Origin: Gammaproteobacteria bacterium
Lineage (GTDB): Bacteria > Pseudomonadota > Gammaproteobacteria > SZUA-229
Reading direction: 5' to 3'
Length of the DNA stretch: 64,000 nt
Assembly: GCA_036567985.1 (NCBI GenBank)
Contig: DATCTK010000012.1
Span: forward strand, 15,973 to 79,972
Below, one piece after another: positions 1 through 64,000 of the stretch. Under the pieces are notes generated by a model. That model did no database searches, was not told the origin of the DNA, and worked only from the letters and a program-made list of their open reading frames with translations. Positions within the stretch are counted from its first letter, which is position 1. Each line of letters opens with the position of its first letter. The position numbers and the translations under genes were made by a program.

Positions 1-141
1 TTTGCCGATGGCTTTGAATACGGCCTGGGGGCTGAAATCGGCATCAGCACCGACAAGTTGCATGCACGGGGTCCGGTGGGGCTGGAAGGCCTGACCACAC
101 TGAAATACATCGTGCTGGGCGATGGGCAGATCCGCAGCTAG
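1..141 (+). CDS. proA: Glutamate-5-semialdehyde dehydrogenase, 3' end (partial)
   Basis: Frame 1 reads [32 protein letters not shown]...*, the conserved ProA C-terminus; precedes nadD. Confidence 0.93.
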
Positions 142-156
142 GCGCTGCGTAAGCTC

Positions 157-786
157 ATGCACGGCTTGATCGGTATTCTCGGTGGCACCTTCGACCCGGT
201 GCATTACGGCCATTTGCGCCCGGCACTGGAGGTGATGCAGCAGGCGCAGTTGCAACAGCTGCGTTTTGTGCCCAATCGATTGCCACCCCACCGTGAAACA
301 CCGCTGCTCAGCGATCAGCAGCGCGCCGAGCTGGTGGCGCTGGCGATTGCCGATACCCCTGGCTTTGTGCTGGATCGGCGCGAGCTGCAGCGCGAAGGCC
401 CCTCCTATATGGTGGATACCCTGCGCAGCCTCAAACAGGAATTTGCCGAAGACGCACTGTGCCTGATTATGGGCATGGATGCCTTTCATGGCCTGCCGCA
501 ATGGCATCAGTGGGCGCAGTTGTTTGAGCTGTGCCACCTGATTGTTACCACCCGACCCGGTTCAGCACTGCCGGCGTTTGCCCGTGAGGCGGACATGGCG
601 TGTCGAATATCCGACGATGTTGGCTGTTTACAGCAGGGTACGCAGGGGCAAATCCTGTTACAATCAGTGACCCAGCTGGATATTTCCGCCAGCCTGATTC
701 GTCAGCAATTATCGCAGCAACAGAGTATCCGTTTCCTGCTCCCAGAAGTCGTTAGAGAAAAACTTGAACAAGCCTATGCAAGATAA
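157..786 (+). CDS. nadD: Nicotinate-nucleotide adenylyltransferase
   Basis: [11 protein letters not shown] motif, ISAS C-terminal motif. Confidence 0.95.
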
Positions 787-1153
787 ACAAACCGCATCGC
801 AAAACCGATCCATTGAGCAGCTCAGGGAGCTGGTCGTTAAAGCCATCGAAGACATGAAAGGTGAAGACATCGTCGAGCTGGATGTAAAAGACAAAACCAG
901 CGTTACCGACCGCCTGATTATCGCCAGTGGCACCTCCAGTCGCCATGTTAAATCCATCGCTTCCAGCGTTGCCGCCGATGCCAAAAAACAGGGCTATAAG
1001 CCGCTGGGTGTAGAAGGGGAAGACCAGGGTGAATGGGTGCTGGTGGACCTGGGTGACATAGTGGTGCACATTATGCAGCCACATATCCGTCAGTTTTATG
1101 ATCTGGAAAAACTCTGGACCTTCAGTGACCCTGCCGAGGTGGCAGCGAAATAA
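776..1153 (+). CDS. rsfS: Ribosome silencing factor
   Basis: [35 protein letters not shown]; ATG 776 preferred to TTG 764. Confidence 0.93.
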
Positions 1154-1165
1154 GACTGGTGCTGT

Positions 1166-1636
1166 ATGCGTATTTTATTACTCGCCGTGGGGCAGAAAAT
1201 GCCCGCCTGGATAGAACAGGGCTACCAGGAATACGCGCAGCGCATGCCGGCGGAAGCCCGGCTGGAACTGAAAGAAATCGCCCCCGGTAAACGGGGCAAA
1301 AACGCCGACATCAAACGCATTGTTGAAGACGAAGGCCAGCGCATGATCGCGGCCATTCCACGGGGTGCGCACATTGTGGTGCTGGATGTTGAAGGCCGCG
1401 GCCACAGCACCGAACAGCTGGCGCAGCGCATGGATGAGTGGATGCACAGCGGGCAGGACATCTGCCTGCTGGTGGGTGGCCCGGAAGGCCTGTCGGCTGA
1501 ATGCCGTGCCCTGGCAGATGAAAAATGGTCGCTGTCTGCCTTAACCTTTCCCCATCCACTGGTTCGGGTTATTCTGGCAGAACAGCTCTACCGGGCCTGG
1601 TCGGTATTGCGTAATCACCCTTACCATCGCGCATAA
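1166..1636 (+). CDS. rlmH: 23S rRNA pseudouridine-1915 N3-methyltransferase
   Basis: LVGGPEGL, LTFPHPLVRVILAEQLYRA, HPYHR. Confidence 0.95.
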   Translation: MRILLLAVGQKMPAWIEQGYQEYAQRMPAEARLELKEIAPGKRGKNADIKRIVEDEGQRMIAAIPRGAHIVVLDVEGRGHSTEQLAQRMDEWMHSGQDICLLVGGPEGLSAECRALADEKWSLSALTFPHPLVRVILAEQLYRAWSVLRNHPYHRA

Positions 1637-1648
1637 GCAGTCTGTTAT

Positions 1649-2254
1649 ATGTCTGATACTCGATTAAACCCTGTCGATTCCCCGATTACCCTCGCATCCG
1701 CATCGCCACGTCGGCGTGAATTACTGCAGCAGATACAGGTGTCCTATGCCTTGCTGCCGGTGGATATAGACGAGTCTCCCCTGCCCGGTGAAGCGCCCGA
1801 GCAACTTGTACAGCGACTGGCTCAACAGAAGGCGGCGGCGGGCTTTGCCCTGCAGCCCCGGCGCCCGGCACTGGGTTCAGATACGATTGTGGTGATCGAT
1901 AACGAGGCGCTGGGAAAGCCCGTCGATCGCCAGCATGCCATTGAAATGCTGGGCAAACTGTCCGGTCGCAGCCACCAGGTAATGACCGCGGTGGCCGTGT
2001 GCAGTGAGGATAAACAGAGCTGCGTGCTGAACACCAGCGAGGTGCAGTTCTGCGAATTAAGCGCCGAGCAGATCGAAGCCTACTGGCAGACTGGTGAGCC
2101 GCTGGGCAAGGCAGGGGGCTATGGGATACAGGGACTGGCGGCGCAGTTTATTGTGACTATCAGCGGCAGTTATTCCGGTATTATGGGGCTGCCGTTATAT
2201 GAAACCGCCGAACTGCTCAAACAGCATGGTGTTTATACAGGTCTCCATAGATAA
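1649..2254 (+). CDS. maf: Maf family nucleoside triphosphate pyrophosphatase
   Basis: LASASPRRRELL, GSDTIV, GKAGGYGIQG. Confidence 0.93.
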   Translation: MSDTRLNPVDSPITLASASPRRRELLQQIQVSYALLPVDIDESPLPGEAPEQLVQRLAQQKAAAGFALQPRRPALGSDTIVVIDNEALGKPVDRQHAIEMLGKLSGRSHQVMTAVAVCSEDKQSCVLNTSEVQFCELSAEQIEAYWQTGEPLGKAGGYGIQGLAAQFIVTISGSYSGIMGLPLYETAELLKQHGVYTGLHR

Positions 2255-2302
2255 AGAACCTGTTCGCGTGGCGACAGGTCTGTAAGGAAAACAGATAGGG
2301 TT

Positions 2303-3751
2303 ATGAATAAAGAGATTTTAATCAATGTCACCCCGCAGGAAACCCGGGTGGCGATTCTGGAAAACGGCATACTGCAGGAAATGTATATTGAACGCAGTCG
2401 TAATAAAGGCCTGGTGGGTAATATTTATAAGGGCCGGGTGTGCCGGGTGTTGCCCGGCATGGAAGCGGCTTTTGTCGAAGTGGGCATGGAACGCGCCGGT
2501 TTTCTGCATGTGTCGGATATCGCGCCCTATGATGCGCTGAACAAACCGCCGATTGCCAGCCTGCTGTCCGAGGGACAGGATGTGCTGGTGCAGGTGATTA
2601 AAGACCCGATGGGCACCAAGGGTGCACGCCTGACCGCCAATATTACTATTCCATCGCGTTACCTGGTGTTTATGCCCAAGTCGGACAATGTGGGGGTGTC
2701 GGCGCGCATTGAAGACGAGGCAGAACGTGAACGCCTGCGTGATATGTTGCTGATGCACAAGGAACAGCTGGGTGATGCCGGCTATATTATTCGTACCGCA
2801 GCGGAAACTGCCACCGCGGAATCGATGGTGCAGGATGTACTGTTTCTGAATAAATTATGGCGTTCGATCAGTGAACAGGCCAGCACGCTGGAGGCGGGGA
2901 ATGTAATACATGAAGACCTGTCGTTACCGGTGCGTGTGTTACGGGATATGATTGATGATGACATTGAAAAAATTCGTGTGGACTCCCGCGAAACCTATAG
3001 CAAGATGCTGCGCTTTGCGGAAAAGCTCTCGCTGGAGGCGCGGCATAAAATCGAGCATTATCCCGGCGAGCGACCTATCTTCGATCTGTACGGCGTAGAA
3101 GATGAAATTCACCGTGCGCTGGATCGCAAAACCATACTCAAGTCCGGCGGTTACCTGATTATCGACCAGACCGAGGCGATGACCACCATCGATGTCAATA
3201 CCGGTGCATTCGTCGGCCATCGAAACCTCGAAGAAACCATTTTCAAAACCAACCTGGAAGCGGCGCAGGCGATTGCGCGTCAGCTGCGGCTGCGTAATCT
3301 CGGTGGCATTATCATTATCGATTTTATTGACATGGTGGAAGAAGATCACCGTGCCCAGGTGCTGCGTGCGCTGGAAAAAGCGCTGGAAAAAGATCATGCC
3401 CGCACCCAGGTGTGCCAGGTGTCTTCACTGGGGCTGGTGGAAATGACTCGCAAGCGCACCCGTGAAAGCCTGGAACATGTACTGTGTAAAACCTGTCCTA
3501 CCTGTGACGGTCGCGGTTATGTAAAAAGTGCAGAAACTGTCTGCTATGAAGTGTTTCGTGAAATACTGCGTGAAGCGCGTCAGTTTGATGCAAAACAGCT
3601 ACTGGTGCTGGCGGCGCAGGAAGTGATTGACCTGCTGGTGGATGAGGAATCCAACAGTCTGGCCGAGCTTGAAGATTTTATCGGTGTACCAATCAAACTG
3701 CAGGTGGAGTCTCTCTACACCCAGGAACAGTTTGATGTGGTGATTATGTAA
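2303..3751 (+). CDS. rng: Ribonuclease G
   Basis: S1 domain, IDVNTG, RLRNLGGIIIIDFIDM, CPTC; maf-rng-yhdP synteny. Confidence 0.95.
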   Translation: MNKEILINVTPQETRVAILENGILQEMYIERSRNKGLVGNIYKGRVCRVLPGMEAAFVEVGMERAGFLHVSDIAPYDALNKPPIASLLSEGQDVLVQVIKDPMGTKGARLTANITIPSRYLVFMPKSDNVGVSARIEDEAERERLRDMLLMHKEQLGDAGYIIRTAAETATAESMVQDVLFLNKLWRSISEQASTLEAGNVIHEDLSLPVRVLRDMIDDDIEKIRVDSRETYSKMLRFAEKLSLEARHKIEHYPGERPIFDLYGVEDEIHRALDRKTILKSGGYLIIDQTEAMTTIDVNTGAFVGHRNLEETIFKTNLEAAQAIARQLRLRNLGGIIIIDFIDMVEEDHRAQVLRALEKALEKDHARTQVCQVSSLGLVEMTRKRTRESLEHVLCKTCPTCDGRGYVKSAETVCYEVFREILREARQFDAKQLLVLAAQEVIDLLVDEESNSLAELEDFIGVPIKLQVESLYTQEQFDVVIM

Positions 3752-3770
3752 GTGTTAATCGAGTTATCCG

Positions 3771-6700
3771 TTGCCTAGAAAACCACGTAAGAAAAAACCG
3801 CTTAATGCTCGCCGGGTAAAAAACTGGGTGCTGAGTTTTCTGGGGCTGACGATTATCTTTTTCGCCATCACCTTTACCGTGGCGCGCATCGCCATCAAAA
3901 CCGTACCGGACTACATTGCAGATTTGCAGACGGCGTTATCCAAACAGTCCGGCTTCGATGTGCGCATCGGTGTGCTGGATGCGGAAATCAACTGGCTGGT
4001 GCCACGGCTTAACCTGATCAATGTGAATGTGTTCGACCCACAGGGTACGCGTCATGTACTGCACCTGGATACCATCGATTTCAGCCTGGACTGGTTTGCC
4101 TCCCTGCGCACCCGTAGCCTGGTGGTGGGCGAAATCAGTTTAAGCGGCCTGAATGGCGAACTCACGGTGAATCGGCAGTCGCAGTTGCTGTTCCAGGATT
4201 ATGTAATCAGTGAAAATATTAATCGGGTGCAGGACGCGGCTGGATCCGGTGATAATGCCATATTTAAGCTGAGTGAGCGCATGCAGTATCTGTTGAATAA
4301 TCTGAATTTCAGAATTATTGACAGTCAGTTGCGCTTTACTGATCAGCGACGTTCACAGAAACCCAGGGTCTTCAGTCATTTTAACCTGCACCTGATGAAC
4401 CAGGGTGATCAGCACCTGGTTGAACTTAAAGCTGAGCTACCACAAACTTATGGCCGCTATCTGCGCCTGGTGGCTGAGGCCGAGGGGGATCTGTTCGATT
4501 ATAAAAACCTGCAGGGAAAATTACAGCTCAGCCTGGAAAATATCGTGGCTGCGACCTGGCTGGATGAATACTGGGGTGAGCTGGGGGTTGCCGCCAATGC
4601 CGATCTGAATGCGGATATCTGGCTTGCATGGCAGGGCACTCAGCTCAACGACCTGTATAGCCGTTTTAGTTTGCAGGATGCGGCGCTGCATTATCTCGAC
4701 AGTGAAGTGCGCAGCTGGCAAATGGAAAGCCTGGCAGGGGAGCTCTGGTGGCAGAATACAGCCGATGGCTGGACCCTGGATGTGCGTGATCTGCAGGCGA
4801 TTCGTGGCAGTGAAGTCTGGCCCAAATCTTCCGCATTCAATCTGCAATATAAAGACTCACAGCGAACAGTGAACCTGAGTGCTGACTTTATGCGGGTCGA
4901 GAGTATGATTTACCTGGCGGACATGTTAAACAGTGCCGCGATAGTGGAAAACTCCTGGTTTAATTTGCTGGCAGATTACCAGCCATCCGGCGATGTGAAA
5001 TATCTGCAGTTGATGATGCAGCTGGATAACGCGGATTCATTGCAGTTCAATGCTGACTTTGATCGGGTCAGTTTCAAACTGCCTGAATTCGAGCCCAGTG
5101 CAGTGGATAATTTACGTGGCACGATTGAATATCGGGATAACAATGCAAAATTGAAACTGCATTCCAGCGAAAGTCGTCTGCATTTCAAGCGCCTGTTCAG
5201 GGATAGTATGGAAATCACCCGGCTGACGGGAGAGCTGGATTTACAACGCCAGCCGAATGGCTGGCAGGTCAGCTCCGAGCATCTACGCATGCATACGCCG
5301 CATATTGAATCGCAGAGCCGTTTCATTATTTCTCTGCCGGAAAATGCCCCCGCCTTTATGGATCTGACCACACGCTATCAAAATGGCAATGCAGAGTATA
5401 TTGGTCGTTATCTGCCAGCCTCAATTATGGGGCGTAACACATTGGCCTGGCTCGACCGTTCTATTTTATCCGGTCGCATTCGTCAGGGTGGTTATCAGTT
5501 TTACGGCAATCTGCGGGATATGCCATTCCGTGCATCACAGGGTGTCTCGTTAGCAGTGTTTGATGTTGAACAGGTGAAGCTGGATTACCAGAACAACTGG
5601 CCGCAGATAGATGAGATTGATGCGCAACTTCGATTTGAAAATGAAAGCATGCAAATTGATGCAGAACGTGGGAAGTTATTTAATTCACAGATTAAACAGA
5701 CCCGGGTCGAGATCAACAGTTTTCGTAAACCACTGCTGAATATAGATGGGACTATCGATACAAACCTGGCAGACATCGGGCAGTTTTTTAATGACAGTCC
5801 GCTGGATAAAAGCATACCCGGTTATTTTGATAATGTTCTGTTGCAGGGTAAGGGGCAACTGGCACTGCAGCTGGATATCCCATTGAGTGGAAAGCAGACG
5901 GTTAACTGGCGAGGTGTACTGAAGCCGGAACAGGCCAGGCTGACATTACAGCGGGAAAACTACCAGTTCGAAGGCTTAACGGGTGAACTGCAGTTTGCGG
6001 ATGGCCTGTTTGAAGCGGATGATCTGCGTGCAAGGCTGGGCGAGCATGAACTGGCTATAACAGTTAAACCAGCTGATACGGAAATACAGCAGCATCATAT
6101 TGCGGTTGACGGTGTGGTTGATATAAAACAGTTTCTTTCGCCGTTGCCGATGGTGCATGAGTATCTCAATGGTGCATCGCACTGGCAGGTGGTTATTGAT
6201 CTGTCACCAGCACCAATATCAGGCCAGCCAGTGCTGGCGCTACATGCCAGTTCGCAACTTGAATCGGTGTTATCCAGTTTGCCGGGGCCACTGGCGAAAA
6301 CTTCGGCCGACGCCCTGCCGGCAGAACTGCAACTTCGGGTGATGCCGGATCAGAAAATGCAACTGGAATTGCAGCTGGCCGATAACCGGTTGCTGAGCTT
6401 AAAAGAGTTGCATGATTACTGGGCACTGGATATAGCGGCTCCCAGTATAAAAGGGAACGCCATAATCAGTAAGCAGGCCAGTCTGGCTCGTCCGTTGGAC
6501 ATTAATCTACAGCAGCTAAATTTGCGGCAGTTTATCGACGCAAGTTCGGCGCAGGATTCGTTAGAGCCTGCTGCAAAGAAGCAGGTCTCAGAGAGCCATG
6601 AGTCTCATGGACTGGATGCTATAAAACCCGGGGATATTCCGTCAGTGAACCTGACGATTGCTCAGCTGATATGGGACGAATATGTGTTTCGTGATGTGCG

Positions 6701-7478
6701 TCTAAGCACAACGCAAACCCAAAATGCGATGATGATCAAGACGCTGAAGCTATCGACCGATGATTATGATCTGAGCAGTGAAGGCAGCTGGCAATCGAGC
6801 TGGAGTCAGCAGCATTCGACGCATCTGAAAACACAGATCCAGCTACATAATCTGGGCCGGGCGCTGAAACGGCTGGATATTACCAGTGACATAGAGGATA
6901 CCCGTGGACTTGTTGACCTGGATCTGCGCTGGAATGATAAACCCTATGCCTTCTCATGGGGTAAACTCAATGGCAGTGGTCGCCTGGCATTAAAAGAGGG
7001 TGTGCTGAGTAAAATCAATGCTGGCCCGGCGCGCATGCTGGGGCTGTTTAATTTAAAAACCGTGCTTTCGCTGGACTTTGCCAGCCAGTTGTCGGAGGGG
7101 TTTGCGTTTGATCAGGCGGATGGTAGTTTCTCTATATCCAGAGGCAATATCTACTCGGATAATCTGTCTATAGAAAGCAAGGTAGCCGATATACTGCTGC
7201 GTGGCCGACTGGATATGCAGAAAAAAACGGTGGAGCAGACAATCAGGGTAAGGCCCCATGTGGGCTCAAGTGTTGCATTCGGTACCACGGTGGTGGCGGG
7301 TCCCGCCGCAGGTGGCCTGGTGTATCTGCTACAGAAAATGTTCACACCGGATAAGTTATCGGAATACGAATACCGGGTAAGCGGCAGTTTAAAGAAGCCT
7401 CAGGTGACCCTGCTGTCGGTGCCGGATAACCAGGCACAGCAATCTGCACCCGGGGCAACCACGGCAGATGAATTTTGA
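3771..7478 (+). CDS. yhdP: YhdP family (AsmA-like) phospholipid transport protein
   Basis: 1235 aa, N-terminal TM helix, AsmA2-like C-terminus (GFAFD..., EYRVSGSLKKP); follows rng. Confidence 0.85.
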   Translation: MPRKPRKKKPLNARRVKNWVLSFLGLTIIFFAITFTVARIAIKTVPDYIADLQTALSKQSGFDVRIGVLDAEINWLVPRLNLINVNVFDPQGTRHVLHLDTIDFSLDWFASLRTRSLVVGEISLSGLNGELTVNRQSQLLFQDYVISENINRVQDAAGSGDNAIFKLSERMQYLLNNLNFRIIDSQLRFTDQRRSQKPRVFSHFNLHLMNQGDQHLVELKAELPQTYGRYLRLVAEAEGDLFDYKNLQGKLQLSLENIVAATWLDEYWGELGVAANADLNADIWLAWQGTQLNDLYSRFSLQDAALHYLDSEVRSWQMESLAGELWWQNTADGWTLDVRDLQAIRGSEVWPKSSAFNLQYKDSQRTVNLSADFMRVESMIYLADMLNSAAIVENSWFNLLADYQPSGDVKYLQLMMQLDNADSLQFNADFDRVSFKLPEFEPSAVDNLRGTIEYRDNNAKLKLHSSESRLHFKRLFRDSMEITRLTGELDLQRQPNGWQVSSEHLRMHTPHIESQSRFIISLPENAPAFMDLTTRYQNGNAEYIGRYLPASIMGRNTLAWLDRSILSGRIRQGGYQFYGNLRDMPFRASQGVSLAVFDVEQVKLDYQNNWPQIDEIDAQLRFENESMQIDAERGKLFNSQIKQTRVEINSFRKPLLNIDGTIDTNLADIGQFFNDSPLDKSIPGYFDNVLLQGKGQLALQLDIPLSGKQTVNWRGVLKPEQARLTLQRENYQFEGLTGELQFADGLFEADDLRARLGEHELAITVKPADTEIQQHHIAVDGVVDIKQFLSPLPMVHEYLNGASHWQVVIDLSPAPISGQPVLALHASSQLESVLSSLPGPLAKTSADALPAELQLRVMPDQKMQLELQLADNRLLSLKELHDYWALDIAAPSIKGNAIISKQASLARPLDINLQQLNLRQFIDASSAQDSLEPAAKKQVSESHESHGLDAIKPGDIPSVNLTIAQLIWDEYVFRDVRLSTTQTQNAMMIKTLKLSTDDYDLSSEGSWQSSWSQQHSTHLKTQIQLHNLGRALKRLDITSDIEDTRGLVDLDLRWNDKPYAFSWGKLNGSGRLALKEGVLSKINAGPARMLGLFNLKTVLSLDFASQLSEGFAFDQADGSFSISRGNIYSDNLSIESKVADILLRGRLDMQKKTVEQTIRVRPHVGSSVAFGTTVVAGPAAGGLVYLLQKMFTPDKLSEYEYRVSGSLKKPQVTLLSVPDNQAQQSAPGATTADEF

Positions 7479-7498
7479 ACAGAAAGCGGGCTGATGGT

Positions 7499-7855
7499 GT
7501 GATACGAAAACATGTTATTCTTTTATCCTTGCTGATGCTTTTTGCACCGCTGGCATCAGCTGACAATGATTCAGTACAGTTGCGCGGGGAAACCTGGGAG
7601 CTGTCGCGGCACGGTGAAAAGCTGATAAAAAATGCAGAGCTGTCGGCGCTGGTTCAGGCCTGGTCAAAGCATAGCGATGCCCAGCTGGAAATTCGCTATC
7701 CGGGTGGCGAGGAGGGTGAACTCTGGTCTGGAGAATTAAAGGGCTGGCTGGTGTCGCTGGGTGTTCCGTCCACGGCAATACAAACCCTGCCAGGCAGTGA
7801 GGCGGCGGATATTATTAATATACAATTAATTGAGGGATTTAAACCCAATGAGTAA
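7499..7855 (+). CDS. Small exported hypothetical protein
   Basis: GTG 7499 gives a signal peptide (MIRKHVILLSLLMLFAPLASA); operonic between yhdP and the nitrilase gene. Confidence 0.7.
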   Translation: MIRKHVILLSLLMLFAPLASADNDSVQLRGETWELSRHGEKLIKNAELSALVQAWSKHSDAQLEIRYPGGEEGELWSGELKGWLVSLGVPSTAIQTLPGSEAADIINIQLIEGFKPNE

Positions 7856-8672
7856 AGTTGCTGCAATTCAAATGACGTCCGGGCCAAATATTCAGGCCAA
7901 CCTTGACGAGGCTGCCAAGCTGATAGAGCAGGCGGCATCCCAGGGTGCAGAGCTGATTGTGCTGCCGGAGAATTTCTCGCAAATGCCCACCAATGAACGG
8001 GAGCGGGTTAACAATGCAGAAGCGGACGGCGATGGACATGTGCAGAACTTTCTCTCCACCCAGGCGAAAAAACATAAGGCCTGGATTGTGGGTGGCACCA
8101 TTCCGATTAAAAGTGATGAAGATAATCGCGCCTATGCCAGCAGCCTGGTGTTTAACAGTGACGGCAAGCGAGTGGCGCGTTACGACAAGATTCACCTGTT
8201 CGATGTATTAATCGAAGAGAACAACGAAACCTATAACGAATCCGCCACCACCGTACCTGGCAATAAAGTGGTGGTGATCGACACACCCTTCGGGCGTCTT
8301 GGTTTAAGCGTTTGCTATGACCTGCGTTTTCCCGAGCTGTTTCGTAATATGATTGATGAAGGCATGGAAATCTGCGTGCTGCCAGCGGCGTTTACTGCCT
8401 TCACCGGACAGTCACACTGGGAGCCACTGGTGCGCGCACGGGCCATTGAAAACCAGTGTTATATTATTGCCGCCGCGCAGGGTGGCTATCACCTGAATAA
8501 CCGCCAGACCTACGGCCACAGTATGGTGGTCAACCCCTGGGGTAATGTGCTGGGCAGTGTGGGAACCGGCCCCGGCGTGGTGATCACCGAGATTGAAAAA
8601 AGCGTGCTCAATACCACGCGTAAAAATTTCCGTGTACTGCACCATCGCCGTTTGAACTGCGGCATAAAATAA
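7848..8672 (+). CDS. Carbon-nitrogen hydrolase (Nit1/deaminated glutathione amidase-like)
   Basis: LPEN, YDKIHLFD, VCYDLRFPELF catalytic E-K-C triad. Confidence 0.9.
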   Translation: MSKVAAIQMTSGPNIQANLDEAAKLIEQAASQGAELIVLPENFSQMPTNERERVNNAEADGDGHVQNFLSTQAKKHKAWIVGGTIPIKSDEDNRAYASSLVFNSDGKRVARYDKIHLFDVLIEENNETYNESATTVPGNKVVVIDTPFGRLGLSVCYDLRFPELFRNMIDEGMEICVLPAAFTAFTGQSHWEPLVRARAIENQCYIIAAAQGGYHLNNRQTYGHSMVVNPWGNVLGSVGTGPGVVITEIEKSVLNTTRKNFRVLHHRRLNCGIK

Positions 8673-8755
8673 CCACTTCTAGAGCTGTTGCTCATACGGC
8701 TGCCTTTAATGGCAGTTGTGTGGCTGCTGCTGTTACTGCACTATTCAGGGATGCC

Positions 8756-9628
8756 CTAGCGTTTTCCTGCACCACCGGCTTTCATTAATACCCGATCCAT
8801 CATGCGTGAACTGAGTATACGTTTCAGAAAACCCATCACATAGGTTGGTTTGGTGACGTAGTAACGCACCTGCGGGCGTTTTGCGCTGAGCGCGTGCAGC
8901 ACTTTCTGGTACACTGCATCCGGCCCCAGGGTAAAGGGTGCGGCGGGGCCCGGTTTGTTGAGGCGCTCGATCATCGACTGGTAGTTTTGCTGATGTGGGC
9001 TGTTATCGGCGCGAATGTATTTCTGGAAGGCCCTGAAGGCGTTCTGGCGAAAATGGCTTTCAATCGGGCCGGGCTCGATCAGGCTGAGGTGAATGCCGCT
9101 GCCGTGAAGTTCCTGGCGCAATGTATCCGTGAGGCCTTCCAGTGCAAACTTGCTGCCATTGTAGGCGCCGCGGTAGGGCATGGCGGCAAAGCCGAGGATG
9201 GAGCTGTTCTGGATAATCCGGCCATAACCCTGTTTGCGCATCACCGGAATCACCAGGTTGGTGAGCTCCAGCGTGCCGAATACATTGGTTTCAAACTGCG
9301 CGCGCAGTGCGTCACGGCTTAAATCCTCCACCGCGCCGGGCAGGCCGAAGGCGCCGTTATTGAACAGGCCGTAAAGGCGGCCATCGGTCTGTTCGAGCAC
9401 GCGAATCAGTGCGTTTTTAATCGATAGCGAGCTGTCCAGGTCCAGTTGCAGGCTGTTCAGGCCGAACTGGCGCAGAGTGTCCACATCCTCGGCCTTGCGT
9501 GCGCTGGCAAACACCCGGTAGCCGGCCTGTTGCAGTTGCCGTGCGACATATAAACCAATGCCGCTGGAACAGCCGGTAATCAGTACCGGTTTTTCGTGGG
9601 AAGTGGGATTTGCCTGGCTGGAATTCAC
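8756..9628 (-). CDS. Short-chain dehydrogenase/reductase (YbbO-like)
   Basis: [19 protein letters not shown]; likely start GTG 9628. Confidence 0.88.
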
Positions 9629-9668
9629 AATACGCCCTTTATTTTTGTCTGTTTTTAGCGCCGCTGAT

Positions 9669-9697
9669 TTGGCAGTAGACCCGCAGCGCATTATAAT
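9669..9697 (+). promoter_or_regulatory. Sigma70-type promoter for aspS
   Basis: TTGGCA-N17-TATAAT about 130 bp upstream of the aspS ATG. Confidence 0.55.
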
Positions 9698-9827
9698 ACC
9701 GGCCTTTTCGTCCTGTCGCACGGTGGATTTTTGTGGGCCTGCAGTCTATCTGCGCTCCACTATCACTTCGGCTGAACTGCTTCGGCAGGGCAGGCTTATT
9801 GTTACATTACAACCCTTGGGAAGCATT

Positions 9828-11603
9828 ATGCGCAGTCATTACTGTGGTCAGGTGGATGAAAATCTGGTCGATCAGGAAATAGAATTATGTGGATGGGTCA
9901 ACCGTCGTCGAGACCACGGTGGCGTTATCTTTGTTGATCTGCGTGATCGCGAAGGCATTGTGCAGGTGGTGTTCGACCCGGATCGCGCCGAGATGTTTGC
10001 CCTGGCGGAACGCATTCGTAATGAATATGTGATCAAGGTAAAAGGTCGGGTGCGCCTGCGTGACGAGGCGGTGGTGAATGCCAATATCAAGACCGGCAAA
10101 ATCGAAGTGCTGGGGCTGGAACTTGAGGTGCTCAACGCCTCGGAAACCCCGCCATTCCAGCTGGATGACGAAGGTGTGCATGAGGATAACCGCCTCAAGT
10201 ACCGCTATATTGATCTGCGTCGTGATGAAATGCAGCAACGCATGCGCATGCGCACCCAGGTCACCAGCTTTATTCGCCGCTTTATGGAAGACAATGGCTT
10301 CTGGGACATCGAAACACCCATGCTGACCCGCGCCACACCGGAAGGCGCCCGTGACTACCTGGTGCCCAGCCGTACCCATCAGGGTGAGTTCTTTGCATTG
10401 CCCCAGTCGCCGCAGCTGTTCAAGCAGCTGCTGATGATGTCGGGCATGGATCGCTACTACCAGATCGTGCGTTGTTTCCGTGACGAGGACCTGCGTGCAG
10501 ACCGTCAGCCGGAGTTTACCCAGGTGGACATAGAAACCTCGTTTATGGACGAGGACCAGGTCATGCAGGTGACCGAAGAACTGATTCGTGAACTGTTTGC
10601 CCATGTGCTGGAAGTCGCATTGCCCAACCCATTCCCGCGCATGACCCATGCCGAGGCAATGAGCCGTTTTGGTTCCGACAAGCCGGACCTGCGCATTGAT
10701 ATGGAGCTGGTGGATATCGGCGATCTGATGGACAACGTCGAATTCAAGGTGTTCTCGGCCCCGGCAAAAGACCCCAACGGTCGCCTGGTAGTGCTGCGCG
10801 TGCCCCAGGGTGCGAGCCTGAGCCGTAAGGAAATCGATGGTTACACCGATTTTGTCGGTCGCTACGGCGCCAAGGGCCTGGCCTGGATCAAGGTCAACGA
10901 TGTGGCAGCGGGGCGTGAAGGCCTGCAGTCACCGATTGTAAAATTCCTGCCCGATGAAGCACTGGATGCCATTCTGCAGCGCACCGCCACAGAAACCGGC
11001 GACCTGCTGTTCTTCGGTGCCGGCGATGCAAAAATGGTGAATGAATCCATGGGTGCACTGCGTGTGCAGCTGGGGCATGACCTGAATATGATCGCTCGCG
11101 AATGGAAGCCGTTATGGGTGGTGGACTTCCCCATGTTTGAGTGGAATGACCGTGAAGAGCGCTGGGATGCACTGCATCATCCATTTACCGCCCCCAGCTG
11201 TTCGCTTGAAGATCTGCAGAAAAACCCCGGTGAGAGCCTGTCCCGTGCCTATGATATGGTGCTGAACGGTTGTGAGCTGGGCGGTGGCTCGGTGCGTATT
11301 CATAATGCGGAGATGCAGCAAAATGTGCTGAAAATTCTCGGCATTGGCGAGCAGGAAGCCGAGGACAAGTTCGGCTTCCTGTTAAATGCACTGAAATACG
11401 GTTGCCCGCCCCATGCGGGCCTGGCCTTTGGCCTGGATCGAATGGTAATGCTAATGACCGGCGCGGCTTCGATTCGTGATGTGATGGCCTTCCCGAAAAC
11501 CCAGACCGCGGCCTGTCTGCTCACCAGTGCGCCATCGGAAGTGTCTGCAGCGCAGTTGAAAGAACTGAATATCCGCATTCGCAAGCCGGTGGCTGAGGGC
11601 TGA
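9828..11603 (+). CDS. aspS: Aspartate-tRNA ligase
   Basis: MRSHYCG start at ATG 9828, [30 protein letters not shown]. Confidence 0.97.
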
Positions 11604-11656
11604 TTTTCATATAAGTCCGCCAATGCACGCAAATAAACGCGAATATATGTGAGGGG

Positions 11657-11739
11657 CGTAGGTTGGGGTGAGAAACGAACCCCAACATAAACCGACACCG
11701 GCTGTAGCCGTTGGGGTTCCTGCGTCACCCCAACCTACG
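11657..11739. repeat. GTAG-family REP doublet (REPIN-like)
   Basis: cgtaggttggggtgagaaacgaaccccaac (11657-11686) and inverted copy (11710-11739, reverse complement cgtaggttggggtgacgcaggaaccccaac). Confidence 0.8.
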
Positions 11740-11780
11740 GTACTGATTCTCTTTTCGCCCATGTGTTAAAAGGCAAAAGC

Positions 11781-12014
11781 AAAAGAAAACGCGAATGAAC
11801 GCAAATAAACGCAAATAAACCCTAAGGTTTCCATGCATGGGTTTAAAGGCGTCCATTTATTCCGCACATCCTGTGCTCCACCCTTCGGGCCGAGCATTTG
11901 CTCGCTCAAAGTGCTCCTGCACTTTAATATGATGTGCGATGGACTGCTGTATTAAAGCCTGTTCTGAAAAGCGCATGTATTCGCGTTCATTTGCGTTCAT
12001 TTGCGTTTTCTTTT
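11781..12014. repeat. Composite palindromic element: AAAAGAAAACGC-(RAATRAACGC)n arms enclosing GGA-loop hairpins
   Basis: Arms 11781-11817 and 11978-12014 are inverted; inner stem 11851-11944 carries AAAGUGC-AGGA-GCACUUU and GCACA-GGA-UGUGC on the minus strand. Confidence 0.75.
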
Positions 12015-12181
12015 TGTTCAAGCTCACGCTCGAATTGATCCGCCAGTTCACGCCGAATGCGCGCACGGTAGGCATTGCGGGCGTAGTCTCTAATCGAGTG
12101 AGTGTTTTTTTCCAGCTCGTCGGCTTCCCTGCGCAGTTCTTCAATGGCTTCGCGGCGACTGAGTTTTCTCTGTTCCGTCAT
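11987..12181 (-). CDS. 64-aa charged helical hypothetical protein
   Basis: AAGGT RBS-like site upstream of the ATG; E/R-rich helical sequence; last codons and stop lie in a repeat arm. Confidence 0.55.
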   Translation of the reverse strand: MTEQRKLSRREAIEELRREADELEKNTHSIRDYARNAYRARIRRELADQFERELEQKENANERK

Positions 12182-12350
12182 GGGTATTACCTTTTATCTC
12201 AAACGATCTATATTGGCCCGACTATACTGTTATTGGCCAGATCAATTTACATTCAGGCTGTGGGTGTTTATCAGCACCGATGGGCTGAACAGGCAATACC
12301 CCCACATAGAGATAGTTGAATTCCCCTCGACAGCCCTTATAGTTTGTAAT

Positions 12351-12788
12351 ATGACAAGCTATCGACGCCCGGAGTCTGTGCTGGTGGTTGTGTACACTGC
12401 CGAGCAGCAATGCCTGATGCTGCAGCGCAGGCAGCCCGCAGGTTTCTGGCAGTCGGTAACTGGCGGACTGGAAGCGGATGAATCAGCCGACGCCTGTGCG
12501 CAGCGCGAACTGTTGGAAGAAACCGGTATCGATGCACAGCCGCTGAATAGTGGCATTGTGAATCATTTCGAGATACTGCCCCAGTGGCGGCACCGTTATG
12601 ATCCGCAGCACAGCACCAATACCGAATATGTATACAGTGTCTGTTTGCCTGAAAAGCTGACGCCGCGTCTGCATCCACAGGAACATGTCAGCTATGCCTG
12701 GCTGGATGCAGCGCAGGCGATTCAGCGTTGCTTTTCACACACCAATGCGGACGCCATACAACGCATTGTGTTATCAGAAAATGAATGA
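12351..12788 (+). CDS. nudB: Dihydroneopterin triphosphate diphosphatase (NUDIX)
   Basis: RPESVLVV, FWQSVTGG, RELLEETG, SHTNA; follows aspS. Confidence 0.9.
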   Translation: MTSYRRPESVLVVVYTAEQQCLMLQRRQPAGFWQSVTGGLEADESADACAQRELLEETGIDAQPLNSGIVNHFEILPQWRHRYDPQHSTNTEYVYSVCLPEKLTPRLHPQEHVSYAWLDAAQAIQRCFSHTNADAIQRIVLSENE

Positions 12789-12839
12789 AACAACTGACCT
12801 GATCAGTTATTTCCTGCCACAACCGGAAAGAAGATTGTT

Positions 12840-13934
12840 ATGAATGCTGTTGCCATACAACCCTATGCTTTGCTCGACGATGAAGAATGCACTCAACGCA
12901 TTATTGCGGCAAAGAAAAAGCTCGGTGAGCGACTGGTGATTCTGGGGCATCACTATCAGCGTGATGAGGTGTTCGAGCATTCCGACTTTACCGGTGACTC
13001 ACTCAAACTGTCCCGTGCCGCAGCCGCCTCGAAAGCCGAGTACATTGTATTCTGCGGCGTGCATTTTATGGCAGAAGTGGCGGATATACTCTCGCGCCCG
13101 GAACAGATTTCGATTCTGCCGGATATGGCCGCGGGCTGTTCCATGGCGGATATGGCCAACCTGGCCAAGGTGGAAAAAGCCTGGCGTGAACTGTCCACGG
13201 TGCTGGATCCCGACGAGATGGTAACGCCGGTCACCTATATCAACTCCGCTGCGGATTTAAAAGCCTTCTGCGGCAGTCACGGTGGCATTGTCTGTACCTC
13301 CACCAATGCGCGTCATGTGCTGGAATGGTCATTCAAGCAGCGCGAAAAAATCCTGTTTTTCCCCGATCAGCACCTGGGGCGCAATACTGGTGCTGCAATG
13401 GGTATACCACTGGATGAAATGGTAGTGTGGGATTTTGATCAGGAGATGGGCGGACTCAGCCCCGAGCAGATTAAAAACGCCAGGATGATTTTATGGAAGG
13501 GTTTCTGTTCGGTGCATCAGATGTTCACCCCCGAGCAGATTGATAACTTCAAGCAGCAGTACCCCGAGACAAAAGTGATCTCTCACCCGGAGAGCTCCTA
13601 TGAAGTGTGTCAGAAGTCCGATTATGTTGGCTCTACGGAATATATTATTAATACCATCCGCGATGCCGAGCCCAATACCCGCTGGCTGGTGGCGACTGAG
13701 TTGAACCTGGTCAATCGCCTGAAAGAACAGTTTGCTGCTGAAGGCAAACAGGTGCACTTTATGTCACCCACGGTGTGTATGTGCTCAACCATGTTCCGCA
13801 TTGACCCGCAGCATCTGGCCTGGACGCTGGAAAACCTGGTGGAAGGCAATGTGGTGAACCAGATATCTGTGCCCGAAAACATTGCCCGTGATGCTAAACT
13901 GGCGCTGGATCGTATGCTTGAGGTGTCGCCCTAG
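12840..13934 (+). CDS. nadA: Quinolinate synthase
   Basis: ILGHHYQR, CGVHFMAE, AGCSMAD, KGFCSVH, CMCSTM. Confidence 0.95.
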   Translation: MNAVAIQPYALLDDEECTQRIIAAKKKLGERLVILGHHYQRDEVFEHSDFTGDSLKLSRAAAASKAEYIVFCGVHFMAEVADILSRPEQISILPDMAAGCSMADMANLAKVEKAWRELSTVLDPDEMVTPVTYINSAADLKAFCGSHGGIVCTSTNARHVLEWSFKQREKILFFPDQHLGRNTGAAMGIPLDEMVVWDFDQEMGGLSPEQIKNARMILWKGFCSVHQMFTPEQIDNFKQQYPETKVISHPESSYEVCQKSDYVGSTEYIINTIRDAEPNTRWLVATELNLVNRLKEQFAAEGKQVHFMSPTVCMCSTMFRIDPQHLAWTLENLVEGNVVNQISVPENIARDAKLALDRMLEVSP

Positions 13935-14085
13935 GGAGCCTCAATGCATGGCGGGTGTTAATTCATCCGCCATTAATCCCTGCTTTATCCCATAATCTGT
14001 CGTGTCTCTGTCGCGCCGATCCGATATCCCTGTGTATTCCAAGAAATAGCTTTAAACTTCTGTTTTTTTTAGGTATTTTGGCTGA

Positions 14086-14742
14086 ATGAAAGAAGCCGTC
14101 ATACTTGTACATGGAATATGGATGAATGGCGTGGAAATGTTTCGTCTGCGCCAGCGCCTCACCGAGGCCGGCTATGACTGTCACCAGTTTCATTACCGCT
14201 CGCTTAAATGCACCCCGGCAGAAAACGCCGCCCGCCTGCATCACTACCTGCACTCACTGGATGCCCCGGTGGTGCACTTTGTCTGTCACTCACTGGGCGG
14301 GCTGGTATTGCTGCACCTGTTTGATCAGTACATTGTCGAGAAAAAAGGCCGGGTGGTGTTTCTGGGAGTGCCGGTGAATGGCAGCGAAGTGGCGCGGCGT
14401 CTGTCGAGTACCATGCTGACGCGCTGGGCAGTGGGCAAGAGCATTGAGCGTGGCCTGCTGGGTGACCGCCCGGTGTGGATGAAGTGGCGGGATCTGGGCA
14501 TTATTGCCGGTGATTTTCCACTGGGTGTGGGGTTGATGGTGGGTGGTTTAACCCCGCCCCACGATGGCACGGTTGCGGTGGAGGAAACCTATCTCGGCGG
14601 CGCCACCGATTACATTACCCTCACCGTGACTCATCTGGGCATGCTGTATTCCGAACAGGTGGCGACCCAGGTGGTTACTTTTTTGCGCGCCGGAAAATTC
14701 GGTGATGAGGCAACCAATCTATTGCTGGATCCGACGGTTTAA
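14086..14742 (+). CDS. Alpha/beta hydrolase (esterase/lipase-like)
   Basis: LVHG, CHSLGG nucleophile elbow, HDGTV, HLGML. Confidence 0.8.
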   Translation: MKEAVILVHGIWMNGVEMFRLRQRLTEAGYDCHQFHYRSLKCTPAENAARLHHYLHSLDAPVVHFVCHSLGGLVLLHLFDQYIVEKKGRVVFLGVPVNGSEVARRLSSTMLTRWAVGKSIERGLLGDRPVWMKWRDLGIIAGDFPLGVGLMVGGLTPPHDGTVAVEETYLGGATDYITLTVTHLGMLYSEQVATQVVTFLRAGKFGDEATNLLLDPTV

Positions 14743-17132
14743 CGATTTGTAGCCTGGCGCTGTTCGGCTTTGCTGTTCTGTTTGCTAACAGACGGCTGTT
14801 TCTGGTTAAGTGGCTGGGGTACACCGTAATAATAACCCTGGGCAAAATCGATATGCATCTGTTTCAGCAGGCGTTCGGTTGCCTCGTCTTCAACAAATTC
14901 CGCAATGGTCTTCAGGCCCATGGTGTGGCCAATCGAGTGAATGGCTTCAACCATCACCCGCGCGGTTTCATCTTCGGCAATCTGTTTTACAAACATGCCG
15001 TCTATTTTCAGATAATTTATTGGCAGGTTCCGCAGGTAGGCAAAGGAACTGAGTCCGCTGCCAAAATCATCCAGTGCGGTCTGGCAACCCAGTGCCTGTA
15101 GTGCCCTGAGAAACTCGGTGGCATTGTTGAGATTGGCAATCGCCGAGGTTTCGGTGATTTCAAAACACAGACGGCAGGGGTTGATGGTTTTATCGGACAG
15201 GTGTGCAAGAATCTGCGCGGTGAATTTTTCGTCTGCCAGGCTTTGTCCTGAGAGATTGATCGCATACTGCGTATCGCTACTGTCCTGCTTCAGCTGTGCA
15301 ATTACATTACGCACCACCCAGTCATCGATTTTTGGCATTAAATCATAACGTTCCGCCGGGGGAATAAAAGCCATGGGTGGAATCAGCTCGTCGTATTCAT
15401 CGATCATACGAATCAGGACTTCCCTGTGTGCAGGGGCTGTCGGGTTGTCGCTCAGTGCGCAGATGTCCTGTGCGTAAAGGGTAAACCGGTTCTCATTCAG
15501 TGCATCGTTGATGCGATTGACCCACTGCGTCTGTTCGCGTTTTTCGCTGACGTTTTTATCATCATAGGTCACCGTGTGTACGCGATCGCGGCCGGAATGC
15601 TTTGCCATATAGCAGGCGGTGTCGGCCGCATGGTACAGGTTCTCATAGTTCGAGACCTGTGCGGGTGCATCCACCAGGCCGATACTCGCGCCCACACGGA
15701 ATGCCTTGTTACTCCATACAAACTGGTATTCGCGAATCGCGTCAAGAATTTTTTCCGCGATAATTTCAGCGTCGAGGGTGTTGATATTGGAGAGGAACAG
15801 CGCAAACTCGTCGCCGCCAATACGCGCCAGTAAATCGGTCTGGCGTAGTTCGCCCTTTATCTTCTGTGAAATCTGTTTCAGCAGTTCATCGCCTGCGGCA
15901 TGGCCCAGTGTGTCGTTTACAATCTTGAAGCGATCCAGATCCATCACGCACAGCGCATGGGTGGTGCCTTCCGAGTAAAGTGTAAGCGACTGCACCACCT
16001 TGGTTTCAAACTCGCGGCGATTCAGCAGGCCGGTCAGTGGATCATGTCGCGCCTGGTGCTCAATGTGTTTGGCCAGCACTTTTTCCTTGCTGATGTCCTG
16101 GAAGGTGGTGATGGTGCCCAGTACCCGGTTGTGTTCATCCTGAATCGGCGCGATGGTTTGCGAAATATCGATAATGTCATCGTCGGCATTGTAAAGAATA
16201 ATGTCATTGGAGGGCATGCTGTAACTGCCCTTGATCAGGAAGTCGATAATGCAGTCTGCCAGCCAGCGCTGGTTTTTTTCATCATAGGCTTTGTAGACCT
16301 GGGTGATCGGTTTGCCTTTTACATCCTCGGTGATATAGCCGGTGATTTTTTCAGCCACCGGGTTCAGGTATTCAACCCGACCATCCTTGCCGGTGGTAAT
16401 AATCGCATCGCCCACACTGCGCAATGTGATTTGTGCAATTTCCTTTTCCAGAAACAGCTCCCGTTCGGTGCGTGTGCTACGTCGTATAACATAAAAAGCC
16501 ACCAGCAGGGCGAGCAACAGAATCACGGCGAATAGCGCGCTTTGTAATCTCTGTGCTTTTTCGTACTGGGTGGTGGCGTTTTTTCGCGCCTCGAAAATAA
16601 TGGCTTTCTGGTGGTCCAGCAATGACATGAAATTATCAATAATAATGCTCTGTTGCGGGTAGACTTTTTCTATCATCATGCGCTGTGAGACAATGGATGA
16701 TTCGATATCATCGGCCATGGCAACATTCGCCGCTGCTCGGAGCAACAGCTGTGCCTGCTGGGCGGCCTGGTTGATATTGTCCAGATAGGTGGATTCCTGC
16801 TCATTCAGGCCGAGTTCGATAAGGTGTTCGCGGTAGATGGAAAACTGGGTGGCCAGGCTTTCCAGGCTCATATTCATTTCGTCTTTCTTGAATGGATCGC
16901 TTTCGTAACTCATTTGCAGGGTGAGGCGGCTGCGGGTGCGTGCTGTTTCTATCAGGCGCACAACCACGTCCATTTTATCGCTGGCCACCGTGCTACCCTG
17001 AATGGCAGCATAGAAGGTCTGCATCTGTGTATGGCTACTGTAGGCGAACAGGCTTAATAGTAAAATTAAAAAGCCAAAGCCGAGTATCAGCACGCTGATA
17101 GACTCAGACTTGCTTGTTAAAGACGTCTGCAT
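14739..17132 (-). CDS. Membrane PAS-GGDEF-EAL c-di-GMP enzyme
   Basis: Two TM helices, PAS, RQTD I-site plus GGDEF, EVL and DDFGSG motifs intact. Confidence 0.9.
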   Translation of the reverse strand: MQTSLTSKSESISVLILGFGFLILLLSLFAYSSHTQMQTFYAAIQGSTVASDKMDVVVRLIETARTRSRLTLQMSYESDPFKKDEMNMSLESLATQFSIYREHLIELGLNEQESTYLDNINQAAQQAQLLLRAAANVAMADDIESSIVSQRMMIEKVYPQQSIIIDNFMSLLDHQKAIIFEARKNATTQYEKAQRLQSALFAVILLLALLVAFYVIRRSTRTERELFLEKEIAQITLRSVGDAIITTGKDGRVEYLNPVAEKITGYITEDVKGKPITQVYKAYDEKNQRWLADCIIDFLIKGSYSMPSNDIILYNADDDIIDISQTIAPIQDEHNRVLGTITTFQDISKEKVLAKHIEHQARHDPLTGLLNRREFETKVVQSLTLYSEGTTHALCVMDLDRFKIVNDTLGHAAGDELLKQISQKIKGELRQTDLLARIGGDEFALFLSNINTLDAEIIAEKILDAIREYQFVWSNKAFRVGASIGLVDAPAQVSNYENLYHAADTACYMAKHSGRDRVHTVTYDDKNVSEKREQTQWVNRINDALNENRFTLYAQDICALSDNPTAPAHREVLIRMIDEYDELIPPMAFIPPAERYDLMPKIDDWVVRNVIAQLKQDSSDTQYAINLSGQSLADEKFTAQILAHLSDKTINPCRLCFEITETSAIANLNNATEFLRALQALGCQTALDDFGSGLSSFAYLRNLPINYLKIDGMFVKQIAEDETARVMVEAIHSIGHTMGLKTIAEFVEDEATERLLKQMHIDFAQGYYYGVPQPLNQKQPSVSKQNSKAEQRQATNR

Positions 17133-17334
17133 AGGTTGTTTTTTTATAATAGTTGTATGTTTTTACCTGTCACCAGAATAGCATGTTCTGCCAAACTTGG
17201 CTTGTCTCTAAGCCACCGTCAATCGGTACATTGCCTACTACTGGCGGGACAGTATGGTAAACTTCAGCAGAAAATCGCGGGCCGTGTATAAAGCGGCCTG
17301 ACCGCATAATGACCCCGGAACAGCAGATCTCTCA

Positions 17335-17859
17335 TTGACTATTCGAATATTAGGTATTGATCCCGGCTCACGGCAAACCGGCTACGGTGTGATTGATTCC
17401 GATGGCAGGGCTTCGCAGCATGTCGACAGTGGCTGTATTTATGCGAAAGGCGACGATTTTGCCTCACGCCTGGGGTATATCTTTCAGCAGGTGGCCGAGC
17501 TGATCGCAACCTATCAGCCGACTGAACTGTCGATTGAACAGGTGTTTGTAAACAAGAATATCGATTCGGCACTGAAGCTGGGGCAGGCCAGGGGCGCGGC
17601 CATCTGCGCTGCGGTGCAGGCGGGCCTGAGCGTGCACGAATATGCACCCAAGGCGGTAAAGAGTGCGGTGGTGGGCAGTGGTAATGCCAGCAAGGAGCAG
17701 GTGCAGCATATGATGAGCATGCTGTTGCGTCTTGAGCAGGGGCTGCAGGCGGACCAGGCGGATGCACTGGCCATCGCCCTGTGCCATGCGCACAACCGGG
17801 ATCTGGCAGGCAGGATCGCATTGCCGTCACGCCGCCGCAGCCGTGGTCGATGGTTATAG
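17335..17859 (+). CDS. ruvC: Holliday junction resolvase
   Basis: ILGIDPG, IEQVF, LGQARG, DQADALAIA. Confidence 0.95.
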   Translation: MTIRILGIDPGSRQTGYGVIDSDGRASQHVDSGCIYAKGDDFASRLGYIFQQVAELIATYQPTELSIEQVFVNKNIDSALKLGQARGAAICAAVQAGLSVHEYAPKAVKSAVVGSGNASKEQVQHMMSMLLRLEQGLQADQADALAIALCHAHNRDLAGRIALPSRRRSRGRWL

Positions 17860-17893
17860 GCCAGGTATGCTGGCTCAGAGATAAAGATGACAT

Positions 17894-18505
17894 ATGATTG
17901 GTAGAATTTACGGCAAAATTATAGACAAGCAGCCGCCGCAGTTGCTGGTGGATGTGCAGGGGGTGGGCTATGAAATCGATGCGCCCATGTCGACCTTTTA
18001 TCAGCTACCCAACCTGGGCGAGGCGGTGACCCTGCATACCCACCTGGTGGTACGTGAGGATGCGCAATTGCTTTACGGCTTTGCCAGCCTGGCGGAACGC
18101 AGCCTGTTTCGCAGCCTGATCAAGGTGAATGGTGTGGGCGCCAGAATGGCGCTGACCATCCTTTCCGGCATGAGTGCCGATGAGTTTATCGCCTGTGTGC
18201 AGGACAGTGATGCCGCGGCGCTGGTGCGCCTGCCCGGGGTGGGCAAGAAAACCGCCGAGCGACTGATTATCGAGTTACGTGACAAGTTAAAAGACCAGCT
18301 GGGCAGCAGCTCGCCAGTCGCTGGCAGTGCCGCGAGCAGCGTTGCTACAGCCCCCAGTTCGCCGGTGGCGGATGCGGTCAGTGCACTGATCGCCCTGGGC
18401 TATAAGGGCGCAGAGGCCAGTCGTATGGTGCGGGCTCTGGAAACCAGTGATTTGTCGGCGGAAGAGATTATTCGTCTCAGCCTGCAGGCCGCGGCAAAAA
18501 AATAG
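17894..18505 (+). CDS. ruvA: Holliday junction branch migration protein RuvA
   Basis: GVGYE, VNGVGARMAL, PGVGKKTAER. Confidence 0.95.
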   Translation: MIGRIYGKIIDKQPPQLLVDVQGVGYEIDAPMSTFYQLPNLGEAVTLHTHLVVREDAQLLYGFASLAERSLFRSLIKVNGVGARMALTILSGMSADEFIACVQDSDAAALVRLPGVGKKTAERLIIELRDKLKDQLGSSSPVAGSAASSVATAPSSPVADAVSALIALGYKGAEASRMVRALETSDLSAEEIIRLSLQAAAKK

Positions 18506-18572
18506 ACAGCAGGCAGCTACTGCAAACAGCCGTATGTATTCACCTCGCACACAGGTAACTAAGGTATCTTGA

Positions 18573-19622
18573 ATGAATGAACGCATAATCACCCCGCAGT
18601 CCTCCCGCGATGATGAGGCGATAGATCATGCCATTCGTCCCAAATTGCTGGCGGATTACTCCGGCCAGCCGATGGCATCGGAGCAGCTGGATATCTTTAT
18701 TCCAGCGGCGCGCAACCGCGGTGAGGCACTGGATCACCTGCTGATTTTCGGCCCCCCGGGGCTGGGCAAAACCACCCTGGCGCACATTGTGGCCAATGAA
18801 ATGGGGGTTAATCTGCGCCAGACTTCCGGCCCGGTGCTGGAGCGTCCCGGCGACCTGGCAGCACTGCTCACCAACCTGGAACCCCATGACGTACTGTTTG
18901 TGGATGAAATTCACCGCCTGAGTCCGGTAGTCGAGGAAGTGCTTTATCCGGCGATGGAAGATTACCAGCTGGATATTATGATCGGTGAGGGCCCTGCAGC
19001 CCGTTCTATCAAGCTGGATCTGCCGCCATTTACCCTGGTGGGTGCCACCACCCGTGCCGGTTCCCTGACCTCGCCCCTGCGGGATCGCTTTGGTATTGTA
19101 TTGCGCCTGGAGTTTTACAATATCACCGACCTTAGCTCGATCGTGACGCGCTCGGCGCATATTCTCGGGGTCGAGCTGGATGCCGAGGGCGCCGCTGAAA
19201 TTGCCCGTCGGGCACGGGGTACGCCGCGTATTGCCAATCGTTTACTGCGCCGGGTGCGTGATTACGCTGAAGTTAAAGCCGATGGCAGGGTCAATCGACA
19301 GGTGGCTGCGAGTGCGCTGGATATGCTCAAGGTGGATTCCTACGGCTTTGATAATATGGACCGTAACCTGCTCACCACGATTATTGAAAAATTCAGCGGT
19401 GGCCCGGTGGGGGTCGAAAACCTGGCGGCGGCAATCGGTGAAGAGCGAGATACTATTGAAGATGTGATCGAGCCTTATCTGATACAGCAGGGTTTTTTAA
19501 TGCGCACCCCGCGGGGGCGGGTCGCCACCGCAAATGCCTATCGGCACTTCGGCCTTAAGCCGCCGAGCAGTGAAGCGGCGCTGGATCTATTTGCGGATCA
19601 GGTCGATGATGCACCGCAATGA
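18573..19622 (+). CDS. ruvB: Holliday junction helicase RuvB
   Basis: [19 protein letters not shown]. Confidence 0.97.
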
Positions 19623-19715
19623 TGTAATGGATGAGTCGCGCTAAACACTATCTGTATCACAATAATCAAATCACAACTTATTAAAATAAACGCAGCTTTA
19701 TGGGTAAAGATATAA

Positions 19716-20135
19716 ATGAACTTTGAATGGCCGCTGCGCGTCTACTACGAGGACACGGACTCCGGTGGTGTGGTTTATTATGCCAACTACCTGAAATTTA
19801 TGGAGCGGGCGCGCACCGAGTTTTTGCGTTCACTGGGGTTTGAGCAGGATCAGCTGATTGAACAGCAGAATATTATTTTTGCAGTGCGTTCAGTGCAGCT
19901 TGATTACCTGAGCCCGGCCCGATTTAATGACAAATTGATAATCACCGCTCAACTGATAGAGCTTAAAAAAGCCAGCATGTTATTTAAACAGACGATTTAT
20001 CGCGAACAACAGGCAGAAAAGATTCTGTGCCAGGGCGAAGTTCGAATTGCCTGCATCAATGCTGCCTCATTTCGCCCGATAGCTATTCCCGAATCTATTG
20101 TACAGCTTGCCAAGGAGACCCCAGGTGTCGACTGA
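19716..20135 (+). CDS. ybgC: Tol-pal associated acyl-CoA thioesterase
   Basis: RVYYEDTDSGGVVYYANYLKFMERAR. Confidence 0.93.
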   Translation: MNFEWPLRVYYEDTDSGGVVYYANYLKFMERARTEFLRSLGFEQDQLIEQQNIIFAVRSVQLDYLSPARFNDKLIITAQLIELKKASMLFKQTIYREQQAEKILCQGEVRIACINAASFRPIAIPESIVQLAKETPGVD

Positions 20136-20883
20136 TCTATCACTTATTAGTTTAATTGCAGAGGCCAGTATTCTGGTGCAACTGGTGATGCTGGCGCTGC
20201 TGGCCGCTTCGGTTATTTCCTGGTTTGTGATTTTCCAGAAAAATAAATTATTCAAAAGTGTGGATGGTGATGCGACACGTTTTGAAAATGAATTCTGGTC
20301 AGGTGGGGATCTGAGCGAACTCTACAGCAAACTGTCGCGCCGTCGGCTGGACCGCGAAGGCATGGAGAAAATATTCGAAACCGGCTTTGCCGAGTTTGCC
20401 CGTTCCTATAAAACCACCACTGATCCGACGCTGATGATGGCGAGTATTCAGCGCGGCATGAAAGTGGTGCTGTCGCGGGAAGAAGACCGTCTCGAATCTA
20501 ACCTTTCACTGCTGGCAACTATCGGTTCGACCAGCCCCTATGTGGGCCTGTTCGGCACCGTATGGGGAATTATGAACTCATTTATCGCCCTGGGCGCGGC
20601 ACAGAATGCGTCATTGAATATGGTGGCACCGGGTATTGCCGAGGCGCTGATTGCGACTGCCATGGGTCTGTTTGCGGCCATTCCCGCAGTGGTTGCCTAT
20701 AACCGCTATGCGGACAAGGTGGATCGTTTTATGGGACGTTATGAAAACTTTATGGAAGAGTTCACCACCGTATTACAGCGCCAGACACAGAAATATATGG
20801 CGCAACAAAAAACGGCTGGCGCAAATAAACCGGTTGATAACAAGGTTGCAGATGCTGTAAGCGATACGCAGGAGACGGTTTAG
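20125..20883 (+). CDS. tolQ: TolQ
   Basis: SPYVGLFGTVWGIM, PGIAEALIATAMGL; GTG 20125. Confidence 0.95.
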   Translation: MSTDLSLISLIAEASILVQLVMLALLAASVISWFVIFQKNKLFKSVDGDATRFENEFWSGGDLSELYSKLSRRRLDREGMEKIFETGFAEFARSYKTTTDPTLMMASIQRGMKVVLSREEDRLESNLSLLATIGSTSPYVGLFGTVWGIMNSFIALGAAQNASLNMVAPGIAEALIATAMGLFAAIPAVVAYNRYADKVDRFMGRYENFMEEFTTVLQRQTQKYMAQQKTAGANKPVDNKVADAVSDTQETV

Positions 20884-21311
20884 TGGCGTCCAGGCGTAAA
20901 CATCGGCCAATGGCGGAAATCAATGTGGTGCCCTACATCGATGTAATGCTGGTGCTGCTGATTATTTTTATGATTACCGCGCCGATTGTGCAGCAGGGGG
21001 TAGAAATCGAGCTGCCACGGCCAAATGTTGCTGCCAAACAAATGTCGCCGGATCAACATGAACCAGTGGTGGTGGCGGTTGATCAAAAGGGTGATTTTTA
21101 TCTTAATATCGGTGACCATCCGGATAAGCCGATTGAAGCAGAATTGTTGGTCAACCGGGTAGCGGCAGTGCGTCAGTTAAAACCCGATGTGCCAGTGCTG
21201 GTGCGGGGTGACCGTGGTGCAGGGTATGGCCAGGTGGTGGATGCCATGGTGTTACTGCAGAAAGCCGGGGTGGAAAAAGTCGGCTTAATGACGGATCAGC
21301 CAGACAATTAA
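20883..21311 (+). CDS. tolR: TolR
   Basis: EINVVPYIDVMLVLLIIFM. Confidence 0.95.
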   Translation: MASRRKHRPMAEINVVPYIDVMLVLLIIFMITAPIVQQGVEIELPRPNVAAKQMSPDQHEPVVVAVDQKGDFYLNIGDHPDKPIEAELLVNRVAAVRQLKPDVPVLVRGDRGAGYGQVVDAMVLLQKAGVEKVGLMTDQPDN

Positions 21312-21312
21312 T

Positions 21313-22242
21313 ATGCACACCAGTCTGTTCTCGCAAATAAAACAATTTCCACGGCTGTTGCTGTTTTCAATTCTGCTGCATCTGTTTCTGCTGGCGATTT
21401 TAATGTTTAGCCTGCAGCATACCTCCGCACCTAAAATGCCGGCAGAGAAAAAAGTCGATACCGTGAAGGCGGTGATCATTGATGCCAGTGTGGTGGAGCA
21501 GGAAGTTCAGAAACTGAAACAGGCGGAAGACAGCGCACGGCAAAAGAAGCTGGAAGAACAGAAAAAGTTACAACAACAGGCGGATGCTGCGCGGCAGAAA
21601 CGATTGCAGGAAGAGAAACGCCTGGCCGAAGTGAAACGCAAGGAACAGCAGCGTAAGCAGGAGCAGGCGAAAAAAGAAAAAGCCGAGCAGCTAAGAAAAC
21701 AGCAGGAACTGGCAAAACTGGAAAAGCAGAAAGCCGAGCTGGAAAAGAAAAAACAGGCCGAGCAACAGCGACTGGCGGAGCTGGAAAAGAAACGTAAGGC
21801 GGAAGAAGCGGCTGCAGAAAAGAAAAAGCGTGAGCAGGCAGAAGCGGCGCGACAGAAAAAACTGGCAGAAGAAGCCGAGGCAAGACGTAAGGAGCAGGAA
21901 GCGGAAATGCGACGCCAGATGCTGGCGGAAGAAGCCCGCATGGCAAAACAGAGTGCAGAAAACCAGCGGCTACTGGCGCAGTATAAATACAGCATTAAAC
22001 GTAAGGTGCAGGATAACTGGCAGCAACCGGTGAATATGACTGCAGGCTGGTCCTGTGTAGTTCTGGTAGAACAGGATCGCTTCGGTGAAGTGCTGAATGT
22101 ACAATTAAAACAATGCAATGGCAGTGAGGCCTTCAAGAGCACGGTAGAGCGTGCGGTACGCAAGGCCTCGCCTTTACCCGAGGCGCCCAATAACGATGTA
22201 TTTGATCGAAAAATAGAATTTATCTTCAGGCCTGATGTATGA
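21313..22242 (+). CDS. tolA: TolA
   Basis: TM anchor with S-x3-H, K/E/A/Q-rich helix, TonB-C-like end. Confidence 0.9.
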
Positions 22243-23531
22243 AAAAACTAATCACGATTATCTTTTTATTTTCACTATCACTCGGTGCGCACAGCGCATT
22301 GCGAGTGGAAATTACCAAAGGCGCGGATGGTGCACTGCCGATTGCAATCGTGCCGTTTCAGCAGCAGTTGCAGTCAGCCACAAGTGATACCGATGTGGCG
22401 GCGATTGTGCGCAATGATTTACAGCGCAGTGGCCGCTTTGCACCAATTGAGCCGGACAAACTGATTGCCCGGCCCCGTGCAGCGGAGGATGTAAATTTCA
22501 AACTCTGGCGGGTGGCGGGTATCGATCACCTGGTGATTGGCGATATCAAACAGTTGAATGCGGATCAGTATGAAATCAGTTTCCGCTTGCTGGATGTGTT
22601 CAAGGGCAACCAGGTGCTGGGTTACCAGTTCCGTGCCACCAATAAAACAATACGCAGTGTCAGTCACCATATCAGTGATCTGATCTATGAAAGTATTACC
22701 GGGCAGAAGGGTGCGTTTGATACCAAGATCGCCTATGTGACCACCCAGCGCCAGCAGGGACGTCAGCCCTCCTATGTGTTGCAGGTGGCGGATACCGATG
22801 GGCATAACCCGCAAACCGTACTGACTTCACAGCAACCGATTATGTCACCCTCCTGGTCACCGGATGGCAGCCAGCTGGCATATGTCAGTTTTGAGAAGCG
22901 CAAATCAGAAATCTATATTCAGAATCTGTACACTCAGCAGCGTCAGAAAGTGGCTTCATTCAGTGGCATTAACGGCGCGCCCGTGTGGTCCCCGAATGGT
23001 CGTGAGCTGGCCTTGACCCTGTCCAAGGAAGGTAATCCGGATATTTATGTGCTGGATGTGGCAAGTAAATCGCTGCGTCAGGTTACCCGTCACTGGGGCA
23101 TAGATACCGAGCCCGCCTGGACAGCGGACGGCAAGGAGCTGGTGTTTACCTCAAGCCGTGCCGGTAAGCCGCAGATTTATCGCATAAGCAGCAAGGGCGG
23201 TAATGCCAAACGCCTGACCTTTGACGGCAAATACAATGCCAGCCCGGAAGTGTCCAGCGATGGTCGCACCCTGGTGTATGTGCAGGGTGAGGGCAATGAG
23301 TTTCGTATTGCCACCATGGATCTGCAGTCGGGTTTCGTGCAGGTGCTGACCGATGGGCCACTGGATGAATCACCCAGTTTCGCGCCCAATGGCAGCATGA
23401 TTCTGTACGCTTCCACCGATCAGTCACAGGGTGTACTGGCAGCGGTTTCAAGCGATGGTCGTTTCAAGCAGAAACTGGTGCTCTCGGACGGTGACGTAAG
23501 AGAACCGACCTGGGGGCCGTTTAAGCAGTAA
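22239..23531 (+). CDS. tolB: TolB
   Basis: Signal peptide, PSWSPDG/PVWSPNG beta-propeller repeats. Confidence 0.95.
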
Positions 23532-23657
23532 GTGTCTCGGTTTGTATGACGAGTTTAAAAAATTTAACAGAGTATAAATTAGCAGAGGGTTTGCAGCTGT
23601 AGCCATCTGGGATCAGCACTGTACACCGGATGCTTTAACCGAAATGAGGAAACAAAC

Positions 23658-24218
23658 GTGAAAAAATTAATCACAACCCTGTTTGTAAGCGGCCTGCTGG
23701 TCGCCTGTGCACCACAGAACGTTAAAGACGATGGCGCTGGCACAATGGCCGGTGCAGGCGGCGAACCCGCGGGCGGTGTTGAAACCGGTGGTTTAAGCGG
23801 TTCGGGTATGGACGATGGTACTCTGCTCTCCGGGCTGGATGTGTCCTATGAAAAAACAGCGATCAATGACACAAATAATGTATTGATCGAGAAGGTTATT
23901 TACTTTGACTATGACAGTGACCAGATCGGTGAGGAATACCAGACACTGATTGCGCACCATGGCAAATACCTGGCGGCCAATGCGGATATGCAGGTGCGCA
24001 TTGAAGGCCATGCGGACGAACGCGGCAGTCGAGAATACAATGTGGCGCTGGCTAACCGCCGTGCACAATCGGTGCGTCGACTGGTGCTGTTCCAGGGTGC
24101 AGCTGCAGACCAGGTGGATGTGGTTAGCTACGGTGAAGAAAAGCCGGTGGCACTGGGTCATGATGAGGAGTCCTGGCGCCTTAACCGCCGTGTTGAGCTG
24201 GTCTACGAAGCACGTTAA
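23658..24218 (+). CDS. pal: Peptidoglycan-associated lipoprotein
   Basis: Lipobox LVAC, EGHADERGSREYN, SYGEEKP. Confidence 0.95.
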   Translation: MKKLITTLFVSGLLVACAPQNVKDDGAGTMAGAGGEPAGGVETGGLSGSGMDDGTLLSGLDVSYEKTAINDTNNVLIEKVIYFDYDSDQIGEEYQTLIAHHGKYLAANADMQVRIEGHADERGSREYNVALANRRAQSVRRLVLFQGAAADQVDVVSYGEEKPVALGHDEESWRLNRRVELVYEAR

Positions 24219-24341
24219 TATAACGCCATTCTGTTTGTGAACAATGCGCGCTTGCTGGCTGGTCGATTTTTATGACTGGCCAGCGTTGTGCATGGCATTG
24301 CAATTCCAACTATCAATGTATACAGCCCGTAGGCCCCTGTT

Positions 24342-25178
24342 ATGTCATTTAAATCTGTAATTTTGCCAGCTCGAACCCTGATGCTGGCGGCACTCCTTAC
24401 TGTATCGGCGCCACTGCTGGCAAATCAGCAATCGATTGAACAGCGTCTGAACCGGCTGGAAAATATTCTTGGTAGCCAGGTATTGATGGATCAGTCACAA
24501 CGTCTGGAACTGATGCAGCAGGAGTTACAGACCTTGCGCGGCATGCTGGAATCCCAGGAAAACCAGCTGGATCTGATCAGGCAGCGTCAGCGGAACCTCT
24601 ATCAGGATATCGATCGTCGCCTGGGCGAACTGGAAATTACCTCGGGACGGGGAAGTGCTACTGCTGGTGGAATGCCCAGCGCCAGTGTCTCCGCTGGTCG
24701 ATCACCCATCGCACCGCCATCCGCCTCGGTAACCGGTTCTGATGAAATTGATAATGAGCAAGCCATGACGGCCATGGTGACGCCGGGTGAGAAGAGTGAC
24801 AAATCGGCCTACAGTGAGGCTTTTAATACACTCAAGGCGGGACGTTATCAGGATGCGATCAAGGCATTCAAGGGGTTCCAGAAAGACTACCCGGAAAGCC
24901 CCTACAGCGCCAATGCACAGTACTGGCTGGGTGAGGCCTATTCGGTATCGCGGGACTATAAAACCGCGCTGAAGGAATTCCAGGCGGTGGTCAATAACCA
25001 CCCCGAGAGCAATAAGGTGGAAGGTGCGATGCTGAAAATCGGCTACACCCATTATGAAATGCAGGACTGGGCTGCCGCGCGTTCAGCATTGAACCAGGTG
25101 GTGAGCAAATACCCCGGCACCGCTGTGGCACGCAAGGCAGAAGAGCGGCTGCAGCGCATGCAGCGTGAAGGCCATTAA
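24342..25178 (+). CDS. cpoB: Cell division coordinator CpoB (YbgF)
   Basis: Signal peptide, coiled coil, TPR (NAQYWLGE). Confidence 0.92.
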   Translation: MSFKSVILPARTLMLAALLTVSAPLLANQQSIEQRLNRLENILGSQVLMDQSQRLELMQQELQTLRGMLESQENQLDLIRQRQRNLYQDIDRRLGELEITSGRGSATAGGMPSASVSAGRSPIAPPSASVTGSDEIDNEQAMTAMVTPGEKSDKSAYSEAFNTLKAGRYQDAIKAFKGFQKDYPESPYSANAQYWLGEAYSVSRDYKTALKEFQAVVNNHPESNKVEGAMLKIGYTHYEMQDWAAARSALNQVVSKYPGTAVARKAEERLQRMQREGH

Positions 25179-25206
25179 GTCTCACCCGCTACAGGCTGCA
25201 GATTCT

Positions 25207-25872
25207 ATGTCTTCAGAGCAGGTCGCGGACGCTTCACGTCTGCGCATTACCGAAATTTTCCATTCGCTACAGGGTGAGTCCTCCTATGTGGGACTGCCCA
25301 CGGTCTTTGTTCGCCTGACCGGCTGTCCATTGCGCTGTCACTACTGTGATACCGCCTATGCCTTCAGCGGTGGCGAATGGATGAGCCTGACGGATATCAG
25401 GGCGCAGGTGGCGTCTTACGGTGCGCAGCAGGTGTGCGTGACCGGTGGCGAGCCCCTGGCGCAAAAAGCCTGCATCGAGCTGCTGAGTGCGCTCTGTGAT
25501 GAGGGTTACAATGTATCACTGGAAACCTCAGGGGCTATGGACATCTGTGCTGTTGATGCCCGGGTCAGTCGCATTATGGACCTGAAAACACCGGCCTCCG
25601 GTGAGGAAGTGAAGAACCGCTATGAAAATATCCCCTGTCTGAGCCAGCATGACGAAGTCAAATTCGTGATCTGTGATCGTGCTGATTACGAATGGGCCAG
25701 ATCAATGATTGAGGAATATCAGCTACTGGCTAAGACACGGGTACTGATGTCGCCGGAACACCAGAATCTGCCAGCCAGCGAGCTGGCGGACTGGATTCTG
25801 CAGGACCGACTGAATGTGCGTTTCCAGTTGCAGTTGCACAAATATTTGTGGAATAACCAGCCGGGCAGGTGA
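25207..25872 (+). CDS. queE: 7-carboxy-7-deazaguanine synthase
   Basis: [18 protein letters not shown] radical SAM motif, QLQLHK. Confidence 0.93.
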
Positions 25873-25895
25873 TTATTCAGAGGTGCCCTGTAAAG

Positions 25896-26579
25896 ATGAG
25901 TGAAAACAATAAAAAAGCAGTGGTGCTGGTGTCTGGTGGGCTGGACTCAGCCACGGTACTTGCCATGGCCCATGCGAAGGGATATGAATGCTATGCCCTG
26001 AGCTTTGACTATGGCCAGCGCCACAGCACCGAACTGGCTGCAGCAAAGACCATTGCCGAGGCCCATGGGGCTGTGGCGCACCAGGTGTTACACCTTGACC
26101 TGAACAGGCTGGGCGGCTCAGCTCTCACCGACAACAGTATCGATGTGCCAACCGCGCTGGCGGAAGGTATTCCGGTGACCTATGTGCCCGCGCGAAACAC
26201 CATATTCCTGTCGATGGCACTGGCCTGGGCCGAGGTGCTGGCGGCGGATGATATCTTTATCGGGGTGAATGCGGTGGACTATTCCGGTTACCCTGATTGC
26301 CGTCCCGAGTTTATCCAGGCATTTGAAACCATGGCCAATCTGGCCACCAAAGCCGGGGTTGAGGGGCATCATATGCATATTCATACACCACTGATCGACA
26401 TGAGTAAGGCGCAGATTATCCAGCAGGGTGTGGGCCTGGGTGTGGACTATTCGCTTACCGTATCATGCTATTCGGCAGATGCTGAAGGTCGTGCCTGTGG
26501 TGAGTGTGACTCCTGCCGCCTGAGAAAAAAAGGCTTTGAAGAGGCGGGTCTGCCAGACCCAACCCGTTATCGAGCCTAA
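25896..26579 (+). CDS. queC: 7-cyano-7-deazaguanine synthase
   Basis: SGGLDS, YVPARN, YPDCR, CY...CGECDSC. Confidence 0.95.
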
Positions 26580-26690
26580 CGATTAGCGGCATTTCTGCTG
26601 CTGCTGAAATGCCCACCTTCAGGACATAATCGCTGAGGGTCTATCATCGGCGAATTGTTCGTATAAGCATAAATATTGCAGAATTTTGTC

Positions 26691-26725
26691 TTGTAATTTC
26701 AGGTGAATCAGGTAATATACGCGCC
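26691..26725 (+). promoter_or_regulatory. Putative stable-RNA promoter for tRNA-Lys
   Basis: TTGTAA-N16-TAATAT followed by a GC-rich discriminator (acgcgcc). Confidence 0.45.
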
Positions 26726-26731
26726 TTCTTC

Positions 26732-26807
26732 GGGCCGTTAGCTCAGTCGGTAGAGCAGTGGACTTTTAATCCATTGGTCGAGTGTTCGAGTCACTCACGG
26801 CCCACCA
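26732..26807 (+). tRNA. tRNA-Lys (anticodon UUU)
   Basis: 76 nt cloverleaf; anticodon arm GTGGA-CTTTTAA-TCCAT; T arm GAGTG-TTCGAGT-CACTC; encoded CCA. Confidence 0.97.
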
Positions 26808-26813
26808 TATATA

Positions 26814-26846
26814 GAAAGCCTGTCAGTTTCTGACAGGCTTTTTTTT
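26814..26846 (+). terminator. Intrinsic terminator after tRNA-Lys
   Basis: aaagcctgtcag-ttt-ctgacaggcttt stem followed by a T-run. Confidence 0.85.
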
Positions 26847-26909
26847 ATGCACAGGAGAGCGTATTTTGCGTGAGGCAGGCGACAGCCGTGAGCCGATGGT
26901 CGTTAGTCC
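26847..26909 (+). repeat. Terminator-anchored GGA-hairpin repeat, copy A (degenerate)
   Basis: atgcacaggagagcgtattttgcgtgaggcagg...ggtcgttagtcc matches the other copies. Confidence 0.7.
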
Positions 26910-26928
26910 AACGACAAATGACGCTTCA

Positions 26929-26960
26929 CGTAGGGTGGCATCAAGCGAAGCGGATCCACC
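26929..26960 (+). repeat. GTAG-family REP singlet
   Basis: cGTAG followed by imperfect palindrome ggtggcatc-aagcgaagcg-gatccacc. Confidence 0.65.
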
Positions 26961-27003
26961 TGATACCCGTTCATTAGCGGACTCGCTTCTGTTTTATATG
27001 CAT

Positions 27004-27032
27004 AAAAAAAGCCCGGATAAACCGGGCTTTTT
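27004..27032 (-). terminator. Intrinsic terminator of soxXYZA (bidirectional shape)
   Basis: A7-gcccgg-ataaa-ccgggc-T5. Confidence 0.85.
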
Positions 27033-27052
27033 ATCTCATACGAACGTCAGGC

Positions 27053-27910
27053 TTACTTGCGTATGCCAGGGCCGTTTAATGTCAGGCCATTGCTCATATA
27101 GGTGTGGAAGTACTCAAGTGCACGGTACTCTTCGCTCTGTGTCGCGAAGGGCTTGGCGCGTACCTGCTTGTTACAGCCACCGTAACGACGTTGCAGTGTA
27201 CCCATGCCGTCACCTGAGTCACTGCCCATAGACCACTTGTTGCGGTATACAGGGAAGTGTGTGGTGTGACCCAGTGCTGGGCTCAGAATATCAGCACGCA
27301 CACGGTTGCCCGCATTGTAGTAGTGACAGTCTGCACATGACATATTCAGCTGACCGCGCTTCGCATAGAAGTGCTTTTTGCCGCGTTCATACCATTGCAT
27401 TGACTCGGGTGTGTCGACAACCTTCACATTGCCCTTGGCGCCGCGAGACTGGTAGGCAATGTAGGCTGACAGGTGTGCTATGTTGCCGGTTTTGTATTTC
27501 CAGGCTTTCTCACCGTTCTTTTCAAGACACTCGTTAATGGCCAGCTCAACTGTGATGACTTCGCCACGGTTCTTGTCGAAGTAAGGATAGTTTTGCTTCA
27601 TGCCTTTTTTAGCATCTGGGAAACAGCTAGCGAAGGTTTTGCCATTCTGGAATGGTTTATTGAACAGGGTTTTACCTTTTTCAACATAGATTTCATATGG
27701 AGGAAACTCTTCAAAGGCTTCCCACTGATCGCGTGAGGCCTTGTCTACAGAGTAAACGCCGTTAGCGAAGTCCTGCAAGGGAACATCGGGGAAACGTTCA
27801 GTGAAATATGCTCTGAAATCTTTCAGATCCTGTTCCGGGTTTGCAGCTGTGCCGAGTAGCGGGGCAGTGAGCATGCAAAACGCAGATACAATGACTGCAA
27901 TTTTTTTCAT
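27053..27910 (-). CDS. soxA: SoxA sulfur oxidation c-type cytochrome (monoheme type)
   Basis: CADCH heme site, RYGGCNKQVRA catalytic Cys; first heme site degenerate (FASCF). Confidence 0.95.
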   Translation of the reverse strand: MKKIAVIVSAFCMLTAPLLGTAANPEQDLKDFRAYFTERFPDVPLQDFANGVYSVDKASRDQWEAFEEFPPYEIYVEKGKTLFNKPFQNGKTFASCFPDAKKGMKQNYPYFDKNRGEVITVELAINECLEKNGEKAWKYKTGNIAHLSAYIAYQSRGAKGNVKVVDTPESMQWYERGKKHFYAKRGQLNMSCADCHYYNAGNRVRADILSPALGHTTHFPVYRNKWSMGSDSGDGMGTLQRRYGGCNKQVRAKPFATQSEEYRALEYFHTYMSNGLTLNGPGIRK

Positions 27911-27950
27911 AATCGGTACCTTTTTTATTAGTGATGACTGACTGAAAAGC

Positions 27951-28265
27951 TTATTTTATTTTCGCTTCTACAGAGTCACTCTCGCCCTTATTGTCTACCC
28001 AGCTCATTTTTAATGTGTCGCCAGCTTTAGCGCCACTGAACTTGAATGACAGGTAAGGATTTTTTGAGATAGCTGTGCCCCAGTCTGCTACCAGGACATC
28101 TGCACCGTTGACGTTGCAGGTAAGTTCCTGAATAAAATGCGCTGGAAAGTTTTTGCCAGTTTTTGAATTCTTGCGCTGGCCCGTTTCCATCGGGTGACTG
28201 ATAAGTGCCTTAACGACAGTGGTGCCGTCAGATACTTTAGCACGTACTTTAATTGAATTTGCCAT
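27951..28265 (-). CDS. soxZ: Thiosulfate carrier subunit SoxZ
   Basis: HPMETGQRK, AHFIQ, ISKNPY, WVDNKG. Confidence 0.95.
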   Translation of the reverse strand: MANSIKVRAKVSDGTTVVKALISHPMETGQRKNSKTGKNFPAHFIQELTCNVNGADVLVADWGTAISKNPYLSFKFSGAKAGDTLKMSWVDNKGESDSVEAKIK

Positions 28266-28289
28266 AGTAATATTCCTCTAAAAACTTGA

Positions 28290-28760
28290 TTAACCGCCGC
28301 AGCCGCCAATGGTTACTTTAACTAGCAGTTTGCTGCTGTATAACTTGTCGCCGGATTTAACAACAGCGATCACATCGGATGTTTTACCCATTTTTACACG
28401 AGTGGAAACAAAGCCTTCTGTGTTGCTACCCAGCTTAAAGGTGGCCGTCATAGGGGTTGGGTTTTCAGAAATCAGAATGCTGATAGATTCTGCATTTGGA
28501 ATAGTGCTGGTAACTGTAACAGGTACTACAGCGCCGTTTTCAGCAATTTCTGGTGCTTTCAGCGTAATGTCAGAGCTTTCTGTCATTGCAGTGCCGCCTA
28601 AAGCATTTTTAAGTGCTGAATCCAGGTCTTTTGCTTCGAAAGCAGCTTTTGGCCATGCAGCCAGTACCGCGCGTGGAGTGATCAGTCCTGCGCCAACAGC
28701 GACGCCGAACGCGCCTGCTGCTGCAGAACGCTTGATGAAGGATCTACGTGTATTGTTCAT
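28290..28760 (-). CDS. soxY: Thiosulfate carrier subunit SoxY
   Basis: Tat signal RRSFIK, APEIAENG, C-terminal VKVTIGGCGG. Confidence 0.97.
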   Translation of the reverse strand: MNNTRRSFIKRSAAAGAFGVAVGAGLITPRAVLAAWPKAAFEAKDLDSALKNALGGTAMTESSDITLKAPEIAENGAVVPVTVTSTIPNAESISILISENPTPMTATFKLGSNTEGFVSTRVKMGKTSDVIAVVKSGDKLYSSKLLVKVTIGGCGG

Positions 28761-28777
28761 TGTCTCTACCTTAAAAA

Positions 28778-29152
28778 TTATAGCGTGTGTATAAACTCAA
28801 CAACTTTGTCGATTTCGGATGCACTTAGAATCTCATGTGCTCCGAAGGGCGGCATCATTGTATTAGGATTCATCGTACGTGCATCGCTGATCTGTGCACG
28901 GAGTTTATCCTTGTCGGGGAATCGGGCCTTCATCGCGACTAGCGGTGGACCGATGTTTCCAGGTAGGTCGCCACCTTCTATCTGGTGACATGCAAGGCAG
29001 TTACCTTTCTTTCTATCGAAGGCAATTTTCTTGCCTTGCTCAATGACAGTTGCATCGGCCGCATGGGTGATGACTGGCATTGCGAAAGAAAGAGCGCCCA
29101 ATAACGCAGCAAGCGAGGTTGCTGTAGAGATGGTTTTAGCGGTGTACCGCAT
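28778..29152 (-). CDS. soxX: SoxX c-type cytochrome
   Basis: KGNCLACH, GNIGPPL, TMMPPFG. Confidence 0.95.
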   Translation of the reverse strand: MRYTAKTISTATSLAALLGALSFAMPVITHAADATVIEQGKKIAFDRKKGNCLACHQIEGGDLPGNIGPPLVAMKARFPDKDKLRAQISDARTMNPNTMMPPFGAHEILSASEIDKVVEFIHTL

Positions 29153-29407
29153 AGTTCACTCCTCAATACTTTATGATTGCGTGGAAATTCAGGGACCAAT
29201 CTATAGATAGTAGTCAGATTTTAGTATATTCCATTAGTTCTGCAGATTTTTAATAAAAATGCAAGCTCTATTGTGCCTGTGTTTTTACCAAGTCTCTGTT
29301 TTACTAGCCTGTTATAGTTATATTAGATTGGATGCCTAATAGCATACCCAAAACACTGCTGATGGCAAGAAAAAAACCAGTTTTGTGTGGATCTGTTTGC
29401 CAAACTA

Positions 29408-29425
29408 TATTATTAAAATCTAATA
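29408..29425 (-). promoter_or_regulatory. Candidate operator TATTA-N8-TAATA upstream of soxX
   Basis: Reverse complement TATTAGATTTTAATAATA is identical to 34778-34795. Confidence 0.45.
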
Positions 29426-29432
29426 AATAAAG

Positions 29433-30890
29433 CTATATTCGGCTTTCTTTGCGTATTTGCAGCATTAAATCCTGCTTTCTAGACTCAAGGCGTTGCCGGG
29501 TTAATGGTGACAGCTCGCTTTGCTGCAGTGCATTTTCAATTTGCTGAACAGCCTGCTTTAGATAACCTTCCTGCTGATACTCATGGCTGGTGGCCTCCAG
29601 CGCGAGGGCAATATTGTTTTCGATAAAATAGGCACGAGCCAGTGTCTGGTAGACCACGGCCTTTTTCTGTGATCGCAGTTGCTGATTCAGCAGCAGTATG
29701 GCCTGATTGGCTTGCTGGTTATCAATCAGTGAGCGTGCGTATCTAATCGATACTGGCAGGTAGTTGGGGTAGAGCTCGTTGAGCTGCTGCAACAGTTTCA
29801 GGTTCTGTTTCGGCTGGTTGGCAGCAAGGTAGGCATCGGCCAGGGCGAGCTTGATCCAGGGATGGTCCTCGACCCGGCTTAATTGCGTCAGTTTTTCAAT
29901 CGCCTGATCAAACTGGTGGCTGGCGGTGTAAGCCAGGCCCAGGGTGTAATCATTGACGATGCCGGCTTCGCCGTGATCCGCCAGCTGCCTGGCCAGGCGG
30001 GCCGGATCCTTGTGGGTCTGTAGCAGAATGCGGCTGCGTACCAGCTGGAAATCCAGGCTGTCGTCACGCAGTGAACGGCTTTGTTCGCTAATGCGGTTTC
30101 TCGCCTCGGCCACCCGGGTGCTGTTAAGCGGATGGGTGCGCAGGTATTCCATTTGTGAGAACAGGTTATTGTTGTCGGTGTTTTTGAGCAGGGTCTCGAA
30201 AAAACTGGCCATGCCTTCAGGGTTGATCCCGGCTTCTTCCAGTATACGGATGCCGATTCTGTCCGCCTCATGCTCGTTGCTGCGGGTAAAATTAATCTGT
30301 GACTGGATCATTGCGGCCTGGCCGCCATAAATCAACGCGGCCCCGGCATCGGGGTTTTGTGAGGCAAGCAGAATGCCCGCCAGTATGGTGGCAAACATGG
30401 TGGCGGGGTTGGTGTTTGACTCGGTGAGTGCCCGTGCCAGGTGGCGTTGTGTGACATGGGATATCTCATGGGCCATAACCCCGGCAAATTCACTTTCATT
30501 CTCTGCTGCCAGTATCAGGCCAGTGTGGAAGCCCAGATGGGCGTCAGGGCCCGCAAAAGCGTTGATACTGTTGATGTCGATAACAAAAAACTTGAAATTA
30601 CGCTCCACATGCTCGGTGTGGGATACCAGTCGCTGGCCCAGGGTGTTCAGGTAGTCGTCGACCTCGAGGTCTTCAATAAACGGCACATTGGCACGCAGGG
30701 TCATATAAAACTGCTTGCCCATCAGGTACTCGTTAAACGGGCTAAAGCTCTGCTGGGTGGGGTCACCCAGGGTTGGCAGCTCTGCCTGAGCGGGTGCCAG
30801 TGCTAAACAGCCCGATAGCGCAATGAAAGCGGCGGTCAGCAGTGTATTTAGTGGTTTTGTCCGGCTGGTATATTTCAATATGAATGCCAT
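29433..30890 (-). CDS. bepA: M48 family metalloprotease BepA/YfgC with TPR region
   Basis: INAFAGP, HEISH, EHEADRIG, THPL; likely start ATG 30890. Confidence 0.88.
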   Translation of the reverse strand: MAFILKYTSRTKPLNTLLTAAFIALSGCLALAPAQAELPTLGDPTQQSFSPFNEYLMGKQFYMTLRANVPFIEDLEVDDYLNTLGQRLVSHTEHVERNFKFFVIDINSINAFAGPDAHLGFHTGLILAAENESEFAGVMAHEISHVTQRHLARALTESNTNPATMFATILAGILLASQNPDAGAALIYGGQAAMIQSQINFTRSNEHEADRIGIRILEEAGINPEGMASFFETLLKNTDNNNLFSQMEYLRTHPLNSTRVAEARNRISEQSRSLRDDSLDFQLVRSRILLQTHKDPARLARQLADHGEAGIVNDYTLGLAYTASHQFDQAIEKLTQLSRVEDHPWIKLALADAYLAANQPKQNLKLLQQLNELYPNYLPVSIRYARSLIDNQQANQAILLLNQQLRSQKKAVVYQTLARAYFIENNIALALEATSHEYQQEGYLKQAVQQIENALQQSELSPLTRQRLESRKQDLMLQIRKESRI

Positions 30891-31042
30891 GCCGGCACGG
30901 GTTTCGTGCCGGTATTTAAAGTTTAAATCTCGCCTTGTAGGACATCTTTCCTGAAAATAAGTGCCCTTGAGAACAGTTATGGAGTATGGCATATCGTTGT
31001 CGGCAGCAAAAAGCGCCCCTGTTCTTTTGACTCACGACAAAG

Positions 31043-31156
31043 GACTAACGACTAACGACTAACGACTAACGACCAATGACTACTGTATACCGCACATCCT
31101 GTGCATATCGCTACCGGCATCCTTGTCTCTCGCGAAATACCGCACATCCTGTGCAT
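31043..31156 (-). repeat. Terminator-anchored GGA-hairpin repeat, copy B, with (GACTAAC)4 tail
   Basis: Two ataccgcacatcctgtgcata units (31087-31107 and ending at 31157) plus heptamer array 31043-31070. Confidence 0.85.
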
Positions 31157-31189
31157 AAAAAAAGCCACCTGGGGTTCAGGTGGCTTTTT
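31157..31189 (-). terminator. Intrinsic terminator of dsrE2
   Basis: A7-gccacctg-gggtt-caggtggc-T5. Confidence 0.85.
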
Positions 31190-31224
31190 CGGGTGCGGAA
31201 GCACCGGCTCAGCTGATTATCTGA

Positions 31225-31737
31225 TTAGATAAACAGTGACTGGGTTGCATCCGAAGATTCTTCGAAGTAGGTTGCTGCACCAACGTATTCAACACCGTCG
31301 ATAAACTGGTCATGGCTGTAACCGAACAGCTCAACCGTCATCTGGCAGGCAAGGAATTTCACTTCCGCTTCCTGGCACAGGTCGCGCAGTTCATCAATTG
31401 TCGCAACACCACAGTTAGAGATGGTTTTCTTCATCAGGGTGGTGGCAATGCTGTCCATGAATGGGATGTTCCACATGATATTGGGGATTTTAGGGCCAAA
31501 GTCGATGCTTTTCAGCCATTTTGGACCCATTGGCATTTTCATGGGCATGGATGGGTTACCCGTTGGGGTCACTTTCAGTGCGCTGGTGTCTTTCAGAAGC
31601 AGGTTCAGGCCGTAGAATGTGTAGAAAACCGATGCCTGCATACCCAGTGCCGCTGCAGTGCTGGCCAGAATAAAGGGGGGATATGCCCAGTCTAAGGTGC
31701 CTTTTGTTGCGATGATAGTTAGCTTTGGATCGCTCAT
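31225..31737 (-). CDS. dsrE2: DsrE2-type sulfurtransferase (DsrE/DsrF/DrsH-like)
   Basis: TKGTLDWAYPPFILASTAAA, FYTFYGL, ACQMT. Confidence 0.85.
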   Translation of the reverse strand: MSDPKLTIIATKGTLDWAYPPFILASTAAALGMQASVFYTFYGLNLLLKDTSALKVTPTGNPSMPMKMPMGPKWLKSIDFGPKIPNIMWNIPFMDSIATTLMKKTISNCGVATIDELRDLCQEAEVKFLACQMTVELFGYSHDQFIDGVEYVGAATYFEESSDATQSLFI

Positions 31738-32125
31738 TTGAATTCACTCCTAATGTTTTGGCCGGGTCGCTGTGTTTTTGCTGATGCTGAAATTGCCACG
31801 GTGCTTCCGCTTAAACCAGTTTATAATTTAATTAATTAGTCGATCGTATTACTTTTTAGAGATTAACCATACAATCGAATGTGAATAAAAGGCAAGTATT
31901 AGAATAAGTTTTTTTTTATATAGTAGATAGGTGGTTAATGATGCTGCGCTTATATTTGCATAAATAAAATTTATCTTATTGATTTATAAGGATATAAGCC
32001 TCAATTATGAGAATTTGGCAGAAATGGCTGTTGTGAAGGCTATCTGTGGTTGAGGTATATCCCGTGGGCAAAAAAATCGGTTACAATCTCAATATTAATG
32101 TTTTCTTATGTAGGTGCTGATAAAT

Positions 32126-32446
32126 ATGTACGGAATTAAAGAGCTTGATGTGGATACGCTTCAGTCATATCTGCAGGAAGGCAGGGCGCTGCGCTTGCTG
32201 GATGTGCGCGGACTCGCGGAGATGGCACAGGGCATGATACCCAATGCAGAAAAGTTGCCACTGCACACGCTGCCGACCAGGTTGCATGAAATTGACAGTG
32301 ATGAACTGACCGTTCTGTATTGTCGCAGCGGTGCAAGGTCTGCCCAGGGCGTGGGTTTTATGGCGCAGCAGGGTTTCGATAATGTATATAACCTGCGTGG
32401 TGGCATTATCGCCTGGGCACAAAAGGGCATGCCGCTGGAGGCGTGA
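32126..32446 (+). CDS. Single-domain rhodanese
   Basis: LLDVR, active loop CRSGARS, NLRGGIIAW. Confidence 0.9.
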   Translation: MYGIKELDVDTLQSYLQEGRALRLLDVRGLAEMAQGMIPNAEKLPLHTLPTRLHEIDSDELTVLYCRSGARSAQGVGFMAQQGFDNVYNLRGGIIAWAQKGMPLEA

Positions 32447-33178
32447 TTGGTTTTTAATGTGCCACATTGTGTGTGGCACAAGTGTGTTACAGCAGTATGC
32501 GCCCGGCTATCACAGTCGGGCGTTCATAATTACAGGCTCTTGATTGAGTCGTTCCAGTAAATTCACCATTAAACCTTAGATGCAGTGTGGCACTGAGCTG
32601 CAAATTACACCTGAGTAACACCCAGTTGCGAAGGCAGGCAGGCGAGTTATGCCTGAAAAAGCTTTTATAGTTAAGGGTTATCAAGCACTCGGTTCCGTGA
32701 GATCAATAGTATGCAATTGTGAACCGGTAATTATCCACTTGAGCCACAACAGTAATCCGTGGCCGATGCCAACTTGGTGAATCAGCTCAGCGTATTGTGT
32801 GCACGGCTTAGCGTCAAAAAAATTATGTGCGTATTGAAGAGAAACGATAACGTCGCTGTTTTCAAAATGACTGATAGTCAGGTGTGATAAGTAAAGCAGG
32901 CGCGGCTAATTTATTAAAAATAAACATTAGTAAATAAGTAGATAATAATACTGATTGATTTTTATACAGGCTTTTATTGATAAATGCCGTTTTGTCTACT
33001 AAAACACTTTAAAACTCTGCGCAAAAGCCTTTAATTGATTGACTTTGCAGGCTTGTTTTGAGAATGTTTGCGGCTCGCTAGGGCAAGCATTTAATCTTTT
33101 CAGATGCCGGGATGTAGGCGTCATTACTATAAAAATACGTTGCTACAAAAACGTATAATTCATTTGAGGATCACAATT

Positions 33179-34510
33179 ATGTCAAGTGGTATTAAGAAGT
33201 CCTTAATAGCCCTATCAGTTTCCGGTGCACTGATTGCACCATCAGCATATGCAACCAACGGTTACTTTGCACACGGTTACAGCACCGCAGAAAAAGGTCT
33301 GGCAGGTGCGGGTGTTGCTTATTCACAGGATGCACTGTCTTCTGCGACCAACCCTGCGGGTCTGGTGAAAGTGGGTGAGCGTCTGGACGTGGGCGGTGCG
33401 ATTTTCAATCCAAATCGTAAGTACACTGCAAGTATGCCAAGTGGTGCGGCGACTATCGGCAATACAGGTTTCCCCGCATTTCCATTAACACCGGGCACCT
33501 ATGAAAGTTCGCACGATTATTTCTTTATTCCGCACATTGCTTATAACTGGATGCTGGATGACACCACAGCGTTTGGTATTGCTGCATACGGTAATGGTGG
33601 TATGAATACAGACTATCAAACTGTTCAAAACCCAAATAATACAACCGGTACATTTGGCGGCGGTAATGCAGGTATTAACCTGTCACAGCTGTTTATCAAT
33701 GCATCCTATGCCAAGCAGATTGACGATAAAAACGCGGTAGGTGCCAGCCTGATTGTGGCTTACCAGATGTTTAAGGCGCATGGCCTGGGTGCATTTGGTC
33801 AACTTGGATTCTCAAATGATCCAGCTAATCTGACAGATAATGGTGATGACACATCTTACGGTTATGGTGTAAAGCTGGGTTGGCAGGGTGACGTGACACC
33901 GGATGTGACACTGGGTGTGTCATACCAGTCCAAAATGTCGATGAGCGAATTTGATGACTATGCCGGTCTATTTGCCGAGCAGGGTGGTTTTGATATTCCT
34001 GCAACCGCTATTATCGGGTTAGCATGGAAGACATCGGATAGGTCTACGTTGGTTGCCGACATTCAGCAGATTTACTACAGCGATGTCGCGTCGATCGGCA
34101 ATGATGGTGTGAATAATCTGTTTGCCTGTGGTATGGCAGGTGGCGCACCCAATGCGTCCTGTCTGGGTGGTTCAAACGGTGCAGGCTTCGGTTATGATGA
34201 CATGACCGTCATCAAGCTGGGTTATGAGTGGCAGCAAAATGATATGACCTGGCGCGTGGGTGTAAGCAATGGCGATCAGCCGATTTCTGATAAAGAAACC
34301 ATGCTGAACATTCTGGCACCAGCGGTTATGGAAACCCATTTAACCTTTGGTTTTACTATGCCTATCAGTGCCAACTCTGAATTTACATTTGCAGGTATGT
34401 ACGCACCAAGCAACTCTGTAGAAGGTCCAACACAGTTTGATAATACACAGACTGTAAAGCTCGAAATGGATCAGTTTGAACTTCAGGGTACCTACACTAT
34501 GAAGTTCTAA
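33179..34510 (+). CDS. OmpP1/FadL/TodX family outer membrane channel
   Basis: Signal peptide, ATNGY...GLAGAG...NPAGL hatch motif, C-terminal Phe; GAGGA RBS. Confidence 0.85.
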   Translation: MSSGIKKSLIALSVSGALIAPSAYATNGYFAHGYSTAEKGLAGAGVAYSQDALSSATNPAGLVKVGERLDVGGAIFNPNRKYTASMPSGAATIGNTGFPAFPLTPGTYESSHDYFFIPHIAYNWMLDDTTAFGIAAYGNGGMNTDYQTVQNPNNTTGTFGGGNAGINLSQLFINASYAKQIDDKNAVGASLIVAYQMFKAHGLGAFGQLGFSNDPANLTDNGDDTSYGYGVKLGWQGDVTPDVTLGVSYQSKMSMSEFDDYAGLFAEQGGFDIPATAIIGLAWKTSDRSTLVADIQQIYYSDVASIGNDGVNNLFACGMAGGAPNASCLGGSNGAGFGYDDMTVIKLGYEWQQNDMTWRVGVSNGDQPISDKETMLNILAPAVMETHLTFGFTMPISANSEFTFAGMYAPSNSVEGPTQFDNTQTVKLEMDQFELQGTYTMKF

Positions 34511-34538
34511 TTTAATTAGACTTTATCAAGTGTTGTGA

Positions 34539-34570
34539 AAAGGCTGCGCAATTATGCGCGGCCTTTTTTT
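34539..34570 (+). terminator. Intrinsic terminator after the FadL-like gene
   Basis: aaaaggctgcgca-atta-tgcgcggccttttttt. Confidence 0.85.
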
Positions 34571-34720
34571 ATATGCTGGATGCATGGTATTTTGCGAGAG
34601 GCATGGATGTCGTTAGTCAAAAGACCAAAGACCAAAGACCAAAGACCAAAGACCAAAGATATGGGTTGAGTCTGTTTGCGTTTATTAGTGTTCATTCGCG
34701 GGCTAGCGCGTTTTCATTTG
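34571..34720 (+). repeat. Terminator-anchored GGA-hairpin repeat, copy C, with (AAAGACC)5 and a degenerate AACGC arm
   Basis: atatgctggatgcatggtattttgcgagaggcatggatgtcgttagtcaaaag closely matches copy E; heptamers 34620-34654. Confidence 0.85.
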
Positions 34721-34777
34721 ATTTGATTTTTTAATTTTTGAAATAAAACCACTGCATTTTAGTGCTGTTTTTATATG

Positions 34778-34795
34778 TATTAGATTTTAATAATA
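34778..34795 (+). promoter_or_regulatory. Candidate operator TATTA-N8-TAATA
   Basis: 18/18 identity with 29408-29425 (reverse complement). Confidence 0.45.
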
Positions 34796-34921
34796 CTCTT
34801 AAATAGATGGATAAAAGATTTTTACGTTGACAACTAGTGCGGCGGACGTTTATTTTTACCGCGCGTTACTTTTGCGTGGTTCTAAATAAAATACCTTATT
34901 TGAAAGGGGACGGAGTTTAAA

Positions 34922-35848
34922 ATGAAGATCAAATCACTAACAAGAATAGCCATGGTTATGTTATTCAGTATGGCGGCGATGACTGCGCAGGCGGCTGAAA
35001 AATTATTGCCTTTCGCACTGGCGTCTAATGATGCGGGTTCAATTGCCGATAAACTGGATGCAACTAAAGCGGCATTAACAGAAAACGGTTTTGATATTGC
35101 GGGCGAATATTCACCTTATTCTACAGCGCACATTATTGTTGTAACCAATGACGAGCTGAAAAAGGCCGGTGCCACACATGACCGTGCAGGTTACATTGCA
35201 GCACAGCGTGTTGCGTTAACCGAGCTTGATGGCAAAGTACAGGTTTCCTACACCAATCCCGCGTATATGGCCTATGCCTACCATGTGAATGACGCGCTGC
35301 CAAAGACAAGCGCAGCACTTAAAGCAGCACTGGGTCACGTGCAGGATTTCGGCCCCAAAAAAGGCATGAATGAAAAAGAGCTGAACAAGTATCACTACAC
35401 CTTCGGCATGGAATACTTCGATGAGCCATGGGAACTGGCGTCAAAAGGCAGTCATCAGGACATGGTGTCTACCATCGAGAAAAACCTCAAAGCAGGTAAA
35501 TCCGGTGCCGGCCAGGTATACAAGATCAGCATCCCAGGTACGTCACAGGTTCTGTTCGGTGTTTCCATGAAAGCGCCTGAAGAAGGTAAGAAATACATGG
35601 ATGAAACCTTCATTATGAGTGAAATCGACTTCAAACCTCTGCGTTCAACTGCGCATCTGCCCTATGAAATACTGGTTAAGGGTGAGGAAGCGGAAGCACT
35701 TCACGCACGTTTCCGTATCGCGATTAACTTCCCAGACCTGTCTATGATGGGTAGCAACAGCTTTATGAACATCATGCCAACACCGGATGCGATTCGCGCG
35801 GTATTGACCGATGTGGCTGGCGGTAAAATCAGTGATGATTTCTTCTAA
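34922..35848 (+). CDS. Periplasmic protein, probably tandem DUF302-like domains
   Basis: Sec signal peptide; RVALTELDGKVQVSYTNP and HLPYEILV resemble DUF302 core motifs. Confidence 0.6.
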   Translation: MKIKSLTRIAMVMLFSMAAMTAQAAEKLLPFALASNDAGSIADKLDATKAALTENGFDIAGEYSPYSTAHIIVVTNDELKKAGATHDRAGYIAAQRVALTELDGKVQVSYTNPAYMAYAYHVNDALPKTSAALKAALGHVQDFGPKKGMNEKELNKYHYTFGMEYFDEPWELASKGSHQDMVSTIEKNLKAGKSGAGQVYKISIPGTSQVLFGVSMKAPEEGKKYMDETFIMSEIDFKPLRSTAHLPYEILVKGEEAEALHARFRIAINFPDLSMMGSNSFMNIMPTPDAIRAVLTDVAGGKISDDFF

Positions 35849-35872
35849 TTTGTAGAAATTACGACTGTTAGC

Positions 35873-35904
35873 AAAAGCCCGGCTATATGTCGGGCTTTTT
35901 TGTT
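35873..35904 (+). terminator. Intrinsic terminator
   Basis: aaaagcccggc-tatat-gtcgggcttttttgtt. Confidence 0.85.
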
Positions 35905-35981
35905 ATGCACAGGACGTGCGGTATTCCGCGAGAGGCAGGGAAGCAGTCGTTGGTCGTTAGTCGAGCGTCATTCGTCAAAAG
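35905..35981 (+). repeat. Terminator-anchored GGA-hairpin repeat, copy D
   Basis: atgcacaggacgtgcggtattccgcgagaggcagggaagcagtcgttggtcgttagtcg. Confidence 0.85.
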
Positions 35982-36208
35982 CCGGGAGATTGATACTGGC
36001 TAAACGGAGGCTTTGCCTGATTTGGCGCCGGCCTTATAAAACTTGCGTGTATTGGCGGGCCAAAGCAGTTTAAGCTGTTAAATCGCTGGATGAACAAAGA
36101 GTGATGACCTGCTTCCTAAAGTAGGTTACACTTTGCGGCTTGCATATTGCTATGCGAAATCAAAAGTCCATGATTTATAAGGTTTTTTAAGGTTTGGAGA
36201 CATCTAAG

Positions 36209-37915
36209 GTGGAAATGACCGGTGCAGAAATCGTTGTTCAGAGCCTGATTGAGGAAGGCGTCGAGCACCTGTTTGGTTATCCTGGTGGTGCGGTATTGCA
36301 TATATACGACGCACTCTACAAGCAGGACAAGCTGCAGCATATACTGGTGCGCCATGAACAGGCGGCTACCCATGCTGCGGATGGCTATGCGCGCAGCACA
36401 GGTAAGCCCGGTGTGGTGCTGGTCACCTCCGGCCCGGGCGCGACCAATGCGGTGACCGGCATTGCCACCGCCTATATGGACTCCATCCCCATGGTGGTAC
36501 TGACCGGCCAGGTGCCCCGTGCACTGATTGGTAATGATGCCTTCCAGGAAGTGGACTCGGTGGGGATTACCCGTCCGGTGGTAAAACACAATTTCCTGGT
36601 GGAAGACATCAGCCAGCTGGCGGAAGTCATCAAGAAAGCATTTTATGTAGCCACCACCGGTCGTCCAGGCCCCGTGGTAGTGGATATTCCCAAGGATATC
36701 ACCACCCATAAAATCGAATTTGTATACCCGCGCGAAATCAAAATGCGCTCCTATAACCCGGAGGTTCCATCGATCACTGGCCTGGGTGAGCAGCTCAAGC
36801 AGGCCTATGAGCTGATTATGGACGCCAGGAAACCGATGATTTACACCGGTGGCGGGGTTATCCTGAGTAACGCCAGCGAACAGCTGGTTAAATTTTCCCA
36901 GTTGCTGGGTGCGCCGGTGACCAATACCCTGATGGGCCTGGGCGCCTATCCGGCAAACGACAGGCAGTTTGTCGGCATGCTGGGAATGCACGGTACCTAT
37001 GAAGCCAATATGAGTATGCATCACAGTGATGTGCTGATTGCGATTGGTGCGCGCTTTGATGACCGGGTAACCGGGAACCTGGAAAAATTCTGTCCCGATG
37101 CGCGCATTGTGCATATTGATATTGATCCGGCCTCGATCTCCAAAAACGTTAAAGTCGATGTACCCATTGTGGGTGATGTGGGCGAGGTGCTGGATGAGCT
37201 GATCAAGCTGATTGAGGCCTCGGATCAGCGCCTGGAAAGCGGTGCATTGAGTTCATGGTGGCAGCAGATCGATGAGTGGCGAGCACAGGACTGCCTGAAA
37301 TACAATGCCAACAGCGGCACCATCAAGCCCCAGTATGTGATCCAGAAGCTACATGAAGTGACCGAAGGCAATGCCTTTGTTACCTCCGATGTGGGCCAGC
37401 ACCAGATGTTTGCTGCGCAGTATTACGGCTTTAATAAACCGCGTCGCTGGATAAATTCCGGCGGGCTGGGCACCATGGGCTTTGGTCTGCCTGCGGCGAT
37501 GGGTGTGCAGCTGGCACACCCCGGCGCACAGGTTGCCTGTGTTACCGGTGAAGGCAGTATCCAGATGTGTATTCAGGAGCTTTCAACCTGTTCACAGTAC
37601 AACCTGCCGGTAAAGATCATCAACCTGAACAATGGTTACCTGGGCATGGTGCGCCAGTGGCAGGAGTTTTTCTATGAAAGACGCTATGCCAGTTCCTATA
37701 TGGAATCACTGCCGGATTTTGTTGCCCTGGCTGAGGCCTATGGCCATGTGGGCATGCGTATCGATAAAATTGAAGACGTGGTGCCTGCGTTACAGGATGC
37801 CTATGGCAAATATAAAGATCGCGTGGTGTTTATCGACTTTATGATTGATCGCGAAGAAAACGTTTATCCTATGATTCCTGCGGGTGCAGGGCTTAACGAA
37901 ATGATTCTGATTTAG
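36209..37915 (+). CDS. ilvI: Acetolactate synthase large subunit
   Basis: GYPGG, RHEQ, TSGPGATN, GEGS TPP motif; GTG 36209 with GGAGA RBS. Confidence 0.95.
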   Translation: MEMTGAEIVVQSLIEEGVEHLFGYPGGAVLHIYDALYKQDKLQHILVRHEQAATHAADGYARSTGKPGVVLVTSGPGATNAVTGIATAYMDSIPMVVLTGQVPRALIGNDAFQEVDSVGITRPVVKHNFLVEDISQLAEVIKKAFYVATTGRPGPVVVDIPKDITTHKIEFVYPREIKMRSYNPEVPSITGLGEQLKQAYELIMDARKPMIYTGGGVILSNASEQLVKFSQLLGAPVTNTLMGLGAYPANDRQFVGMLGMHGTYEANMSMHHSDVLIAIGARFDDRVTGNLEKFCPDARIVHIDIDPASISKNVKVDVPIVGDVGEVLDELIKLIEASDQRLESGALSSWWQQIDEWRAQDCLKYNANSGTIKPQYVIQKLHEVTEGNAFVTSDVGQHQMFAAQYYGFNKPRRWINSGGLGTMGFGLPAAMGVQLAHPGAQVACVTGEGSIQMCIQELSTCSQYNLPVKIINLNNGYLGMVRQWQEFFYERRYASSYMESLPDFVALAEAYGHVGMRIDKIEDVVPALQDAYGKYKDRVVFIDFMIDREENVYPMIPAGAGLNEMILI

Positions 37916-37916
37916 T

Positions 37917-39463
<1,547 letters not shown>

Positions 39464-39506
39464 TTGTCTGTACACAGAGCAGCGTAAAGCGTTGCACAAT
39501 CCATGA

Positions 39507-39541
39507 AAACAACAAAGGGGCGTATTGCCCCTTTGTTGTTT
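39507..39541 (+). terminator. Terminator after ilvC
   Basis: aacaacaaagggg-cgtattg-cccctttgttgtt. Confidence 0.75.
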
Positions 39542-39669
39542 CTGCAGGGATTTCAATCTGTGGTTAGCCATGTCTGGTAGCCGTAAACACAAGTAAAAAT
39601 TGGAAATTGTTGCCATGTCTTTTACACTTGCTACTCACGGATCAATCACAGAGTAATCTAAACCAGCCT

Positions 39670-40482
39670 ATGAAACAGAATTCAAAAGTGGCCTATCACC
39701 GCAGAGGCATTTACCTGCTGCCCAATATCTTCACCACGGCAGCGATGTTCGGTGGCTTTTATGCCATTGTCGCCTCGATGAACGGACAGTTCGAAAAAGC
39801 CGCGCTGGCGATTTTTATTGCCATGATCCTGGACGGCGTGGATGGTCGCGTGGCGCGTATGACCAATACGCAAAGCGAGTTTGGCGCACAGTACGACAGC
39901 CTGTCGGATATGGTGTCATTTGGCATAGCCCCGGCACTGGTGATGTATCAATGGTCCCTGGCCAGTATGGTGGACCTGGGCTGGCAATGGGGCAAGCTGG
40001 GCTGGCTGGCGGCGTTTATCTACACCGCCTGTGCGGCGATGCGGCTGGCACGGTTTAACACCCAGCTGGGTGTGGCCGACAAGCGCTATTTCCAGGGCTT
40101 GCCCAGTCCCTCGGCCGCTGCAGTGGTGGCGGGTCTGGTCTGGGTCGGGGCGAATAACTCGGTACCCGGTGCCGATGTGGCCTTTTTTACCCTGCCATTG
40201 ATGATAGCGCTGGGCCTGCTGATGATGAGTAATGTGCTCTATTACAGCTTCAAGGACGTGCATTTCAAGGGGCGTGTACCGTTTATCTCGCTGGTGGCGG
40301 TGGTGCTGGTGCTGGCGCTGGTGGCCGTTGAGACCTCCAAGGTGCTGTTCCTGGGATTTGCGCTTTATACCCTGTCGGGGCCGGTACTGAGCCTGTTGCG
40401 TAAGGTGCGTAAACTGAGCAAAAAGACCGATATCGGCAGTGATGCAGGCAATGGGACAGGGAATGATGGGGATAAGGGTTAA
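39670..40482 (+). CDS. pssA: CDP-diacylglycerol-serine O-phosphatidyltransferase
   Basis: DGVDGRVAR...FGAQYDSLSDMVSFG motif, RLARFN, FQGLPSP. Confidence 0.92.
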   Translation: MKQNSKVAYHRRGIYLLPNIFTTAAMFGGFYAIVASMNGQFEKAALAIFIAMILDGVDGRVARMTNTQSEFGAQYDSLSDMVSFGIAPALVMYQWSLASMVDLGWQWGKLGWLAAFIYTACAAMRLARFNTQLGVADKRYFQGLPSPSAAAVVAGLVWVGANNSVPGADVAFFTLPLMIALGLLMMSNVLYYSFKDVHFKGRVPFISLVAVVLVLALVAVETSKVLFLGFALYTLSGPVLSLLRKVRKLSKKTDIGSDAGNGTGNDGDKG

Positions 40483-40556
40483 AAAAGCCCTTGGCAAAAA
40501 CAGATGAAATCGCTATAGTTTTAAACGTAGACAACACATATACACATTTAAGTATT

Positions 40557-40676
40557 ATGAATTTAAACAGAGCACACAATGCGTTACCGCAAGCCGCCTG
40601 CAAGCCATTTGCATGCGCTGCTCTGTCCTGCCTGTGTCTACGTCCTCTACATGCGCTCTCACTGCTGCTGCCGTAA
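40557..40676 (+). CDS. Putative leucine-rich leader peptide of leuA
   Basis: 39 aa ending LSCLCLRPLHALSLLLP with two rare CTA codons, 100 bp before leuA. Confidence 0.6.
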   Translation: MNLNRAHNALPQAACKPFACAALSCLCLRPLHALSLLLP

Positions 40677-40776
40677 GGCAGTTATCAAGTTCTGGCGAGG
40701 CGAAATACGCATAACAACACCCGAATTCCACAGGATACATTTAATACGGTATCCCGCTGATTAGCAGGACAGATTC

Positions 40777-42327
40777 ATGAGTAAAGACAAGTTAATTATA
40801 TTTGATACCACCTTGCGTGATGGCGAGCAGAGCCCCGGCGCGTCCATGACCAAAGACGAGAAAGTGCACATTGCCAAGGCGCTGGAGCGGATGCGGGTTG
40901 ACGTGATCGAGGCCGGATTCCCGATTGCCTCCCAGGGGGACTTCGAGGCGGTACAGGCGGTGGCCGAGGCGGTAAAGGACAGCACCGTATGCGGCCTGTC
41001 CCGTGCCCTGGAGCGTGATATCAGCCGTGCCGGTGAAGCACTGAAAAAGGCCAATTCGTCGCGTATTCACACCTTTATCGCCACATCGCCGATTCATATG
41101 GAAATGAAACTGCGCATGCAGCCGGATGATGTGTTGAAGCAGGCGGTGCAGGCAGTCAAAACCGCGCGCAAGTTCACCGACAATGTGGAGTTCTCGCCGG
41201 AAGATGCGGGTCGCTCCGAGCTGGATTTCCTCTGCCGTGTGATTGAAGCGGTGATCGATGCCGGTGCCCGCACCATTAATATTCCCGATACCGTGGGCTA
41301 TAACCTGCCTAACCAGTTCGGCACCTTGATCAAAAATTTGCGCGAACGCATCCCCAATTCCGACAAGGCCATCTTCTCGGTGCACTGTCACAATGACCTG
41401 GGGCTGGCGGTAGCCAACTCATTATCGGCGGTACAGAATGGCGCGCGCCAGGTGGAGTGCACCATTAATGGCCTGGGTGAGCGCGCCGGTAATGCGGCGC
41501 TGGAAGAAATCGTTATGGCGGTGCGCACCCGCCAGGACCTGTTTGATTGCGACACCACGCTGGATACCACACAGATCATGTCCTGCTCCAAGCTGGTGTC
41601 GGGCATTACCGGCTTCCCGGTGCAGCCCAACAAGGCGATTGTGGGTGCCAATGCCTTTGCCCATGAGTCCGGCATCCACCAGGACGGCGTACTCAAGAAC
41701 CGCGAAACCTATGAGATTATGCGCGCCCAGGATGTGGGCTGGAATGAAACCCAGATTGTGCTGGGCAAGCACTCCGGTCGCAATGCCCTGCGCAGCCGTC
41801 TCAAGGAACTGAATATTCTGGTCGATTCGGAAGAAGAGCTGAACCATGTGTTTGCCCGCTTTAAGGCGCTGGCAGACAAGAAGCATGAAATTTTCGATGA
41901 AGACCTGCAGACACTGGTGGCGGATGCCAGCTGGGATGCGGAAAACGAGAAGTACAAGCTGGTGAGCCTGAAAGTCTGCTCGGAAACCGGCGAAACACCC
42001 ATGGCGGATGTGGTGGTTCAGGTGAATGGCAAGGAACAGAGCGCTTCCGAGTCGGGCAGTGGTCCAGTAGATGCCGCCTTCAAGGCAATTGAAAACATCG
42101 TGCACAGCCAGACCGAGCTGAAACTCTACTCGGTCAACAATATCACCAGTGGCACAGATTCCCAGGGTGAGGTATCGGTTCGCCTGTCGAAAAACGGCAA
42201 GATCGTCAATGGCCAGGGTGCGGACACCGATATTGTTATCGCCTCTGCCAAGGCCTATATCAATGCGCTGAACCGCATTGTGGTGATGGAAAAAGAACGT
42301 GAGCACCCGCAGCTGGGTGATGTCTAG
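40777..42327 (+). CDS. leuA: 2-isopropylmalate synthase
   Basis: [33 protein letters not shown]. Confidence 0.97.
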
Positions 42328-42330
42328 GCG

Positions 42331-43197
42331 GTGAGTGACTCCTCGGCTGTAACACAACGGACTCCGCCTGCAGGCCAGCGCCCGCTGGCGGAGTCGTTAC
42401 GCCAGCAATACCTTGCTGCCATGGGCATTCAGGTCTGGTATGACCCGATGCAGCCTGTGCCTGTCCAGGGGGAGTCTGCCGCCGATATGGGGGATTCGAG
42501 CTCAGCAGCGGCTGAAGCAGCCTCAACGCAGGTGACAGAACCTGATGTGCAGCACCCGCCACAAGCGGCACCGCTTTCTCCATCAGATACTGTGACTGAT
42601 ACACCTGCGAGTGATATGCCCCTGGCTGATCTGCAACCGGCGCAACGTCAGCTCACGCTTGCCCAGCTCAATACACAGATCGAACAGTGTCAGCTGTGTG
42701 AACTGCACGCCAGCCGTGCCCATGCAGTATGTGGCGAGGGGAGTGCTGACGCGCGCCTGCTGATTATCAGCGATGCGCCGATCAGTGATCGGGCGCAGGA
42801 TGCACTGTTTGATGCAGCGGAAAAAAAGCTGTTGCAGGGCATGTTGCAGGCGATTGGCCTGGATCTGTCGCAGGTGTATCTCACCAGCCTGGTTAAATGT
42901 ATGCCGCCGCAGCGGGCACCCTATACCTCGGAAATGATCTGCTGTGATGACCACCTGAGTGCACAGATTAAACTGATACAGCCGGCGGCGATTATGCTGC
43001 TGGGTGAGCAGGCCAGTCGCCAGTTGCTGGTGAGCCAGAAGTCACTCACGGATTTGCGCCAGCGACATCACCAGCATCTCGGGGTGCCGGTGTATGCGTC
43101 CTATCATCCCCGCGACCTGCTGGGCTCGGCGCAGAACAAGCGCAAAGTCTGGCAGGATCTGCTACAAATAAAGCATCGTTTAACAACAGCTACATAG
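42331..43197 (+). CDS. Family-4 uracil-DNA glycosylase-like protein with a Pol III psi-like N-terminus
   Basis: RQQYLAAMGIQVW, low-complexity linker, CQLC...VKC...CC Fe-S ligands, YHP; catalytic motif A degenerate. Confidence 0.75.
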   Translation: MSDSSAVTQRTPPAGQRPLAESLRQQYLAAMGIQVWYDPMQPVPVQGESAADMGDSSSAAAEAASTQVTEPDVQHPPQAAPLSPSDTVTDTPASDMPLADLQPAQRQLTLAQLNTQIEQCQLCELHASRAHAVCGEGSADARLLIISDAPISDRAQDALFDAAEKKLLQGMLQAIGLDLSQVYLTSLVKCMPPQRAPYTSEMICCDDHLSAQIKLIQPAAIMLLGEQASRQLLVSQKSLTDLRQRHHQHLGVPVYASYHPRDLLGSAQNKRKVWQDLLQIKHRLTTAT

Positions 43198-43199
43198 AC

Positions 43200-43694
43200 A
43201 TGGCAGTAAATCCCGATATTGATCTGGCCAACGGCTTTCGCAAAATGACTCTGGGCGATGTACCGGAGATTATGCAAATCGAGGAATCGATTTATAGTCA
43301 CCCCTGGACCGAAGGCATCTTTGGCGACTGTATCCGCGTGGGTTATCCCTGCTGGGTGTACAGGGAGAACAACGAAATTCTTGCCTATGGACTGGTGTCG
43401 GTTGCTGCCAATGAAGCGCATATTCTGAACCTGTGTGTCAGTCCTCATGCGCAGGGGCGAGGGCTGGGTAAACGCATGTTGCATAAGCTGATGCAGCTGG
43501 CCGAAGCGCGGGATGCGGACTGTATTTTTCTTGAAGTCAGGGTGTCTAACACCATTGCGCAAAACCTGTATGAGCAGGAAGGTTTTAACCATATCGGTGT
43601 CAGAAAAGCCTATTACCCCTCCAGCGAAGGTCGTGAAGATGCACTGGTATATGCCAAAGCGCTTAATCTCGACAAGCTCAGCCCTGTCTCATAG
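43200..43694 (+). CDS. rimI: Ribosomal protein S18 alanine N-acetyltransferase
   Basis: HPW, EAHILNLCV, QGRGLG, FLEVRVSN, RKAYY, REDA. Confidence 0.92.
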   Translation: MAVNPDIDLANGFRKMTLGDVPEIMQIEESIYSHPWTEGIFGDCIRVGYPCWVYRENNEILAYGLVSVAANEAHILNLCVSPHAQGRGLGKRMLHKLMQLAEARDADCIFLEVRVSNTIAQNLYEQEGFNHIGVRKAYYPSSEGREDALVYAKALNLDKLSPVS

Positions 43695-43800
43695 TCGTGG
43701 TTCTGATTTTCCTGTGTAAATAGTTTGTCGCCGTCTGCTTCAGGGCAGCGGATCATGTATAATTCCCGCACATTTTTAAAGCCTGATTGAACCCGATATT

Positions 43801-45396
43801 ATGTCTGAACTTATCCAGCAAATGCAGCGTCGTCGCACCTTTGCCATTATCTCCCACCCGGATGCGGGTAAAACCACCCTGACTGAAAAACTGCTGTTAT
43901 TCAGCGGTGCGATTCAGCTGGCGGGCACGGTAAAAGGCCGTAAGGCGGCACGGCATGCAACTTCCGACTGGATGGAGCTGGAAAAGCAACGGGGTATTTC
44001 GGTAACCTCATCGGTAATGCAGTTTCCCCATAATGACTGCATTATCAATTTACTGGACACACCAGGTCACGCCGACTTCTCCGAGGATACCTACCGCACC
44101 CTGACCGCGGTGGATTCGGCGCTGATGGTAATTGATGCCGCCAAGGGCGTTGAGGAACGCACCATCAAGTTAATGGATGTGTGTCGTTTGCGTGACACAC
44201 CGATTATTACCTTTGTTAATAAACTTGACCGCGAATCCCGTGAGCCGGTGGAGTTACTGGATGATGTGGAAAATATTCTGAACATTCAGTGTGCGCCCAT
44301 GACATGGCCAATTGGTATGGGCAAAAACTTCAAGGGTGTGTTCCATTTATATAACAACTGTGTTCATTTGTTTAGCGCAACCCACGGCGGAAAGATTCAA
44401 CAGGGCCAGGTTATCGAAGGGCTGGATAATCCCGAGCTGGATGAGCTGCTGGGCAGTATGGCGCAGGAACTGCGTGATGAAATAGAACTGGTGAAAGGTG
44501 CCAGCCACGAGTTTGATTTGCAGGCCTATCGTGAAGGCAGGTTAACGCCGGTATTTTTCGGCTCGGCCATTAATAATTTTGGTATCAGGGAATTGCTCGA
44601 CTCACTGGATGAGTTCGCACCACCGCCCAAAGCCCGTGATGCCGGTGCACGTATTGTCGAACCGGATGAAGAAAAGTTCACCGGTTTTGTATTCAAAATC
44701 CAGGCGAATATGGATCCACAGCACCGTGACCGGGTCGCCTTTATGCGGGTCTGCTCCGGCAAGTTTGAAAAGGGCATGAAAGTTAAACATGTGCGTATTC
44801 AGAAAGAGGTGAAACTGAATGACGCGGTTACCTTTATGGCCTCTGATCGCGGCCATGCGGATGTGGCTTACGCCGGTGATATTATCGGTATTCATAATCA
44901 TGGCACGATTCGCATTGGCGATACCTTTACCAAGGGTGAAGACCTGCAGTTTGCCGGCATTCCAAACTTCGCGCCCGAGCTGTTCCGTCGTGCGCAATTG
45001 CGTGATCCGTTGAAAATGAAGGCACTGCAAAAGGGTCTGATTCAGTTATGTGAAGAAGGTGCAACGCAGCTGTATCGTCCGCTGAATAATAATGACCTGA
45101 TTCTGGGTGCGGTGGGTGTGCTGCAGTTTGATGTGGTGGCGCACCGACTGCAACACGAGTACAACGTTGAATGCAGTTTTGAAAACGTCAGTGTAACCAC
45201 CGCGCGCTGGGTTGAATGTGATGATGAAAAAATGCTGAATCAGTTCAGGCAGAAAGCTTCACCCAATCTGGCACTCGATCATGCGGGGGACCTGGTCTAT
45301 ATCGCACCCACCCGGGTGAATCTGGATATGACCCAGGAACGCTGGCCGGATATTCGCTTCCTGGCAACCCGTGAACATGCCAGTTACGAACTGTAA
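43801..45396 (+). CDS. prfC: Peptide chain release factor 3
   Basis: [25 protein letters not shown]. Confidence 0.97.
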
Positions 45397-45401
45397 CTGT
45401 C

Positions 45402-46028
45402 TTATGACTGTGGCTGCTTGAGCGGCCGGTATTCAAATTCTTCTGCTTGCTGACCATCGAATAAACTGATGGTCAGTCCGCTGTCCGGGTAGAGCCAGTG
45501 GCGTTGCTGATCATCGACCTTGACTGTCTGTTGCGGTGCGCCAAAACGCTGGGTAATCAGTTCCTCACCGTATTGAATCGCCGGTTTATAGACTATGCGG
45601 GCAATCGGTGTCGACAGGTAATCCATTTCGGTGTCCGCTGGTAATTTATAAGTTTGCTGTCGCTGGCTGTTTTCTATCGCCACCAGATCTTTATGTAATT
45701 GTTCTAGCACTGCTGGCTCAAGCTGATAATAAAGCTCAAGGTCCGCTACAATTCCATCCATAACCAGTTCATTATAATGCGCGACCAGTACCGGTTGATT
45801 GCTTTCGTCGATTAGCAGCCGGGTGTCTGCAAAGCTGGCAAAAATCTGGTTGGCTTCCTGTATATTGCTTTTGCCCAGTGTCAGGCCAAACACCCGACTG
45901 GCGCCATTGTCCTGAATCTGAATATCCCAGGGCGTATAGTTTAGTTGTGTGTGTGGCTTGTACTGACCCAGCACCGCAATCATCATTGCGCTGCCTACCA
46001 TCAGAAAGATCAGAAAAGTCCGGTTCAT
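45402..46028 (-). CDS. Membrane-anchored hypothetical protein
   Basis: 208 aa ORF with one N-terminal TM segment, no overlap with neighbours. Confidence 0.7.
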   Translation of the reverse strand: MNRTFLIFLMVGSAMMIAVLGQYKPHTQLNYTPWDIQIQDNGASRVFGLTLGKSNIQEANQIFASFADTRLLIDESNQPVLVAHYNELVMDGIVADLELYYQLEPAVLEQLHKDLVAIENSQRQQTYKLPADTEMDYLSTPIARIVYKPAIQYGEELITQRFGAPQQTVKVDDQQRHWLYPDSGLTISLFDGQQAEEFEYRPLKQPQS

Positions 46029-46198
46029 AGAGTATTATCTTGTCGTTTGTTATGCTTAAACTGCAGATTCAGGTTTTAAAATAGCCTATATTGTCAGAAT
46101 ATACAAAGTCCAGCAGCGTTTGATGCATGGCTTAATGTGTATAGCACTGTATGCTTTAACCAGTTGCGGTGATTATTCAATCCGGAAGTAAAATAATT

Positions 46199-47452
46199 AT
46201 GTATAAAAATAAATCGGTGATTGGCTGGGCATTTTATGACTGGGCTAACTCAGTGTTTGTAACCGTGGTGATTGCCGGTTTTTTCCCGATTGTATTCAAG
46301 TCTTACTGGGCAAGTGATTTGCCCAGCTCGGAAAGTACCTTCTGGCTAGGACTGGGCAATGCACTGGCCAGTCTGGTGGTGGTGATTATTGCGCCCTTGC
46401 TGGGTGCTGCAGGTGATAAATACCATCTGCGCAAGCCGATGTTGCTGGGTTTGATGTTGATCGGTGTGATTACCACCGCAGCCCTGAGTCAGTCAGCGAT
46501 GGGGCACTGGCAAATGGTGCTTGCATTGTATGTGATTGCAAGTATCGGTTTTATGGCGGCGAATGTATTTTACGATGCGTTGCTGGTGCCACTCAGTGCT
46601 AGTGCACAGGTGGATAAGGTGTCCGGTCTGGGCTATGGCATGGGATATCTGGGTGGCGGCATTGCACTGGCCGGCTGTGTCTATCTGAGCCAGCAACCCC
46701 AGTTGCTGGGTTATACCGACAGCATAGATGCTGTTCTGTTCTGTTTTATCCTGGTGGCGCTGTGGTGGTTTGTATTCAGTCTGCCATTGGCAATGTGGAC
46801 TAAAGATGGCCCGCGATTACAGAATGCAGAAAACAGTTCGGTGTTTGCAACAACGCTGCGCGCATTCAAGATGGCTTTCTCGAATCGTGAAGTCAGGCTG
46901 TTTCTGATTGCTTACTGGATTTATATCGATGGCGTGGACACGATTATCCGCATGGCGGTGGATTACGGCATGGCGCTGGGTTTCGAATCCAATGATCTGA
47001 TTATTGCCCTGCTGATCACTCAATTTGTCGGCTTTCCGGCCGCTATAGTTTATGGGTATATCGGTGCCAAGGTAGGGGTTAAAACCTCGATAATGGCCGG
47101 CATAGGCGTGTATGCACTGATTACCCTGCTTGGTTATTCAATGACAACCGTAGCCGACTTTTATACCCTGGCGGTCTTGATCGGCCTGGTGCAGGGCGGT
47201 GTGCAGGCGATGAGCCGTTCGTTTTATGCGCGTATGGTGCCTGCGGACAAGTCTGCAGAATATTTTGGTATTTATAATATGCTGGGTAAGTCTGCAGCGA
47301 TTATTGGCCCCCTGCTAATGGGGCTGGTGGCATTGATTACCGATAATCACCGTTACTCAATACTGTCGCTGCTGGTTTTGTTTGTGCTGGGAGCGATACT
47401 GTTATCACAGGTCAGAGATCCACGGCAGAATACCGTTAGAACAGGCGAGTAG
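46199..47452 (+). CDS. MFS transporter, UMF1/Atg22-like
   Basis: GWAFYDWANS, FYDALL, DGVDTI, QAMSRS; multiple TM helices. Confidence 0.85.
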   Translation: MYKNKSVIGWAFYDWANSVFVTVVIAGFFPIVFKSYWASDLPSSESTFWLGLGNALASLVVVIIAPLLGAAGDKYHLRKPMLLGLMLIGVITTAALSQSAMGHWQMVLALYVIASIGFMAANVFYDALLVPLSASAQVDKVSGLGYGMGYLGGGIALAGCVYLSQQPQLLGYTDSIDAVLFCFILVALWWFVFSLPLAMWTKDGPRLQNAENSSVFATTLRAFKMAFSNREVRLFLIAYWIYIDGVDTIIRMAVDYGMALGFESNDLIIALLITQFVGFPAAIVYGYIGAKVGVKTSIMAGIGVYALITLLGYSMTTVADFYTLAVLIGLVQGGVQAMSRSFYARMVPADKSAEYFGIYNMLGKSAAIIGPLLMGLVALITDNHRYSILSLLVLFVLGAILLSQVRDPRQNTVRTGE

Positions 47453-47525
47453 TCTGCAGCAGGTGAAGTCACCGCAGTGATGACTGCACAGGAGATCAGC
47501 ACAGTATGATAAAGGCACACAGCTG

Positions 47526-50216
47526 ATGGATATCGCCGATATTCGCGATCTATATCTGAAGTGGAACCAGCAGCAGATTGATTACCTCTCGACAGAGCTG
47601 GGTGATGAGGCTGCGAATATGGTTCGACTGCTGCCGTTATTGCTGCACATTAATAACCGATTCCTGCCCGGTTATATATCGATGGACACACCGATTGGTA
47701 TCAAGTCTTATAAACCGGGCGCAGATGTGCTGAATACTGCACGTCAACTCAACGACAAGTTCAGGTATAACCCGGAAGATACCATTGATACCTATGTGAT
47801 CGATGGCCTGTATTTTCAGTCATCATTGTTACAGAAAAACCTGCAATGCTGGGTATTCAGAAAAGATGATCTTACGGATATCCAGATTGGCTTGCTGCAG
47901 GACAAGCTGCATAAACTGAGCGACTGGTATCAGTCGCGGCAGTTAATGATCAGATTTAATTTTGTAGACCAGGCAACGTTCAGGCAAGGCCCGGATTCCC
48001 CCGGCTATGAGTACAGCACGCTGTGGCTGGATTATTTTTACAGTGAAAGTCGACTACTGGCAGGTAAATACCCGCTGTGGTGGGTGGTGCCGCCAGAGCG
48101 CGAAAATGAATATGATGCCTACCTGCAATACGTTCGTGACAGGCGGTTTATTGAAGGCGAATACCTGGATCTGGGTAATGCCAGTGATTACCATGTCACC
48201 GATGTACTGCGTTATGCAATCAGCCTGGTTCAGCAGGTTAAAAAACAACCGGAACTGTGCCTGTTTAACCTGCTGCCGATGGCGCAGAAGGCCGCTGCGT
48301 CGCCACAGCATGACGGCGTGGCGATACGTATCAAGCAGTCCATCTATCAGGGCGAAGTGCCGCCAGCGGCAGTCGAAGTCATGTCACAGTTGCTTGAATC
48401 CGCCCTTAGTCGCGACGCTTCAGCACAGAGTGGTGTCCTCGCCAGCTCACCGGCACGGATCATTTCACAGTTAAGAAAAGTGTCCGCCAGTCTTAATCCG
48501 TTCCTGCTGGATAATTTGCTGGGCGACTCCTGGCAACCGGCTTCCAGGGTCTATGGATTTGATAATGTTATCGCCCATCTCAATCTTTACAAAACCATTT
48601 CACGAAAAATTAATCGCCTGTTCGCCAGCATACTTGATAACACTATGGGGCATGGTAACGCTGAAGCTACCGTAGACGGGCTTGTAGATACAGCGAAAAA
48701 CATGCAGGACTTCCTGCAGGAAAGCCCGGGCCGGGTGCCGCTTTACAGCGGTAAAAATACAACGGGAGTTGTGTTCGAACGAATTCAGCTGCGCCATGAA
48801 AAGGCTGAACAGGACCAATGGAGTCTTGTGTTGTATGATGCTGAAGATGTAGAAAAAGTCATAGAAAATTTTTCCAGTGTGCTCAGCCTGTTAGCCTGGT
48901 GCTGGCTGAACCGCCTGGTGGATCAGTCTACCCAGGTTTCGGTAGATTGTCCGAGGCGGGAAATAAAGCAGATTGAAGCCCGCTATGTGCTGGAAATTCT
49001 GATACAGAAAATGGCGCCAGAGCGGGTTTATGATATCCCTCTAGAGGCCTTTGAACATCCGCCGCGTCCCGTGCAGTCATTACTGTTTGTAAATTTTCTC
49101 AGTCTGGATAAGACAGGTAATGCATTGCTTGAAAACGACGATCCATTCGACCTGGTATCGTCTTCTGATCGTCTCAGCAGTCATTGTGAACAGTTGATAG
49201 TGAATAGCTGGGGCGATGTATTCAGTCAACAATACAATGGCAATACGGGAATCATTGAGTGTCTGTGTGACTGGCTACAATCTGCATCCGTCGACAGGCT
49301 TTCACTGCCGCAGCGCATGGAAATATTTGGCCATGGCACGGCGGACAGTACCTATCTGTCGTTACGGGTGACGCAGGTTTACAATGAAATGCAGGCATTT
49401 TTTCTGCGTAATAGAATACCGGGTGGGCGATTTATCCTGCGGCTGGGTAATGAGTATTATCAGGTGCAGCAACAGGGGGAAATTATTCGGCCAGAAAAAA
49501 TTGGTAGCCATGATCGTCTGTTGCACTATCTTGAACGTGCTTCAACGGGTTTTCTCAGTACAGGCTTTGAGACTCTGGCGTTTCCACAGGAACCGTTGAA
49601 AGATATTTATCGACGTAATAAGGCGGACACGGTACAGGTGTTTTACCGGGTTATCGGTCGCGGTGCGATCTGCTGGGTGCTGGACGAACGGGGCAGTTTA
49701 TGGCGTGATGAAGTTCGCCTGTTTGATCGGGAAAGCTTTGTTTCGCAGTGGCTCTATCTGTACCGTAATCTGCGTAAGCGACTTAAAAATTTGATGCGCC
49801 TGGAAACCGAACCGCCACTGCTGGAAATCCAGCAGATCAGTTTCAATCAGCTGGGCGGGATGGAGTTCTACCCGGTAGGCGCAGAAGGTGTGTCGGCCTA
49901 TAAAACATTTTTTGAACTACAGCTGCAGATAGTCGAGGTACAGCAGACTGAACAGTTGAGCCTGCGCTGTGATGGTCGCTGGTTCAGTTATGAAGAATTT
50001 GGTGAAAAGGCCCTGCTTGAGTGCGCCAGATACCTGTCTGGCAAGATGCACAGTATTCGTTCACGACCTTTTTATATTACCGATGTGGATGCACCTCTGT
50101 CGCTGTTTGATGTGCAGCAGCCAGCGGATCTGCAGTTCATTCATCTGCTAAAAATAAAGCGAACCATTGAGCATAAACTCTACAGTTTGTTGCGCACACA
50201 GCTGGTCTCTGCCTGA
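47526..50216 (+). CDS. Class I adenylate cyclase homolog with a degenerate active site
   Basis: LLPLLLH.N...PGY, LLAGKYPLWWVVP, NSWGDV; catalytic DxD replaced by NLQ. Confidence 0.75.
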   Translation: MDIADIRDLYLKWNQQQIDYLSTELGDEAANMVRLLPLLLHINNRFLPGYISMDTPIGIKSYKPGADVLNTARQLNDKFRYNPEDTIDTYVIDGLYFQSSLLQKNLQCWVFRKDDLTDIQIGLLQDKLHKLSDWYQSRQLMIRFNFVDQATFRQGPDSPGYEYSTLWLDYFYSESRLLAGKYPLWWVVPPERENEYDAYLQYVRDRRFIEGEYLDLGNASDYHVTDVLRYAISLVQQVKKQPELCLFNLLPMAQKAAASPQHDGVAIRIKQSIYQGEVPPAAVEVMSQLLESALSRDASAQSGVLASSPARIISQLRKVSASLNPFLLDNLLGDSWQPASRVYGFDNVIAHLNLYKTISRKINRLFASILDNTMGHGNAEATVDGLVDTAKNMQDFLQESPGRVPLYSGKNTTGVVFERIQLRHEKAEQDQWSLVLYDAEDVEKVIENFSSVLSLLAWCWLNRLVDQSTQVSVDCPRREIKQIEARYVLEILIQKMAPERVYDIPLEAFEHPPRPVQSLLFVNFLSLDKTGNALLENDDPFDLVSSSDRLSSHCEQLIVNSWGDVFSQQYNGNTGIIECLCDWLQSASVDRLSLPQRMEIFGHGTADSTYLSLRVTQVYNEMQAFFLRNRIPGGRFILRLGNEYYQVQQQGEIIRPEKIGSHDRLLHYLERASTGFLSTGFETLAFPQEPLKDIYRRNKADTVQVFYRVIGRGAICWVLDERGSLWRDEVRLFDRESFVSQWLYLYRNLRKRLKNLMRLETEPPLLEIQQISFNQLGGMEFYPVGAEGVSAYKTFFELQLQIVEVQQTEQLSLRCDGRWFSYEEFGEKALLECARYLSGKMHSIRSRPFYITDVDAPLSLFDVQQPADLQFIHLLKIKRTIEHKLYSLLRTQLVSA

Positions 50217-50231
50217 GCAGGTCGTAGCTGG

Positions 50232-50792
50232 TTAATGTGAATCCAGCTTGCTCAGTTCATTCAGTATCGCCACCACCAGCGACTCACCCTGCGGGCCGAT
50301 TTTGTCACACAGCCTGTCTACATCACGCTCCCCATCCACCATGGGTTTTATCAGGGTGCTGAAGCGCGCCAGGTCACCCTGGGTGTTGGACATGGCTTCT
50401 GCCATTTGACCGAGCATGCTCAGTGCATTGCTATCGCCCTTGCTGGCGCCACTGATCAGCTGTGCCAGCATCGGTGCCGCCAGTGTGGGGTCTGCCTCCT
50501 GGTTTGGATCGGGCAGGGTGGATGGGTCCTGAATGCCGCGCAGTATGGCATCGACAATCACCTGGTCTTCCTCATCCAGACCTTTCAGAATACTGCTGTC
50601 CCGCTGCCCCTTGAGTACCTTGCGAATCGCCGCCACCAGATTACCCCAGCCATTTTCTTCCGAGGCTTTTAATACCTGTTCAAGTCCGGGGCGCAAAGAG
50701 GTATCACTGATCGAGTTCACCACATTGACAATCAGCGGTGCATGAAATGTGGTGATTTGTTGTTTCTTTTCTGCAGCAATATTCATAAGCAT
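50232..50792 (-). CDS. Hypothetical helical protein with an internal duplication
   Basis: 186 aa ORF directly downstream of valS; two GxRD...AIL segments. Confidence 0.7.
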   Translation of the reverse strand: MLMNIAAEKKQQITTFHAPLIVNVVNSISDTSLRPGLEQVLKASEENGWGNLVAAIRKVLKGQRDSSILKGLDEEDQVIVDAILRGIQDPSTLPDPNQEADPTLAAPMLAQLISGASKGDSNALSMLGQMAEAMSNTQGDLARFSTLIKPMVDGERDVDRLCDKIGPQGESLVVAILNELSKLDSH

Positions 50793-50815
50793 CTCGTTCC
50801 AGGGTTCTGTGCGGA

Positions 50816-53587
50816 TTACAGCGCGGCAATTTTTTCCAGCTGCTGTTTCAGGTTGCTCAGCGCGGATGCCATCTCGGCGGCGCGCTCACGTTCCTTGTTT
50901 ACCACAGCCTCGGGTGCCTTATCAACAAAGCCGGGGTTATCGAGTTTGCTGCTGGTTTTTTCCAGGTTGCTTTGCAGTTTGCTGATTTCCTTGTTAAGGC
51001 GCGCCATTTCGGCATCCTTGTCAATCAGCCCCGCCAGCGGAATCAGAACTTTCATTTCACCCACCAGTGCGGTGGAAGATTCCGGTGCATTATCGCTGTT
51101 GCTGATAAAGTCTACTGATTGCAGCTTGGCCAGGCTGAAAATAAACGCCTCGTTATTCTGGTAGCGCTGCCTGTCATCATCGCTGGCATTCTGCAGAATC
51201 ACCGGCAGTGCCTTGCCCGGTGCAATGTCACTTTCCGAACGAATGCGGCGCACGCCCATTACAAACTGCTTTAGCCATTCCAGTTCTTCTTCCGCAGCGG
51301 CGTCTATCAGTGTTTCGTCTGCCTCAGGGTAGGCCTGCAGCATAATGGTTTCATTTTCGATGCCCGCCAGCGGTGCGACACGTTGCCACAGTTCTTCGGT
51401 GATAAACGGCATTAACGGATGATTCAGGCGCAGAATGCTTTCCAGTACCTGAACCAGCGTCTGGCGCGCACCGCGTTTCTGCTCTGCAGTGAAATGATCT
51501 TTCATCAGCACCGGTTTGCAGAGTTCCAGGTACCAGTCGCAGTAATCGTCCCAGACAAAGGCATAGAGTTCCTGCGCTGCCAGGTCAAAACGGTAGGCAT
51601 TGAAGTGGCGATGCACATCGGCAATTACCCGCTGCAGGCGCGAGCGAATCCAGCGATCCGCCAGTGAATAGCTGCAGTCGGCATTATCAATACCGGTGTC
51701 CTGATCTTCGGTGTTCATCAGCACATAGCGGGTGGCATTCCAGATTTTATTGCAGAAGTTACGGTTGCCGGCAATGCGGTCCGGTGACAGCACCACGTCG
51801 CGGCCGCTGGTGGCCTGCGAGGCAAAGGTAAAACGCAGCGCATCGGTGCCCAGCGCGGGAATGCCGTCGGGGAACTGTTTGCGCGTGGCTTTTTCGATTT
51901 TTGCTGCCATCTGCGGCTGCATCAAACCGCTGGTGCGTTTGGCCACCAGTGATTCCAGGTCGATGCCGTCAATAATATCAATCGGGTCGAGTACATTGCC
52001 CTTGGACTTGGACATTTTCTGCCCATCTGCATCGCGTACCAGACCGTGGATATAGATTTCCTTAAACGGCACCTGATCCATAAACTTCAGGCCGAACATA
52101 ATCATTCGCGCCACCCAGAAGAAAATAATGTCAAAGCCGGTGACCAGTACACTGGTCGGGTAGAACTGTTGTAAACGCCCGGTTTTTTCCGGCCAGCCCA
52201 GGGTGGAAAATGGCCAGAGTGCTGAGGAGAACCAGGTGTCGAGTACGTCTTCGTCCTGGGTCAGTTGCAGCGAGTCATCCAGCTGGTACTTTTTGCGTGC
52301 CTCGGCTTCATTGTCCGCCACATAGATATTGCCGTCATTGTCATACCAGGCGGGGATGCGGTGGCCCCACCAGATCTGCCGCGAAATGCACCAGTCCTGG
52401 ATATTGTTCATCCACTCGAAATAGGTTTTGTCCCAGTTTTCCGGTACAAATTTAATATCACCGTTCTTTACCGCATCGATCGCGGGCTGGGCCAGGGGCG
52501 CGATTTTTACATACCACTGATCGGTGAGGTAGGGTTCCACCACCGAGCCGGAGCGATCACCGCGTGGCACCATCAGCTTGTGGTCTTTAACGTCAGCCAG
52601 CAGGCCCAGTTCTTTTAAATCGTGCACGATCATGTCGCGGGCTTCGTAGCGGTCCTTGCCCCGGTATTTTTCCGGCGCCTGGTCATTGATGCAGGCATCC
52701 ACGGTGAGGATATTGTACATCGGCAGGTCGTGGCGCTTGCCCATTTCATAGTCGTTGAAATCGTGGGCCGGGGTGATCTTGACGCAGCCGGTACCGAATT
52801 CCATATCCACGTAGTCATCGGCGATAATCGGAATTTCACGGCCCACCAGGGGCAGGGTGATGGTCTTGCCGATCATGTCCTGGTAGCGCTCATCGTCCGG
52901 GTGTACCGCCACCGCCGAGTCCCCCAGCATGGTTTCCGGGCGGGTGGTGGCCACCACCAGCTGGCCCGAACCATCAGTGAGCGGGTAGCTGAAATGCCAC
53001 AGATGGCCGGATTCTTCCTCGGAAATAACTTCCAGGTCGGACAGCGCAGTGTGCAGAATCGGATCCCAGTTCACCAGGCGTTTGCCACGGTAAATCAGGC
53101 CTTCGTCATACAGATGGATAAACACCTTATGCACCGCATCCGACAGGCCTTCGTCCATGGTGAAACGCTCATGTTCCCAGTCCAGTGAGCCACCCATGCG
53201 GCGCAGCTGTTGAGTGATTGAACCACCGGATTGCTGTTTCCAGTCCCAGACCTTTTCAATAAAGGCATCGCGGCCAAGGTCGTGGCGGGATTTGCCATCG
53301 GCTGCCAGTTGGCGCTCCACCACCATCTGTGTGGCAATGCCCGCGTGGTCGGTGCCCGCCTGCCACAGGGTGTTATCCCCCTGCATGCGGTGGTAGCGAA
53401 TCAGCGCATCCATAATGGTGTCCTGGAAGGCATGGCCCATGTGCAGTGTGCCGGTGACATTGGGTGGCGGAATCATAATGCAGTAGTTGGCTGCATCTGG
53501 GTTGGTGCCGGGGGCAAAATAGCCGCGTTCTTCCCAGCTTTGATACCACTTCTGTTCGATTGACTGCGGGTTGTAGGTTGTTTCCAT
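50816..53587 (-). CDS. valS: Valine-tRNA ligase
   Basis: [25 protein letters not shown]-terminal coiled coil. Confidence 0.97.
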
Positions 53588-53706
53588 GGATGTACTGACT
53601 TGCTAGCAAAAAGAAGGCGAATTATAGCCTATGTGGTGCGGCAGTCGTAGGTGGCAGAGGGGCTAATTTGCGGTGATTCTGTGCCGATGGGCAGTCTGTG
53701 TGTTTG

Positions 53707-53810
53707 AAAAAGAAAACGCAAATGAACGCGAATTAACGCAAATAGACGCGATAGAAAGCCTTATCCAGGTCCGTATTGGCGTTAATTCGCGTTGTTCGCG
53801 TTTTCTTTTC
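53707..53810. repeat. AAAAGAAAACGC-(RAATRAACGC)n palindromic element
   Basis: 53707-53750 is an imperfect inversion of 53774-53809; same arms as 11781-12014. Confidence 0.75.
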
Positions 53811-53813
53811 AGC

Positions 53814-53940
53814 TTTTGACTAACGACATCTGACCCAGGACTAACGACTGATTACCTGCCTCTCACGAAATACCGTACATCCTGTACATCTTTGCTCCCG
53901 GCATCCCTGCCTCCCGCAAAATACCATGCATCCAGCATAT
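53814..53940 (-). repeat. Terminator-anchored GGA-hairpin repeat, copy E
   Basis: Minus strand: AUGC-UGGAU-GCAU, GGCA-GGGA-UGCC, GUACA-GGA-UGUAC, then gtcgttagtc tails. Confidence 0.85.
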
Positions 53941-53970
53941 AAAAAAAGCCACGCTCTAAGAGCGTGGCTT
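53941..53970 (-). terminator. Intrinsic terminator of phoX
   Basis: aagccacgctct-ta-agagcgtggctt stem with a T7 run on the minus strand. Confidence 0.85.
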
Positions 53971-54015
53971 CGGCCTTGCGGCAATCATCCCTGTGATAAT
54001 CATTCCTGAGACGGA

Positions 54016-55428
54016 TTATCTGTCCCAGCGATTTTCATGGCGCTTGTCGTGCTTGTCTTCCTTGTTGTAACGCTTGTGTGAGCGCTTGTCCTTGCTGATC
54101 GCCCAGGTGCCATCTCCATCAGGTGCAGCTGAATGCTGGATATTGACATACAATGTGTGGGGGTCAGTTGGGCTGAAGTAAATGCCGGTACCCTCGGCAC
54201 CTGGATCAGTCAGTGAAGCAAACAGCTTGACCTTCTCAGAGGCGCCAAACTGGTTAACCTTTGCAGTTGATGCAAACCAGATGTCGGACGGCTTGTTGTC
54301 TTCAATCATGATCAGGTCGCCATTGGGGGCTTCTGCCAGATTGTCCACACTGTCAAAACCAGTCTGGTGATTGGCATCTCCTGGCTTGCCGATTTCTACC
54401 GGTGCATTCACGCCTGGCTTAATAAAGTCTGTGACCTGCATGGTGTTCATATTCAGCGCAATCACACGGCCTTCGTAAAGTTCGCTCTTGAACTCCAGCT
54501 CGCCAAAGTTGCTCTGTGCCGGATTGGTTTCCGTAGCCACATCACGTGGACCTTCGGTGATCGCGACATACAGCGTGTCACCGATGATTTCCAGGTCTTC
54601 AGGGCGCTGGTAGCTCTGTGCGCCGTATTCAGTGCCGGAGGTGCGGGCATTCAGCGGATCAATCGGACCAACCCACTCAGCCTGGCCAAGGCCATCTGCG
54701 TCGTTTACTTTAAGAGCATAGAGCTCACCAGATGACAGGTCACCAAAACGGTTAGGCACGAATTTGTAGACGCCACCGCCGCAGGGTACAACGTTTTCAC
54801 AGCCAGAGGAGCGACCGCGGTGCTCATCCACCATATATACATTGCCATCCGCATCCAGGTCGATGCCTTCATGCGCCAGACGACCCATTTGTGGGCGGTC
54901 GATAACTTCAGCCGCCGACATCATGTCGTCGTTCAGCACCAGCTCGAACATACGGCCACCAGTGGTTTCTTCGGCAAATAACACAGTGCCCCATGGGGTC
55001 CAGCGAATGCCGTCCAGTGCCGTGTAACCATCTTCACCACCCAGTTGCGCCAGTACGCGGGTTTCGCCTGTGTGCAGGTCAACCACGGATACGGTGCCAC
55101 CAATGGCATCGACTACGCTGTCACGACCCAGACGAACTTCGTGGGTACGGTACATAAAACGACCCGCCTGTGGGCCGGTTTCGTTGACGACATTCATGTC
55201 ATGCCAGTCGGCACGGCCATCGGGGTAGATATTTAAATCGGTTTCGTCAGACACAACCTGCTGGTTGAAGCCTTCAGGCAGTTTCCAGGGCGTAGTGGCG
55301 TCCCAGTCAGCAGCATTGGCGGATTCGTCCAGTGACTTGAAGTTAAACGAGTGATAACCCGTTGCATGGCTGGCAGCTGTTGCTGCACAACCGGCCACGA
55401 TAGCCGCAAACAGTATAGATTTTTTCAT
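54016..55428 (-). CDS. phoX: PhoX/DUF839 family alkaline phosphatase-like protein
   Basis: GRLAHEG, RPEDLE, DNL..., EGTGIYFSP, VNIQH motifs; upstream Pho box. Confidence 0.75.
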   Translation of the reverse strand: MKKSILFAAIVAGCAATAASHATGYHSFNFKSLDESANAADWDATTPWKLPEGFNQQVVSDETDLNIYPDGRADWHDMNVVNETGPQAGRFMYRTHEVRLGRDSVVDAIGGTVSVVDLHTGETRVLAQLGGEDGYTALDGIRWTPWGTVLFAEETTGGRMFELVLNDDMMSAAEVIDRPQMGRLAHEGIDLDADGNVYMVDEHRGRSSGCENVVPCGGGVYKFVPNRFGDLSSGELYALKVNDADGLGQAEWVGPIDPLNARTSGTEYGAQSYQRPEDLEIIGDTLYVAITEGPRDVATETNPAQSNFGELEFKSELYEGRVIALNMNTMQVTDFIKPGVNAPVEIGKPGDANHQTGFDSVDNLAEAPNGDLIMIEDNKPSDIWFASTAKVNQFGASEKVKLFASLTDPGAEGTGIYFSPTDPHTLYVNIQHSAAPDGDGTWAISKDKRSHKRYNKEDKHDKRHENRWDR

Positions 55429-55493
55429 ATGACGCTCCAGTTACAATAGGAAAGAGTTAAGCCTTACGGGCAGGGTGTATATTGAGAGGGGGT

Positions 55494-55523
55494 CGTGACA
55501 AAGCTGTGAATCAACTGTGAAAT
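55494..55523 (-). promoter_or_regulatory. Pho box-like triple direct repeat
   Basis: Minus strand TTTCACA/ATTCACA/TGTCACG with exact 11-bp period, followed about 10 bp later by a CAATAT -10-like element. Confidence 0.7.
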
Positions 55524-55608
55524 AATCGTTAAATCAGGCTTGCTGAATTAAGTTGTTGATAGTGGGCTGGCCCAGCTGTGTTGTCAGTCGAATGTGCTAG
55601 AATGAAAA

Positions 55609-57111
55609 ATGACATATAAGTTGAAGAATATGCCTGATCATCGCCCCACTTCGATTAAACAGTTTTCATTTAAATATGCCACGATAATGTTTGTGGTTAT
55701 CTTTGTGGTTGCGCTACTGCACTACATGGCATATGGCCATCACATCAGTCAGCTGCGTGCCGAGGAGCATGCCCGAACGCTGCAGCATGTGGCCAATGAC
55801 ATAGGGCGCACGCTGGATTTTTACCAGACACTGGCGGATAAGATGGCGGCTCAGCCGGCAATCATCGATCTGTTGCAGTTTTCCCACAGGGAAAAAGTCC
55901 AGCAGTGGGCGAATAGGATGCAAAGCCTGATGCCGGAGAGTATCGGCTTTATGCTGTTTGATATGAATGGCAGGGTGCTGGGGGTGGAAAGTGAGCTGCG
56001 CCTGAGTGAACAGTGCCTGCTGGATGTACAGAGGCGTTTTAATAATCAGCCCACCGGTCATCCACCAGTACACTACCGAATTGAAAAACTGGCTCATTAC
56101 GACATTGTTTCTCCGGTATTGCTGGACGGTGAAAAAATCGGCCTGTTGTTTGTCAGCTTCAGCCTGCAAACCATAAAGAATCTATTGAACGAATTTGCCA
56201 TGGATAATCACCGGTATCGTGTGACTACATCCGAAGGTTACGATGTTGCATTTAACGGACAGATTGATAGTGGGCGCGGCTTGCAGGTCTACAGTCAGCC
56301 TGTTGAAAATAGCGACTGGACTATTGAGCTGGCCGTAATTAATGCCGATAACCGTGGCCTGCTCACCAGTGTATTTGTAACCGGGCTGCTGACTTTTACA
56401 CTGATCAGCCTGGTTCTGTATTTTTCAATGAAACGTATATCACGGGTGGTTATTTCAGATTTTGAAATCCTCAGCCGGATTATGAAAAATATCCGTGAAG
56501 GTGAATTTGACCCGGATAAGGTCAGAAATGTGTCATTAAAGGAAGCGCGTAATGTGCTCGGTTTTATAAAAAATACCGCACGTGAGCTGAACAGCTATCA
56601 GCAGAAGCTCAAACATGAAGGCGGTACCGATGAGTTAACCGGGCTGGCTAATCGGCGTATTTTAAATGCCGAAATCGAACATTATATTGAAAACAGTCGG
56701 CAGTTTAACAATAAATACCTGGTGATTCTTGATCTGGACTATTTCAAACAGATTAATGACAGCTATGGTCATGATGTGGGTGATCATGTGCTGAAGCTTT
56801 TGTCTGAAATTCTGATGAAACATGCCCGTAAGGGAGATGTGTGTGCCCGTTCAGGTGGGGATGAATTTATTTTACTGCTGGATGATTATACGGCTGATCA
56901 GGTCAATGCCTGGTACAAGCGCATCAGTAACGATATGTTGCGCGAAGTATTACGTTTTAATACGGAAAATGAACTGGATATAAGGTTTGGTGTTAGTGCC
57001 GGGGTGACGCCGATAAGAGGTGATGACAACAAAAGCACGGTATTAAAAAGAGCGGATGAGGCGCTGTACAGGGTTAAGGCGCAGGGCAGAGGTTCAATCG
57101 AGTTTGTGTAG
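55609..57111 (+). CDS. Membrane sensor diguanylate cyclase
   Basis: Two TM helices flanking a periplasmic domain; RKGD I-site plus GGDEF. Confidence 0.88.
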   Translation: MTYKLKNMPDHRPTSIKQFSFKYATIMFVVIFVVALLHYMAYGHHISQLRAEEHARTLQHVANDIGRTLDFYQTLADKMAAQPAIIDLLQFSHREKVQQWANRMQSLMPESIGFMLFDMNGRVLGVESELRLSEQCLLDVQRRFNNQPTGHPPVHYRIEKLAHYDIVSPVLLDGEKIGLLFVSFSLQTIKNLLNEFAMDNHRYRVTTSEGYDVAFNGQIDSGRGLQVYSQPVENSDWTIELAVINADNRGLLTSVFVTGLLTFTLISLVLYFSMKRISRVVISDFEILSRIMKNIREGEFDPDKVRNVSLKEARNVLGFIKNTARELNSYQQKLKHEGGTDELTGLANRRILNAEIEHYIENSRQFNNKYLVILDLDYFKQINDSYGHDVGDHVLKLLSEILMKHARKGDVCARSGGDEFILLLDDYTADQVNAWYKRISNDMLREVLRFNTENELDIRFGVSAGVTPIRGDDNKSTVLKRADEALYRVKAQGRGSIEFV

Positions 57112-57170
57112 GCTGGATCAGTCAAAGTGGATCTGGCTGTTATGCGTACTGACTGCAGGTGGGGTTATTA

Positions 57171-57287
57171 AAAAGAAAACGCACTAAAGTGCTGGAGCAC
57201 AGGAGTGCGGAATAAATAAACGCAATTAGAATCATATGCAGCTTTGTGTGTATTCGCGGTTTTCGTGTTGTTGCCGTTTACCTTTTG
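57171..57287 (+). repeat. Composite repeat with AAAAGAAAACGC arm and overlapping GGA hairpins
   Basis: gtgc-tgga-gcac / gcac-agga-gtgc then ggaataaat; matches the reverse complement of 11855-11880. Confidence 0.7.
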
Positions 57288-57389
57288 ATAGCGGGTTTGT
57301 TTACAGTAGAAAAGACATGCGCAGCTGTGTCTTTTCAAAAGTAGATTGGCCTGCCATAGCACGCTGTATAACGCAATGATGCAGGCAGG

Positions 57390-59426
57390 CTAGAAGCTGT
57401 AAGTGTATTGCAGGTAACTGGTAAAGCCTGCACCACCGGGAATGGCGGTGACCTTGCGCCGTACCGGTTCCGGGTAGCGGTAGTCTTCGTCGGTGACATT
57501 ATTCAGAATCAGCCGAACTTCATGTGCTTTCTGCCGATAGGTGGCAGCCAGATTAACCAGTGTGTAGGCATCAATACTGGCGCGTTCGCCAGTATCAAGC
57601 AAGGTGTCTTTCTTGCCAATGTGTTGCGCGGTTAAACTCATATTCAGTTGTTTGCTGGCGTAGTAGGTCAGAATTGCGTTGGCACTTTCATTGGCAATAA
57701 AGGGCGCTTCGTCTTCATCCAGTGAGTTGTCCTTGCCACCCAGATAGGCTGCATTGAGTATCAGCTCGTAGTCCTGTAGGAACATGGTTTTCCACTCCGC
57801 TTCAACGCCGTGCATGGTTTTGCCATCGCCATTTATATAGATGGTTTCGTTGCTGTTGGGCAGGGGTGATCTTAAAATTTCATTTTCCAGTTCCAGGTTG
57901 TACAGGGTGAGTTGCAGCTGATTGTTAGGGTTGATCTGTGACTCTATCCCTGCTTCATAGGTTTTGATGGTTTCCCGTTGCAGGTTCTCATCACCCTGCA
58001 GTACATTCGTCAGTGCGACATATTTTTCAATAAACATCGGTGTGCGGAAGGCTTCACTGTATAGTAGTTTGGCATAGGTGCCGGGGAAAATCTGACGGGT
58101 GATGCCCAGTCGAGGCATCAGCCCGCTGCCGCCGGATTCGGAATTGCTCTCGCCACGGGCGCCGGCGATCAGAATCGTGTCGCTGTCAGGTTGATATTTA
58201 ACCTGCGCATAAATCGCCACGGTTTGCGTGTCATGTTCGTCTGCAATGGCTGGCTGGTTTAAAGAGTCGTCTGCATCATAGCGAAACAGCAACGGCTCCG
58301 AGGTCTGTTCTTCATAGGTCGCGCCAACAATATAATTCAGCTGGTCATTGATATGTTCTTTATATTGCACTTCCATGCTGTAGCGTTGCACGGTGCTATA
58401 TACCGTGGATGCGGTGTCTGATTGACCCGACGGATTAGTTGCGGTGCACTGGCTGGGCGGAATGTTCAGGGCGCTGCACTCTGCCGGATCAGCCGGGAAA
58501 GGAAAGGCATCCACATGGATGTCCTTGTCACTGATATCGTAACGTAGCCAGAAATTGAGTTCTGACCGCTCAAAGGAAAGGGTTTTATTTGCGTCCAGGT
58601 AACCTACATAGGTTTCGAAGTTGCCATTCTGCCACACCCAGGGATTAATGCCGTACAGTGCCTTTTCTCGATCAAAAAAAGCCGCATTGATGCGCCAGTC
58701 ATCGCCGTAGCTGTCAATAAACACATTGTTCAGGTCATAGTGGTAATCCATATCCACATCATTACCAAATTCATCCTGGGTACCGTCATAGCGGTAACCA
58801 TCATCCCGCTGCACACTGGCCGCCATGCTCAGGCCATCACGGTGATGCACAATACTGCCATAGCGATGGGAATGACTGCCGGCACGAAACGACAGCAGAC
58901 TGTCATGCTCTGCGCCCTGTTTGGTAATGATATTGATTACGCCGTTGGTGGCATTGGTGCCATAGAGTACCGAGGCAGGGCTGCGCACCACTTCCAGGCG
59001 CTCGACGATTTCGATGGGAATATAATCCAGCAGGGTGGAGCCAAACAGACTTTCATAGGATGGGTGGCCATTAATCAGGTACAGGGACTTATTATTAAAA
59101 ATACCTGGGGTGATGCCGCGAAAGGTCTGTGTGGTCTGGCCGAGATAACTTTCGTTTTTAACAATGCCGGGCAGCAGGCTGATGGCATCGTGCAGATTGA
59201 TAATGCCCCATTGTTTGAGCTGTTGTGCGGTGATCACCGAAATGGTGGCGGGTGACTGCGCCGCGGTTTCGTTTTCCTGGGAGGCGGTATAGATTTCCAC
59301 CTGCATCAGCTCTTCAAGTGATAGCGAGAACAGGTCTTCAGGGGCAGCTTCAGCTGCGTAAGCCGTTGAGGGCAGGCAAAGCGACGAGATTATTATAGCT
59401 ATCTTTCGAAGGCTGGTACCGTTCAT
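57390..59426 (-). CDS. TonB-dependent outer membrane receptor
   Basis: Signal peptide, LSLEELMQVEI, plug domain (SPASVLYG), C-terminal YTYSF. Confidence 0.9.
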   Translation of the reverse strand: MNGTSLRKIAIIISSLCLPSTAYAAEAAPEDLFSLSLEELMQVEIYTASQENETAAQSPATISVITAQQLKQWGIINLHDAISLLPGIVKNESYLGQTTQTFRGITPGIFNNKSLYLINGHPSYESLFGSTLLDYIPIEIVERLEVVRSPASVLYGTNATNGVINIITKQGAEHDSLLSFRAGSHSHRYGSIVHHRDGLSMAASVQRDDGYRYDGTQDEFGNDVDMDYHYDLNNVFIDSYGDDWRINAAFFDREKALYGINPWVWQNGNFETYVGYLDANKTLSFERSELNFWLRYDISDKDIHVDAFPFPADPAECSALNIPPSQCTATNPSGQSDTASTVYSTVQRYSMEVQYKEHINDQLNYIVGATYEEQTSEPLLFRYDADDSLNQPAIADEHDTQTVAIYAQVKYQPDSDTILIAGARGESNSESGGSGLMPRLGITRQIFPGTYAKLLYSEAFRTPMFIEKYVALTNVLQGDENLQRETIKTYEAGIESQINPNNQLQLTLYNLELENEILRSPLPNSNETIYINGDGKTMHGVEAEWKTMFLQDYELILNAAYLGGKDNSLDEDEAPFIANESANAILTYYASKQLNMSLTAQHIGKKDTLLDTGERASIDAYTLVNLAATYRQKAHEVRLILNNVTDEDYRYPEPVRRKVTAIPGGAGFTSYLQYTYSF

Positions 59427-59467
59427 AGACTCCGCTCGGGGCGTTTACATATTTACAGGGTCATTTT

Positions 59468-59735
59468 TAGGGTGCCTCTGAACAATGCTGATATGTCTCT
59501 GCGAGACCTGAAGCGTGCAGCTACAAGGCGTGCTTCGCAGTGAATGGCCCGGTCCTTTACAAGAAGCACAACACGGTAGATGTGCGCTTCAGGACTCGCC
59601 CTTCGGGGCTTGCAGGTGTGCCCGCACTCTGTGTTAGCGTTTTTCACCAGGCTTCAGCATGCTTTCAAAACGCTGCCTTGATTGCGAACACACCTGTAAG
59701 CCAGAGATATGTCATCATTGTTCAGAGGTACCCTA
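59468..59735. mobile_element. 268-bp non-autonomous MITE-like element
   Basis: 34-bp imperfect terminal inverted repeats (59468-59501 / 59702-59735), TA at both ends, two long internal hairpins, no transposase. Confidence 0.75.
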
Positions 59736-59806
59736 TAACCATTATAGACGATGATTTGTAATATGCAGGGTGCCTGGCCCTGAACGGGTGAGGTGTCTGT
59801 CAGTGG

Positions 59807-60352
59807 CTAATTGCTATCGCGCTGGCATTTGAAATGGCGGTACAGGTTCTGTTTAAGCTGTTCGGCAATATCCGGCAGCAGTTCATCCACCGCCTGGTCG
59901 ATTTGCTGGCGCGTGGTTGCTAGCGTGCTGGCGGCCTGTTGTTCAGTCTCATCCACGGGTATCCGGGTCGACGGTGAGGTGACTTCCTGTACATCCAGTT
60001 CAAGGTATTCATCGGTTTCATCGGTTGCTGTGTCGTCTTCCACCAGTGCCGGGTCAAAGGGCGCCAGTTCCGCTGGAACCTGATCGATTTCTACCGCAGC
60101 AATCTGCAATGGATCAGAAAATGGATCAGAATCGGCCGGGTCTTCGCTGCCGATCTCATCGTTTGCCAGTTCCACCTTGCTTAAGGCGTCTGCGGAAAAT
60201 GCATCATTATGGGATGCATTTATGTCGGTAGCTGCCCAATTGTCCTCTTCATCGATACTGAACTGGTGCGCATCAAAGTGATGGTACATGTCTTCATCAC
60301 CGGTGCGGATAAAATCGGTGAGAGTCGGAATGTCCTGATCGCTATGGCTCAT
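59807..60352 (-). CDS. Acidic, largely disordered hypothetical protein downstream of holC
   Basis: DIPTLTD N-terminal motif, D/E-rich linker, C-terminal amphipathic helix. Confidence 0.7.
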   Translation of the reverse strand: MSHSDQDIPTLTDFIRTGDEDMYHHFDAHQFSIDEEDNWAATDINASHNDAFSADALSKVELANDEIGSEDPADSDPFSDPLQIAAVEIDQVPAELAPFDPALVEDDTATDETDEYLELDVQEVTSPSTRIPVDETEQQAASTLATTRQQIDQAVDELLPDIAEQLKQNLYRHFKCQRDSN

Positions 60353-60379
60353 TGGGTTTCATCCGGTCAGCTGCGCAGC

Positions 60380-60820
60380 TCAGGGCTGCAGGGTGTGGTG
60401 TTGCAGGCTGTAGCCCCGTTCGCGGTAGATTTTATAGTGCGCCCGCCCGCTTTGCTTGCGTTGCTCGTCCTGATTGAGAATTTCCTCAATCTGTAGCGCT
60501 TTGTCTGGTTCTGTAATATCGCAGGGGCGAGAGGACAGGTTAAGCACCACATCAAATCGGCTGTCATTCACGGCCTGGTTAGCGATCAGAATCGGCTGTT
60601 GCTGATCAACCGGTTCTAGCGTGGCAATGCCGTGGGGAATAAAACTGTCTGCCTGCAGATTCCACAACAGTTCATCCAGCTGCTGGCTGTCTTCGACAGA
60701 GTCCGTCTGCACCAGTACATGCTTGCCCGTTGACCAGTGTTGCTGCGCCAGCTTGCAGGCATACTGCTGCAGGCTGGCCTGCTCGCTATCCGCTAAAATG
60801 TAGAAATCTACATGGGGCAT
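60380..60820 (-). CDS. holC: DNA polymerase III chi subunit
   Basis: VDFYIL, LDELLW...DSFIPH, YRERGY; pepA-holC synteny. Confidence 0.92.
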   Translation of the reverse strand: MPHVDFYILADSEQASLQQYACKLAQQHWSTGKHVLVQTDSVEDSQQLDELLWNLQADSFIPHGIATLEPVDQQQPILIANQAVNDSRFDVVLNLSSRPCDITEPDKALQIEEILNQDEQRKQSGRAHYKIYRERGYSLQHHTLQP

Positions 60821-60825
60821 TCGAT

Positions 60826-62328
60826 TTATTTCCCTGCCTCTGCAATGCGATCAAACAGATACTGCATCAACAGTGGCACCGGACGCCCGGTGGCACCCTT
60901 CTCCTTGCCAGATTTCCAGGCCACACCGGCAATATCCAGGTGTGCCCAGCGATACTTCTTGGTGAAGCGGGAGAGAAAGCAGGCGGCGGTAATGGTGCCG
61001 GCTTCGCGCCCGCCGATATTGGCGATATCGGCAAAGTTACTGTCCAGCTGATCCTGGTAGTCGTCCCACAGGGGTAATTCCCAGCAACGGTCACCGGCAT
61101 CACGCCCTGCATTCAGCAGATCGTTGATTAACGGGTTGTGGTTGCCCAGCAAGCCCGCCGGGTGGCTGCCCAGGGCAATAATACAGGCACCGGTCAGGGT
61201 GGCGATATCAATCACCACATCAGGGTCAAATTTCTGCGCATAGGTCAGTGCATCGCACAGTACCAGGCGGCCTTCGGCATCGGTGTTAAGAATTTCAATG
61301 GTCAGCCCCGACATGCTGGTGACAATATCACCGGGCTTGGTCGCCAGGCCATCGGGCAGGTTCTCGGTAGCGGGAATAATGCCCACCACATTGCAGGGCA
61401 GTTGCAAATCGGCACAGGCGCTCAATACACCCAGTACACTGGCTGCGCCACACATGTCGTATTTCATCTCATCCATTGCGGCCCCTGGCTTCAGGCTGAT
61501 GCCACCGGAATCAAAGGTGACGCCCTTGCCCACAAGTACAATCGGCTGCTGATCTTTTGCACCGCCTTTGTGTTGCATGGTAATCAGTTTGGCGGGCTGG
61601 CGCGAACCGCGGGATACCGAGAGAAATGATCCCATGCCAAGTTTTTCCATGTCCGCTTCTTCCAGGATTTCTACCTTGAAGTTACGGTGGGTTTTTTCCA
61701 GTGAGCGGGCCTGTTCAGCCAGGTAGGTTGGGGTGCAGATATTGCCCGGCAGGTTGGACAGGTCTCGGGTCAGTTTAATCCCGGACGAAATGGCCATGCC
61801 TTCGCGCACCGCCTTTTCACCTTCCGGCAGTTCACGACGGCTGGGTACACTGAAAATGACCTTGCGCAGTGGACGGCGGGTATTTTCCTTTTTGCTTTTT
61901 AGCTGATCAAAACGGTAGAGCGCATCTTCCGTGGCCTGCACCGCATGGCTGACTTTCCAGTAGGAATCGCGGTTTTTAACATTCAGTTCGCTGATGCATG
62001 AAAACACCTCGGTGGCACCGCGGTCGTCAAGAAACGTGGCGACCACGCTATTGGCTTTCTGGAAGGCCTTGATGTCAAAATGCTTTTCACGCCCGCAACC
62101 AATCAGTAAGATGCGGTCGCAGAGTGTATTGGGTACATTGTGTAGCAACAGGGTCTGGCCCAGTTTGCCTTCACATTCGCCACGGCGAATCAGGTTGGAA
62201 ATAAAGCCATCGCTGGCTTCATCGAGAATTTGTGCCGAGGGGGATAATTTGCGCGACTCGAAAACGCCAACGGCGACACAGGAAATGCGTTGTTTTTCCG
62301 GGCTTCCGCTCTTTACCGAAAATTCCAT
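60826..62328 (-). CDS. pepA: Leucyl aminopeptidase
   Basis: GKGVTFDSGG, MKYDM, NTDAEGRL, HLDIAG. Confidence 0.96.
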   Translation of the reverse strand: MEFSVKSGSPEKQRISCVAVGVFESRKLSPSAQILDEASDGFISNLIRRGECEGKLGQTLLLHNVPNTLCDRILLIGCGREKHFDIKAFQKANSVVATFLDDRGATEVFSCISELNVKNRDSYWKVSHAVQATEDALYRFDQLKSKKENTRRPLRKVIFSVPSRRELPEGEKAVREGMAISSGIKLTRDLSNLPGNICTPTYLAEQARSLEKTHRNFKVEILEEADMEKLGMGSFLSVSRGSRQPAKLITMQHKGGAKDQQPIVLVGKGVTFDSGGISLKPGAAMDEMKYDMCGAASVLGVLSACADLQLPCNVVGIIPATENLPDGLATKPGDIVTSMSGLTIEILNTDAEGRLVLCDALTYAQKFDPDVVIDIATLTGACIIALGSHPAGLLGNHNPLINDLLNAGRDAGDRCWELPLWDDYQDQLDSNFADIANIGGREAGTITAACFLSRFTKKYRWAHLDIAGVAWKSGKEKGATGRPVPLLMQYLFDRIAEAGK

Positions 62329-62654
62329 AGTTGCTCCATTTTGTAAATTTATTACTGCTAACAGACAATTCCTTCTAAAATACGTTCAGGCAAGTTGCTG
62401 TCTGGGGAATGTTCTGCCGCTGCGGCTGTATTGCAGACGGTTTATTTGCAGGGGATTTTATGCAATCTGCTGGCCGATATATAGCGTTATTTGTTAAAAA
62501 CCGGGAATATTTTGAAAAATTGCAATTTTCCTGCCTCTGAATACGCGCAAACTTGCTGAACTGCATCATAAAAGTGCAGTTCCCATGGGGTAGAATAGTC
62601 ACAAACATCAGCACATAAAACCGCCGTAAGATAACCAGATAGCTAGCCAATTTC

Positions 62655-63860
62655 ATGCTTAAACGCCATTTCACCATAATTGATCGTTATATCTCAAAAG
62701 AGCTGCTGCTGACCTGGCTGGCGGTGACCCTGGTGCTGATGCTGATTCTGCTCAGCGGCACCCTGGCAAGATTGCTGGGCAAGGCGGCAGAGGGCAGTAT
62801 TCCCGGTGATGCTGTGTGGCCATTGCTGATGTTTACCGGCGCACGTTACCTGATTCTACTGGTGCCCCTGAGTTTGTACCTGGGGGTGCTACTGAATTTC
62901 AGCCGCTTGTATAAAGACAATGAAATGGCGGCGCTGGGCGCCTGCGGTGTTGGCCTGAAGCGTTTATACCGGCCACTGTTGATAGTGGTGGTTCCTGCCA
63001 CCCTGTTACTTGCCTGTCTCACGCTGTTTGTCATGCCCTGGGTGTCGCAACAGGCAGAATTGCTCAAACTGGAAATTGATAATCAGTCGCAGCTTAGCGG
63101 GCTGGCACCGGGCCGCTTTAATGAGGCCAGTAATGGCGATGCGATTCTGTTTTTGCAACGCCAGTCCGATGACGGACATGTTATGCACAATGTGTTTATG
63201 CACCAGACTGTGGAAGAAAAACCACCGGGTGCTGAATCACCCGTAGAGCAGGCGTCCTCGCTACTGAAATTGCCACGGGTGGATGGCGCCCCAAGGTCCA
63301 GTCAGGCACGGGAAAATATCGAGTCCGCCAGCAGCGCGCGACGTTACCGGGATGAGCAGGGGCGACAGTTTATTATGTTTGAAGATGGTCGCACCTATGA
63401 AGGTGTACCGGGTCAGGCAGACTTTCGTATTATTGAGTATGCGCAGAAAGGGATCTTTCTGCCGGAAAGCGAAGTTGCAACTCAGCCCGGGCGCAAACAG
63501 TCACTGTCCACAATGGAATTACTGGCATCGGATCGTGCCGATTACACAGCGGAATTACACTGGCGCCTGTCGCTGCCGATCGCCTGTTTTCTGCTGGCCA
63601 TTCTCGCCCTGCCATTGAGTTACACCACACCGCGCAAAGGACGTTACTCGAAACTGGCGCTGGCGATCCTGATTTATCTTATTTATTCCAACCTGCTCGG
63701 GGTGGGGCAAAGCTGGGTAGAAAAACAGGCGGTGCCGCAGTGGCTGGGTATCTGGTGGGTACATGGGGTGGCGGTATTGCTGATTATTTACTGGTGGGGT
63801 AAACGCGCCGGCGGCATTCAACAGCTGTTAAGGCAGCGACAGGCGGTGAAGTCAGTATGA
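62655..63860 (+). CDS. lptF: LPS export permease LptF
   Basis: IDRYI, DNEMAALGACG, ELHWRLSLP; divergent from pepA. Confidence 0.92.
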   Translation: MLKRHFTIIDRYISKELLLTWLAVTLVLMLILLSGTLARLLGKAAEGSIPGDAVWPLLMFTGARYLILLVPLSLYLGVLLNFSRLYKDNEMAALGACGVGLKRLYRPLLIVVVPATLLLACLTLFVMPWVSQQAELLKLEIDNQSQLSGLAPGRFNEASNGDAILFLQRQSDDGHVMHNVFMHQTVEEKPPGAESPVEQASSLLKLPRVDGAPRSSQARENIESASSARRYRDEQGRQFIMFEDGRTYEGVPGQADFRIIEYAQKGIFLPESEVATQPGRKQSLSTMELLASDRADYTAELHWRLSLPIACFLLAILALPLSYTTPRKGRYSKLALAILIYLIYSNLLGVGQSWVEKQAVPQWLGIWWVHGVAVLLIIYWWGKRAGGIQQLLRQRQAVKSV

Positions 63861-64000
63861 ATATATTGCATCGCTATATTGGCAGGACCGTGATTGGCGG
63901 CAGTTTTATGGTGCTGCTGGTGCTGGGATCATTGCTGGCGTTTGTGGATTTTGTCTCCGAGCTGGATGAAGTGGGCAAGGGCAGTTACAGCATGTTTAAT
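63857..64000 (+). CDS. lptG: LPS export permease LptG, 5' end (partial)
   Basis: MNILHRYIGRTV...DFVSELDEVGKGSY, overlaps lptF stop (ATGA). Confidence 0.9.
   Translation, partial: MNILHRYIGRTVIGGSFMVLLVLGSLLAFVDFVSELDEVGKGSYSMFN

Follow-up and report, generated by a model that had tools for sequence, protein, structure and literature searches.

A modular hairpin repeat lying directly behind intrinsic terminators in Gammaproteobacteria, with a target geometry like that of group IIC introns

Terminators and repeat copies in the window

The 64-kb stretch of DNA analysed here (the window) carries five copies of a short hairpin repeat, A to E, each at the end of a gene. The first-pass annotation had reported five copies directly behind a hairpin and T-run, at 26847, 31156, 34571, 35905 and 53940, and we found all of them at these positions. 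The upstream genes that it had named, tRNA-Lys, dsrE2, a FadL-like gene, a DUF302-like gene and phoX, also held, with PhoX identified by Pfam and the dsrE2, FadL/TodX-like porin and DUF302-like assignments taken from the Pfam listing of the orthologs. SoxA, the product of the gene at a sixth terminator, was identified from the Pfam listing of the orthologous gene. The features are as follows.

26818-26846, plus strand: intrinsic terminator of tRNA-Lys, hairpin at 26818-26838 (GCCTGTCAGTTTCTGACAGGC, -14.3 kcal/mol) and T8 at 26839-26846
26847-26925, plus strand: copy A, one degenerate unit (26847-26897) and a heptamer-like tail; 22.2 bits, E 0.0011
26998-27003, minus strand: ATGCAT stub behind the T-run of the soxA terminator, read from the sequence
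27004-27032, two-way: soxA terminator hairpin, with T7 on the minus strand (27004-27010) and T5 on the plus strand (27028-27032)
31024-31156, minus strand: copy B, a full unit at 31106-31156 (70.6 bits) and a half unit (hairpin 1 only) at 31087-31105 (16.8 bits)
Tail of copy B, minus strand: heptamers (GTCGTTA)n with the end AGTCAAAAG at 31024-31032
31157-31189, minus strand: dsrE2 terminator, T7 at 31157-31163 and hairpin at 31164-31184; the ortholog carries the Pfam domain DrsE_2
34542-34570, plus strand: terminator of the FadL/TodX-like gene, hairpin at 34542-34563 and T7 at 34564-34570
34571-34657, plus strand: copy C, unit at 34571-34609, tail end TCGTTAGTCAAAAG at 34610-34623 and (GACCAAA)5 at 34623-34657; 48.7 bits
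35877-35904, plus strand: terminator of the DUF302-like gene, hairpin at 35877-35895, T6 at 35896-35901, then GTT
35905-35981, plus strand: copy D, a terminal-type unit and a heptamer tail ending GTCAAAAG; 44 bits
53813-53940, minus strand: copy E, unit 1 at 53890-53940 (63.6 bits) and unit 2 at 53847-53889 (39 bits)
53813-53821, minus strand: tail of copy E, heptamers ending AGTCAAAAG
53941-53968, minus strand: phoX terminator, T7 at 53941-53947 and hairpin at 53948-53968; one-way only

The layout is the same at all five loci: a GC-rich hairpin, 6 to 8 T, then AT (once GTTAT) and a conserved unit of about 50 nt, and every unit in the window lies on the coding strand of the upstream gene. The terminator hairpins of the five copies bear no sequence relation to one another, which confirms for all five the earlier observation that the upstream hairpins differ. 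Using a covariance model (R1) built from 50 units and run with filters off, we found six full units at the five loci and nowhere else in the 64 kb. The only additional matches of the model were a half unit and, at 11864-11876, a shared hairpin belonging to a different mosaic repeat. A loose unit pattern gave six matches in the window against 0.51 expected, and this count together with the covariance-model result excludes chance.

T-runs of at least six number 70 on both strands of the window, six of them behind a strong compact hairpin as called by a terminator scan. A unit follows five of these six and none of the other 64 (Fisher p = 5e-7), a contrast that is inflated because T-runs within genes cannot take insertions. 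The sixth strong terminator is that of soxA, which is followed by the ATGCAT stub in place of a unit.

Anatomy and distribution of the element

A full copy starts with 5'-AT and consists of one to four units of about 50 nt, the last of which runs into a tail of GTCNTTA heptamers with the end AGTCAAAAG. Each unit is composed of AT, hairpin 1 (GYAC AGGAY GTRC), the linker GGTATT, hairpin 2 (YYGC GAGA GGCA GGAY GCC GGTA GCRR) and a closing TT or AG. In hairpin 2 the outer stem (YYGC/GCRR) is separated by an internal loop from the inner stem, which carries a GGA loop. The loops of both hairpins read CAGGA(U/C/A)G, CAUGGAUG or CAAGGAUG. A loop of the CAGGA(U/C/A)G type is the repeat motif of CsrB and is close to the SELEX consensus for CsrA. 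Both hairpins of the element have GGA in the loop, as the hairpins of CsrB/Rsm sponges do, in the form AGGAY, and GGA, GGGA or UGGA.

Units differ in their pairing partners, CC going with GG, TC with GA and TT with AA. In the window's lineage they follow a fixed order of zero to three CC/GG or TC/GA units, often one TT/AA unit, and a terminal unit in which GTCNTTA heptamers ending AGTCAAAAG stand in place of the second hairpin; arrays in other genera have a half unit at the end. These ordered modules, (I)n-II-III-tail, argue for a discrete element. Its ends are not inverted, the 5' ATGYACAGG and the 3' AGTCAAAAG not being complementary. The internal unit junctions (..GGTT|AT) look like the T-run|AT junction at the terminator and, since they too end TT|AT, the insertion junction is not placeable inside as opposed to outside the T-run; recombination on microhomology of the T-run would leave the same pattern.

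The pairing within the units is supported by 50 distinct units. Hairpin 1 is paired in 99.6% with compensatory changes at three of its five pairs, and the outer stem of hairpin 2 covaries (UA 29 and CG 14 at one pair, CG 32 and UA 11 at another). The covariation score was 0.249 versus 0.146 in shuffles, none of 500 shuffles reaching the observed value, and controls with slid partners destroyed the pairing and scored far lower. G-U pairs outnumber A-C mismatches by about 4:1 and the pair U2-G16 is found in 49 of the 50 units, which together point to a constraint on the GGA strand, as single-stranded RNA or DNA. In an RNA fold of copy E the terminator forms, followed by the two modelled hairpins with their GGA loops.

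A search of Rfam, at gathering score and at E <= 10, returned only tRNA-Lys and terminator look-alikes, with no match to TwoAYGGAY, Csr/Rsm or intron families; the sole CsrC match covered the terminator hairpin alone (10.3 bits versus 61). Four other identities were considered and rejected. An uptake signal sequence was suggested by GTGCGGT, which is like the Haemophilus USS core, but its CGG varies and the stem covaries; an integron attC site would have R''/R' boxes and the element has none. A palindromic operator in double-stranded DNA does not fit several stem variants in one genome and G-U pairs that favour one strand, and a coding repeat does not fit a period of 49-51 nt, which is no fixed multiple of three.

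Pattern scans of one genome per species extended the family well beyond the window. A sediment gammaproteobacterial MAG, JBFFND, holds about 30 loci with 84-90% nucleotide identity to the window, and two related MAGs also carry the element. Further carriers are Colwellia (three species), Cognaticolwellia mytili, Marinobacterium (two), Pseudomaricurvus alkylphenolicus (three loci), a Thiotrichaceae MAG, Granulosicoccus and Algicola. Viral contigs and plasmids gave no copy. Units and heptamers were present on metatranscriptome contigs, which are unstranded and possibly DNA.

About 15 genomes and metagenomes yielded 62 true arrays. Of these, 47 stand strictly flush behind a hairpin and at least five T, and about five more are flush via a degenerate first unit or a weaker T-run, making about 52 in total. 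The spacer is exactly AT in 45 of the 47 strictly flush arrays, which follow hairpins of unrelated sequence, and an ORF on the same strand ends at most 220 nt upstream in 43 of 46 testable cases (median 66 nt). About ten arrays lie away from terminators (L052, L074, L102, L130 and the Algicola units) and these are still preceded by TT. Algicola has arrays of a diverged variant (GATGCACAAGGATGTGCGAAT...) with the canonical unit, inverted, at their far end, and at two of five loci (L104, L119) the variant hairpins start directly behind the T-run of an opposite-strand terminator.

Colwellia, Marinobacterium, Pseudomaricurvus, Thiotrichaceae and Granulosicoccus share a near-identical hairpin 1 and linker. 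Each genome has its own stem of hairpin 2 (GACAGGACGTC, CACATGGATGTG, GCATGGACGC, GCCAAGGATGGC or GGCAGGAYGCC), and the upstream genes in other genera are unrelated (yccA-like, rplI, etfA, ftsH, amtB and a TonB receptor). Taken together these three features indicate a dispersed element that is homogenised within each genome. The unrelated upstream genes across genera also rule out a single conserved sRNA locus.

Empty and filled terminators in related genomes

Copies C and D flank the DUF302-like gene. We fetched relatives of this gene and obtained syntenic loci of 21 kb through exact-protein look-ups. The window, a 99% relative (L237) and a 93% lineage (L211/L291, with two units each) all carry the element at both sites. 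An 80% lineage (L212/L294) and about 20 more distant relatives have the terminators but no element at either; the terminator of the DUF302-like gene itself is empty in L294/L212, L213-L220 and L131-L162. One of these relatives, L162, is empty at the FadL-like and DUF302-like sites, yet its genome carries the family at another locus (L121).

The comparison was made for five orthologous terminators, those of tRNA-Lys, soxA, dsrE2, the FadL-like and the DUF302-like gene. The outgroup L294 has kept all five, four of them with related stems (e.g. GCCACTTAATTACTTAAGTGGC versus GCCACTTGATTTCAAGTGGC), and has no unit at any; no R1 match was found in about 85 kb of outgroup loci. L291 carries eight units at four sites and, behind tRNA-Lys, the stub ATGTGCAT. 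In the window four of the five sites have units and the fifth, soxA, has the ATGCAT stub, and JBFFND is filled at all three sites seen, both stub sites among them. The tRNA-Lys terminator is kept in L291, in JBFFND (L060) and in the empty L294. At soxA the first-pass annotation had noted ATGCA behind the terminator on the minus strand. In the window ATGCAT does follow the T7 there, and the orthologous place holds full units in both relatives, one unit and a tail in L291 and two units and a tail in JBFFND L060. The dsrE2 site of copy B has three units in L291, four in L292, 2.5 in JBFFND L051 and none in L294, and the ortholog of copy E in JBFFND (L016) is likewise filled. Strong terminators of the region are occupied in six of six cases in the window's lineage, counting the stub, and in five of five in L291.

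Site D gives the insertion point. What directly follows the T-run in the empty L294 (GTATTTGAGC...) matches what directly follows the element in L291 and the window (GTTTAAGC...). Between filled and empty sites, which come from diverged lineages, we saw no duplication beyond a possible overlap of T or ATG. The comparison of empty with filled orthologous terminators, which had been proposed at the outset, thus yielded empty orthologs in L294/L212 and some 20 relatives. Since these orthologous terminators are empty, the terminators are the older part and the element was added to them. This addition took place exactly at the 3' edge of the T-run of existing intrinsic terminators, always on the strand of the transcript that ends there.

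Once in place the arrays have continued to change. The number of units varies between near-identical assemblies, with three in L291 versus four in L292 at dsrE2, and one in the window versus three in L237 at site D (two in L211/L291). Copy C carries an internal deletion that joins its unit to the tail end, and is a deleted version of the form in L237, which at this site has two units, a full heptamer tail and 13 copies of GACCAAA. Contigs of strains, compared with the window, end within the arrays or have joints of plus or minus one unit, and none had a joint that skips a whole element. Compared with JBFFND and L291, the window has the segment between the facing terminators of tRNA-Lys and soxA in inverted orientation (alignment score 79 for the reverse complement versus 47 forward), and copy A, inverted, is the counterpart of the inner soxA-side unit of JBFFND. 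We considered, and set aside, site-specific cutting at T-run|AT as the cause of this inversion, as recombination between facing units of 50 nt explains it equally well. These comparisons show three kinds of change: arrays gain or lose units, shrink by deletion to an ATGCAT stub, and invert where two of them face each other. We saw no whole element gained or lost among the window, L291 and JBFFND, the changes being confined to unit number, stub deletions and the one inversion. As all sites common to the three were already filled, colonisation preceded their split and followed the split from the L294 lineage. The activity of the element may thus be ancient.

Known systems and possible routes of insertion

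The element is a bacterial intergenic hairpin repeat whose target specificity had previously been known only for group IIC introns. These introns insert directly behind a terminator stem-loop and a T-rich IBS1, in sense orientation and with any stem sequence (PMC4424553, PMC7161350), in agreement with the first-pass annotation, which had cited their insertion just behind Rho-independent terminators as established. Our element shares the position behind stem-loop and T-run and the sense orientation. It differs in lacking a ribozyme, a reverse transcriptase ORF and any intron match in Rfam, and in being built of tandem hairpin units over 50-200 nt that start AUGYAC, whereas the introns start GUGYG. 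Insertion directly behind an intrinsic terminator of any sequence has until now marked out group IIC introns. The same target geometry, exact to the base, is seen here for a very small non-coding repeat in several orders of Gammaproteobacteria, and in one sediment lineage every strong terminator examined is occupied. In the literature that we covered, which was incomplete, we found no non-intron repeat described as lying flush behind terminators, and a prior description is possible.

Several other families of repeats share part of this architecture. TwoAYGGAY mosaics (RF01731) have been proposed to be Csr/Rsm sponges with mobile-like expansion (preprint 10.64898/2026.09.22.753630; Weinberg 2010), and the preprint (10.64898/2026.09.22.753630) does not mention terminators. 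Like them our element is multi-copy, intergenic and gammaproteobacterial, with two GGA-loop hairpins and flanking arrays of 5-7-nt motifs. Unlike them it fails RF01731 at E <= 10, has no common basal stem and has the loop AGGAY in hairpin 1, and its units are head-to-tail where TwoAYGGAY forms divergent doublets. The BOX elements of Streptococcus pneumoniae, boxA-(boxB)n-boxC, are intergenic with a variable inner module of about 45-50 nt and a mobilising enzyme that is unknown (PMC10969869). The likeness to BOX lies in architecture and not in sequence, namely in the fixed order of modules and an inner-module number that varies between strains; BOX differs in its inverted terminal modules, in having no reported flush link to terminators and in occurring in Firmicutes. 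Short extragenic hairpin units at the 3' ends of genes are also typical of REP/BIME and REPIN-RAYT systems. The units of our element, unlike REP/BIME, are direct tandem repeats on one strand and not inverted or alternating, mixed orientation being seen only in Algicola, and unlike REPIN-RAYT and IS200/IS605 systems no RAYT or TnpA gene was found near the arrays. It also differs from a classical MITE in having no terminal inverted repeats.

The asymmetric IS200/IS605 elements have neither inverted ends nor target duplications, and they integrate in a single orientation on the 3' side of a short target (PMC2817692, PMC1525189). The left end of our element would fit this scheme, with hairpin 1 lying 1-2 nt from the junction, but no right-end hairpin was found. 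Unlike IS200/IS605, the copies occur in both orientations within the 64 kb and track the terminator, not one replication strand. As RNA, the predicted hairpin arrays with CAGGA(U/C/A)G loops resemble CsrB/CsrC/RsmX-Z; they differ in forming many dispersed copies without a promoter or terminator of their own and without an Rfam match. In E. coli, sRNAs made by read-through behind the first rrn terminator bind CsrA in vitro (PMC8144298). The TAACTGA heptamers of Beggiatoaceae and cyanobacteria are intergenic tandem repeats of patchy occurrence and unknown function (PMC4679880). Our element likewise has tandem heptamers in sulfur-oxidising Gammaproteobacteria, its tail reading (TAACGAC)n on the other strand, but the heptamer is another one and forms the fixed 3' module of a larger element, not a free array upstream of genes.

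How the element came to lie behind terminators is a matter of weighing several readings. We give an even chance to its being a modular, non-coding, non-autonomous and orientation-locked repeat that was placed by structure-guided integration with a group IIC-like choice of target. New copies would be placed by a trans-acting, single-strand integration step guided by structure, which would read ‘hairpin + T-run’, by analogy the same target as that of group IIC introns. The near-invariance of hairpin 1 and the linker across orders, set against a free hairpin 2 stem, suggests a specific factor that recognises the 5' end of the element. From the constraint on the sense-strand hairpins and the motif match, read-through transcripts would be expected to display arrays of CsrA/RsmA-type sites. 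The terminator-targeting, non-autonomous element proposed in the first-pass annotation therefore stands as regards the pre-existing terminators, shown by the empty orthologs, and the non-autonomous character, its enzyme and its current mobility being putative. As had also been stated, no candidate mobilising enzyme was found in the window, and no enzyme gene recurs beside arrays either. Recurrent ORFs in about 500 kb of array-bearing loci were only ordinary paralog families and syntenic orthologs. The copy attached to a transposase, HUH/RAYT or reverse transcriptase gene that the annotation had suggested looking for was not found in the window, in the array-bearing loci or on viral contigs and plasmids, which have no copies, and the Pfam listings of syntenic loci contained no reverse transcriptase. 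No csrA gene occurs in the sequences examined, which is uninformative.

Non-intron terminator-homing, in which a trans-acting enzyme reads ‘hairpin + T-run’ on single-stranded DNA and the element is put at the last T, seems to us unlikely when stated in this form. The enzyme might be a reverse transcriptase that, as in SINEs, would use the T-run as a primer on the A-run of an antisense RNA of the element, and such priming would account as well for the n.5 units and the variability of the far end; alternatively it might be of HUH or integrase type. Such an enzyme would have filled essentially every strong terminator of the lineage with CsrA-type hairpins, and the filled terminators would couple read-through to the Csr/Rsm network. 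Spread without any enzyme, by template switching or illegitimate recombination on microhomology of the T-run (and GC-rich stem ends), with copies kept because their RNA is useful, possibly as a post-terminator sponge or a signal to clear read-through, is the main alternative, possible if doubtful. It would agree with the unit junctions ..GGTT|AT that resemble T-run|AT, with the readiness of the arrays to recombine in unit number, deletions and inversion, and with the diverged Algicola variant that is flush with a terminator too. The occupation of all strong terminators (6/6 in the window with the stub, 5/5 in L291) is above the usual level of a selfish element, and this saturation could also reflect functional selection; the short read-through RNAs of the dual rrn terminators of E. 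coli, which bind CsrA in vitro (PMC8144298), lend the idea a precedent. Against it, no microhomology is shared at the 3' junction, RNA function does not need a base-exact spacer, and the conservation of hairpin 1 and linker across orders exceeds what CsrA binding needs, given the freely varying stem of hairpin 2, and suggests a specific recognising factor. Transcription is itself only putative, the contigs from RNA runs being unstranded and possibly DNA.

The remaining readings concern survival, strand and the origin of the terminator. If insertion were random or directed to T-rich sequence and copies survived only behind terminators, the neutral place, the short intergenic space, the harm done by insertions in genes and promoters and the TT still preceding copies away from terminators would be accounted for. 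Such filtering cannot yield an AT spacer fixed to the base (45/47) or a single orientation, and intergenic T-runs without a hairpin, such as those at 34700-34790, carry no copy; we hold it to be very unlikely. That the arrays are antisense small-RNA genes with UCC loops, flush because they use a neighbour's two-way terminator as their 3' end, we consider highly improbable. Several host terminators are indeed two-way (A-run, hairpin, T-run), and the opposite strand has a weak match to Bacillaceae-1 RNA, with its UCCU loops (24.9 bits versus a gathering score of 35). The phoX and tRNA-Lys terminators, however, have no usable T-run on the other strand, the 4:1 ratio of G-U to A-C and U2-G16 in 49 of 50 units favour the GGA strand, and the far end of the arrays has no conserved promoter-like module. 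Almost no credence is left for an element that carries its own terminator, like the pneumococcal SPRITE, which would account for terminator and element always being found together in the window. The hairpins differ between copies, and the empty orthologous terminators of L294 and many relatives, with related stems in four of five cases, refute it.

Returning to structure-guided integration, a dedicated enzyme, if one acts, would represent a new integration activity that reads structure. If the arrays act as RNA they would place CsrA-type sites on every read-through transcript and would offer a testable role for unexplained GGA-hairpin repeats such as TwoAYGGAY. On the practical side, metagenome assemblies are interrupted by the arrays at the ends of genes, and near-identical strains differ in the number of units.

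Rearrangement and assembly breaks at the repeat arrays

The entire stretch separating the facing tRNA-Lys and soxA terminators (window 26847-27003) is inverted relative to L060, a locus of the sediment gammaproteobacterial MAG JBFFND, and to the 93% lineage (L291:1785-2136). Compared with these relatives the segment aligned with a score of 79 as the reverse complement versus 47 in the forward direction, and the breakpoints of the inversion are the junctions between repeat units and T-runs.

Public metagenome contigs from close strains (X2 records) stop exactly at repeat arrays, at window positions about 31136/31147, 35901/35910 and about 12100; L297 and L298 end near 12.1 kb. These elements interrupt assemblies at the ends of genes. 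We also observed that L297 and L298 (positions 1-3500) are identical over RNase G and its neighbours and wholly different upstream of the PilZ gene, where one assembly carries a TonB receptor together with a GGDEF gene and the other leuS-lptE-holA-pfkB. This divergence is a rearrangement or an island boundary, about 6 kb to the left of the window start.

The tRNA-Lys and soxA terminators in the outgroup

In the outgroup lineage (L294), which lacks the element, the 5' half of tRNA-Lys is partially duplicated upstream of tRNA-Lys (L294:2270-2440). Behind this partial duplicate lie three other hairpins with GGA loops, GGGCAAGGAGCC, GACAGGAGTC and GGGCAGGAGCCC; they are a GGA-hairpin insertion at the same locus that is distinct from the element. 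The soxA terminator of this lineage is followed by a further sequence:

L294:2610-2648, minus strand: T7 and then ATGCGCGTGACTTATGTACATGTGTACATGAC, behind the soxA terminator

ATGCGCGTGACTTATGTACATGTGTACATGAC is a palindrome that resembles hairpin 1 without the GGA, and it may be an old, degraded copy of the element in a lineage otherwise counted as empty.

Heptamer tracts

One heptamer tract lies directly 3' of copy C, the array behind the terminator of the FadL/TodX-like gene:

Window 34623-34657, sense strand: (GACCAAA)n

The tract has five copies in the window versus 13 in the 99%-identical relative L237. It is richer in C than in G and unstructured on the sense strand, and we speculate that it could serve as a Rho-loading site.

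In three sediment metatranscriptomes (RNA runs X25, X26 and X28) a 37-nt (GACTAAC)n contig (window 31043-31073) reached a depth of 33-96 versus 2-5 for the adjoining dsrE2, the contigs being unstranded, summed over organisms and possibly inclusive of DNA carry-over. Heptamer arrays are therefore plentiful in the RNA libraries.

Related hairpin repeats

Hairpin 1 of the element is reused in a distinct mosaic repeat, where it is followed by AACGCAAATA-type decamers:

Window 11851-11944, minus strand: mosaic repeat (...CGGCCCGAAGGGTGGA GCACAGGATGTGC GGAATAAATRRACGC...), also in L027, L090, L115, L120 and L128

This repeat is not located at a terminator. Arrays of a diverged unit, GATGCACAAGGATGTGCGAAT + GTCGCGGGTGCATGGATGCACAGGAGCGAC, were observed in an Algicola MAG (L104, L106, L107, L119 and L127). 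Hairpins of the diverged type start immediately 3' of a terminator T-run, on the other strand, in L104 and L119. The arrays carry a single canonical unit in inverted orientation at their far end, and in L104 and L106 this unit has an insert of ~50 nt within the loop of hairpin 2.

What the first reader, a model, noticed from the sequence alone, without database searches (positions are those of the whole stretch)
42331..43197. Degenerate family-4 UDG with a Pol III psi-like N-terminus at the holD position
Seen: the N-terminal RQQYLAAMGIQVW is joined by a P/A/S/D-rich linker to a UDG4-like domain. That domain keeps four Fe-S cysteines and YHP, but has ISDAP in place of GEAPG/GEGPG, lacks F.G.AG, and has TSLVKC in place of N..KC. 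The gene order is this gene-rimI-prfC. Established: E. coli has holD-rimI-yjjG-prfC, and the psi N-terminal peptide (QLQQLGITQW) binds the clamp loader. holC (chi) is also in this window. Inference: this may be the functional psi subunit with an Fe-S UDG-fold body that has lost glycosylase activity, a possible link between UDG4 and psi.
Basis: partly seen in the sequence, partly recalled or inferred. Interest (0 to 1): 0.65.

Follow-up and report, generated by a model that had tools for sequence, protein, structure and literature searches.

The report
Psi subunit with decayed glycosylase body
In the slot where E. coli encodes the psi subunit of its DNA-replication clamp loader, this sulfur-oxidising bacterium encodes an iron-sulfur uracil-glycosylase-fold protein that keeps psi's docking peptide but has a decayed active site, a natural intermediate suggesting that psi descends from a DNA-repair enzyme.

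Summary
ORF 42331-43197 (288 aa, GTG start) has three parts:
- a conserved N-terminal peptide (LRQQYLAAMGIQVWYDP);
- a 66-residue acidic, P/A/S-rich disordered linker;
- a family-4 UDG fold that keeps four Fe-S cysteines and the motif-2 histidine, but reads SDAPI for GEAPG, Ser for Asn80, and lacks the PFVGxAG glycines and Asn89.

It lies in leuA-X-rimI-prfC. The 95%-complete genome has no canonical holD, and holC is confirmed.

Across 201 gammaproteobacterial families, 152 carry a UDG4-type protein. In 28 of the 29 read, the same peptide is fused to an intact UDG4. Pfam psi occurs in only 7, none with a separate UDG-type gene, and two read loci share the leuA-psi-rimI slot.

Peptide-free profiles link Pfam-certified psi bodies to the UDG4 domain (E 1e-10 to 1e-11; hhalign 93-98%). 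A psi-family profile's only non-psi PDB hit is Thermus UDGA.

Within the window's own family the peptide is present in 31/31, while the catalytic motifs decayed at least twice.

Best reading: this is the local psi, with the glycosylase pocket relaxed. Caveats: Foldseek does not link E. coli psi to UDG, and no binding or activity was tested. I found no paper describing the link.

The parts
42331..43197 (+). Whole ORF, 288 aa plus stop: psi-type protein with a UDG4-fold body
   Evidence: The GTG start is the only standard start upstream of the conserved peptide. The automatic gene call (P0001, 258 aa) starts at M31 and cuts the peptide.
42385..42447 (+). Residues 19-39, LAESLRQQYLAAMGIQVWYDP: psi-type clamp-loader (DnaX collar) docking peptide
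   Evidence: Near-invariant in 21 homologues. Present in 31/31 members of the taxonomic family. PF03603 profile positions 4-28 match it. A profile of UDG-fused peptides finds the psi N-terminus as the top genome-wide hit in 6 of 8 psi-bearing genomes. The model has a helix at residues 21-30.
42448..42645 (+). Residues 40-105: disordered linker rich in A/P/S/Q/D, net charge -10
   Evidence: pLDDT below 50 for residues 45-93. Variable in length and sequence among homologues. Composition.
42646..43194 (+). Residues 106-288: family-4 UDG fold domain
   Evidence: PF03167 6.2e-23. 1ui0 at 6.4e-26 by sequence. Foldseek 1ui0 2.1e-11, TM 0.74 on the target.
42688..42699 (+). C120-x-x-C123, the first two Fe-S ligands
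   Evidence: Invariant. Aligned to Tth C13/C16.
42769..42783 (+). S147-D-A-P-I151, the remnant of motif 1 (GE[A/G]PG)
   Evidence: Variable among genus members (SDAPI/L, IDAPL/V, TDAPV, VHAPG, VSSPA), which indicates relaxed constraint.
42883..42900 (+). T-S186-L-V-K-C190: Asn80 (uracil N3/O4 contact) replaced by Ser; C190 is the third Fe-S ligand
   Evidence: Ser in 9/9 genus members.
42937..42945 (+). I203-C204-C205, the fourth Fe-S ligand region
   Evidence: C205 invariant and C204 near-invariant.
43102..43110 (+). Y258-H259-P260: the motif-2 histidine is kept, but the HPAYLLR wedge is lost (HPRDLLG)
43138..43164 (+). K270-RKVWQDLL278: C-terminal helix shared with canonical psi (E. coli ARAALWQQI); its Trp is one of only four invariant columns of the psi alignment
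40777..42327 (+). leuA, conserved upstream neighbour
   Evidence: leuA is in the locus in 71/80 and 25/29 related loci, and also upstream of canonical psi in L085 and L087.
43200..43694 (+). rimI, starting 2 nt after the stop, as downstream of holD in E. coli
   Evidence: rimI is directly downstream on the same strand in 70/80 and 26/29 related loci.
43801..45396 (+). prfC (RF3)
60380..60820 (-). holC (chi), the expected partner, next to pepA
   Evidence: PF04364 2.7e-33. Sub-cut-off NCBIfam chi models. pepA-like neighbour.

Best explanation
This gene is the organism's holD: the psi subunit of the DNA polymerase III clamp loader, in an ancestral-type architecture.

Residues about 19-39 form the natively unstructured or short-helical peptide. 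[quoted passage not shown]

A 66-residue acidic flexible linker follows. Then comes a [4Fe-4S] family-4 UDG fold, which is inferred to be the body that binds chi (HolC). Chi in turn binds the SSB C-terminal tail.

In most Gammaproteobacteria the same peptide is attached to a UDG4 with all catalytic motifs intact. In this genus the uracil pocket has decayed, while the fold, the Fe-S ligands and the peptide stay under constraint. The protein therefore most likely works as a structural clamp-loader subunit with little or no uracil excision. Ung, encoded elsewhere in the genome, covers uracil repair.

Shown here: the architecture, motif states, synteny, homology to psi bodies, and complementary distribution with canonical psi.

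Inferred: docking on DnaX, binding of chi, presence of the cluster, and loss of activity.
For: 1. The peptide is conserved while everything else drifts. It is present in 31/31 members of the window's family. GE[AG]PG is intact in 10/31, Asn80 in 20/31, and both in 0/9 of its own genus.

2. Positional orthology. rimI lies directly downstream in 70/80 and 26/29 related loci. Pfam-certified psi loci L085 and L087 have the same leuA-psi-rimI order, and E. coli has holD-rimI-yjjG-prfC.

3. No other psi in the genome. chi is present.

4. Complementary distribution in 201 gammaproteobacterial families. PF03603 psi occurs in 7 and the UDG type in 152. None of the 7 has a separate UDG-type gene, and in G041 and G004 the UDG-type profile hits the psi gene itself. 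By my arithmetic the hypergeometric p is about 4e-5.

5. Body homology without the peptide:
- A UDG4-domain HMM hits the Pfam-certified psi bodies L089 (2.6e-11) and L087 (1.4e-10), plus L091 and L124, in a 25.7k-sequence database with no decoy hits.
- hhalign of psi bodies against this family gives 93% (P 3.5e-7), and against intact UDG4-psi gives 97.4% (P 1.2e-11). Reversed controls give P > 0.4.
- A3 against A1 gives 98.4%, E 5e-15, on body columns.
- The psi-family profile's only non-psi hit among 177,635 PDB sequences is Thermus UDGA, which lacks the peptide (1.8e-4).

6. A peptide profile built only from UDG-fused proteins finds the psi N-terminus as the best genome-wide hit in 6 of 8 psi genomes, four of them at E <= 1e-3.

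7. UDG4s outside Proteobacteria (Thermus, Acidobacteriota, Gracilibacteria) lack the peptide.

8. Pocket residues shown by mutagenesis to matter in Tth UDGa (E41, E47, N80, N89; PMC5387724) are replaced. They also differ among genus members, and the genus clade sits on a long stem of 0.71 changes per column.

9. Precedent: the experimentally proven P. aeruginosa psi has the same layout, with an N-terminal docking region, a long disordered segment and a C-terminal core. It too was mis-started by annotators (PMC3197488, PMC8879598).
Against: - No binding or activity was tested.
- Foldseek with an E. coli psi model finds only psi chains and no UDG. Psi is not among the top 50 matches of this protein's model.
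- E. coli-type short psi bodies alone match UDG profiles only weakly (P 0.004-0.03, probability 2-8%). The link depends on intermediates.
- An HMM of canonical psi peptides ranks this ORF third of 25,673 ORFs at E 1.8, which is not significant on its own. PF03603 is below its cut-off.
- H259, the Fe-S cysteines and an invariant Ser186 are conserved, so a changed rather than lost enzymatic function is possible.
- The assembly is 95% complete.
- That a UDG4 fold offers chi the same surface as E. coli psi is assumed, not shown.
Confidence: 0.72

Rival explanations
1. It is psi and still an enzyme. On this reading it is a clamp-loader-tethered Fe-S DNA glycosylase, or a non-cleaving lesion binder, whose pocket was remodelled for another substrate rather than decayed.
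For: H259 (the main catalytic residue, H155 in Tth UDGa; PMC5387724), all four cysteines and Ser186 are invariant in the clade. The domain is strongly conserved, for example TSEMICCDDHL, LLVSQKSLxDLRxR and KRKVWxDLL. In this window the E41 position holds the conservative Asp, and F160 is kept.
Against: The motif-1 positions differ among species of one genus (D/H/S at the E41 position, I/L/V/G/A at G44). The E47 and F54 positions vary too, which is not what a new specific pocket would show. Asn89 and the HPAYLLR wedge are lost. Related genera lose different residues, including H155 itself in L146 and L147.
Confidence: 0.18
2. It is only a diverged family-4 UDG paralogue with an unrelated N-terminal extension. 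On this reading psi is absent, or is an unrecognised protein elsewhere.
For: PF03603 is below threshold, and the canonical-psi peptide HMM is not significant genome-wide. Foldseek sees only UDGs. The databases name relatives 'uracil-DNA glycosylase'.
Against: The extension is the most conserved part of the protein across the class. The gene occupies the holD slot. It is mutually exclusive with Pfam psi. Psi bodies are themselves UDG4 homologues. It is single-copy, in 57 of 61 genomes of the family.
Confidence: 0.07
3. The N-terminal peptide docks on a partner other than the DnaX collar, such as the beta clamp or SSB, so that a UDG-fold protein is recruited to forks independently of the clamp loader.
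For: No structure or binding data exist for any UDG-fused peptide. Only 5 of 16 core positions are identical to E. coli psi.
Against: The motif is continuous in sequence space with canonical psi N-termini, whose binding across the three gamma collars is known structurally (3GLI, 8GIY; PMC11436948). It has no QL[SD]LF-type clamp-binding motif.
Confidence: 0.03

Closest known systems
E. coli DNA polymerase III psi subunit (HolD; Pfam PF03603; PDB 1EM8, 3SXU, 3GLI, 8GIY)
   Same: The N-terminal docking motif is shared (xLxxMGIxxW against QLQQLGITQW). Both genes lie immediately upstream of rimI and are single-copy, with chi present. The order of secondary-structure elements is the same (beta1-alpha-beta2-beta3-beta4-C-terminal helix), as are the LLxxxLxAI helix and the C-terminal Trp helix.
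   Different: This protein is twice as long (288 against 137 aa). It has a 66-residue linker, the N-terminal CxxC helix, the Fe-S loop and the motif-2 histidine, all of which E. coli psi lacks. It scores below the Pfam cut-off. Foldseek does not connect the two folds.
Pseudomonas aeruginosa 'cryptic' psi (PA4679, 278 aa; Jarvis et al. 2005 JBC; PMC3197488; PMC8879598)
   Same: Both have a long form with a docking N-terminus, a large disordered segment and a C-terminal core. Both were undetectable by ordinary homology search, both had the start codon called too far downstream, and both lie next to rimI (the rimI adjacency is from my own knowledge).
   Different: I could not obtain the P. aeruginosa sequence, which is given only as a figure. 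Its relation to the UDG4 fold is therefore untested here. No Fe-S cluster has been reported for it.
Family-4 uracil-DNA glycosylase (UdgA; Thermus thermophilus 1UI0, Thermotoga maritima 1L9G, Sulfolobus tokodaii 4ZBX)
   Same: The fold, the four cluster cysteines and the motif-2 His are shared, with 30-34% identity over about 185 residues.
   Different: Motif 1, Asn80, Asn89, the PFVGxAG glycines and the HPAYLLR wedge are lost. The N-terminal peptide and linker are added. It scores just below the TIGR00758 cut-off.
Peptide-bearing intact UDG4 of other Gammaproteobacteria (e.g. Sedimenticola selenatireducens DSM 17993, locus L028)
   Same: The peptide, linker, Fe-S UDG4 domain and leuA-X-rimI position are the same. 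These are orthologues.
   Different: They keep GEAPG, PFVGRAG, N-x-x-KC, NR and HPAYLLR, so they are probably active. The window's genus has lost all of these.
Vaccinia virus D4 UDG as a processivity-factor component, and herpesvirus UNG in the viral replisome (PMC1936997, PMC5934625)
   Same: A UDG-superfamily protein serves as a structural part of a replication machine, in vaccinia independently of catalysis (abstracts).
   Different: These belong to a different UDG family, with different partners (A20 and polymerase) and an independent origin. This is an analogy only.

Membership tests
Family-4 UDG (UdgA) | UDG-superfamily alpha/beta fold, closest to family 4 | tested here: met
   PF03167 6.2e-23. 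1ui0 at 6.4e-26 by sequence. Foldseek 1ui0/1l9g/4zby E about 1e-10 to 2e-11.
Family-4 UDG (UdgA) | Score at or above the curated TIGR00758 cut-off | tested here: not met
   123.4 bits against a cut-off of 125.3. NF040953 scores 104.7 against 250.
Family-4 UDG (UdgA) | Motif 1, G-E-[A/G]-P-G (the E41-G42 doublet) | tested here: not met
   S147-D-A-P-I151. Variable in the genus.
Family-4 UDG (UdgA) | Asn80, which makes bidentate H-bonds to uracil N3/O4 (N-x-x-K-C) | tested here: not met
   Ser186, in 9/9 genus members. The role of N80 is from PMC5387724.
Family-4 UDG (UdgA) | Asn89, the water-positioning residue of motif 3 | tested here: not met
   Deleted in the window protein (PPQ-RAP) and Q/D in relatives.
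Family-4 UDG (UdgA) | Phe54 stacking residue within P-F-V-G-x-A-G | tested here: inconclusive
   F160 is present here, but the position is L/Y/F in the clade and the glycines are lost.
Family-4 UDG (UdgA) | Motif-2 catalytic His (H155) in H-P-[A/S]-x-L-L-R | tested here: inconclusive
   H259-P260 are kept and invariant. The rest of the motif is lost (HPRDLLG).
Family-4 UDG (UdgA) | Four cysteines ligating a [4Fe-4S] cluster | tested here: met
   C120, C123, C190 and C205 are invariant. The cluster itself was not measured.
Family-4 UDG (UdgA) | Uracil excision from ssDNA and dsDNA | not testable with these tools
   Needs an enzyme assay.
DNA polymerase III psi (HolD, PF03603) | Score at or above the Pfam gathering cut-off | tested here: not met
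   17.2 bits against 22.2, on the N-terminal 26 residues only. No NCBIfam psi model hit.
DNA polymerase III psi (HolD, PF03603) | N-terminal DnaX-collar-binding peptide | tested here: met
   The motif is shared. The reciprocal profile test finds the psi N-terminus as the top hit in 6/8 genomes. The forward test alone is weak (rank 3 of 25,673, E 1.8).
DNA polymerase III psi (HolD, PF03603) | Globular body homologous to the psi body | tested here: met
   Met through intermediates. Not detectable against E. coli-type bodies alone or by Foldseek.
DNA polymerase III psi (HolD, PF03603) | Gene position directly upstream of rimI | tested here: met
DNA polymerase III psi (HolD, PF03603) | Single psi per genome, with chi present | tested here: met
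DNA polymerase III psi (HolD, PF03603) | 1:1 complex with chi, and binding to DnaX3-delta-delta' | not testable with these tools
   No multimer prediction or biochemistry was available.

The most novel reading that the evidence does not exclude
Psi is not an orphan fold. On this reading it is a decayed family-4 uracil-DNA glycosylase, and the long-'missing' psi of most Gammaproteobacteria is a UDG4 with all catalytic motifs intact, and so probably active, that rides on the clamp loader through psi's docking peptide.

In that picture the replisome ancestrally carried a uracil or lesion scanner next to SSB-coated template. This window's protein would be a caught-in-the-act intermediate: cluster and fold kept, chemistry lost. 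It could still act as a non-cleaving Fe-S DNA or lesion sensor at the fork.
Probability: 0.55. Interest if true: 0.85.

Novelty: new variant of a known kind. Interest (0 to 1): 0.78.

Why it matters
Psi has been treated as a small, taxonomically narrow accessory subunit of unknown origin. Its apparent absence from genomes that keep a psi-binding chi has been an open point since the chi-psi structure and the discovery of the Pseudomonas 'cryptic psi' (PMC3197488).

The data here identify the missing subunit for a large share of gammaproteobacterial families and give psi an evolutionary origin in a repair enzyme. They also supply a graded natural series: intact UDG4-psi, then this decayed Fe-S form, then 150-175-aa intermediates, then the 137-aa E. 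coli psi.

This makes several questions directly testable:
- which surface of the UDG fold binds chi;
- whether replisome-tethered uracil excision exists in bacteria;
- what the Fe-S cluster contributes once catalysis is gone.

There is a practical point too. Annotation pipelines label these genes 'uracil-DNA glycosylase' or 'DNA polymerase', and they often start them downstream of the docking peptide.

Tried and rejected
- The PF03603 hit elsewhere in the genome (C23, E 0.016) is a signal-peptide-bearing 255-aa protein next to bioA. I rejected it as psi.
- A Foldseek search with this protein's model gave UDG4, UdgX and UDGb hits only, with no psi among the 50 matches listed.
- A Foldseek search with an AlphaFold model of E. 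coli-type psi found only psi chains, then noise at E > 0.3. Fold search gives no support.
- hhalign with E. coli-type short psi bodies only was co-linear but not significant.
- An HMM of canonical psi peptides against all 25,673 ORFs of the genome ranked this ORF third, at E 1.8.
- I tried to obtain the P. aeruginosa psi sequence from PMC8879598. It is given only as an image, and the last homologue search returned no Pseudomonas entry.
- Five literature searches for a published psi-UDG link found nothing relevant.
It scores far below the family-4 cut-off (66 against 125 bits) and has GQAPG/HPSG motifs, so it is another UDG-superfamily member and not a family-4 enzyme.
Full report
**What is there.**
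The ORF at 42331-43197 (+) encodes 288 residues. It begins at a GTG one codon after the leuA stop, and no other standard start lies upstream of the conserved N-terminal motif.

Pfam gives a clear UDG-superfamily domain (PF03167, 6.2e-23, residues 135-277). It also gives a sub-threshold match of residues 24-49 to positions 4-28 of the psi model PF03603 (17.2 bits, cut-off 22.2). NCBIfam's family-4 UDG model scores 123.4 bits against a cut-off of 125.3.

The best solved relative is Thermus thermophilus UDGA (1ui0, 6.4e-26).
- GEGPG corresponds to S147-D-A-P-I151.
- PFVGKAG corresponds to LFDAAEK.
- Asn80 of T-N-IVKC is Ser186.
- Asn89 is deleted.
- His155 is kept as H259.
- The four cluster cysteines are kept.

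According to the mutational study of Tth UDGa, the uracil pocket is made of E41, G42, E47, F54, N80 and H155, and N89 positions the water. Single substitutions at E41, E47 and N80 cost 40- to 900-fold in k2/Km (PMC5387724).

An AlphaFold model (mean pLDDT 70) shows a short helix at residues 21-30, an unconfident segment at 45-93, and a confident alpha/beta domain. Foldseek matches that domain to family-4 UDGs (1ui0 at 2.1e-11), then to UdgX and family 5.

**Context.**
rimI starts 2 nt after the stop and prfC follows. E. coli K-12 has holD-rimI-yjjG-prfC, and its psi begins MTSRRDWQLQQLGITQW. holC (chi) is confirmed at 60380-60820 on the minus strand (PF04364, 2.7e-33), beside a pepA-like gene.

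The whole assembly is 2.9 Mb in 94 contigs and is 95% complete. It holds no canonical holD. The single weak PF03603 hit is a secreted 255-aa protein.

The genome has three UDG-superfamily genes:
- this one;
- a family-1 Ung (NF003589, 2.2e-96);
- a 211-aa Fe-S-type protein with GQAPG/HPSG motifs that reaches no family cut-off.

Uracil repair therefore does not depend on the gene under study.

**The family.**
Homologues down to 48% identity keep E21, R24, Y27, L28, M31, Q34, W36 and P39 invariant, while the linker changes in length and sequence. The automatic gene call for this very protein starts at M31 and removes half of the motif. The same error was documented for the experimentally proven P. 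aeruginosa psi (PMC8879598).

In a sample of one genome from each of 201 gammaproteobacterial families, 152 have a match to the family profile. This is nearly always a single gene with an open frame of 220-300 codons.

I read the 29 best loci. In 28 of them the same peptide (consensus R-x-x-Y-L-x-A-M-G-I-x-x-W-x-x-R) precedes a variable linker and a family-4 UDG with all motifs intact: GEAPG, PFVGRAG, N-x-x-KC, NR and HPAYLLR. UDG4s from Thermus, Acidobacteriota and Gracilibacteria lack the peptide.

The window's type is therefore a derived form of a very widespread peptide-plus-UDG4 protein.

**Is that protein psi?**
Five independent lines say yes.

1. Position. rimI lies directly downstream on the same strand in 70 of 80 and 26 of 29 related loci, and leuA lies upstream in most. 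Loci that score above the Pfam psi cut-off (L085, L087) have the same leuA-psi-rimI order.

2. Distribution. PF03603 psi is found in only 7 of the 201 families, and none of the 7 has a separate UDG-type gene. In two of them (G041, G004) the UDG-type profile hits the psi gene itself. By my arithmetic the hypergeometric chance of 0 in 7 is about 4e-5.

3. Body homology without the peptide.
   - An HMM of intact UDG4 domains was searched against 25,673 ORFs of this genome plus psi bodies with the peptide removed. It hits the Pfam-certified psi bodies L089 (2.6e-11) and L087 (1.4e-10), and the intermediates L091 and L124. There were no decoys.
   - hhalign gives 93% (P 3.5e-7) between psi bodies and this family, and 97.4% (P 1.2e-11) between psi bodies and the intact type. 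Reversed-sequence controls give P > 0.4.
   - The tool's own hhalign of the psi alignment A3 against A1 gives 98.4%, E 5e-15, over body columns.

4. A profile of the psi family was searched against all 177,635 distinct PDB sequences. It finds the psi chains and exactly one other protein, Thermus UDGA, which has no peptide (1.8e-4). The same profile, searched against 5.8 billion proteins, returns both 'DNA polymerase III subunit psi' entries and 'uracil-DNA glycosylase' entries.

5. The peptide. A 21-column profile built only from UDG-fused proteins finds the N-terminus of the psi gene as the best hit in the whole genome in 6 of 8 psi-bearing genomes, four of them at E <= 1e-3.

**Decay in the window's lineage.**
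The window's order is represented by a single taxonomic family, and 57 of its 61 genomes carry one orthologue. The peptide is present in 31 of 31 sequences read, and rimI adjacency is kept in all 30 relatives (the window's own adjacency is shown).

The catalytic motifs tell a different story:
- GE[AG]PG is intact in 10 of 31, and Asn80 in 20 of 31.
- In the window's own genus (9 of 9) motif 1, the PFVGxAG glycines, Asn80 and the LLR wedge are all gone, while the cysteines and the histidine remain.
- Motif 1 differs among species of the genus (SDAPI, IDAPL, TDAPV, VHAPG, VSSPA), which points to relaxed constraint rather than a new pocket.
- Other genera show separate losses. L146 and L147 have lost H155 itself, and L153 is heavily decayed.

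In a maximum-likelihood tree the genus forms a 100/99 clade on a long stem of 0.71 changes per column. Well-supported branches force at least two origins of the decayed state.

The conserved function of this orthologue group is thus carried by the peptide and the fold, not by uracil excision.

**Mechanism proposed.**
[quoted passage not shown] The psi N-terminal region is seen bound there in 3GLI and in the recent cryo-EM series (PMC11436948).

The acidic linker (residues 40-105, net charge -10) acts as a tether. The Fe-S UDG-fold body binds chi, which binds the SSB tail.

The order of secondary-structure elements is the same in the two models: beta1, the LLxxML helix, beta2, beta3, beta4 and the C-terminal Trp helix. 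E. coli psi lacks the CxxC helix and the cluster loop.

Docking on DnaX, binding of chi, presence of the cluster and loss of activity are all inferences.

**What speaks against.**
- Fold search does not help. The E. coli psi model finds only psi chains, and no psi chain appears among the 50 matches listed for this protein's model.
- E. coli-type short bodies alone are only weakly similar to UDG profiles, so the homology is transitive.
- The canonical psi peptide HMM alone ranks this ORF third of 25,673, at E 1.8.
- The invariant Ser186, H259 and cysteines leave room for a changed activity or for lesion binding.
- I could not place P. aeruginosa psi in the series, because its sequence was not obtainable.

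**Novelty.**
Five full-text searches found no paper linking psi to the UDG superfamily. The library lacks most subscription journals, so this is not proof of absence.

Earlier notes of this scan report the same idea in at least five other genomes, one of them a decayed form in Cycloclasticus. I formed my reading before seeing them, and I tested the claims independently here. They are not independent evidence.

I classify the gene as a new variant of a known kind. It is a psi subunit with an ancestral, Fe-S, UDG4-fold body whose glycosylase site has decayed.

Noticed in passing
window 42331-42423: The automatic gene call for this protein (P0001, 258 aa) starts at M31. That removes the first 30 residues and half of the conserved docking motif. 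The same mis-start was documented for P. aeruginosa holD (PMC8879598).
   Followed up: yes
L002 1414-2049 (-) = G000 contig C88: This is a second Fe-S-type UDG-superfamily gene (211 aa) with CxxC, GQAPG and HPSG motifs. It matches PF03167 at 2.5e-28, but reaches only 66-74 bits on family-4, archaeal and UdgX models whose cut-offs are 125-250. It is unclassified within the superfamily.
   Followed up: partly
window 59807-60352 (-): A 181-aa, very acidic ORF lies directly downstream of holC on the same strand. It has no Pfam match.
   Followed up: partly
L146, L147, L153 (genomes G224, G228, G250, same taxonomic family): These orthologues have different decay patterns from the window's genus. 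L146 reads SLSPKQLL and L147 reads SHPPAHL where motif 2 YHPAYLL should be, so the catalytic His is lost. L153 has STAPA and T-S-LLKC. All three keep the peptide and rimI.
   Followed up: partly
L124 (G086), L087 (G004), L089 (G049), L091 (G041): These are 156-175-aa psi proteins that still show UDG4 remnants. Examples are ATYHPIDLLRQPANKRNAW in L124, and LLLVFGQSAIEAL...KASVWQDL in L087. L087 and L089 score above the Pfam psi cut-off. They are the sequence bridges between UDG4 and E. coli-type psi.
   Followed up: yes
L123 (G191 C25): A 346-aa frame has a decayed UDG-like C-terminal domain (T-S-VLKC, THALEDLL). It is preceded by an (LRELL)n repeat and a masked stretch. Only a truncated trace of the docking motif (MGIxxW, here WVLPSGS) lies at the very start of the frame, upstream of any methionine. 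It may be another decayed psi with an expanded linker.
   Followed up: no
class sample: 43 of 201 gammaproteobacterial families matched neither PF03603 nor the UDG-type profile. Their psi, if any, is still unidentified. The Pseudomonas type may be among them.
   Followed up: no

What the first reader, a model, noticed from the sequence alone, without database searches (positions are those of the whole stretch)
53814..53940. Dispersed repeat family built from GGA-loop hairpins resembling CsrA/RsmA sites
Seen: seven related intergenic elements (11851-11944 minus, 26847-26909, 31043-31156 minus, 34571-34620, 35905-35981, 53814-53940 minus, 57189-57213) carry short hairpins whose stems differ while the loop keeps GGA: GCACA-GGA-UGUGC, GUACA-GGA-UGUAC, AUGC-UGGAU-GCAU, GGCA-GGGA-UGCC, GCAC-AGGAC-GUGC, GUGC-UGGA-GCAC, AAAGUGC-AGGA-GCACUUU. 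Each element has 1-5 GGA motifs, and the GGA strand always matches an upstream transcript (57189 lies between convergent genes, so it is less informative). Established: CsrA/RsmA binds looped GGA (consensus close to RUACARGGAUGU) and is titrated by multi-GGA sRNAs (CsrB, RsmY/Z). Inference: this could be a distributed Csr/Rsm sponge produced by 3' read-through of many operons, or a mobile repeat that spreads CsrA sites. About one copy per 10 kb here would imply many genome-wide.
Basis: partly seen in the sequence, partly recalled or inferred. Interest (0 to 1): 0.85.

Follow-up and report, generated by a model that had tools for sequence, protein, structure and literature searches.

The report
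CsrA-type hairpin repeats behind terminators
Short tandem runs of a 50-base repeat lie directly after the transcription stop signals of many genes in an uncultured sulfur-oxidising bacterium. Each unit folds into two small hairpins whose tips look like docking sites for the global RNA-binding regulator CsrA. The repeat is real, structured and uncatalogued, but whether it actually captures CsrA is untested.

Summary
The repeat is real. Its conserved core occurs 6 times in the window against 0.12 expected by chance.

Five of the seven listed elements (26847, 31043, 34571, 35905, 53814) belong to one family, here called A. Each has 1-2 head-to-tail units of about 50 nt here, and up to 7 in relatives.

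Each unit folds into three helices supported by covariation. Both hairpin tips show GGA in 116-118 of 118 distinct units. Hairpin 1 reads CAGGA(U/A/C)G, the repeat motif of CsrB.

About 70 of 75 arrays (64 by script) begin at the first base after a hairpin plus T-run terminator, on the sense strand of the upstream gene. About half are followed by GTCNTTN heptamers.

Arrays hold the same loci in genomes only 80-90% identical, while unit number varies.

Elements 11851 and 57189 belong to a second 70-nt family (B) that shares one hairpin.

No Rfam family, plasmid or viral contig matches. A bona fide TwoAYGGAY element in the same lineage served as a positive control.

Best reading (0.4): a modular DNA repeat whose units act as two-site CsrA clamps on terminator read-through RNA. 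The main rival (0.3) is a selfish element that targets terminators.

Not tested: CsrA binding, presence of csrA, and the strand that is transcribed.

The parts
53941..53970 (-). The array starts at the next base.
53890..53940 (-). Family A unit 1. Hairpin 1 is AUGC-UGGAU-GCAU. P2 is UUGC/GCAA. P3 is GGCA-GGGA-UGCC.
   Evidence: 67.7 bits, E 2.7e-19; fold
53850..53889 (-). Family A unit 2. Hairpin 1 is GUAC-AGGAU-GUAC. The unit is truncated in hairpin 2 by the heptamer array.
   Evidence: 44.8 bits
53813..53849 (-). Degenerate GTCNTTN heptamer run ending in GTCAAAAG.
   Evidence: (D1)
31157..31186 (-). Intrinsic terminator of dsrE2.
31106..31156 (-). Family A full unit. Hairpin 1 is GCAC-AGGAU-GUGC. 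P2 is UCGC/GCGA. Hairpin 2 is ACA-AGGA-UGCC.
   Evidence: 74 bits, E 2.6e-21
31082..31105 (-). Truncated second unit: hairpin 1 plus GGUAU only.
31024..31081 (-). (AGTCGTT)n heptamer array, about 8 copies, ending in GTCAAAAG.
   Evidence: period 7, 7.7 copies
34540..34570 (+). Intrinsic terminator of the 468-aa FadL/Toluene_X-like gene.
34571..34621 (+). Family A single unit. Hairpin 1 is AUGC-UGGAU-GCAU. Hairpin 2 is GGCA-UGGA-UGUC.
   Evidence: 59.3 bits
34609..34659 (+). GTCGTTAGTCAAAAG followed by (AAAGACC) x 5.7.
35875..35901 (+). Intrinsic terminator of the 308-aa gene. The T-run reads TTTTTTGTT.
35905..35944 (+). Family A unit. Hairpin 1 is GCAC-AGGAC-GUGC. The unit is truncated in hairpin 2.
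   Evidence: 51.2 bits
35945..35981 (+). Heptamer run ending in GTCAAAAG.
26816..26846 (+). Intrinsic terminator of tRNA-Lys (gene at 26732-26807).
26847..26897 (+). Degenerate family A unit; the stem of hairpin 1 is broken. The orthologous site in relatives carries an intact unit.
   Evidence: 29.5 bits
26999..27029 (-). soxA terminator followed only by ATGCA. The ortholog in MAG JBFFND01 (locus L069) carries 2 units plus heptamers here, so an array was probably lost.
11851..11944 (-). Family B unit, a different repeat. It contains AAAGUGC-AGGA-GCACUUU, GAGC-GAAU-GCUC, GCAC-AGGAU-GUGC and GGAAUAAAU, and is nested in decamer arrays.
57171..57235 (+). Internally deleted family B unit: GUGC-UGGA-GCAC then AGGA-GUGC-GGAAUAAAU.

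Best explanation
Family A is a lineage-specific, modular interspersed repeat. It occupies the first nucleotides after intrinsic terminators, on the sense strand of the terminated gene.

SHOWN. The unit is a module of about 50 nt made of a short hairpin (P1) and a longer interrupted hairpin (P2, a GNGA/GGUA internal loop, then P3). Both tips present GGA. The fold is selected on the GGA strand. Arrays persist at the same loci across genomes 80-90% identical, while unit number changes.

INFERRED. As DNA, the arrays grow and shrink by tandem duplication and gene conversion. They are seeded at 'hairpin + TT|AT' junctions. The end of each unit (P2/P3 hairpin plus RTT, then ATG) resembles such a junction, which would explain both the head-to-tail arrays and the zero spacing to terminators.

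As RNA, the arrays exist only in transcripts that read through the terminator. There, each unit offers two canonical CsrA/RsmA sites 24-27 nt apart and would clamp one CsrA dimer. Many arrays follow genes that are usually highly expressed (tRNA-Lys, cspA, glnA, ferredoxin, dsrE2). Even a few per cent read-through would then yield a dispersed pool of CsrA-binding RNA that tracks bulk transcription. This is the logic proposed for the E. coli rrn read-through sRNAs RrA/B/F.
For: FAMILY AND ANATOMY. Core enrichment is 6 against 0.12. A covariance model finds 200 units in 669 kb of window plus related contigs.

STRUCTURE. 97.5% of cells are paired, 7 pairs show double changes, and 0 of 500 shuffles reach the observed values. 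P2 was not part of the search model, yet it is 95.6% paired, with classes CCGC/GCGG (34), UCGC/GCGA (27) and UUGC/GCAA (24). P1 has at least 9 distinct fully complementary stems.

STRAND. G.U cells number 46 against 15 A.C, and the U2.G18 pair is invariant. At P1 position 4-16 there are 14 U.G cells and at most 3 unpaired.

LOOPS. GGA is kept in 116-118 of 118 distinct units at both tips, while the neighbouring loop bases vary (U 70, A 26, C 22, G 0). The CAGGA(U/A/C)G and A-NGGA-U forms match the CsrB repeat and the SELEX consensus (PMC7652899).

POSITION. A script finds 64 of 75 non-redundant arrays starting 0 nt after a hairpin plus T4-8; manual inspection raises this to about 70. The upstream ORF is co-oriented in 65 of 71. 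In the window, 5 of 6 strong intergenic terminators carry an array.

PERSISTENCE. The same loci are occupied in contigs 80-98% identical, with different unit numbers and compensated stem changes, such as AUGC/GCAU, GUGC/GCGC and GUAC/GUAC at the FadL locus.

RNA. Contigs from at least three metatranscriptomes (X26, X44, X45) contain units and terminator-to-unit junctions.

PRECEDENT. Terminator read-through sRNAs that bind CsrA are described in PMC8144298.
Against: The terminators are strong (8-12 bp GC-rich stems, T6-8), so read-through should be rare. A site just after the release point is also what a 'safe haven' for selfish DNA looks like.

The single-stranded linker GGUAUU and the internal loop are as invariant as GGA. 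CsrA binding does not explain that.

The covarying positions lie 12-26 nt apart. Part of the covariation could therefore be linkage between unit variants spread by gene conversion.

The RNA evidence is unstranded, low-depth Logan contigs and may include DNA carry-over.

csrA was not found in the 669 kb held, and the genome could not be searched.

No insertion mechanism was demonstrated.
Confidence: 0.4

Rival explanations
1. Family A is a selfish or neutral DNA repeat that targets terminators, in the manner of REP/BIME, BOX or IS200/IS605-derived elements. A single-strand-specific enzyme recognises 'hairpin + T-run' as its target. It also recognises the unit's own GGA-tipped hairpins as its ends. 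The resemblance to CsrA sites is then incidental or merely tolerated, and the arrays lie after terminators precisely because they are not transcribed there.
For: Spacing to the T-run is zero in about 93% of arrays, and internal unit junctions (hairpin-RTT|ATG) resemble the terminator junction. Unit number varies between strains 92-98% identical. The architecture is modular, with a UU/AA-type unit enriched near the distal end, a truncated last unit and a heptamer tail ending in GTCAAAAG. Linker bases not needed for CsrA are invariant. The lineage is crowded with other repeats, including REPIN-like elements, decamer arrays and MITEs (earlier notes). One RAYT-like Y1 transposase gene exists in a related contig.
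Against: No cognate transposase lies beside or between units; the RAYT-like ORF in L130 is flanked by its own duplicated 3' end, not by units. No clean empty site or target duplication was seen. Arrays lie on both strands within 30 kb (3 on +, 2 on -), so there is no strict bias towards one replication strand. All units in an array point the same way, unlike REPINs. No copies occur on plasmids or viral contigs. Arrays persist at the same loci across 80-90% identity. The loop positions that vary are those that CsrA tolerates.
Confidence: 0.3
2. The array is a cis-acting 3' module rather than a trans sponge. On read-through RNA, its hairpins, with CsrA or another protein, decide the fate of that transcript. 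They could block 3' exonucleases, trigger decay or Rho-dependent termination, or insulate the downstream gene. The effect would be local to each operon.
For: The position relative to the upstream gene is fixed, while the orientation of the downstream gene is free: 44 co-directional and 26 convergent. Some arrays are followed by inverted heptamer arms plus a T-run that could act as a second terminator, for example in L121, L130 and L159. REP/BIME elements are known to act this way in E. coli (own knowledge).
Against: The terminator hairpin already protects the 3' end of the main transcript. Unit number varies freely at a locus (1 to 4) with no obvious compensation. No expression data are available.
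Confidence: 0.12
3. The array acts at the DNA level, like BIME-2 arrays. Tandem palindromes placed just downstream of highly expressed genes would bind gyrase, IHF or another nucleoid protein, relieving supercoiling or marking domain borders.
For: Arrays are extragenic, lie at the 3' ends of genes that are usually highly expressed, and have a regular 50-bp period. This parallels E. coli BIMEs (own knowledge).
Against: Compensatory stem changes, the tolerance of G.U over A.C, and loop-specific conservation all point to a single-stranded fold on one strand, not a duplex binding site.
Confidence: 0.06

Closest known systems
TwoAYGGAY RNA motif (Rfam RF01731, clan CL00106; Weinberg 2010, PMC2864571; Gardner & Eldai 2015, PMC4333381; Minerva preprint 10.64898/2026.09.22.753630)
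   Same: Both have two adjacent hairpins with GGA-containing terminal loops, and one stem containing G-A juxtapositions. Both are multi-copy in Pseudomonadota, with very variable copy number. Both are flanked by short degenerate tandem repeats and REP arrays. TwoAYGGAY has been proposed, but not shown, to bind Csr/Rsm proteins and to expand like a mobile element.
   Different: Family A has no basal stem enclosing the two hairpins. Its hairpins are much shorter. Its units are head-to-tail and abut terminators. The RF01731 model gives no hit even at E<=10 on 201 nt, yet it detects a genuine TwoAYGGAY element 300 nt from a family A array in the same lineage (L116:12259-12383, 45.2 bits).
CsrB/CsrC/RsmX/RsmY/RsmZ CsrA-sequestering sRNAs
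   Same: Both carry repeated C-AGGA(U/A/C)-G hairpin loops, with short stems of 4-5 bp and many sites per RNA (2 per unit, up to about 14 per array).
   Different: Family A has no promoter of its own. The array begins at the last T of another gene's terminator instead of ending in its own. It is dispersed over many loci rather than 1-3 genes. There is no Rfam match.
RrA/RrB/RrF of E. coli (PMC8144298)
   Same: CsrA-binding RNA lies directly behind a strong terminator and is made only by read-through of that terminator, so its level would follow the activity of the upstream gene.
   Different: The E. coli RNAs are single-copy sequences between two defined terminators (T1 and T2) of rRNA operons. 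They are not repeats and show no sequence similarity. Their binding was shown experimentally; here nothing has been.
REP/BIME arrays and pneumococcal BOX elements (own knowledge)
   Same: These are extragenic, lie 3' of genes, form hairpins, are modular with a variable number of internal units, and are hypervariable between strains.
   Different: REPs have a 5' GTAG head and occur as inverted pairs. BOX elements have no fixed relation to terminators. Neither shows a conserved GGA loop.

Membership tests
CsrB/Rsm-type sponge sRNA (Rfam clan CL00106) | Multiple GGA motifs presented in hairpin loops (CAGGAWG or ANGGAN) | tested here: met
   GGA is present in 116-118 of 118 distinct units at both tips. 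CAGGAUG, CAGGAAG or CAGGACG occurs in 106 of 118 hairpin 1 loops.
CsrB/Rsm-type sponge sRNA (Rfam clan CL00106) | Stand-alone gene with its own promoter and a 3' terminator | tested here: not met
   Arrays start 0 nt after the upstream gene's T-run in 64-70 of 75 cases, which leaves no room for a promoter.
CsrB/Rsm-type sponge sRNA (Rfam clan CL00106) | Match to a CsrB, CsrC, RsmX, RsmY or RsmZ covariance model | tested here: not met
   No hit at gathering score or at E<=10. The only CsrC hit (10 bits) covers the terminator.
CsrB/Rsm-type sponge sRNA (Rfam clan CL00106) | Binds and titrates CsrA, with csrA present in the genome | not testable with these tools
tblastn found no CsrA in the 669 kb held, which is too small a sample to conclude anything.
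TwoAYGGAY (RF01731) | Two sequential hairpins with AYGGAY-type loops | tested here: inconclusive
   Two GGA-tipped hairpins are present. However, a strict AYGGAY loop occurs only in 31 of 118 hairpin 2 loops (AUGGAY 29, ACGGAU 2). Hairpin 1 is mostly ACAGGAW.
TwoAYGGAY (RF01731) | Common basal stem, and a score at or above the gathering threshold | tested here: not met
   No enclosing stem is predicted. There is no RF01731 hit on the arrays. The positive control L116:12259-12383 scores 45.2 against a threshold of 43.
REP/BIME (RAYT-mobilised) | Palindrome headed by GTAG, occurring as inverted pairs (REPIN) | tested here: not met
   GTAG is conserved (GGUAGC, 117 of 118) but lies inside the internal loop and 3' strand of P2, not at a hairpin foot. 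All units in an array share one orientation.
REP/BIME (RAYT-mobilised) | Cognate RAYT gene flanked by the repeats | tested here: inconclusive
The whole genome could not be searched.
BOX-type modular repeat | Distinct end modules with a variable number of internal units | tested here: met
   Arrays hold 1-7 units. Inner units are mostly CC/GG or UC/GA in P2. The UU/AA type is enriched at the last or penultimate position. The last unit is truncated and a heptamer tail ends in GTCAAAAG. This is a tendency, not a strict rule.
IS200/IS605-derived miniature element | Strand-specific insertion 3' of a short target, with subterminal hairpins, and a Y1 transposase in the genome | tested here: inconclusive
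   The left boundary always follows TT, usually T6-8 after a hairpin. No empty site, excision junction or linked transposase was found.

The most novel reading that the evidence does not exclude
In this lineage, and perhaps in other Gammaproteobacteria where sequence-unrelated GGA-hairpin arrays also sit behind terminators (according to earlier, unchecked notes of this scan), CsrA would be titrated by a genome-wide distributed sponge rather than only by a few dedicated sRNA genes. Nearly every strong terminator is followed by 2-14 CsrA sites. Free CsrA would then be set by the summed read-through of the most active genes. That would couple the state of transcription termination, and bulk expression, directly to post-transcriptional control.
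Probability: 0.15. Interest if true: 0.85.

Novelty: new variant of a known kind. Interest (0 to 1): 0.6.

Why it matters
Csr/Rsm regulation is thought to be tuned by one to a few dedicated sponge RNAs. Here canonical two-site CsrA modules are built into a repeat that holds the position just behind terminators at many loci, including cspA, glnA, dsrE2 and a tRNA.

If the arrays are transcribed and bound, this would be a new input to the Csr system: terminator read-through, summed over the genome. It would also give a function to the wider, unexplained class of multi-copy GGA-hairpin elements such as TwoAYGGAY.

If they are not, the family is still a clear case of a repeat with single-nucleotide specificity for intrinsic terminators. 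It is also a warning for annotation: public gene calls place spurious 86-aa ORFs across these arrays.

Tried and rejected
I therefore have no genome-wide copy number, no csrA/uvrY/CsrB check and no replication-strand analysis.
- Genome-contig scan. Only two MAGs (JBFFND01 and JAPHRB01) were true carriers.
- Rfam. No family matches the units at gathering score or at E<=10 on 5 kb, 201 nt and 501 nt pieces.
- Vehicles. There are no copies on viral contigs or plasmids.
- csrA and hfq. tblastn found neither in the 669 kb held.
- Transposases.
- Empty site. At the soxA terminator the intergenic region is rearranged between genomes, so no clean boundary can be read.
- Terminator saturation outside the window. 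The count was unusable because of false positives inside ORFs and opposite-strand readings of bidirectional terminators. The tool's own terminator scan sat at chance level and missed several true sites.
- Strand of transcription. All RNA runs are unstranded Logan contigs. The 549-nt, 448x contig in X26 could not be placed on any held locus.
- Own promoter for the large arrays. All arrays of 4 or more units follow protein-gene terminators.
- Mini-ORF reading (AUG to UAG within a unit). Rejected, because the variable loop length breaks the frame and there is no SD spacing.
- Opposite-strand (UCC-loop) function. Disfavoured by the excess of G.U over A.C and by T-runs that are long only on the GGA strand.

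Full report
ORGANISM AND TOOLS

The window (GC 51%) encodes aspS, nadA, soxA, dsrE2, bepA, ilvI and valS. Exact copies of its DsrE2 protein and near-identical DNA occur only in sediment, soil and salt-lake metagenomes and in MAG GCA_041563375.1, labelled 'Gammaproteobacteria bacterium'.

Yes. The conserved core GGTATTYYGYGNGAGRCA occurs six times (up to 2 mismatches allowed) against 0.12 expected.

The seven elements fall into two families.

Family A comprises the elements at 26847, 31043, 34571, 35905 and 53814. A covariance model built from related copies finds seven units there (E 2.6e-21 to 0.007). It gives 11845-11878 only 12 bits and finds nothing at 57189.

Family B comprises the elements at 11851 and 57189. 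Its unit is about 70 nt: ACU-AAAGUGC-AGGA-GCACUUU...GAGC-GAAU-GCUC...GCAC-AGGAU-GUGC-GGAAUAAAU. I found it 16 times in related contigs, once as a 3-unit tandem. It is always nested in 10-nt (AACGCRAATR) arrays and not at terminators. The two families share one hairpin module.

ANATOMY OF FAMILY A

A scan of species-representative genomes was swamped by chance hits but showed many copies in MAG JBFFND01 and one other MAG. A stricter pattern that left both hairpins free returned 61 metagenome loci, most from three samples and on contigs of up to 338 kb. The model finds 200 units in the 669 kb held.

The layout, read on the GGA strand, is:
- a terminator hairpin plus T6-8;
- then, with no spacer, 1-7 head-to-tail units of 50-51 nt;
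- usually a truncated last unit;
- in 40 of 75 arrays, 2-15 phased GTCNTTN heptamers, 17 of them ending in GTCAAA(A)G;
- sometimes (AAAGACC)n, inverted heptamer arms, decamer arrays or REPs.

The consensus unit is AUGYAC-AGGAW-GURC GGUAUU YYGC GNGA GGC-A(K)GGAY-GCC GGUA GCRR UU.

STRUCTURE

RNAalifold predicted hairpin 1 (P1) and hairpin 2 (P3). It also predicted an unexpected helix, P2 (YYGC/GCRR), that encloses P3 across a 4x4 internal loop (GNGA/GGUA).

On 118 distinct units, 97.5% of cells pair. Seven of 12 pairs show changes on both sides. No shuffle reaches the observed values, and slid controls collapse to 18-59% paired.

P2 was not part of the search model, so it is an independent test. 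It is 95.6% paired, in three main complementary classes: CCGC/GCGG (34), UCGC/GCGA (27) and UUGC/GCAA (24). P1 shows at least nine different fully complementary stems: GCAC/GUGC, GUAC/GUAC, ACAC/GUGU, AUGC/GCAU, GUGC/GCAC, GCCC/GGGC, GUUC/GAAC, AUAC/GUAU and GCAU/AUGC.

Wobble pairs (46 G.U, plus an invariant U.G at the base of P1) outnumber A.C (15). At the main polymorphic P1 pair there are 14 U.G cells and at most 3 unpaired ones. The fold is therefore selected on the GGA strand.

One caveat applies. The covarying columns are only 12-26 nt apart, and units spread by duplication and conversion. Part of the signal may therefore be linkage rather than independent compensation.

LOOPS

GGA is present in 117, 118 and 118 of 118 units at the three positions of hairpin 1, and in 117, 116 and 118 of 118 at hairpin 2. 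The next base varies freely: U 70, A 26, C 22 and G 0 in hairpin 1.

Hairpin 1 reads CAGGAUG, CAGGAAG or CAGGACG in 106 of 118 units. This is the CAGGA(U/A/C)G repeat of CsrB. Hairpin 2 is either a C-AGGAC-G pentaloop or an A-NGGA-U form like the SELEX consensus RUACARGGAUGU (PMC7652899). The stems are 4-5 bp, as in SELEX ligands. Successive GGA motifs lie 24-27 nt apart, within the 10-63 nt that one CsrA dimer can bridge (PMC7652899).

By sequence and structure, then, each unit is a textbook two-site CsrA/RsmA ligand. Equally invariant, and not explained by CsrA, are the linker GGUAUU and the internal loop.

POSITION

Of 75 non-redundant arrays, a script finds 64 starting at the first base after a hairpin plus T4-8 (mostly T6-7). 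Inspection of the rest raises this to about 70. Six of the script's misses had a divergent first unit and one a short T-run. That leaves about four true exceptions, at least two of which (L061, L119) still follow TT.

The terminator stems are unrelated in sequence, so they belong to the host genes. The upstream ORF ends a median of 71 nt before the array and is co-oriented in 65 of 71 cases. The downstream gene is co-directional in 44 cases and convergent in 26.

In the window, five of six strong intergenic terminators carry an array. The sixth, after soxA, is followed by ATGCA only, while its ortholog in JBFFND01 has two units plus heptamers.

Arrays with the most units follow genes that are typically highly expressed, including glnA, a ferredoxin and an FBPase-like gene (identified from their C-terminal sequences). 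The cspA terminator in L139 is also followed by an array.

EVOLUTION

The window's five loci are also occupied in contigs 92-98% identical (Ga0209692), 85-90% identical (JBFFND01; four of the five loci recovered) and 80-90% identical (L111, L135).

Unit number differs between them. At dsrE2 it is 1.5, 2.5 and 3.5. At the DUF302-like locus it is 1 against 3. At one locus the stem of hairpin 1 changes in a compensated way: AUGC/GCAU, GUGC/GCGC, GUAC/GUAC.

The arrays are thus old residents with fast internal turnover. No copy was found on viral contigs or plasmids.

TRANSCRIPTION

Only Logan contigs of metatranscriptomes were available. Units, heptamers and contigs joining a terminator to the first unit occur in a salt-lake run (X26), a sediment run (X44, oligo-dT) and a further salt-lake run (X45). 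They also occur in X53, a run of unknown type. In the two marine-sediment runs (X25, X30), only heptamer contigs were laid.

Depths are low, strands are unknown and DNA carry-over cannot be excluded. The data are compatible with read-through but do not show it.

WHAT IT IS NOT

No Rfam model matches (CsrB, CsrC, RsmX/Y/Z, TwoAYGGAY), even at E<=10 on short pieces. A genuine TwoAYGGAY element was found 300 nt from an array in L116 (45.2 bits). The lineage therefore carries that family as well, and the negative result is meaningful.

There is no room for a promoter, so this is not a CsrB-type gene. Units are never inverted, and the conserved GTAG is not at a hairpin foot, so it is not a classical REP/REPIN. 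The one RAYT-like gene seen is not associated with units.

INTERPRETATION

Shown:
- a structured module selected on one strand;
- two CsrA-consensus tips per module;
- single-base specificity for terminators;
- modular, hypervariable arrays;
- long residence at loci.

Inferred: spread as DNA by duplication and conversion, seeded at 'hairpin-TT|AT' junctions that each unit end resembles; and, as RNA, binding of one CsrA dimer per unit on read-through transcripts. This is the logic reported for the E. coli rrn read-through sRNAs RrA/B/F (PMC8144298).

I put 0.4 on this combined reading. I put 0.3 on a purely selfish, terminator-targeting element whose hairpins serve its own mobilisation. Smaller weights go to a cis-acting 3' module and to a BIME-like DNA role.

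The strength of the terminators is the main argument against an efficient sponge. The loop pattern, the strand-specific fold and the persistence at loci are the main arguments against mere junk.

CONTEXT

A September 2026 preprint (10.64898/2026.09.22.753630) describes TwoAYGGAY elements as multi-copy, flanked by short tandem repeats and REP arrays, possibly Csr/Rsm sponges, and mobile-like, with no resolution. Gardner & Eldai (PMC4333381) first matched them to the CsrA motif.

Earlier notes of this scan, which are unchecked, report other GGA-hairpin repeats in this genome. They also report sequence-unrelated GGA arrays behind terminators in other Gammaproteobacteria. My sequence look-ups found family A only in this genome.

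Family A is therefore best filed as a new, terminator-abutting, tandem variant of this poorly understood class.

Noticed in passing
window 11851-11944 (-), 57171-57235 (+); L149:10544-10760: Family B is a second GGA-hairpin repeat of about 70 nt. It has four small hairpins, two tipped with AGGA or AGGAU. It is always inserted in decamer arrays between ...AACGCACT and AAAT(A/G)AACGC. Sixteen copies occur in related contigs, once as a 3-unit tandem. The GAGC/GCUC stem covaries with GUGC/GCAC.
   Followed up: partly
window 11781-11817 / 11978-12014; 53707-53750 / 53770-53810: Arrays of period 10 nt (AACGCRAATR) form long inverted arms, typically starting with GAAAAGAAAACGCG. They often follow family A arrays or enclose family B units.
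   Followed up: no
window 31024-31081, 34620-34659, 35945-35981, 53813-53849: Heptamer arrays (AGTCGTT)n and (AAAGACC)n follow the GGA units, always on the same strand, and commonly end in GTCAAAAG. In relatives they also occur as inverted arms followed by a T-run, which could form a long hairpin or a second terminator (L121, L130, L159). Their function is unknown.
   Followed up: partly
window 11657-11739; about 26930-26965: Classical REP-like elements are present. One is a REPIN-type inverted pair, CGTAGGTTGGGGTGAG.../...CACCCCAACCTACG. The other is a GTAG-headed palindrome, GTAGGGTGGCATCAAGCGAAGCGGATCCACC. Both recur in many related contigs next to family A arrays.
   Followed up: no
L116:12259-12383 (-): A genuine TwoAYGGAY (RF01731) element scores 45.2 bits about 300 nt downstream of a 4-unit family A array. 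The lineage therefore carries at least three kinds of GGA-hairpin element.
   Followed up: partly
L139:2925-3247 then 3250-3299: The cspA gene, which matches Rfam's cspA thermoregulator model, is followed directly by a family A unit. An unchecked note of this scan reports a GGA array behind cspA in an unrelated genome.
   Followed up: no
L130:12882-13571: A 229-aa RAYT/IS200-like Y1 transposase ORF has its last 90 nt or so duplicated upstream (12680-12771 against 13480-13571). It is not flanked by family A or family B units.
   Followed up: partly
L109:3580-3840, L112:617-877, L113, L114: Public gene calls place an 86-aa ORF on the opposite strand across the dsrE2 array. This is almost certainly an artefact of the repeat.
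   Followed up: no
window 59465-59501 / 59702-59738: A 37-nt inverted repeat, 86% complementary, has arms 200 nt apart in the intergenic region upstream of the 678-aa gene. It could be a MITE or a regulatory structure.
   Followed up: no
L145 (+), after the terminator AACCCGGTCACTGTCTCAGTGACCGGGTTTTTTT: This is a 'zero-unit' array. The T-run is followed by ATGCACA and then directly by heptamers, so units can be lost while both ends of the element remain.
   Followed up: no
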